A stretch of 64,000 nt of DNA from the human T2T-CHM13v2.0 reference genome, Homo sapiens: NCBI RefSeq assembly GCF_009914755.1, contig NC_060936.1, one strand, 5' to 3'. This document shows, one piece after another, positions 1 through 64,000 of the stretch. The notes beneath the pieces are model-generated. The model was not told where the DNA came from, did not search any database, and saw nothing but the letters and a program-made list of their open reading frames with translations. The position numbers and the translations under genes are program-made. Every line of letters begins with the position of its first letter. Position 1 is the first letter of the stretch.

Positions 1-596
1 CCTCTGGTTGCGTCATTGAGCTCATGGTGGCAGAGGCAAGACATGGTTTGTCTCGAGCTGAATGACCTTGGATAAGATCCTTAAGTGTACTTAAACCTCA
101 GTGTCTTCATCTGTAAGATAGAGATAATAATAGCACCAACCTCACAAGCTTGTCATGAATATTGAATGACATCAGAAATGCAAAGTGCCTGCCTACATCA
201 AGAACCTAAAAACTGCCTTTTATTATTGCAGATCTTCTGTGAGTCATGCTTAGTGCTAAGAACACATTACATAGCCTCAACCCATACCGGCTGGGTAGGG
301 AGACAGGGCACATATATGAAAAACTATCATTGATAATACAAGGTAGACAACTGTCACATGAATAGCATAAATGCATGTTACGGAAAACCCAGGGAAGAAA
401 TAAACACAAAATTATTTAAAAAATTAATTAGATTACAGATGGTAGTCCAGAAAGAGCAGGCAATTTTACCAATATTAAAAGCAGTTTTTGAAAAAGAAAT
501 AAAATCCAAGTCTTCTGGTTCATATGGTAGGATTTTTTAAAATAAAACTATGCCACAATAATATTAAGGAAAATAATCTTAACAACAGCAGTGGTT

Positions 597-915
597 GCCT
601 GGGTGCAGTGGCTCATACCTACAATCCCAGCACTTTGGGAGGCCAAGGCAGGAAGATTACTTGAGGCTAGGAGTTGGAGGCAAGCCAGCCTGGGTGACAT
701 AGTGAGGCCATATCTCTACAAAAAAAAAAAAAAAAAAATTAGCTAGGCATGGTGGTGTGGCCCCTGTAGTCCTAGATGCTCAGGATGCTTAGTCAGGGGG
801 ATTGCTTAAGCCTAGGAGTTTGAGGCTTCAGTAAGCTGTGATTGCGCCAACCTGGGTGAAAGAGCAAGACCTTGTTTCTTAATAAACAACAAACAAACAG
901 AAAAACAAAAAAACA
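597..915 (+). mobile_element. Alu (J-like)
   Basis: Alu dimer with A-rich linker and (AAAC)n tail; TSD aacaacag(c/t)agt. Confidence 0.9.
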
Positions 916-1672
916 ACAGTAGTAATTAACACTTTGAAGTCACCTTTTACGAGCTAGGCATTTTATACACATTATCTTATTAAATCCTCACAATAACTGT
1001 AGGAGGGAGGTACTATATTTTCCCCTATTTTACAGATGAGAAAATTGAGGTGCAGGAAGATAAGTAACTTGTCCAAAGTCCTACAGCCGGAAAGTGGCTG
1101 AACCAGGACTTAAACCCAGGTTTCCAAGCAATCACAATGGGAAGTTGAAGGGGAGAGGAGAACAGGGTAAGCAGGAGCCAGGGAAATGACAGGCCAACTC
1201 TTAGTGGGGCATTCATGGCAAGTTAACGGGCCTCCTTTACTGGAAGAGGAAATTCAAGTAGAGGAGTTAGCAGACACAGAACAGTGTATAAAGCAGGCGA
1301 AAGGAGGCTCTGAATGCCAGTCCAGACAGCGAAGTTTCTATTTGTCTGTTGTTTGGTTGGGGAGAAGACAGGAACAGAAGACAGGAGTCTGACAATTCTG
1401 TAGTTAAGGGGTTTTTTTAGACTCATCTGGTCACAGACAGAATGAAGAGGAAGGGTCCAGTGGCAGGGAGACCAGTCAGTGGCTAAGGCAGCAGCTCTGA
1501 GGAAGGATGAGGTGTTTTTCAGGTGTTCCCCAACTTGCCAGGGACACACAGCCACAAATCCACCTCCCAGTCTCACCACAGAGCATCAAGAAACTGATAC
1601 TCTCTATCCATCTCTCCCTACAGGCTGTAGTACTTCTGTGTCCATAGCAGTAGACAAAGTCCTTTGGGAACC

Positions 1673-25713
<24,041 letters not shown>

Positions 25714-25876
25714 TTTGATAACAAAGCTGAAGGGTTAAGCAGTAATATGGTTGCTTTCTTTTAGTATTTGTTCCGATAATTCAGCGACTACTCTCTTAAA
25801 ATGTTTAAGATCTTTCCTGCTTGAAAACTCAACTGTTGATTTTTTGGTTTTTACTTAGCTAAAAAGTTTAAAAGTA

Positions 25877-26050
25877 AATAAAAGCCTCAAAAACGTATGG
25901 ATGAAAATTGTTATAATGACCAAACTGACAAAGGTAATGATGATGATTTGTAGTGTTTAAAATAGCAGGAATAAAATGATTGCTTAGAACAAGAAAGTGC
26001 ACATTGAATCTGTATTTCATTTACCTTGTGCCTGATTGATTCAAAATAAA
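25877..26050 (+). terminator. Candidate ACSM4 polyadenylation signals (AATAAA at 25877, 25970, 26045)
   Basis: Three AATAAA hexamers 160-340 nt downstream of the stop codon. Confidence 0.6.
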
Positions 26051-26214
26051 CATATATCCTAAGAGAAATGTTCAAGACAATTTCTTCTGCTTAACATCTT
26101 TATGAGACCAAACTTCAAGACATTAAAGTAAGGAGTATAAATAATTCAAAAATTAGCGAGTTTAATGAAATTAAGTACTGTATTATTGTGCCTCATTTTG
26201 AAGCAAACTAACTG

Positions 26215-26530
26215 TAAAATATCTGAATGTATACATCTGTATATATGTATATATATCTGTATATATACACATATGTGTATATATGTATATATACTGTATA
26301 TCTAGATACATATATACATATGTGTATATACACATATGTATATATAGATATATCTGTATTAACTCTGCAATACTGATGTATCTGTATATATACATATGTA
26401 TATATCTGTATATAAATATATATATCTGAATGTATATATACACATATGTATCTATATATACACATATATACATCTATATACATATACATATATATACATC
26501 TGAAAGTGTATATGTATATATATACACATA
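26215..26530. repeat. (TA)-rich degenerate tandem repeat
   Basis: Repeated TATATACACATATG / ATATCTG units. Confidence 0.9.
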
Positions 26531-26609
26531 AAGCAAGAGATTTACTAAGAGGCCAAAAGAAAGAAAAAGTACAGAATACCAATCTTTAGGGAACAAATTT
26601 ACTTTTATT

Positions 26610-26760
26610 TTTTATTTTCTTTTTCTTTTTTTTTTTTCAGCTATTAGTGGTTTATTTGCTTCAGTACCATATTTAATTTTTTTTTCTTTTTTTTCTTTTA
26701 TTATTATACTTTAAGTTTTAGGGTACATGTGCACATTGTGCAGGTTAGTTTTATTTTTCT
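26610..26760 (-). mobile_element. Very short L1PA 3' end (about 55 nt) with two poly(A) tracts and intervening unique DNA
   Basis: TTATACTTTAAGTTTTAGGGTACATGTGCACATTGTGCAGGTTAGTT is the reverse complement of the L1PA 3' terminus; T-tracts at 26621-26637 and 26677-26699. Confidence 0.85.
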
Positions 26761-28166
26761 AAAAATATCAGGAACTATGAAAAAGAAGCTTGATATTTGG
26801 CCATACCAAAAGCAAAATACAAGTAAAAATAACATTTGAAAACCATTTTTAACCTTAGAGAAACATATATTAAAATACAAAGCTTAACATTCTTTCCTCT
26901 ATAAAGCTAAGCAAATTTTCTAAACCACAAGACTGCAGTTGTTTTTTTTGTTTGTTTGTGTTTTTTTTAACTGACATAATTTTTTAAAAGAAAAACCTAA
27001 AGGGGGAAAAGAAAGCACTCAATTCTTACCCTGGAATCTCATCACTTATCAAGTAACATGCTCAAATGTCAGTAAAAATAAATAGTTGATAAACCTGAAA
27101 ACAAATTTTTTAATGAGTTCAGGTTATAACCCAACACAGGATTTTATAGCTGGGAAAGAAGAGCTTGTATAACAACCGAGGCTTACCAAATACAAATAAA
27201 TATAAAAGCCTAATAAAAACAAACTATCAAATCAAAATCTTTCTGCAGCAGCTTTCACAAAGTGAAAACAACTCAGTTCCACGGAGCTGTATGTTCTGTA
27301 GGCATATGGCTAATTTTATTCTGAGTCCTTTGGTCTTATACTATCAAAAGAATCTTTGTCTTGGAGCAAGTCTACTGAAGAAGGCACCAAAATCCTATCC
27401 TCCCTATTCACCTAAGTGATTTTAATAATCCTCTTATCAATCCTTTCAAGGTAACTTCAACATCAGTAAGAGTTAACATTCTAAATATCTAAAGCTATGG
27501 AAGGAAGGTCCTGCCTATTCTCTTTGCCCCTCTCAAATCCTTCTAGTCTGGTTTACCAAGCAAAAACACTAGCTAGGAGGCTAAAAATATATTCCTATGT
27601 TCACTAGCCATTAAATAAACATAGCCACCTGTGTGGGAAGCCTAACATTTTTACTACTTTTCAAAACTTAATAATAAGTCCATTTCCGTAAGCTAACTTT
27701 ACAGCCCCTCAATATTCTTAATCTAGACAGTTTACTTCACAGACTTTGTTGGTGTCTGTCTCTTCTAGCCTTTTTCAATTGTTTTACCCAGGAACAGTCC
27801 TTGAAAAAGCTTTCAAATTCAGGGAACCCCTGCAGGGAACCCTCATGGTAAGTGAGTGTTAGGATTAAGTTGAAGAATACTCCTATTTCACAGAAACCTA
27901 GAACTGTCTAACTAGGGCTGAGTTCACTCTCTTCCTTCAGAGATAAAATTTCAGGCTGAGCAAATTTAGAGAAAGGGTTCCTCATCCAGTCATACACTAG
28001 CACTGGGAAAAGGAGAGAAAATGCTATTTAATTTGGTTTTGTGGTTCCTCCAGGTGGGTTATATAGCAAGATTTGAGAGTTGTACCCTTCATGCTGAAGT
28101 CCAAGTGGCTACAAAAACATTTCAAGAGTTCCTCTGGCAAGGTGGCAGGTCAGTTTCCTTTTAGAA

Positions 28167-28592
28167 CTAAGACTCGAGTCTACAGCTCCCAGCATGAGTG
28201 ACGCAGAAGACGGATGATTTCTGCATTTCCAACTGAGGTACCAGGTTCATCTCACTAGGGAGTGCTGGACAGTGGGTGCAGGACAGTGGGTACAGTGCAC
28301 CGTGCACGAGCTGAAGCAGGGCGAGGCATCGCCTCACCCAGGAAGCAAAAGGGGTCAGGGAAGTCTCTTTCCTAGTGAAAGAAAGGGGTGACGGATGGCA
28401 CCTAGAAAATTGGGTCACTCCCACCATAATACTGCACTTTTCCAATGGGCTTAACAAATGGCACACCAGGAGATTATATCCCACACCTGGCTCAGAGGGT
28501 CCTACGCCCACAGAGCCTCGCTCATTGCTAGCACAGCAGTCTGAGATCAAACTGCAAGACGGCAGCGAGGCTGGAGGAGGGGCGCCTGCCAT
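28167..28592 (-). CDS. L1 antisense ORF0, open 141-codon version
   Basis: MAGAPPPASLPSCSLISDCCASNERGSVGVGPSEPG... matches the primate L1 ORF0 N-terminus; Kozak GCAATGG. Confidence 0.7.
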   Translation of the reverse strand: MAGAPPPASLPSCSLISDCCASNERGSVGVGPSEPGVGYNLLVCHLLSPLEKCSIMVGVTQFSRCHPSPLSFTRKETSLTPFASWVRRCLALLQLVHGALYPLSCTHCPALPSEMNLVPQLEMQKSSVFCVTHAGSCRLES

Positions 28593-29165
28593 TGCCCAGG
28601 CTTGAGTAGGTAAACAAAGTGGCCAGGAAGCTCAAACTGGGTGGAGCCCACCACAGCTCCAGGAAGCCTGCCTGCCTCTGTAGGCTCCACCTCTGGGGGC
28701 AGGGCACAGACAAACAAAAGGCAGCAATAACCTCTGCAGACTTAAATCCCTGTCTGACAGCTTTGAAGAGAGCAGTGGTTCTCCCAGCATGCAGCTTGAG
28801 ATCTGAGAACAGGCAGACTGCCTCCTCAAGTGGGTCCCTGACCCCTGAGTAGCCTAACTGGGAGGCACCCCCCAGTAGGGGCGGACTGACACCTCACACG
28901 TCCGGGTACTCCCCTGAGACCAAACTTCCAGAGGAACGATCAGGCAGCAGCATTTGCGGTTCACCAATATCCGCTGTTCTGCAGCCACCGCTGCTGATAC
29001 CTAGGCAAACAGGGTCTGGAATGGACCTCCAGCAAATTCCAACAGACCTGCAGCTGAGGGTCCTGACTGTTAGAAGGAAAACTAACGAACAGAAAGGACA
29101 TCCACACCAAAAACCCATCTGTATGTCACCATCGTCAAAGACCAAAGGTAGATAAAACCACAAAG

Positions 29166-30182
29166 ATGGGGAAAAAACAGAGCAGAAAAACCGGAAAATC
29201 TAAAAATCAGAGCGCCTCTCCTCCTCCAAAGGAATGCAGCTCCTCACCAGCAACAGAACAAAGCTGGACGGAGAATGACTTTGACAAGTTGAGAGAAGAA
29301 CGCTTCAGAAGATCAAACTACTCTGAGCTAAAGGAGGAAGTTCGAACCAATGGCAAAGAAGTTAAAAACCTTGAAAAAAAATTAGATGAATGGATAACTA
29401 GAATAACCAATGCAGAGAAGTCCTTAAAGGACCTGATGGAGCTGAAAACCACGGCATGAGAACTATGTGACGAATGCACAAGCCTCAGTAGCCAATACAA
29501 TCAACTGGAAGAAAGGGTATCAGCAATGGAAGACGAAATGAATGAAATGAAGCGAGAAGAGAAGTTTAGAGAAAAAAGAATAAAAAGAAATGAACAAAGC
29601 CTCCAAGAAATATGGGACTATGTGAAAAGACCAAATCTACATCTGATTGGTGTACCTGAAAGTGACGGGGAGAATGGAACCAAGTTGGAAAACACTCTGC
29701 AGGATATTATCCAGGAGAACTTCCCCAATCTAGCAAGGCAGGCCAACATTCAAATTCAGGAAATACAGAGAACGCCACAAAGATACTCCTCGAGAAGAGC
29801 AACTCCAAGACACATAATTGTCAGATTCACCAAAGTTGAAATGAGGGAAAAAATGTTAAGGGCAGCCAGGGAGAAAGGTCAGGTTACCCACAAAGGGAAG
29901 CCCATCAGACTAACAGCTGATCTCTCAGCAGAAACTCTACAAACCAGAAGAGAGTGGGGGCCAATATTCAACATTCTTAAAGAAAAGAATTTTCAACCCA
30001 GAATTTCATATCCAGCCAAACTAAGCTTCATAAGTGAAGGAGAAATAAAATACTTCACAGACAAGCAAGTGCTGAGAGATTTTGTCACCACCAGACCTGC
30101 CCTAAAAGAGCTCCTGAAGGAAGCACTAAACATGGAAAGGAACAACCAGTACTAGCCACTGCAAAAACATGCCAAATTGTAA
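29166..30182 (+). pseudogene. L1 ORF1p, disrupted by in-frame stops at about 29457 and 30153
   Basis: MGKKQSRK...; 1017-nt frame equals the canonical 338-codon ORF1 but has internal TGA and TAG. Confidence 0.92.
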
Positions 30183-30245
30183 AGACCATTGATGCTAGGA
30201 AGAAACTGCATCAACTAATGAGCAAAATAACCAGCTAACATCATA

Positions 30246-33793
<3,548 letters not shown>

Positions 33794-34020
33794 ACAATGA
33801 GAACACATGGACACAGGAAGGGGAACATCACACACTGGGGACTGTTGTGGGGTGAGGGGAGCAGGGAGAGACAGCATTAGGAGATATACCTAATGCTAAA
33901 TGACAAGTTAATGGGTGCAGCACACCAATGTGGCACATGTATACATATGTAACTAACCTGCACATTGTGCACAGGTACCCTAAAACTTAAAGTATAATAA
34001 TAATAATTAAAAAAGAAAAA

Positions 34021-35685
34021 GAGGACACAAACAAATGGAAAAACATTCCATGCTCATGCATAGGAAGAATCAATATCGTGAAAATGGCCATACCTTGTAA
34101 AGTAATGCTATTCCCATCAAGCTACTATTGACTTTCTTCACAGAATTAGAAAAAAACTACTTTAAAGTTCATATGGATCCAAAAGAGGGCCCGTATAGCC
34201 AAGACAACCCTAAGCAAAAAGAGCAAAGCTGGAGGCATCATGCTACCTGACTTCAAACTATGCTACAAGGCTACAGTAACCAAAATAGCATGGTAATGGT
34301 ACCAAAACAGATACATAGACCAATGGAACAGGAGAGAGGCCTCAGAAATAACACCACACATCGAGAACCATCTGATCTTCCACAAACCTGACAAAAACAA
34401 GTAATGGGGAAAGGATTCACTATTTAATAATGATGTTGGGAAAACTGGCTAGCCATATGCAGAAACAAAAACTGGACCCCTTCCTTACACCTTAAACAAA
34501 AATTATCTCAAGATGGATTAAAGACTTAAATGTAAGACCTAAAACCATAAAAACCCTAGAAGGAAACCTAGGCAATACCATTCAGGACATAAGCACGGGC
34601 AAAGACTTCATGACTAAAACACCAAAAGCAATGGCAACAAAAGCCAAAATTGACAAATGGGATCTAGTTAAACTAAAGAGCTTTTGCACAGCAAAAGAAA
34701 CTACCATCAGAGTGAACAGGCAACCTACAGAATGGGAGAAAATTTTTGCAATCTATCCATCTGACAAAGGGCCAATATCCAGAATCTACAAGGAACTTAA
34801 ACAAGTTTATGAGAGAAACACAAACAATCCCATCAAAAAGTGGGCAAAGGATATTAGCAGACACTTCTCAAAACAAGACATTTATGCAGCCAACAAACAT
34901 ACCAAAAAAAGATCATCACTGGTCATTAGAGAAATGCAAATCAAAACCACAATGAGATACCATCCCACGCCAGTTAGAATGGTGATCATTAAAAAGTCAA
35001 GAAACAAGAGATGCTGGAGTGGATGTGGAGAAATAGGAACGCTTTTACACTGTTATTAGTAGTGTAAATTAGTTCAACCACTGTAGAAGACAGTGTGGCG
35101 ATTCCTCAAGGATCTAGAACCAGAAATACCATTTGATCCAGCAATCCCATTATTGGGTGTATACCCAAAGGATTATAAATCATTCTACTATAAAGTCACA
35201 TACACACGTATGTTTATTGCAGCACTATACAATAGCAAAGACTTGGAGCCAACCCAAATGTCCATCAATGATAGACTGGATAAAGAAAACGTGGCACATA
35301 TACACCATGGAATAGTATGCAGCCATAAAAAAGAATGAGTTCATGTGCTTTGCAGGGACATGGATGAAGCTGGAAACCCTCATTCTCAGCGAACTAACAC
35401 AGGAACAGAAAACTGAACACCGCATGTTCTCACTCACAACTGGGAGCTGAACAATGAGAACACATGGACACAGGGAGGGGAATGTCACACACTGGGGCTT
35501 GTCGGAGGAAGAAGGGCAAGGGGAGGAATAGCATTAGAAGAAACACTGAATGTAGATGATGGATGATGGGTGTAGCAAACCACCATGGCACATGTATACC
35601 TATGTAACAAACCTGCACATTCTGCACACGTATCCCAGAACTTAAAGTATAATTTTTAAAAATAAATAAATAAAAAGAAAAAGAA
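34021..35685 (+). mobile_element. 5'-truncated older LINE-1 (L1PA6/7-like), ORF2 3' part and 3'UTR
   Basis: Begins in ORF2 (GAGGACACAAACAAATGG), ends CCCAGAACTTAAAGTATAAT plus A-rich tail. Confidence 0.9.
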
Positions 35686-36166
35686 ATTGTTCCCTTCATG
35701 TTGACACATGTTTTGGGGAGATTTCATGATACACAGGAGATATTCCTGACATGAATAAGCATGTTAAGACAGGGAATGCCAGGAATTTTAGGGAAAAAAA
35801 CTTGAAGTCTTTATTCAGGAAAATATGCTTTCCTTGGTGCTTCAACTTAGATAACACTTTGCTGAGTAAGATTGGCTCTAGGGCTGAGAAGTCTAGGGAA
35901 ACAGGCCCTTCCCTTTGTACACAGATGTGGTTCTTTTGCAGTGAGATGCTTACTCTGAATATCTGTCTAGTAACCTACCTTCCTCCTGGTCTACCCCGCT
36001 GATCTAGTGTTTTAGGCTCAATAGACCTGTGGTGGAAGGGAAACTGCCTGAGATTTATCATTCCTATATGGCACATATGGGATGAGGCTTAGCCAATTTC
36101 CACCCAGATCTTCAGCACTCCCATTGTGTCTGAAGTTGTGATTTCATCACTTTAATCACCTAGGAG

Positions 36167-39136
36167 ATGGCAGAGCTGGGCAGAGAATTCCATGTCCTCT
36201 CTCACATCCTAATGGTGGTGGTTGAACCAGGAGCCAGTTTATTCCCAAATGGTGTTCCTTGGCTCTATGCTGTGTTTGCTGTGCTTTTTGTATTTTTTCT
36301 TTTTGCCATGTTATCTCCCTTTTTACTTGAGATAGACCAGCACATAAAGAAATGTAAGTGTCATGGTGGGCCTGAGGGCACAGGGAAATATAGTGAGATA
36401 ATAAATGTATGAAGAGAGGGCAAGATACCTATTATAATGTGAGAAACAAGAAAATAATGCTTGCTCTTCTCTGGTCTCCAAGGCTCAATGACCCTGGACT
36501 TAGAGTTCTTAGAAATTATAATCTTATATACAATTTAAATACTTGGAGGACACAGAACAAAACTAGACTAAGAAGTCCATTCCTAGTATCCTTGTGGAGC
36601 ATAAGAAAGTATCTTGGGCCCTGACTGAACCAATAGTAATACCCACTATAAAGATATGGGACACTGTTTGGAATCTGGGGATATTTGAGAGAGTTTTCAG
36701 ATGATAGTCTCTGATGCAGTATGCTTTGTCTTAGTCTTGATCAGATGCAGGTATTCTCTGCATAACACTGTGCATAAGGACAAAAAAAACAGTGAGATAA
36801 AGATGGACCATCTAGAAAGGCCAGGTAAGTATTCTTTGCCCTTCACCTCTGGGTTATTTTGGCCATAAGCTGGCAACTCTAGTCAGTTCCACAGTCTATG
36901 TGCCAGATAGCTAACCCCATGCTCAGTTCTGGTCTCAGTGAAACAGTCTCTTCAAAGTGTGTGCATGACCTCTCTTCCTCTAAGCTTAGACTAAGACCAC
37001 TGAGACTTCTCTCTAGAGAGAATATTTTTCAGGCAGAGGTTTGATTCTGAGCCCCCTTAACTCTTGCTGGTTGAAAAGTTTCTTTTGCCATTTATACTTG
37101 TGATATTTCTCTTCCTAATAGGGAGGTTGCCTCTTATGTGACTCAGTGACTTAGATATCATTTTTTCATGCTAGACAATGAAAAGAAAGGTGGCTTGTCT
37201 CCAGGAAGTGGTTATAAATTTGCTTTTGTGATAGGATAAGGGCAGAGGGACTTTGTAGGTATGAGATCATCATACAAACAGCCTGAGGAGACTGAAAGTC
37301 CACTTTTTTGGGTGACATTACGACCATGTGTTAATCATAATTCCTGCAGGTTGTGTATATTATGGAACCTGCCTCTCCAGTCAAGGTCAGCTCTAAGTTC
37401 CTTTTCTGCTGTCTTTTTGGCTCCCTCATAAGATCACAGAGAGGGAACATGCTAAATTCCAGGGTTCTTTGTGCCCACTGCTGCACAACTTTTTATGGAT
37501 ATGTCCTATAGATACCCTGAAGAGGTTTCCCTCATACAAAATGAAAATGCCTAGTCTGTAAAAGGTTCTTGTGTTGCTTTGAGATAAGTAAAACAGGGTG
37601 AAAATACATTTCTGTCTGAGTACATATTTGGATTTGGGAACATTTTTGCTTATTAACTCAAGGGAAGAATGGTACCACATTTTTGGGTTGTCGCCTCCCC
37701 ACCATAATAAAAGTATATGATGATTTCAATTGTAGACCATCAGAATGTCTCTCCAAACACTGCAATTACATAAATTAGAATATATAATTTATAGTGAGAA
37801 TATATAATTTAATACTTATAGTTGGAAAAGTGTATTACCGCAAAGTTCACATGAAGTCACTGTAACTCCCAGTTGTTTGTACAAATGTCTTTAATTCCTC
37901 ACTTCAATTCATGTACCACTTCCTCACCTGCTATTGTTCCTGAGACTGTTGTTTGCCCTTAGAACCCATAGGCAGAGGAACAATACTCCAAGAGATGATT
38001 TCAAAGGGCTCTCAAATGGGTGGCTTTGTCTGAAGCTTTCCATTCCAGCAATGAGTGAGAGGAGTATCTCCCCCATGGAAGGGCAGAGAGACCCAGGCTT
38101 ATTATCAAGGGCTTCTTGTAAATGACCAAGAGCATTTCAGAGAGTTCAGAATCTGAATCGGCTCATATCTCTCTTATACGTCAACTTCCACTTTTCTGCA
38201 AGTTGGTGTATGAGACAGAAGCCTACTCAGAATCTGAATATGCCTCCCACAACCCCATTCCCATTCACTGATGCATACAAATTATGCTATTATGACCACA
38301 TTTTCCAAATTCAAATGTTAGTTCTTTGGACCATCAAATGACTTTTGTGCTAATTCTGTATGTGTCCAAAGTGTGGGAAGTTGCTAAAATATGGACATAT
38401 TTTTGACATTTTCCTACCTTATGGTGACCATTGCTCCTAGTATAATAGATTAATTTTCTTTACTTAAGTTTCTTGGGTTGGATGAGAAGAACATTAGTCC
38501 AGATTTTAAAAATAAAGTCACAGAACATTAGCTCTAGAAGCAGTAGAGCTGATGTAGAAAATATCTATTTATTTTCTGTTTGTTATGTAAGATAAAAGTT
38601 GTGGGACATTTGACGACTTTCAGAGTTCAGGTAACATTCATTTATGGACAATCTATACAGGTTGGGATTATCTGCATAGATATGGGAATCAGGACATAAT
38701 TGCAAAGAAAGAGTTGACCTGTCACTGAGGAACAAATGTTCTGGAACTGTGGTTTCCTCTTTTCCATTTTTTTGTGTATTCAGCTTGAGAAATAATAATC
38801 TCTTGTAACAAATATTTTCCAGACTATGGGTCAAGAGTTACATAGTCCTGTCCTAACATGATAGCTCTAAGTGTTTTATGATGTACAGAAATTTTTACAA
38901 TCTGTATCTCTTGCATTGTTTCTGCTGTCTAAAATGTGTGCAGCCATTCTGCTAGGTCACAGATATAACCAAGCAATTTTCTTGTTGTTTCAGGCTGTCC
39001 TCTGGAGTCACCAAGGAGAGGAGTTCTGGGAGGGAAGAAAAATGGGATGGGAAACGACCCATTACTATTTGTGAAAGTGACAAAAGAACCCAGGGATTCT
39101 GAGGCTGAAATCTATACCCCTGGGCCTTCAGTTTGA
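36167..39136 (+). CDS. Putative 3-exon small single-pass membrane protein, 139 aa (exons 36167-36353, 36735-36824, 38994-39136)
   Basis: Strong Kozak GAGATGG; both donors GTAAGT; acceptors tgctttgtcttag and ttttcttgttgtttcag; matching phase-1 junctions keep the frame open; hydrophobic W32-L54; AATAAA at 39236-39241. Confidence 0.55.
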
Positions 39137-39441
39137 GAGTCATTTAGCCTATATGGAATTACCTGTGACATTACATTCCAGAGAGATGAGAAATTCTGAG
39201 ACCCTTATTATCGATGTTTATATTGAAAAAATGGTAATAAATATTTTGAGACTCTCAGAAAAGTTCAGTGTTACCAAGAAATTTGTTGAACTTCTAACTT
39301 CTTCCACACAACTGATTTTAGTCAGTTCAAATCTCACACTATATGACTCAGCAAACTCTGAATCCCAGGCCACAGCTGAGTCCTTCCTCTCTCCCCACTC
39401 AAGATGGTCACACAGAAATATCACCCAGACATTCTAAAATG

Positions 39442-39952
39442 TGTTGGGAACAGGCCCCCCAAAATCTGGCCATAAACTGGCCCCACAACTGGCCATAAAC
39501 AAAATCTCTGCAGCACTGTGACATGTTCATGATGGCCATGACACCCACACTGGAAGGTTGTGGGTTTGCTGGAATGAGGGCAGGGAACAGCTGACCCACC
39601 CAGGGTGGAAAACCACTTAAAGGCATTCTTAAACCACAAACAATAGCATGAACATCTGTGCCTTAAGGACATGCTCCTGCTGCAGATAACTAGCCAAACC
39701 CATCCCTTTATTTTGGCCCATCCCTTTGTTTCCCATAAGGAATACTTTTAGTTAATCTATAATCTATAGAAACAATGCTTATCACAGGCTTGCTGTTAAT
39801 AAATACGTGGGCAAATCTCTGTTCGAGGCTCTCAGCTCTGAAGGCTGTGAGACCCCTGATTTCCCACTCCACACCTCTATATTTCTTGTGTGTGTCTTTA
39901 ATTCCTCTAGCACCACTGGGTTAGGGTCTCCCCAACCGAGCTGGTCTCAGCA
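39442..39952 (+). mobile_element. MER9 (HERV-K HML-3) solo LTR
   Basis: TGTTGGGAACAGGCCCCCCAAAATCTGGCCATAAAC...GGTCTCAGCA; TG..CA ends; 6-bp TSD AAAATG on both sides. Confidence 0.85.
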
Positions 39953-40699
39953 AAAATGTTCTATACAGGTTGCATTTTCCTCCAGCCTTGGAGAGGAGCA
40001 TGACACTTACCCAAGGAAACAGTGGTGCAGTGGCACGATCACGGCTCACTGCAGCCTGGACCTCCCCAGCTCAAGCAATCCCCCTGTCTCTGCCTTTCAA
40101 GTAGCTGGGACTACAGGCAAGTGGAGAAAGATGCATGGGGAAGAAATTGCTACAGTTTTTATTTTCTACCCAAAGCTTCATGGACTCCAAAATATTATTT
40201 ATTTAGTGTCAAATGAAAGTACTTCTTCTCTTTCCTCTCCCACATCAGGTTTTCTTTTCACGTAAATCTCATCCCATAATCTCTCTTATCTTCACCAATT
40301 TATACCTGTTTACCTGCTCTTCCTCTTTGTTCACCTCTCTCAACTACACGCAATATCTTTTGTCATTATGGGTCAATAAGACAGCCAAGTGGAAACCTCT
40401 AGTTAGATACATTAGAGGATATTAGGGATGGGGAAAGAGAGAGGTGGAGGAAGAGAGAGAGAGAGAAGGAGACAGAAAGAAAGAGGAGGAGAGAAATATC
40501 TGAACTGGAGTTATGGAATAGGTTGTTTTGAGATGAAAGGAACTCTTGTCAGTAGAAATGTTAAAGTCTGGTGCTACCTGTCAGAACAGTTATGGGAGGA
40601 ATTTCAGGATGGAATGGGAAGTTAAAACGATTTGCGAAAGTCTCTTCACTGTCTCATAATTATAACAATTTGTGACAAAGAATGGTTGAAATCTCAATC

Positions 40700-43423
40700 T
40701 CAATGCCATTCTTACATTGCTACAAAGAAATACCTGAGGTTGGGTAATTTATAAAGAAAAGAGATTTAATTACCTCATGGTTCTGCAGGATGTACAGGAA
40801 GCATAGTGCTGGGCATCTTATTGGCTTCTGATGAGGCCTCAGGAAGCTTATAATCATGGTGGAAGGCAAAGGGAGAGCCAGCATATCATACAGAGAAAGC
40901 AAAAGCAAAAGCAAAAGAGAGAGCAGGGAGGTGCCACAAACTTTTAAACAACCAGATCTTGTGAGAACTCACTATCCTGAGGATAGCAGCAAGCCATGAG
41001 GGATATATCCCCATGACCCAAACACCTCCCACCAGGCCCCAACTTCAATATTGGGGATTACATTCCAACATGATACTTGGGTGGGACAAATATCCAAACC
41101 ATATCATTTCACCTCTTGCCCCCCAAATCTTATGTCCTCACATTGCCAGATTTGCTCATGCCCTCCCAATAGTCCTCTAGAGTCTTAACTCACTCCAATA
41201 TTAACTCAAAAGTCCCAAGTCCAACTTCAAAGTCTCATCTGGAGATAAGTTACTTCTACATATGAACCTATGAAATCAAACTCACTTTATTTACTTCCAA
41301 GATGCAATGGGGTACACAGTGGGTAAACATTCCCATTCCAAAGGGAGAAATGGTCCAAAAGAAAGGAGCAACAGGCCCCTAGCAAGTCTGAAACCCCAGC
41401 AGGGCAATCACTAAGCCTTTTTTTTTGTTTTTTTTTTTTGAGACAGGGTCTTGTTCTGTCACTTGGGCTGTAGTGCAGTGGGTTATCGTGGCTCACTGCA
41501 GCCTTGACCTCCTGGAGTCAAGTGATCCTCTTACCTCAGCCTCCCTAGGAGCTGGGACTACAGACATGTGTCACCTCACTTGGCTAATTTTTTATTTTTT
41601 TGCACAGATGTTGCCCAGGCTGGTCTCTAACTCCTCCTCTTTGTTCACCTCTCTCAACTACATGCAATCTGCCTGCTTCGGCCTCCCAAAGTGCAGGAAT
41701 TACAGGCATGAGCCACCATACCTAGCTCAGTCATTAAACCTTAAATGTCCAAAATAATCTGCTTTAACTTCATGTACCACATCCTGGGCACACTGGTACA
41801 AGGGGTAGGCTTCCAAGGCCTTGGGCAGCTCTGCCCCTTTGGCTTTTTCATGCTGAGATTGAAAACTGCTGGTGGATCTACCATTCTTGGGTCTGGAAGG
41901 TGATAGCCCCCTTCCCACAACTGCACTCAGCAGTGCCCCAATGGGGAGTCTGTGTGGGACATCCAATCCCACATTTCCCCTTGGTATTGCCCTAGAGTTC
42001 TCTGTGAGTGTTCCACCCTTGCAGCAGGTTTCTGCCTGGGCACCCAGGCTTTCTCATAAATACTCTGAAATCTAGGCTGAGGCTGCCAATCCTTCTTCAC
42101 TCTTGGATTCTGTGTACTCACATGCTTAAAACCACATGGAAGGCACCAAGGCAAATGGCTTGTGCTCTCTGAAGCTGCTGCTACAACTGTATCTGGGTCC
42201 CTTTGAACTGAGGCTGCAGCTGGAGCAGATGTGAGGAGCAGTGTCCCCAGGCTGCACAGGGCAGTAGGCCCTGGGCCTGGCCCCTGAAACCATTCTTTCC
42301 TCTTAGGTTTCTGGGCTTGTGATGGGAGGGGCTGCTTCTTAGATCTCTGAAATGCCTTCAGGGCCTCTTTTTCACTGTCTTGGCTATCAGCACTTGACTC
42401 CCTTCTTGTTATGCAAGTATCTCTAGAAAGTGGTTGCTCCACAGCCCATTTGAATTTCTCTACTGATAATGCTTTTTTTTTTTTTTTGCTCCACCACATG
42501 GCTAGGCTACAAATTATCTGAACTTTTATGCTTTGCTTCTCTTTTAAATATAAATTACAACATTAAGTCATTTCTTTGCTCCTGTAGCTGAATATAGGCT
42601 GGTAGAAGCAGCCAGGCCACATCTTGAATGCTTCACTGCTTAGAAATTTCTTCCACCAGATGCCTTAAGTCATCACTTAAGTTGAAACTTCCATAGATCC
42701 CTAGGGCATGAACAGAAAGCAGCCAAGCTCTTTGCTAAGGCATAATGTGAGTAACCTTTACTCCAGTTTCCATTAAGTTCCTCAATTTCATTTGAGACTT
42801 CCCCAGCCTGGACTTCTCTGTTCATATCACTATCAGCACTTTGGTCACAACCATTTAACCAGTCTCTAAGAAGTTGCAAACTTTCCCACATCTTCCTATC
42901 TTCTTCTGAGTCCTCCCAACTCTTCCAGCCTCTGCCTATTACCAAGTTCTAAAGTTGTTTCCATAATTTCAAGCACCTTTATAGCAATGCCCCACTCCAC
43001 AGCACCAATTTTCTGTGTTAGGCTGTTCTTGTGTTGCTACAATGAAATACAGAGGCTGGGTAATTTATAAAGAAAATAAGTTTAATTGACTCACAGTTTT
43101 GCAGACTGTACAGGCAGCATGGTGCTGGCATCTGTTTGGATGCCTTCTGATGACGCCTCAGGAAGCTTACAACCATGGTGGAAGGCAAAGGGGGTAGAGT
43201 GGCTTATCACATGGCAAGGGCAGGAGTGAAAGAGAGAGCAGGGATGTGCCACACTTTTAAAGAACCATATATTGGGAGAACTCGTTCACTATTACAAGGA
43301 CGGCACCAAGACATGAAGGATCTGTGCCTATGACCCAAATACCTCCCACTAGGCCCAATCTCCAACTTCGGGGCCTACATTTTAACATAAGATTTGGGTG
43401 GAACAAATATCCAAACCATATGA
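40700..43423 (-). mobile_element. Complete MaLR element, MST-type (LTR about 40700-41106, internal region, LTR 43014-43423)
   Basis: Two direct LTR copies with GGGTAATTTATAAAGAAAA and CCAAACCATAT(C/G)A ends flanking MST-int-like sequence; Alu inserted inside. Confidence 0.85.
41418..41728 (-). mobile_element. Alu (J-like) within MST-int, carrying a foreign 34-nt insert
   Basis: Poly(T) then GAGACAGGGTCTTG...CCACCATACCTAGC. Confidence 0.9.
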
Positions 43424-44837
43424 CCAATTTACTCTGATATTTGTAAAACTGTATGTATATTAAGAAGATATTCAATATAGCCATGGGATGTTAGTCTCTT
43501 ATGTCTGCATGGGTTTCCTTGGGGTGTGTATTACTTCGTGTGATTTTAGATCATCATCATCTTTTATTTTTGTAGATGCCCCCAAAATTGCTGGGGGCCA
43601 CATTTATTCTTTTTTATTCCATTTTATTTTTTATTTCTCCCCTTTTCTATGTTTTTTATTAATTTGTATTGATTCTTTTTATTACTCTGATTCTCTAAAA
43701 CATTTTAAAATCATTTTTCCTACTTTCTTTATCTTTTGGCTTGTGTGTGTCTTTCCTATTACTGCTTGTTTCTTAAGTCTTGGGTTACTTCTTACTGAGT
43801 ATAATTTCTTTTACTCTTTTTTTTCTCTGTCTGCCCAATACATTTCCTGCCAATGTTGTTTCATTCTTTGTGTTTCACTATTTGGAATGAGAGACTGCAA
43901 CTCTTAAGGCTCTATTGTTCCATTCACCAAAATGTAATTCTTTCCAGTGTTAAACAAATTCAAGGAGACCAAGAGCTCTAAAATCAGACAACAAACAAAG
44001 AGACACCTAGGTATTTTAAGCAGGAAGTGGTTTACTACAGGGAATAATTATGCTTACAAAACCCTCATCAGGAAGTTTTAAAACCCCCAGGAAACGACTG
44101 CTAAAGGGCACCATGCTGTAATATCTAGGCTAGCAGTTTTCAGGACAAGTACAAAGATCCTTGCGAAACCGTATCTTCCATGAACAAGTCTCTCTGGTGG
44201 AAGCGAGCCCAGATTCTTCCTGCTAGGGATTGTGGGAAATAAAGTTCCTGGCCCCGCAAACCTAGTCATTTAGGGAGAACATAAAAGGAGGCAGGAATGA
44301 TGAGGAATTAATAAGCAGTAATGCGGCTCAGTGGCCTATTCAGTGCAAAGGGATGCTCTCTGCTTACCTGCAGCAGAAAAACTGATCACACTGTAGGATT
44401 TCCCTAGTTCCTTTGACCGCTGCTCTTCATGGTGAGTTTTCAACTTGCTGGGTCAGGAGGGCTTAACATCACCCACATATCAAGATTCTATTTTTAAAGA
44501 AATTAATTGTAAGTGCAGAAATTTTTCTCTCTGTTGTCTACAATTGCAATAGCTTTCAGTTCATTTCTCTAAAATTGTGTTTACTTAAGTTTACATATCT
44601 TTGTTTGTGGGGCACCAACATTTTAATTTCCTTACCAGGAAATCATTGCTCTTCAAAGATCCTCTTGGGCTAATGAATACCTGATGTATTTATTTAAAAA
44701 TATTCTTTGTAACCCAATCTCTGGGATGTTAAAAGTTAGCCTAATAGTTTTCTTCATTGACAATGGGTGGTTACTTTCCTTATATCTTTATAACCAGTTT
44801 ATCTTGGTTAATTTCTAAGGTAAAAAGGAATGGTCTC

Positions 44838-45130
<293 letters not shown>

Positions 45131-48100
45131 ATGGTCTCTTATGCTAAGGATGCCATGGAATAAAACAACCAGAAACTTCTCAATTGCCATTCCCTTGATA
45201 AAATAATAACAAATATAAAATTAAAAACTGGTTGCATTGAACTATTATTGAGTTTCCACATGAGCTTCACATGTCATTCAAATGTCCACAAACCCACATT
45301 TTTCTTCTTTAAATATTTACTACTTTGCATCATTAAATTAACACATTTTCAAACCTCATTGTTAAAAAAAGGCAAATATTTGTAGTTTTTAAAGTATCCC
45401 CTTCACTCATGACTATTAGAAATGTGTTTTTTTCTTATATTTGTCTATAATACCAGGAGGTGTAAATAGGCTATACTAAAATTAATAAAAATATTGAGCA
45501 GAGTTCCACATAAGCAGGCTCTACCATTCATTAGGGAGTGTCAATCATCTGCAACCACTCTGTGCAAGGGGAAAGAGCATGGATTGTTCAGGGAAGTGGC
45601 ACACATCACAACTGTTCATTGGTGAGACCCAGTCACATGATCATAACTAGTTGTAATGAATGTTGAGAAATATAGCTAATGCACAGACCTAGCTAAAAAT
45701 CTTATTGATTGTAAGAAGAGAATGGAATATGGTTTACCACTTATGACCCTATTAATAAGGAAGAGGAGAATGGGTGACAGTAGATTTCTTAGTCCATGTG
45801 TCTATTCCAGCCCATCCATTAGTGGATGATCCTATGGTTAGAACATAGCATGCCATTTAGTATATAGCTATTGAGTCAAACTGCCTGGGTTTGAATCCAG
45901 GCTCTTCATTTATAAGCTTTGTTACCTTCAGCAAGTTACCTTTCTGAGCCTCAGTTTTTACTTTATTAACTGAAAAAAAATGAGAATCTTAATAGTACTT
46001 ACTTCACAGAGTTATTGGGCTTTCATGTGAAGTAAAATACATTAAGCACTTAAAACAAGGCTTTACATATAGTACATAGTTAATAAATATTCATTACTTA
46101 GGTTAGAGGAAAGCTGGAAGGCCCTCACAAAGCAGTAATAAGTCCTTGTTATGTTTTTTTTTTTTTTCAAAATAAATGTTTTTCAAAAACTGAGTACTTT
46201 GGAATACTTTTAGATTTACAAAAGAGTTGAAAAATAGTATGGCCAGGTGCGATGGCTTACCTCTATAATCTCAGCACTTTGGGAGGTCAAGCTCAAGGTT
46301 GTGAGCTCCCTCCTCTGAGACTTAAGGGGAAAAATTACAATGAGGTAGACGGTGAATCTGGATTTCTGTCCAAACCACACTGGTTAGCTAAACTGGGATG
46401 GACTTGATTCTGAGTTGAGAAATTGTGGAGAATTCAAGCATGAATGTCTCTACGGAAATATGTTTAGAGACTGATAAGCTTGTGGAAATCCAGAAATGGC
46501 AGGTAGAGCACATCAGAAATTACTTTCTTATCTTTAATCAAATGACATTTACTAAACCCTTAATTATATATTGATTTTTAAATTATATCCTAGGTTGTCT
46601 GTTAAATATTGCAGTAGTTCAGATGTGATTGACACTCTTTTGAAATTACTCACATTTCAAATTCTCAAATTGAGTTATACTTTCCTCAACTAGGAAATAT
46701 AAATAACTAATGGAAACCTTCTTGGATGCTTGCTGGGAGATTTGGATGACTTAATGCATAGTAGTTAGTAATTTCTCAATAAAAAGATTGTTTTTGAAAG
46801 ATGAAGTTAAATTATCCTAGTAATGGTCAATGGTTAAGCAAAAAATTATTTCTTTCAGGAATTGCAAGTAATAAAACATGACTGGAATAACAAACCACAG
46901 GGAAAGGTGGGAGAATGAAAAGATGTATAAGGGTCATATCCTACAATTGTCATGGCCACACCAAACGATCTGACTCATGTGGAGCGAGCGGGCAGATACA
47001 TTTCTTTGTAAGTGTATCCTCAGCCACTTGTACTATGCTTTGGGCATTTTAATTACTCTACAAATGTTGACTGAATAAATTATTTTTCAGAAATGTTTTT
47101 CTGGAGTAATGGGAACAATACACTAAGCTGGGGGAAGACAGGATGTTTTCAAAGTAGTTAGGATGTCCTAGACTTTCTCACAGAAAGTATCTCATTGATC
47201 TCATTGAGGAGTGATAGTATATCTCATACTCTTCAAAATATCTTATACATGAAACTGACATAGCTTGGGAACAATTACCCATACCCCCTCTTCCCTTTGC
47301 CTTTATTGCTAACATTCTCTCCTGATGCAAAAAATGCAGGACCCGGGAATAAACTAAATATTTCCCTTCTCTTCTCTGAGCTCCCAGAAGCAGAGTTTAT
47401 GCCAAAATATGAGGAGCTACGGAGAAAGTCACTAGAGAGGTGTGCAGACTCATTTCTTGAGCAAATAAATGTATGGTCCTAAATTTAGCTATCTTCATTT
47501 GCTAAAACATGTACCTTTGTTGCAGAAGCAGTTCCAGAAGCTGGGTTGTAGTCAGAGAATATTAGCAGCTCCAGGTGCCAAGCTGGAGTCACAGAGATTT
47601 CCTAGACCTAAGATGTGAATCTTAAATCACCCCTCACATCTAAAGCTACTTTTCATGAACTGGAGCTCTGTGAATCCCAGGAAACAATGTAACTTTAGAG
47701 AGCATCTTTAGTGTGTGACTTTTCTAGTCCCAAATGCAATGTGCAAATAGCTAAGGAATTCTGGGGTTGCCAGTTCTTACAGTTACGTGGTTGGTTATTT
47801 CCTTTAACTTACTTGTGATATTCATCTATCCATCCATTTACCACATCTTCGTGTCTCTGCTTTTCTGTTCCTGTCTCTTTCTGTCCTCTTTCCTCAACTT
47901 ATAAATGTCAATTTATATCATAGTACAGTTACTCTATTAGTAATACATACTTAGGTGTGAAAACTACTTCCTGGGAGATAACAATCAGATGTTGTGAAGT
48001 TACTATTATAAGCTTTTCAGCTGTTTTTATTTCCAGTCAATTCTAGATGTTTTGATAATTACCCAAACAGATGTTAGAAATGATGTTTGTTCATTTTAAT

Positions 48101-48619
48101 TTTGACATAATTTTAAAGGTACCAAAAATTGCCAAAATATCAAAAGAACTACTCTTCCTCTTTATCCATTTAGCATTTACTCCATTCCCTTTACCCCTTT
48201 CTCCTGAGCTGCAGATTATCATACCCTTTACCTGAAATTCATCAATATGTATTTTATAAGAACAAAAAGATCATTTTATGTAACCTAGTACAATTATCAA
48301 ACAAAAATATAATATTATGCAAAGTTCACATTCAAATATTGCCAATTGTTTCAATAATATTATTTGTAATGACTTTTTCTTCTTATCCAGGATTCAGTCA
48401 AGGATCATGCATTGAACTTAATTGTCATGTCTCTTTATAAAGTCTTCTTTGATCTAATGAATTTAGAATATTATAGATAAATGGATATATAGATGGATAG
48501 ATATACATCAATACATATAGATATATATATAGATAATGCATATAAATATGTGTGTAATATGTGTGTGTGCATGCATGTGTATGTATGTCTATTTTTCCAT
48601 CTTTCTGCTGAGATGAGTA

Positions 48620-48990
48620 CGTCTTAGCTTGAGCATCCATAACAAAATACCACAGACTGGTAGCTTAAACCACAGGAATTTATTTCTCACAGTTCTAGAG
48701 GTTGGAAAGTCCAAGATCAAGGTGCCAGCTGATTTGGTTTCTGGTAAGGGCTTTCTTTCTGGCTTGCAGACAGCCATCTTTTCACTGTGGTCTCACGTGG
48801 TGAAGAGAGAGCACTCTGATGTCTCTTCCTCTTCTTATTAGGCAGCAGCCCTGTCAGATTAGGGATTCCCACCCTATGATCCCATTTAACCTACATTACC
48901 TCCTTAAGGCCCTATCTCCAAATATAGCCACAGCAGAGGTTAGGGATTCAACATATGAATTTTGGAGGGACAAATTTAATATATATCAGA
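48620..48990 (-). mobile_element. MLT1-type LTR
   Basis: CATAACAAAATACCACAGACTGG...TTCTCACAGTTCTAGAGG...AGTCCAAGATCAAGGTG. Confidence 0.75.
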
Positions 48991-49449
48991 CTACAAACAA
49001 CACTTCAGAAACAATTAGATCACTTAGAATTCAGATATTGCTTTCTAAATTTTATTTCTCTCTAAAATAAACCAGGGCTCCTTGGAAAGGTGCCTGATTC
49101 TAGGGCTGGGGAAGAGAAAGAACAAGGTAAGCCTGAAAACTGTAATTGTCCCATAAGTTAAGGAAGTCAAGAATGATGTAAATGGGTCTAAAGGACACAG
49201 GAACTAATGTGAGGAACTAATATGCTGGCCAAATATGAGATGGCTTATGCATCAACATAAATAATGTTAGCAATAGGCTATAATCATTCAATGAAATAAG
49301 AATTTGTTAATTTATATTGAATAAAGGAAATAAAGTAAATAGGGAAGAAGAAAAAGCTCTTACTGACAGTAGAATTTCAACAAATAAAGTAAAAATCATG
49401 AATGGATTTAAAAATAACTTTTGGCAATCATCATATTAGCAATTGATGG

Positions 49450-50910
49450 TATATGAATGTTAACTCTGGTAAGTGAGAGATGACAGAATGAACAGATTGA
49501 CAAATCCTGTCTCCCTAAAGGAACTATAAAACTAAACAAAACAGTCAAAACTGACCATTTTAGAACTCTGGAAACTGACCAAAGGCAAAAAATAGTTTGA
49601 GAACTATTTATTCATGAAAAATGACCCAACTTAGAGTAAGAACAGTGGAAATCTTTGGCTTTAGTGCTGGGGTTGCTCTCATCTCCCCACATCTCCAAAA
49701 ATAGAAACAACCAGTGGACTAGGAAGATATTAACAGGGAAATCTGGTAAATGAGACAGCAATAGATGAGCCAGATAGGATTCCACACAGCCCTGACTGAC
49801 TGAAGACCACACACACATGCAGAAGAAGAGACAAAAGAGACTCTATAGAGAAATTTGAAACAAGGGCAGACTTCAAAAGTACTTGAACTTAGAATATGTT
49901 CCCTGACACACAGAGATCTATTGGCAGAGGATGAAGCTTTACTGGTTCAGTGTGTTCGGGTGCAATATTTAACCAATTATTGGCTGATCACTAAGCTAGA
50001 CAGATAGAGGGATGACCTGTTTTAAAACCAGGTTTGAAAATAAAAACAAGAATAAAAAACTCAGCAGAGACATCAGAGGCTGCATAGTATGGAGGACTTA
50101 AGAGTCCATAGATGTAGTCCAGGCAAGTTAACAGACAAGTAGATCAAAAAACAAACAGCAACAACAACTGCCCTGGGGAAGAGAGATTAGAAACCAGAAT
50201 TACTGCAGTATATTATCTAAAATGTACAGCTCTAAACAAACAAAAAAGAGATAAGAAAGAAACAGGGAAGTGATCTATACATACCAAAAAAAACCAAAAG
50301 CAATCAATGAAATCTAGCTCTGAGGAGGTCCAGGTACTGGACTGAATAGAGAAAGACTTCAAAGCAGCTATTTAAATAAGTTTGAAAAACTAAAGAAAAT
50401 CATATTTAAAGAATTAAAGAAAAATCTAACGACAATGGCTTAACAAAGAAGAAGAAATAAAATCTGTAAAAAGAAATCAATAGGAATTCTTGAGTCGTAA
50501 CATGAAATAAATGAAATGATAAGTTTATAAAAAGGCTAAATAGTAACTTTAAAATTCCAGAAGAGAAAAAAATCGGTAAATTTGTAGTTTAATATAAATG
50601 ATCCGTCTTAAGAACTTGGAAAAAAATACTGCAGAAAAAGTAACAGAGCTTGTATATCAGCACGAGGCACAGAAGAATAGAGAAAGAGGTAGAAAAATAT
50701 TTGAAAAAAATAACAGTTGAAAATGTCTCAGATTTGCATATTAATTTGAAAATCCAAATAATCCAATGAAACTTAAGGAAGACAAACACAAAGAAATCCT
50801 TATCTAGATACCATCAAGCTGTTGAAAGACAGGGACAAGGAGAAAATCTTGGAAGCAGTAAGAGAAAAATGATTCATCACGTACAAGAAAACAACAATAT
50901 GATTAATGTT
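49450..50910 (+). mobile_element. Old L1M 5'/ORF1 remnant
   Basis: A-rich degenerate ORF1-like sequence (AAAGACTTCAAAGCAGCTATT, GAGAAAATCTTGGAAGCAG). Confidence 0.6.
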
Positions 50911-51925
50911 GCATTTAATGGAAGTTTAAAAAATAATGTAATAAGAATGAATAATCTTTATTTTATGTAGGTGAATAATTTCATGCATGTATACACAAGA
51001 GAGAGGACAGACAAAAGAGTGACAGAAACATTCCAAAATGTTAACAGTGCTTATTTCAGAATGATAGACTTTTTCATATTTATTATTGTTCTTTCAATAT
51101 TTTTTAACATGTATTTATGTTATAATAAAAACTTAAACTTTCTAAACATAGAAATAGGGATGGCTCTTTATTTTAGTGTAGGTATCTGTAATAATTTTAC
51201 TGCAGTACAGCAATATTAATGAAATATATATTAATTGGCTAGGATTAAATTTTAATCGTTAAACTCTCTACTACATTTCCTCATAATATATACTGCAAAC
51301 ATATTGCAAAGAGAGGCCCCAATATTTGAAGTACAATCTAAAATCTTGCTAACTCTTGAGAAGAAGCCTTCAAAACAAGCTTTTCTTGGCATGGGACTAA
51401 TTATCCTTTCTTACCAGATTTGTGAACTAAAGTCTCCTGATTTTTAGGATTTCCAACTCTTTGAGAGCAGAGACCCTAAATGAATAAAGCTTATTTAGGG
51501 TCTTAAAGATTTAAAAATGTCTTTTCTAATCACCTAGGCTTCTTTTTTTTGTTTGTTTTACATCTCTTGTAACAGCTCCATGAAGCCTACTGATTTTTAA
51601 AAAAATTATTTTACTATTGTGGTAGATACTTGTTACTATATGTGTTATAATTCCTATAGGAACAACAATATGTTCAAAATCTGAGGAAGCCAAGTTAGAA
51701 GCAAGGGCAATTGAGCAAAGCTGTCATGAATAAATCTATCAGGGATAAAAATGAAGACAACTATTCTGACATTCAATTTTGAAAATGCTTTCTACATTCA
51801 AATATCTATGGAATTACACTAATTTGAACTACAAGAACAGCCATAAGTCAGCCTCAAATAATGTTTTTCATTGTTCAGCAGAAGTAGGAGTAGGATACGT
51901 ATGGAGTGGTTTTTCAGTTAGTGAT

Positions 51926-52301
51926 TGTCTGAGTTTGGGCTGCTGTAAGAGAATACTATAAACTGGGTGGCATATAAACAACAGAATTTTTTTCCCTCAC
52001 AGTTTGGGAAGTTATAAACCTGAGATCAGGGTGCCAGCATGATTCAGATCTGATGAGGGCTCCCTGCCAAGTTGTAGACTGCTGACTTCCCACTGTACAC
52101 TCACATAAGGGAAGGACAGTGACAGAGCCTCTGAGGTTCCATTATTACGGGCACTAATCCCATTCATGAGGGCTTCACCCTCACGACATGATTACCTCCC
52201 CAAAGCTCCACTTCCTAATACCATTACATTGGCAGTTAGGATTTCAACATACAAATTTTTTTTTGCGAGGGGCAAAGGAAAACACAAACATTCAGTCCAT
52301 T
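51926..52301 (-). mobile_element. MLT1-type LTR
   Basis: GGGCTGCTGTAA...AAACTGGGTGG...AGATCAGGGTGCCAGC...CATTCAGTCCAT. Confidence 0.7.
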
Positions 52302-52470
52302 TAACAGTGATATACATAATTCAATTTTTATTATCACCAGTCTTTATCAATTTAGCTGTTCTCCTATTGTTCAAGAAATGTTATTTGGACAAGTTTTCCA
52401 TAGGGCAACTTGACTTCCTCTTTATTCATTTAAAAGTTGTTGTCTCCTTCAAAGATATTTAGAGGTTGAG
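52302..52470 (-). other. CD163L1: CD163L1 terminal non-coding (3'UTR) exon
   Basis: Minus-strand acceptor cttgttttataatttcag|CTCAACC at 52470; AATAAA on minus at 52426-52421 and 52332-52327; 3' end approximate. Confidence 0.75.
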
Positions 52471-52930
52471 CTGAAATTATAAAACAAGAGGCAACAAGTT
52501 ACTATTCTTCTAAATAAGAATGCTAGCCTACATGAGGTTAAAGTTAAGACACGTGTGTGTGTGCACACACAAACACACACACAACCCACAAAGAATTGAT
52601 CAATTAGGACAGATTTAGTAGGTGCTATGTATTAATATTTCTTTTTTGTGCATATGCAGATATTATGCAATTTTCTTTCTGCTCCCATAGTCTAGAATTC
52701 TGAGTCTCAGAATGTAATAATTTACTTATCAAAGAAAAAGAGTGTTAAATAACACCAAAATTAAAAAGGAAGGTATGATTACATATGGTTTTGGTTTTTG
52801 GAACACCTCTGGAAATTAATCTTTCAAAAGTTTTTAGTATGGATTCTGCTAAGTCAGAATTGATGATTAATGAGGTTTAGACAGAACAAAAGTAGGTTTT
52901 TTTGTATCATAGAATAATAGACTTGCTCAG

Positions 52931-53318
52931 TGTTATGAGCTGAATTGGGTCCCCCCAAATTCATATGTTCAAGTCTTAACCCCTAGTTCCTCAGGATGTG
53001 ATTGTATTTGAAGATTGGACCTTCAAAGAGGTAATTAAGGTAAAATGAGGTCACATGGGTGAGCCCTAATCCAGTATGACTGGTGTCCTTACAAGAAGAA
53101 ATTAGATCACAGACAACACAGACCAAGGGATGACCATCTGAGGGCATAACAAGAAGATGACTGCCTGCAAGGGAAGGAAGGAGGCCTCAGAAGAAATCAA
53201 ACCTCCCAATATCTTGATCATGGACTTCTGGCATCCAGAATTGTGAGAAAACAAATTTCCATTGTTTAAGCTGCCCAGTCTGTGGTATTTTCTTTTGGCA
53301 GCCCTAGAAAACTAATAC
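52931..53318 (+). mobile_element. MLT1-type LTR
   Basis: TGTTATGAGCTGAATTG...CCCCAAATTCATATG...GCAGCCCTAGAAAACTAATACA. Confidence 0.8.
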
Positions 53319-54743
53319 ACTAAGCACAATAATAACTGCTGAGGGAAAATCTTTTCTAATATAGAACCCTAATTTCAAGTACTTTAAAAACAACACATAG
53401 TATTCATTGGCAAACAAAAATTGTGCTAATATAAATTAGTATTTATTAAAATTGGTTTAGAATAATACAGACTCAATCATTTGTTCCTTATATCATGCAG
53501 ATGAAAACACATAAGATACACTTTAGGATACATTTTAATTTAAGTTTTTCAATGAACTTTTCCAAATAGAGAAATTATCAATAGCATATAAAGAGGAAAA
53601 AGGCTTCAATCATAAATATAAGTCTTGGTATTAGAAGAGTTACCATTAAATTATGTTGGAGCTAGTTATTATCTAAATGGTTTTTGTGTACTTTGCCTCT
53701 GGTTTTTCTAACTTTTTTTGTTATTATGGTAATAATATATTTTTGAGAAAAAACGGAGAAACTCAAGCCCATTCACTTGGATCACTGGGTCAAATTTGAA
53801 ATAGTTTTGTGTTGGTGATGTCTAGATATTCCATAATAAAAATCAGGAGATATGACTTATCTTTGCTCCCTGGCATTTATTCCCATAAAAAATTTAGAAT
53901 TATCTTTGGGCTACGCAGAAATGCTGTTTTCAGAATTGCTAGCTCATTCATGCTAGGAATTAAAAAGTGTTTTCAACATTATTTAGAAAGCACAGTGCTT
54001 TCTAGTCCTTTGACTTCATTGAGTTCAATTTTTCTCTCCATCATATTTGGACCATCCACTCTAACTGAGAGAAAGCACTGTTCCTTTTGTGCTGGATTTT
54101 CTAGTTGACTTTGATTTTAGTTATTTGTCCTGGCACCAGTAAGTGTTTTAGAACTGCCTCAATGCAACATTATTATATAACGAGTGCTTGTTTTTCTAAA
54201 CCTTTAGAGAATGATTTCACTGCTATTACGTTAATGTTTTCTCATCAGACAAAGCCACCTACGTTTAATAAATATAAAGCATGTATCATCTGTCAGGCAC
54301 TGGCGATTAAAGCAATAAGGAGTGATATTAATGCACGGAATCTAGTCTGTACTTAAGAGAATAAATGTGAACATCCTACTCTGTGTAACAAAAATGAACA
54401 GAAATCCTAGGAATGGAGGTTATCAATGAGCAGTATGTGAAGCTGAGATGTAATCAACCTCTTCCTTAGTGACAGACTATCTGCAGCATCAGCCAATGCT
54501 CAAAACCAATTCTGATAAACTCTGTAAATTTTCTATAGGAACAACTTTCTCATCAACCTCTCTCTTTTCCAGAGGTTAACATAGAATATTTGAAATACTG
54601 GGGATATGAACCAGTGACATAATATATGGTAATATAAATATTGGAAAAAATGTATTTAATTCTGCGACAGTGGGAGATTAAATTACTAGTTTTAGTAGGA
54701 ACAATACTTCTCAACTTACCTGGTGAGCCCTGGAAGTCTAAAG

Positions 54744-54826
54744 TCATTTTGTGGCTTCAGAGGCAGGAAGAACTCCCAACAGCGATGTGTCGCTAGCATC
54801 TTCACAACCATGGTTGGGGGTGTCAT
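54744..54826 (-). CDS. CD163L1: CD163L1 last coding exon (cytoplasmic tail); exon spans 54826-54720
   Basis: Minus strand tttctttcag|AT GAC ACC... translates (D)DTPNHGCEDASDTSLLGVLPASEATK*, recognised as the CD163L1 C-terminus; donor CAG|gtaagt at 54719. Confidence 0.9.
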
Positions 54827-55314
54827 CTGAAAGAAAGGCAAAATCTGTATTATTGAATAGTAGAAAACCTCTCTGCAGAGGGAAGAGCTGTTAAGTGCAG
54901 TGTTTGATCAGCTGGGAAAGTATAATAGAGCAAGAGGTGACTATTACATAAATTAAGAGCACGCTTAGTTATCGTTTTGAAGTAAAATAATTATCATATT
55001 TAAAAGGATAAACCATTAAGTGTTACCAAAACAAATAATACAACTTTTTATCAGATTATCAGATTTGCTTCCAGTATCTTAAAAGCCTAGAATTGTGATA
55101 TTTATATTTTGATTTTAAAAATGGGACAAGTAAAACTCAATGGTAAGCATCATTGTCTAAAGATAGGAGAGTACTAAAAATTATATTTAGGGAATTGTTC
55201 CATTTTTGGCAGGATTGAGAGAAATAAAGAATTGTTGTCTGTGGATAGAGAAATGTAGATAACTAAATTTCAAGAAGGTTGAATATGACTGCATCTTTTA
55301 AGAGTAATTATTTG

Positions 55315-57090
55315 AACTTCTAGTTTCCCATGAAGCCTGTAAGAAGCTTGGGAGTCATTACTCCCAATCGCATAACAAGAAAAAAGGTGAATAAACTGAA
55401 AATCAACAACTCTTCTTAGGTCCATCAAAGAACTGATGTCATAGGGCAAACCACTACCACCAAAATTGGAGAGACAGACAGGCAGAGACAGAGAATTGCA
55501 ACTTATAGAGCAGAAACCACTGTGGAAATCAGTAATGGGGTAGGGAAATCTAAACTGTAATTGACAAATTGCTGTAGGCTCAGAGTGGAAAAGTTTCAGT
55601 GTTAAAAACTCCAGTGGACCTACATTTTTGTTTTACCTTTAGAAGCCCTACCAAGTTATCACAGTGAAGACTGGAGCAAAATCATTCTGTGCTTTCTATC
55701 AGGAGGAGGGGAAAGTAGTCATTTTGAAGTACATATAAAATATTGTGTTCTTCTTAATGAAGAACACTTCAGTAGGGTTCCTATAAAATACCAGGGAATA
55801 CAATGGTTAAAATTGCACACCAAAGATCTTATTTAAGAACTCACTAGGGAGCCCCAATGACAACAGGGGAGACTAAAACAAGGGCACCAGAAGAAATATT
55901 AGCCTCTGACACCTACAGCTACAGCAAACAATAAATACAGCTTAATCCCTCGCCAGATAAATATAAAACCTTACACCAACACTCTCTTTACCTCAATTCT
56001 TTGTGTCCACTATATATCATGTCTGACTTTCTACAAAATAATTACAAGGCACACTGAAAGACAAAAAACAGAGTCTGAAGAGACAGCAAGCATCAGACCA
56101 GACTCAGATGTGAGAGAGATGTTGAAATGATCACACCAGAACTTTAAAACAACTAGGATTAATGTGTTATGGGATCTAAAGGAAAAAGAGGACAACCTGC
56201 AAGAACATATGAGCAATGTAGGCACAGAGATGGAAGTTCAAAGAAAGGATTAAAAATGCAAGACATCAACAACACTGTAATAGAAACGAAGCATGTCTTT
56301 TAAGGGCTCATCAATGGACTGGACACAGCTGAGGAAAAAAAAATCAGTGAGCTTGAAGAAACATTAATGGAAACTTCAAAAACTTAAATGCAAAGAGAAA
56401 AGAATAAAAAAGACAGAACAGAATATCCAAAAATTGTGAAAGAACTACAAAAGATGTAACAGACATACAATAGGAATGCTAGAAGGAGAAAAAGGTGAGA
56501 AACAAGCAGAAAAATATTTGAAGCAATAATGACAGGATTTCTCACAACTAATGACAGAAACCAAAGCACTTATCCAGGCAGCACAAAGAACACCAAGCAG
56601 AATAAATGCCAAAAAAACAAAACAAACAAACAAAAAACCCCGGAATTTAGGCATTCATATTCCAACTGCAGAAAATCAAAGACAAATAAAAAATATTAAA
56701 AGAAGCCAGAGGAAAAAAATTGTCTATAGAGGAGCAAGGTAAGAATTACATTGAACTTCTCTTCAAAAGCTATGCTAGCAAAAAGAGTGAGTATAATATT
56801 TAGTGTGAAAAAAAGAACCATCAACTTAGAATTCTGTATTCAGGGGAAAGTATCCTTCAAAAGTGAATGAGAAATAAAAGATTTTCTCAGACAAATAAAA
56901 ATTGAGGTTATTTGTTGCCATTACAGTCACCTTGCAAAAAATTATACAAGAAATTCTTCAGAAAGAAAGAAAATGATATAGTTCAGAAGCTCTGATCTAC
57001 GAAAAGAAAAGGGAAGCATTAGAGAAGAAATAAATACAGGTAAAATAAAACTCTTTAAAAAATTTTTACTCTTATTTGATCTAACAGATA
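55315..57090 (+). mobile_element. Old L1M 5'UTR/ORF1 remnant (CD163L1 intron)
   Basis: Degenerate ORF1-like sequence (AGAACACCAAGCAGAATAAAT, TCAACTTAGAATTCTGTAT). Confidence 0.65.
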
Positions 57091-57446
57091 AATTTGCTCA
57101 TCTTCATTCCTGAAAGTTATTTTTTCTGGATATAGAATTCTGGATTGACAGTTCTTTTCATTTAGCACTTTAAAGACTTTGTTTAATTGTTTCCTGACCC
57201 CTTTAGAAATCTGTATTCATTTTAATTGTTGTTCCTCTAAACACAATGTGTCACTTTTGTCTCCTTGCTTTTGATATTTTTCCTTTGTGTTTGATTTTCA
57301 GTAATTTGAGCATGATGTGTCTGGGAATGTATATATTTAGTTTGGTGTTTGCTAAGCTTCTTAAATCTAGGAATTCATGTCTTTCAACAAATTTGTGAAG
57401 TTTTCAGCCAATATTTCTTTAAAAAAAATTCCTGCACCATGTCTAA

Positions 57447-57864
<418 letters not shown>

Positions 57865-59439
57865 TAATTTCCACTGGTCTATCTTGAAGTTCACTGATTT
57901 TTTTCTGTTATCTCCTTTCTGTTGTTGAGGCAATCCAGTGATTTTTTGAAAAATTTTCAGATACTGATATTTTTAATTTTTGAATTTCCATGGGATTGCT
58001 TCTTTCCTGAAAAGATTTCTCCATTAGTTTCTGGAAAGTTTGCCTTTGCCTCATAGAATATGGCTATAATAGCTTTCATGCTGTTACAGTCTTTGTATGA
58101 TAATCCAACCTCTGTTTAATGTAGATTGGCAACTGCTGGTTGTCTATTCCATGAGAATTGATTAGATACTCCTGGTTGTTTGTATGTTGGATAATTTTGG
58201 TTCGTATGTTGGATATTTTGAATATTTTGTTGTAAGACTTCTGAGTCTTACAAAAGTTTTGTTAAAACACTTTGGAGAAAGTGGGTTTTTGGTTTTGGTT
58301 TTGCTTTGTTTTGTTTTGTTTTGTTTTGTCTTGATTTAGCAAGTGATCAACCCAGTTAGGTTCAGATTGCAAGTTCTGTCTTACCATCTCTGGTGGTTTA
58401 TTTAGTGTCAATTCAGTTCTCAAAGACTTTGCTATTCTGTTTGGGTATGCTTTTTGTATGTACCAATATGAGTTGTTCTGGGATTTGAGTAGTATATATA
58501 TATTTTCATTCATTTCTCAAAGACTTTGCTATGCTTCATTGTGTATGTTCTGCATAATTGCAGCTAAAAGGTAAACCTGGTACTTGTATTACTTCAAGAC
58601 CTCTTCTCCAGATCCTCCCTCTATGTGATTTCCTCTATGTTCTCTAGCTTCCAGTGGCTTCTTTTTCTATTTTCTCTGGCAAGAAAATAAATGGGTTATC
58701 TCACAGTTTTATTTTCTCATACTGCAGTAAAGGTTCACATGACTAGGAAGTAATAAGAGAAAAGAGAATGAGGATTTTCCCCAAACTATTTGCATAACAG
58801 GGGTCATTCTTTCATGCTCTGCTATTCAGAGAAGTAAGTCTTCTCTCAAACTTAGTTGCCTGTGCCACATTGGCTGTAGCAGGGCAGATATGCTTTTGAA
58901 ACTGGACTAGGGCTAGGGTGAAGACAGCAAACTAAAAAATAGGAAGATTCCCCGTATTCCCTGGATTTCCCTTCCCCTGTCCTCTGGCCAGAAAGATGGG
59001 CTTTTTTAGGAGTCCAGGAAGAAAAAAACACAAACAAACAGAAAATTTACCATCACGATCACAATAGTCTTTCCTCAGTTTGACATTTCTTTTCAATGTG
59101 TTATTTACTTTTCAGAGTCCCAAGATTTTTTTTAAGTGTACGATTTGGTGAAATGAAATACATTCAGTTTTTTGTGCAACCGTTACCACCATCTATCTCC
59201 AAAATTCTTTTTATCTTGCAAAATGAAACTCTATACTAATTAAAGAATAACTCCCCATTCTCCCTCCTCCAGCCCCTGGAAACTACCATTCTACTTTCTG
59301 TTTATATGAATTTGATTGCTCTATGTACCTCTTATAAAGTGAATCATGTAGTATTTATCTTTTTCCGGCTGACTTATTTCACTTAGCATAATATCCCTAA
59401 AGTTCATCTACATTCCATTGTATATATACACATACATGT

Positions 59440-60082
59440 AAAATGGAATATTTATATATATAAGGTACACTTGTATATTATATATACTATATATTATTTT
59501 TATATATTATATATTACTTATATAAATTATACATATATAACATATATAATATATCATATGTATTATTTTTATATTATATATTACTTATGTTATAGATTAT
59601 GTATTTAATATATTACTTATATATTATAGATTATATAGTAATTATACTATATAATTATATTAAATTATATAAAATAAAATATGAAATATATTATAATATA
59701 AATATATTAAATATATATTATATAACATATAATTACAATTATAGATAATTATATAGTATGTTATTTATATCATATACCATATATAATTATGTGTTATTAC
59801 ATTATTCTAATAATTTATTCTGTAAGATAGTATATATTAATTAATATATTAAATTAATAGTTATTACATAACTATGTATAAATATATAATATATTATATT
59901 AATATCATGTAATTTATAGCATATCATATTAATATAATATAAATTTATAGCTTATTATAATATAGTATAAATATAAATATATATAATATAAAATTATATA
60001 ATTCTAATATAATATATGATTTATATTAATATAATTATACTATAACATATAATATTAATATATAATAATATATAACATAATG
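59440..60082. repeat. Extremely AT-rich low-complexity tract
   Basis: About 640 nt of degenerate TA/TAA/TTA units with very few G/C. Confidence 0.92.
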
Positions 60083-60289
60083 GTAAAAGTAGATCTACCA
60101 TTTGATCCAGCAATCCTCCTACTGGGTGTCTACCCAGAGGAAAAGAAGTCATTTTATGAAAAAGACATTTGCACATGCATTTTTATAACAGCACAATTTG
60201 CAATTGCAAAACCAGCCCAATCAACAAGTGGATAAAGAAAATGTGGTATATATATGCCATGGAATACTACTCAGCCATGAAAAGGAAAT

Positions 60290-63200
60290 AAAGAAATTAA
60301 GAAAATTAAGAGATTTTTTAAAAAAATGGAAATGAAAACACAACATACTGAAATATATGGGATACAGCAAAAAACAAAAATATACACGAAATAACAGTAC
60401 TAAGAGGGACGTTTATAGCAGTAAACACCCATATCAAAAAGTAGATAGAGACCAGCCCGACCAACATAGTGAAACCCCATGTCTACTAAAAATACAAAAA
60501 AATATTAGCCAGGCATGGTGTCATGTGCCTGTAATCCTAGCTGCTCTGGAGTTTGAGGCAGGAGATTTGCTTGAACCCAGGAGGCGGAGGTCGCAGTTAG
60601 CCGAGATTGTACCCCTGCACTCTAGCATGGGTGACAGAGTGAGACTCCATCTTAAAAAGGAAAAAAAACAAGTAGAAAGACTACAAATAAAGAGGCTAAT
60701 GGTGCACCTCAAGGAACAAAAAAAGAAAGAACAAACCAAACCCCAAATTAGTAGATAAAAAGAAATAATAATAATAATCAGAGAAATAAATTAAATTGAG
60801 ACTTAAAATCTACAAAGGAGCAACAAGATTAAAAAGTTGATTTTTTGGAAAGATAAACCAAATTGATAAACCTTTAGCTGGACTAAGTAAAAAGAGAGAA
60901 AACTCAAATAAATAAAATCAGAAATGAAAAGGTAGACATAACAATTGAGACCACAGAAATACAAAGAATCATTTAAAAATATTATGAACAACTATAGACC
61001 AACAATTTGGAAAACTTAGAAGAAACTGATATATTTCTAGTCATATACAAACCTACCAACACCGTGCCATGAAAAAATAGAAAAGTTCAACAAATCAATA
61101 ACAAGTCATGAGATCAAAGCCATAATAATAATAAGAAAAAAAAAAAACCTCTCACTAAAGAAAACCCCAGGACCTGATGCTTCACTGCTGAGTTCTACCA
61201 ACCATTTAAAGAAGAACTAATGCTAATTTTATTCAAACTCTTAATGAAATTGAAGAGGAGAGAACACTTCTAAACTCATTTTATAGGGCCAGCATTACCC
61301 TGATACCAAAACCAGACAATGAAACAACAAAGAAAGAAGACTCCAGGCCAATGTCACTGATGAACAAAAATGTAAAAATCCTCACCAAAATACTAGCAGA
61401 CTAAATTCAACAACAGATTAAAAGATTTTTCACCACAATCAAGTGAAATTCATTCCAGGGATGCAAAGATTGTTCAACATGAGCAAATCAATAAAAAAGT
61501 GATATATCACATTAACAGAATCAAGAACAAAACCCATATGATCATGCCAATAGATGCTAAAAAATCATTCATAAAATTCAACATCGTTTTATAATGAAAA
61601 GCCTCAACATACTGGGTATAGAAGGATCATACTTCAACATAATAAAGGCTATGTATGACAAATCCACAGCTAATATGATACTAAATGGGGAAAAATAGAA
61701 AACATTTCCTGCAAAATGTGCAACAAGGCAAAGATGTCCATTTTCTTCACATTTATTCAACATAATACTGGAAGTCCCAGCCAGAGCAATTAGGCAAGAG
61801 AAAGACATATGGGGCATCCTAGTTGGAAAGAAAGAGGTCAAGTTAGCCTTCTTTGCAGACAATATGGTTTTATAGTTAGAAAAATCTAAAGACTCCACCA
61901 GAAAACTGTGAGAACTAATAAATACATTCAGTAAAGTTACAGAATACAAAATCAACATATAAAAATCAGTAGCATTTATATAACCCAATAGCAAATAACC
62001 TGAAAAAGAAATCAAAAAGCAATCCAATTTGCAATAGCTATAAAGAATATAAAATACTTAGGAATCAATTTAACCAAGAAGTGAAAGATGTATACAAAGA
62101 AAACTATAAAACACTGATGAAAGAAATAGAAGAGGACAAAAAAAAAGAAGTATATTTCATGCTCATAGATGGAAAGAATTAATATTGTTAAATACCCAAA
62201 GCAATTTACGGATTCAACGCAATCTCTTTGAAAACACTAATGACATTTTTCACAGAAATAGAGATAACAATCATAAATTTTAGATGGAACAACAGAGGGC
62301 CCCCAATAGCCAAAGCTATTCTGAGCAAAAGAACATAGTTGGAGGCATCGCATTACCTGACTTCAAAATATACTACAAAATTATAGTAACCAAATCAGCA
62401 TGGTACTAAAACAGACACATAAACCAGTGGAACAGAATAGAGAACCCAGATATAAATCCATGCATTTATAGCCAAGCCACTCTCTGCAAATACACCAAGG
62501 ACATACATTGGGAAAAGACAGTCTCTTCAATAAATGGCACTGGGAAAACTGGATAACCACATGCACAAGAATGAAACTAGACTCTATCTCATACCATATA
62601 AAACACCAAATAAAAACAGATTGAATAACTAAATGTAAGACCTGAAACTATGAAACAATTAGAAGAAAACACTGGGAAACACTCCAGGATATTGGTCTGG
62701 GCAAAGATTTTTGGGTAAGACCTCAAAAGCACAGGCCACCAAAGCAAAAATATAGACAAATGGGATTATATCAATCAAAAATCTTCTGCCAGCAAAGGAA
62801 ACAATCAACAAAGTGAAGAGACAACCCACAGAGTGGGAGAAATATTTTTAAACTATCCAACTAATAACGGGTTAATAATCTAAATATATAGAGCTCAGAC
62901 AACTCAATAGAAAAAAACCAACTAATCTGATTTTAAAAAATGGGTGAAAGAACTGAATAGACATTTCTCAAAAGAAGACATACAAATGGCCAATATGTAA
63001 ATAAATGCTCAACAACACTAATAATCAGAGAAACATAACTCAAAAAGAAAATGAGATATCATCATACCTCAGGCAGAATGGCTTTTATCAAAAAGACAGG
63101 AAATAATGGATGCTGGCAAGGATATGAAGAAAGGAGAACCCTCATACACCATTGACAGGAATATAAATTAGGATAGTCATTATGGAAAACTGTATGGATT

Positions 63201-63870
63201 TGCCTCAAAAAACTAAAGATAGTATTACTATACAATTCAGCAATTCCACTTCTGGGTATATATCCAAAAGAAAGAAAATTATATATCAAAGTGATAGCTG
63301 CACCATGTTTATTGCAGCACTATTTATAATAGCCAAAATATGGAAGCAGCCTAAGTGTCCCTTGATGAATGAATGGGTAAGAATATGTGGTATATATACG
63401 CACACATTTTTAGCCATAAAAAATGAAATCATGTTATATGTAGTAACATGGTGGAACTAGAGGTCATTATGTTAAGTGAAATAAGCCAAGCACAGAAAGA
63501 CAAATATCCATGTTCTCATTCATATGTGGGAGCTAAAAATGTTGATACCATTAAGATAGAGTGTAGATTGGTGGTTATCAGAGGCCGGAAAGGGTAGGGG
63601 AAAGGGAGGATAAAGAGAGGTTGATTGAGTACAAATATACAATTGTAAGAAATAAAACCTAGTGTTTGATAAATCAATAAGGTGACTATAATTTACAATA
63701 ATCTATACATATTTCAAAATAGCTAGAAGAGAATAATTCAGATGTTTCTGGTATAATAAAAAGACAAATATTTGAAGTGACAGATATCCCAATTTTACTA
63801 ATTTGATCTTTACAAATTATATGAATGTACTAAATTATCACATGTACCTAGAAACTATGTACATCAATAC
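60290..63870 (+). mobile_element. L1MA-type ORF2 and 3'UTR, degenerate, with a 5'-truncated Alu at about 60447-60668
   Basis: Colinear with L1 ORF2 (CCAGGACCTGATG, TTCTTTGCAGAC, CCTGACTTCAAAATATACTAC) and an L1MA-type 3'UTR. Confidence 0.88.
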
Positions 63871-64000
63871 AAAAACAAAGTTTAAAAACAATGTTAATTA
63901 AAATAACAATGAGATGCCACTTATCAAATACTAAATTAGCAACATTATAAAAGATGAAACTATTTAGTATCAGTGATTATTCAGTAAAATACATTCTCAT

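What the first reader, a model, noticed from the sequence alone, without database searches (positions are those of the whole stretch)
36167..39241. Hidden three-exon gene for a 139-aa single-pass membrane protein between ACSM4 and CD163L1
Seen in sequence: exon 1 (36167-36353) starts in strong Kozak context GAG-ATG-G and ends AAA T|GTAAGT. Exon 2 (36735-36824, 90 nt) has tgctttgtcttag|TC...CCA G|GTAAGT. Exon 3 (38994-39136) follows ttttcttgttgtttcag and ends GTT TGA, with AATAAA 100 nt later (39236). Both introns are phase 1 and the joined frame is uninterrupted: MAELGREFHVLSHILMVVVEPGASLFPNGVPWLYAVFAVLFVFFLFAMLSPFLLEIDQHIKKFLIRCRYSLHNTVHKDKKNSEIKMDHLERPGCPLESPRRGVLGGKKNGMGNDPLLFVKVTKEPRDSEAEIYTPGPSV (124 aa from the second ATG, 36212). 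W32-L54 is a clean hydrophobic helix followed by a basic KK..R.R patch. Established: the positive-inside rule would predict N-out/C-in topology, and a TM exon followed by short cytoplasmic exons is a common receptor/adaptor layout. Inference: a real small membrane protein gene, a de novo gene, or the TM+tail remnant of a receptor. I do not recognise the protein, and the exons do not look repeat-derived. The ORF track shows only exon 1. It may already exist as a LOC/lncRNA model.
Basis: partly seen in the sequence, partly recalled or inferred. Interest (0 to 1): 0.85.

Follow-up and report, generated by a model that had tools for sequence, protein, structure and literature searches.

The report
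Conserved membrane microprotein gene labelled lncRNA
The three exons are real and are the human copy of a small single-pass membrane protein gene shared by many placental mammals, yet human RefSeq lists it only as a non-coding RNA, and in apes and Old World monkeys it seems to be evolving almost freely.

Summary
Exons 36167-36353, 36735-36824 and 38994-39136 (+) have GT/AG borders and join into an open 139-codon frame. Both junctions are those of RefSeq lncRNA LOC101927882.

It is not a chance ORF, a de novo gene or a receptor remnant. Protein searches found 22, then 38, predicted proteins of 77-144 aa in primates, rodents, carnivores, bats, artiodactyls and a donkey. None has a name, Pfam family, solved structure or paper.

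Across 15 species the membrane helix is the best conserved part (91% mean pairwise identity). AlphaFold2 gives one helix (residues 17-70) and a disordered tail. Other mammals carry two homologous alternative last exons. Human has only the type without the T-x-V end.

Caveats:
- No human protein record appeared.
- The RefSeq model starts at 36263, after both ATGs.
- Human-orangutan and human-macaque amino-acid divergence fits a neutral simulation, and the human lineage is faster than the lemur's.

Verdict: a real orthologue of a conserved coding gene, ORF intact. Translation and function in humans are unproven.

The parts
36161..36163 (+). In-frame TAG two codons upstream of the first ATG. The frame cannot open further upstream.
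   Evidence: Read from the sequence. ORF 36167..36412.
36167..36211 (+). Optional 15-codon N-terminal extension from the upstream ATG (gagATGg). It is shared with the orangutan model P0028 and absent from the other 32 family-length models.
36212..36353 (+). Exon 1 coding part from the conserved start ATG (ctaATGg): N-terminal 16 residues, membrane helix, and the start of the juxtamembrane segment. Donor is AAAT|gtaagt, phase 1.
   Evidence: Orthologue starts align here. The family profile hits 36212-36355 at E = 2.8e-23.
36260..36328 (+). Codons 17-39 of the 124-aa form: the phenylalanine-rich transmembrane helix, which is the best conserved segment.
   Evidence: Kyte-Doolittle maximum 2.71 and 91% mean pairwise identity over 105 pairs of 15 species. 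AlphaFold2 helix 17-70, with block mean pLDDT of 92, 84 and 80 for residues 21-50.
36263..36263 (+). 5' end of the RefSeq lncRNA model, 51 nt downstream of the conserved ATG. In that model the first AUG (36267) opens a 22-codon out-of-frame ORF. The first in-frame AUG is codon 33 (36308), inside the helix.
36354..36734 (+). Intron 1 (phase 1).
36720..36734 (+). Alternative acceptor (…gatgcag|) 15 nt upstream of exon 2, in frame. The orangutan model P0028 uses the equivalent site and carries 5 extra residues.
36735..36824 (+). Exon 2 (90 nt): basic juxtamembrane and linker segment, including the near-invariant Cys52 and Ser55-Leu56. Donor is CCAG|gtaagt, phase 1.
   Evidence: Profile hit at E = 7.6e-8.
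36825..38993 (+). Intron 2. Its first 14 codons stay open in frame (to the stop at 36866-36868). Three animal models (Prolemur, Catagonus, Moschus) read through into similar sequence.
38994..39136 (+). Exon 3, 'type A' last coding exon (46 codons plus TGA at 39134-39136): disordered tail ending ...P-S-V.
   Evidence: tblastn with donkey P0020 gives 71% identity at E = 2.6e-19..
39137..39241 (+). 3' UTR up to the AATAAA signal (39236-39241). The RefSeq model stops earlier, at 39080, before the stop codon.

Best explanation
LOC101927882 is the single human orthologue of an uncharacterised, unnamed protein-coding gene found in many placental mammals (rat LOC362433 and kin).

Shown:
- Three exons with canonical, phase-1 splice sites carry an intact frame.
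- From the conserved ATG at 36212 the frame encodes 124 residues: a 16-residue acidic N-terminus, one phenylalanine-rich membrane helix, a basic helical juxtamembrane stretch, and a disordered tail of about 50 residues.

Inferred:
- The protein inserts N-out/C-in, because the flank charges follow the positive-inside rule.
- The membrane helix is more conserved than the tail. This suggests it works through sequence-specific contacts inside the membrane, as a small accessory or regulatory subunit of a larger membrane protein. That is how FXYD proteins and the lncRNA-encoded regulins work.
- The near-invariant Cys52 and Ser55 (in an R-x-R-x-S context) are candidate acylation and phosphorylation sites.
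- In other mammals a second, homologous last exon supplies a T-x-V-COOH end, a class I PDZ-ligand pattern. Human keeps only the exon that lacks it.

In apes and Old World monkeys the protein has changed faster than in other lineages, at a rate that fits neutrality. I take the human gene to be probably still coding but under weakened constraint.
For: **Orthologues**
- One search scored 22 of 22 candidates at E = 5.4e-18 to 1.2e-11, with 74-89% identity over residues 16-62 of the query.
- The profile search found 38 proteins with E <= 1 among 113 scored candidates. Of these, 33 carry the N-terminal part. All come from primates, rodents, carnivores, bats, artiodactyls and a perissodactyl.
- The human exon borders coincide with the ends of the matches.
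- The family profile finds all three exons in the T2T genome (E = 2.8e-23, 7.6e-8, 0.0043). Apart from the locus itself the best E is 0.58.

**Conservation**
- 32 columns are invariant among 18 full-length proteins.
- Mean pairwise identity over 105 pairs of 15 species is 91% for the helix, 87% for the juxtamembrane segment, 80% for the N-terminus and 62% for the linker.
- Lemur, bear and ground squirrel each differ from the non-catarrhine consensus at only 1 of 47 exon-1 positions.

**Human copy intact**
- There is no stop or frameshift, and the tail has the same length as in the type-A orthologues.
- Its 7 of 47 exon-1 differences are mostly swaps between hydrophobic residues. That count is within the range of cattle (7) and a bat (8).

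**Structure**
- AlphaFold2 gives one helix, residues 17-70, with block mean pLDDT of 80-92 for residues 21-50. The tail is below 50.

**Transcription and splicing**
- The RefSeq lncRNA model uses exactly these junctions.

**Precedent**
- Membrane microproteins first filed as lncRNAs are reviewed in PMC9827906 and PMC13434451 (search listing and start of abstracts only).
Against: **No human protein record.** Neither search returned a human, chimpanzee or gorilla protein. The orangutan cluster has a single member.

**The RefSeq model does not fit the protein.** It is non-coding, starts at 36263 (after both ATGs) and ends at 39080 (before the stop). As drawn, its first AUG is out of frame.

**Signs of weak constraint in catarrhines**
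- Human-orangutan shows 6 real differences in 124 residues. A seventh, F48L, is a splice-model artefact.
- Human-macaque shows 13 in 124.
- A substitution-only neutral simulation expects 8.9 (95% range 4-15) and 16.7 (10-25). The divergences used, 3.4% and 6.5%, are recalled genome averages.
- The same simulation keeps an open frame 66% and 45% of the time, so intactness in these species proves little.
- Relative-rate tests give 10-11 changes on the human branch against 2-3 on the lemur branch (p = 0.02-0.09).
- The tail Cys is present in 24 of the 28 sequences with a type-A or type-B tail, but it is Tyr in human and orangutan and Ser in macaque.
- Orangutan has lost N13 and G14 of the near-invariant P-N-G-V-P-W.

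**Other weaknesses**
- The second (T-x-V) last exon is not detectable in human.
- All orthologues are pipeline predictions, which list only intact ORFs.
- No DNA of other mammals was available, so there is no dN/dS, PhyloCSF or synteny test.
- The proposed mechanism (accessory subunit, modification sites) is inference only.
Confidence: 0.6

Rival explanations
1. In humans the locus is now only a spliced non-coding RNA. It would be a unitary pseudogene in waiting. The ancestral protein gene lost its constraint in the catarrhine ancestor, and the frame is still open only because too little time has passed.
For: - Amino-acid divergence among human, orangutan and macaque lies inside the neutral simulation. 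Substitutions alone leave the frame open in 45-66% of runs.
- The catarrhine branches are accelerated against the lemur branch.
- The conserved tail Cys is lost in all three catarrhines, and N13/G14 are lost in orangutan.
- The type-B exon is not found.
- RefSeq calls the locus lncRNA with a 5' end after the ATG.
- No human protein record turned up.
Against: - Three catarrhine species all keep the frame, the start codon, both splice junctions and the stop in the same place. The simulation ignores indels, which would make joint survival less likely.
- Observed differences are below the neutral mean in both comparisons (6 vs 8.9; 13 vs 16.7).
- Every human change within the helix (L21V, M24V, V32A, F34L) keeps it hydrophobic.
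- The number of sites is small, and the divergence values are recalled averages.
Confidence: 0.3
2. A de novo gene that arose recently from non-coding DNA in primates.
For: There is no Pfam family and no paralogue in the human genome. The gene is small, with a disordered tail.
Against: Orthologous proteins occur in rodents, carnivores, bats, artiodactyls and a donkey. The same three parts show 74-89% identity over exon 1.
Confidence: 0.01
3. The transmembrane-plus-tail remnant of a larger receptor gene, for example a CD163-family neighbour.
For: The locus lies next to CD163L1 and CD163. The layout, a helix exon followed by short tail exons, is common in receptors (established knowledge).
Against: - No other human locus resembles exon 1, exon 3 or the family profile. 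Apart from the locus itself, the best E-values are 1.2 and 0.58.
- 32 of the 33 family models with the N-terminal part begin with Met at the same point, 16 residues before the helix. The orangutan model begins 15 codons earlier.
- The gene is on the strand opposite to CD163L1.
- Limit: the search for homologous proteins saw only proteins of 45-217 aa, so longer kin in other species were not searched.
Confidence: 0.02
4. A chance open frame across three exons of a genuine lncRNA.
For: Short ORFs are common in lncRNAs, and the mechanical ORF list is full of them.
Against: The three exons match the donkey protein separately at E = 1.8e-21, 5.1e-10 and 2.6e-19. They match the family profile at 2.8e-23, 7.6e-8 and 0.0043.
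Confidence: 0.01

Closest known systems
Predicted proteins 'LOC362433 (predicted)' of rat and unnamed kin in macaque, orangutan, lemur, bear, canids, fur seal, lynx, bats, pig, cattle, donkey and many rodents (P0001-P0033)
   Same: Same start, same helix, same juxtamembrane segment, same exon breaks and the same type-A tail. Identity over exon 1 is 74-89%, and tail identity to donkey type A is 71%.
   Different: - Human and orangutan have an extra in-frame upstream ATG.
- Catarrhines have lost the conserved tail Cys.
- Human lacks a detectable type-B (T-x-V) last exon.
- The human locus is annotated as non-coding.
- None of these proteins has any described function.
Membrane microproteins first annotated as lncRNAs (myoregulin, DWORF, mitoregulin and the like)
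   Same: A small single-helix protein hidden in a transcript filed as lncRNA, and conserved across mammals. The reviews PMC9827906 and PMC13434451 were seen only as a search listing and the start of their abstracts. That these proteins act by binding larger membrane proteins is recalled knowledge.
   Different: - No sequence relation was found. There are no Pfam hits for 18 members.
- This protein is longer (124 aa).
- Its helix is near the N-terminus rather than the C-terminus.
- It is spread over three coding exons with alternative tails.
FXYD family (phospholemman and kin), single-span regulators of Na,K-ATPase
   Same: Working analogy only. Both have a short outside N-terminus, one helix, a basic juxtamembrane stretch with Cys and Ser, and a conserved helix rather than a conserved tail (recalled knowledge).
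   Different: No member of alignment A2 matched the FXYD Pfam family even at E <= 10 (0 of 18). There is no F-X-Y-D motif before the helix. It is not a member.

Membership tests
Unnamed placental small membrane protein family (rat LOC362433-like) | Significant sequence similarity over the N-terminus, helix and juxtamembrane segment | tested here: met
   E = 5.4e-18 to 1.2e-11 for 22 of 22 scored candidates. The profile hits human exon 1 at 2.8e-23 and exon 2 at 7.6e-8.
Unnamed placental small membrane protein family (rat LOC362433-like) | Start Met 16 residues before the helix, with an open frame through three parts to a tail ending ...S-V | tested here: met
   ATG at 36212. The 124-codon frame is open, and the tail aligns end to end with the type-A orthologues.
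Unnamed placental small membrane protein family (rat LOC362433-like) | Single orthologous locus (no paralogue that could be the true orthologue) | tested here: met
   Only this locus matches in the T2T genome. Closed regions of the reference could hide a match.
Unnamed placental small membrane protein family (rat LOC362433-like) | Conserved synteny with the orthologues | not testable with these tools
Unnamed placental small membrane protein family (rat LOC362433-like) | Second, homologous last exon ending T-x-V (type B) | tested here: not met
   Type B is present in 18 of the 33 aligned sequences, all with T at -2 and V at 0. It was not found in the human window or genome. Primates in the set show type A only, so this is not required for membership.
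Protein-coding gene (as opposed to lncRNA) | Purifying selection on the frame | tested here: inconclusive
   Selection is strong across orders: 91% helix identity, and 1 of 47 exon-1 changes in lemur, bear and ground squirrel. Within catarrhines the rate fits neutrality and is accelerated. No codon-level test was possible.
Protein-coding gene (as opposed to lncRNA) | A transcript that contains the start codon, and evidence of translation | not testable with these tools
   The RefSeq model starts at 36263, after the ATG. No reads, Ribo-seq or proteomics data were available, and supplements were closed.
FXYD (Pfam PF02038; accession recalled) | Match to the family profile, with an F-X-Y-D motif before the helix | tested here: not met
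   0 of 18 members matched at E <= 10. The motif is absent from the alignment.
De novo (lineage-restricted) gene | No homologous coding sequence in outgroup lineages | tested here: not met
   Orthologues occur in six placental orders.
Class I PDZ-ligand proteins | C-terminal S/T at -2 and a hydrophobic residue at 0 | tested here: not met
   The human tail ends P-S-V, with Pro at -2. The motif is met only by type-B tails of other species (18 of 18) and by one of ten type-A tails, in Molossus. The motif definition is recalled.

The most novel reading that the evidence does not exclude
A functional human protein-coding gene has been missed. It would encode a 124-aa (or 139-aa) single-pass membrane protein of an entirely unstudied family that dates at least to the common ancestor of primates, rodents, carnivores, bats and ungulates. 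Its near-invariant membrane helix would dock onto an unknown channel, transporter or receptor. Alternative last exons would switch a PDZ-binding end on or off. Catarrhines dropped the PDZ-binding version and then remodelled the rest.
Probability: 0.4. Interest if true: 0.7.

Novelty: new member of a known kind. Interest (0 to 1): 0.6.

Why it matters
If the human copy is translated, RefSeq lacks a conserved protein-coding gene at 12p13.31. Variants there are currently read as non-coding.

The family has no name, domain, structure or paper, yet its membrane helix is about 91% identical across six orders. That usually marks a specific partner inside the membrane. Rat and other model species carry it, so a knockout is feasible.

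The contrast between strong constraint in most mammals and near-neutral change in catarrhines and some murine rodents makes the locus a natural case of a gene possibly caught between coding and non-coding status.

Tried and rejected
**Known families**
- Pfam on the three human exon translations found nothing. The only line was DUF919 at E = 0.058, below its cut-off.
- Pfam on 18 orthologues gave a best E of 0.036 in one member, and no family in more than 3 members.

**Solved structures.** The best PDB hit was E = 0.0076, to a ciliate 'transmembrane protein, putative' chain, over the helix only. I judged it compositional.

**ESM Atlas.** The best score was 0.85, under the 0.9 that the tool itself calls a lead. 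Adipogenin scored 0.82. I did not pursue either.

**Paralogues in the human genome.** None were found with exon 1 and flanks as DNA, the exon 1 and exon 3 proteins, the donkey type-B protein or the family profile.

**Type-B last exon in human**
- tblastn with eight type-B tails gave only a cross-match to exon 3 and a 12-residue match at 39965-40000 (E = 0.10, donkey query only), between two masked repeats.
- A profile of 16 type-B tails scored that spot at E = 18, so I treat it as chance.

**Rat isoform X1 (P0034).** It has a different first exon and found no match in the human genome at E <= 1.

**Literature**
- 'LOC101927882', 'LOC362433', four peptide motifs and 'ACSM4'+'CD163L1'+'lncRNA' each returned 0 papers.
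- So I found nothing in print in the searched library. Supplementary tables of small-ORF catalogues were closed and may list this ORF.

**Not done**
- The third homologous-protein search, the second Atlas search and fold search. A single helix at mean pLDDT 59 would give meaningless matches.
- dN/dS, PhyloCSF and synteny, because no other mammalian DNA was available.
Full report
**1. Observation**

The three exons are exactly as described. The ATG at 36167 sits in gagATGg and is preceded by an in-frame TAG at 36161-36163. Exon 1 ends AAAT|gtaagt. Exon 2 (36735-36824) runs from ...cttag| to CCAG|gtaagt. Exon 3 starts after ...tgtttcag| at 38994 and ends GTT TGA at 39136, and AATAAA is at 39236-39241.

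Joined by coordinates, the exons give 420 nt, which is 139 codons plus a stop, and both introns are phase 1. The mechanical ORF list shows only the unspliced 81-aa ORF. No masked repeat of 100 nt or more touches an exon, and exon 1 with its flanks matches only itself in the T2T genome.

RefSeq already has a spliced model with these very junctions. It is lncRNA LOC101927882 (XR_007082788.1, Gnomon), 36263-36353 / 36735-36824 / 38994-39080. The locus lies on the + strand inside an intron of long antisense non-coding CD163L1 models.

**2. What it is**

I searched with the unspliced 81-aa ORF, scored over its first 62 residues. It returned 22 proteins of 100-134 aa, and all 22 scored candidates were significant (E = 5.4e-18 to 1.2e-11). 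Identity was 74-89% over residues 16-62. Seven further candidates without a named source were left out unscored.

A profile of 18 full-length members found 38 proteins at E <= 1 among 113 scored candidates, with 1323 left out unscored. Thirty-three of them carry the N-terminal part. The other five are isoform models that share only the later exons.

The species are macaque, orangutan, a lemur, many rodents (rat 'LOC362433 (predicted)'), bear, canids, fur seal, lynx, two bats, pig, peccary, cattle, musk deer, goat, muntjac and donkey. By my own knowledge of mammal phylogeny these are all Boreoeutheria. No afrotherian, xenarthran, marsupial or non-mammal appeared, which may reflect annotation rather than absence. 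None of these proteins has a name beyond 'uncharacterized'.

In tblastn against the window, the matches of the donkey protein P0020 stop at the human exon borders: exon 1 at E = 1.8e-21, exon 2 at 5.1e-10 and exon 3 at 2.6e-19. So the conserved protein has 124 residues in human. The orangutan model P0028 shares the upstream ATG and uses an acceptor 15 nt upstream of exon 2. That acceptor also exists in human at 36720.

**3. Anatomy and conservation**

Among 18 full-length members, 32 columns are invariant. The table gives mean pairwise identity over 105 pairs of 15 species from six orders.

| Segment (residues) | Mean pairwise identity |
|---|---|
| Membrane helix (17-39) | 91% |
| Juxtamembrane stretch (40-56) | 87% |
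| N-terminus (1-16) | 80% |
| Linker (57-77) | 62% |

Type-A tails average 74% identity (9 species, including human and macaque). Type-B tails average 60% (8 species).

AlphaFold2 was run on alignment A2 with donkey as the first row. It gives one continuous helix from residue 17 to 70, with block mean pLDDT of 92, 84 and 80 for residues 21-50. The tail is unstructured, and the overall mean pLDDT is 59.

The human flanks carry net charge -1 (124-aa form) or -2 (139-aa form) before the helix, and +2 in the 15 residues after it. By the positive-inside rule this predicts N-out/C-in. That is an inference.

**4. Two tails**

The 33 sequences aligned divide as follows:
- Ten have a tail ending ...P-S-V or similar (type A): human, orangutan, macaque, Lycaon, Callorhinus, Rousettus, Molossus, pig, cattle and one donkey record.
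- Eighteen have a shorter tail ending ...T-x-V (type B): all rodents, bear, lynx, raccoon dog and the other donkey record.
- Five are read-through or truncated models.

The two tails are homologous residue by residue. The two donkey records share identical exon 1-2 sequence, including nine lineage-specific changes from the consensus. I therefore read the two tails as alternative last exons of one gene that arose by exon duplication. This is inference, because no genomic DNA of those species was available.

All 18 type-B tails have Thr at -2 and Val at 0, which is the class I PDZ-ligand pattern (definition recalled). Nine of ten type-A tails have Pro at -2.

In human only type A is found. Eight type-B tails matched exon 3 weakly, plus one 12-residue spot at 39965-40000 between repeats. 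A profile of 16 type-B tails rates that spot at E = 18. Genome-wide searches found no type-B exon either.

**5. Is the human copy alive?**

In favour:
- The frame, start, splice sites and stop are all intact.
- The tail has the same length as its orthologues.
- Human differs from the non-catarrhine consensus at 7 of 47 exon-1 and 6 of 30 exon-2 positions. In exon 1 these are mostly swaps between hydrophobic residues, and the count is within the range of cattle (7) and a bat (8).

Against:
- Lemur, bear and ground squirrel each differ at only 1 of 47 exon-1 positions.
- Relative-rate tests give 10-11 changes on the human branch against 2-3 on the lemur branch (p = 0.02-0.09 with three outgroups). 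The picture is similar for macaque and orangutan.
- Human and orangutan differ at 6 of 124 residues. The seventh listed difference, F48L, comes from the orangutan splice model. Human and macaque differ at 13 of 124.
- A substitution-only neutral simulation on the human coding sequence expects 8.9 (95% range 4-15) and 16.7 (10-25). It leaves the frame open in 66% and 45% of runs. The divergences used, 3.4% and 6.5%, are recalled genome averages.
- The tail Cys is kept in 24 of the 28 sequences with a type-A or type-B tail, but it is Tyr in human and orangutan and Ser in macaque.
- Orangutan has changed N13 and G14 of the near-invariant P-N-G-V-P-W.
- The RefSeq model starts at 36263. In that RNA the first AUG (36267) opens a 22-codon out-of-frame ORF, and the first in-frame AUG is codon 33, inside the helix. 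The full protein therefore needs a transcript that starts further upstream. The orangutan model implies such a transcript, but nothing here shows one for human.
- No human, chimpanzee or gorilla protein record came up in either search.

Murine rodents show a parallel speed-up. Mus pahari differs at 19 of 47 exon-1 positions and Grammomys at 11 of 47. No Mus musculus record was named among the representatives.

**6. Comparison with known families**

- No Pfam family matches.
- No solved structure matches. The best hit, E = 0.0076, covers the helix of a ciliate membrane protein, and I take it as compositional.
- No Atlas cluster reaches 0.9.
- There is no human paralogue.
- The family is not FXYD: 0 of 18 members match, and the motif is absent.
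- By kind, it belongs with conserved membrane microproteins hidden in transcripts filed as lncRNA. These are reviewed in PMC9827906 and PMC13434451, which I saw only as a search listing and the start of the abstracts.
- Four literature searches for the locus names, the peptide motifs and the neighbourhood returned nothing. Supplements were closed.

**7. Mechanism**

Shown:
- A single conserved helix followed by a disordered tail.
- A helix more conserved than the tail.
- Alternative tails in other mammals.

Inferred:
- The helix makes specific contacts within the membrane with a larger protein, so the protein acts as a small accessory or regulatory subunit.
- Cys52 and Ser55 (in an R-x-R-x-S context) are candidate modification sites.
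- Type-B tails tether to PDZ scaffolds.

I put about 0.6 on 'orthologue, still coding in human'. I put about 0.3 on 'orthologue, now only an RNA in human'. The remainder covers the refuted readings.

**8. Verdict**

The likely start is the second ATG, and there is a real question over present-day constraint in humans. This is a new member of a known kind, and of moderate to good interest for genome annotation and microprotein biology.

Noticed in passing
window 36720-36734: A second acceptor (…gatgcag|) lies 15 nt upstream of exon 2 and is in frame. The orangutan protein model P0028 uses the equivalent site, which adds five residues after the helix segment.
   Followed up: partly
window 36825-36868: Reading through the exon 2 donor stays open for 14 codons. 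Three animal models (Prolemur P0003, Catagonus P0016, Moschus P0031) read through into similar sequence (...Y/H-S/P-L-P-F-T-F-G...). This is either a conserved retained-intron isoform or a conserved splicing element.
   Followed up: partly
window 39965-40000: A 12-residue match (7 identical, E = 0.10) to the start of the donkey type-B tail. It sits after a ...tatacag| acceptor-like site and between two masked repeats, and a stop follows directly. A profile of 16 type-B tails rates it E = 18, so it is probably chance.
   Followed up: yes
window 30422-35508: A large masked block lies 0.7-5.7 kb upstream of exon 1. Chance tblastn matches at 31418-31627 (+) look LINE-1 ORF2-like to me. This is recalled and not tested.
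   Followed up: no
window 39439-39954 and 40019-40125: Masked repeats lie directly downstream of the poly(A) signal. By eye the first looks LTR-like and the second like an Alu fragment (recalled, not tested).
   Followed up: no
window 16108-64000 (- strand): The RefSeq CD163L1 gene span is stretched by three non-coding Gnomon models (XR_008488564-6). Their last exons reach 16108 and overlap the 3' half of ACSM4 antisense. The microprotein locus lies in their intron 24273-44367.
   Followed up: no
P0034 (rat isoform X1): A rat model joins a different first exon, encoding another hydrophobic helix, to exon 2 of this gene. It has no match in the human genome at E <= 1.
   Followed up: partly
P0030 (Mus pahari), P0025 (Grammomys): These murine copies are much more diverged (19 of 47 and 11 of 47 exon-1 changes from the consensus). 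No Mus musculus record was named among the cluster representatives. The gene may be decaying or lost in mice.
   Followed up: partly
window 55431-55451 (- strand): A 7-residue stretch on the minus strand matches the type-B C-terminus at 6 of 7 positions (E about 7-9). I take it as chance.
   Followed up: no
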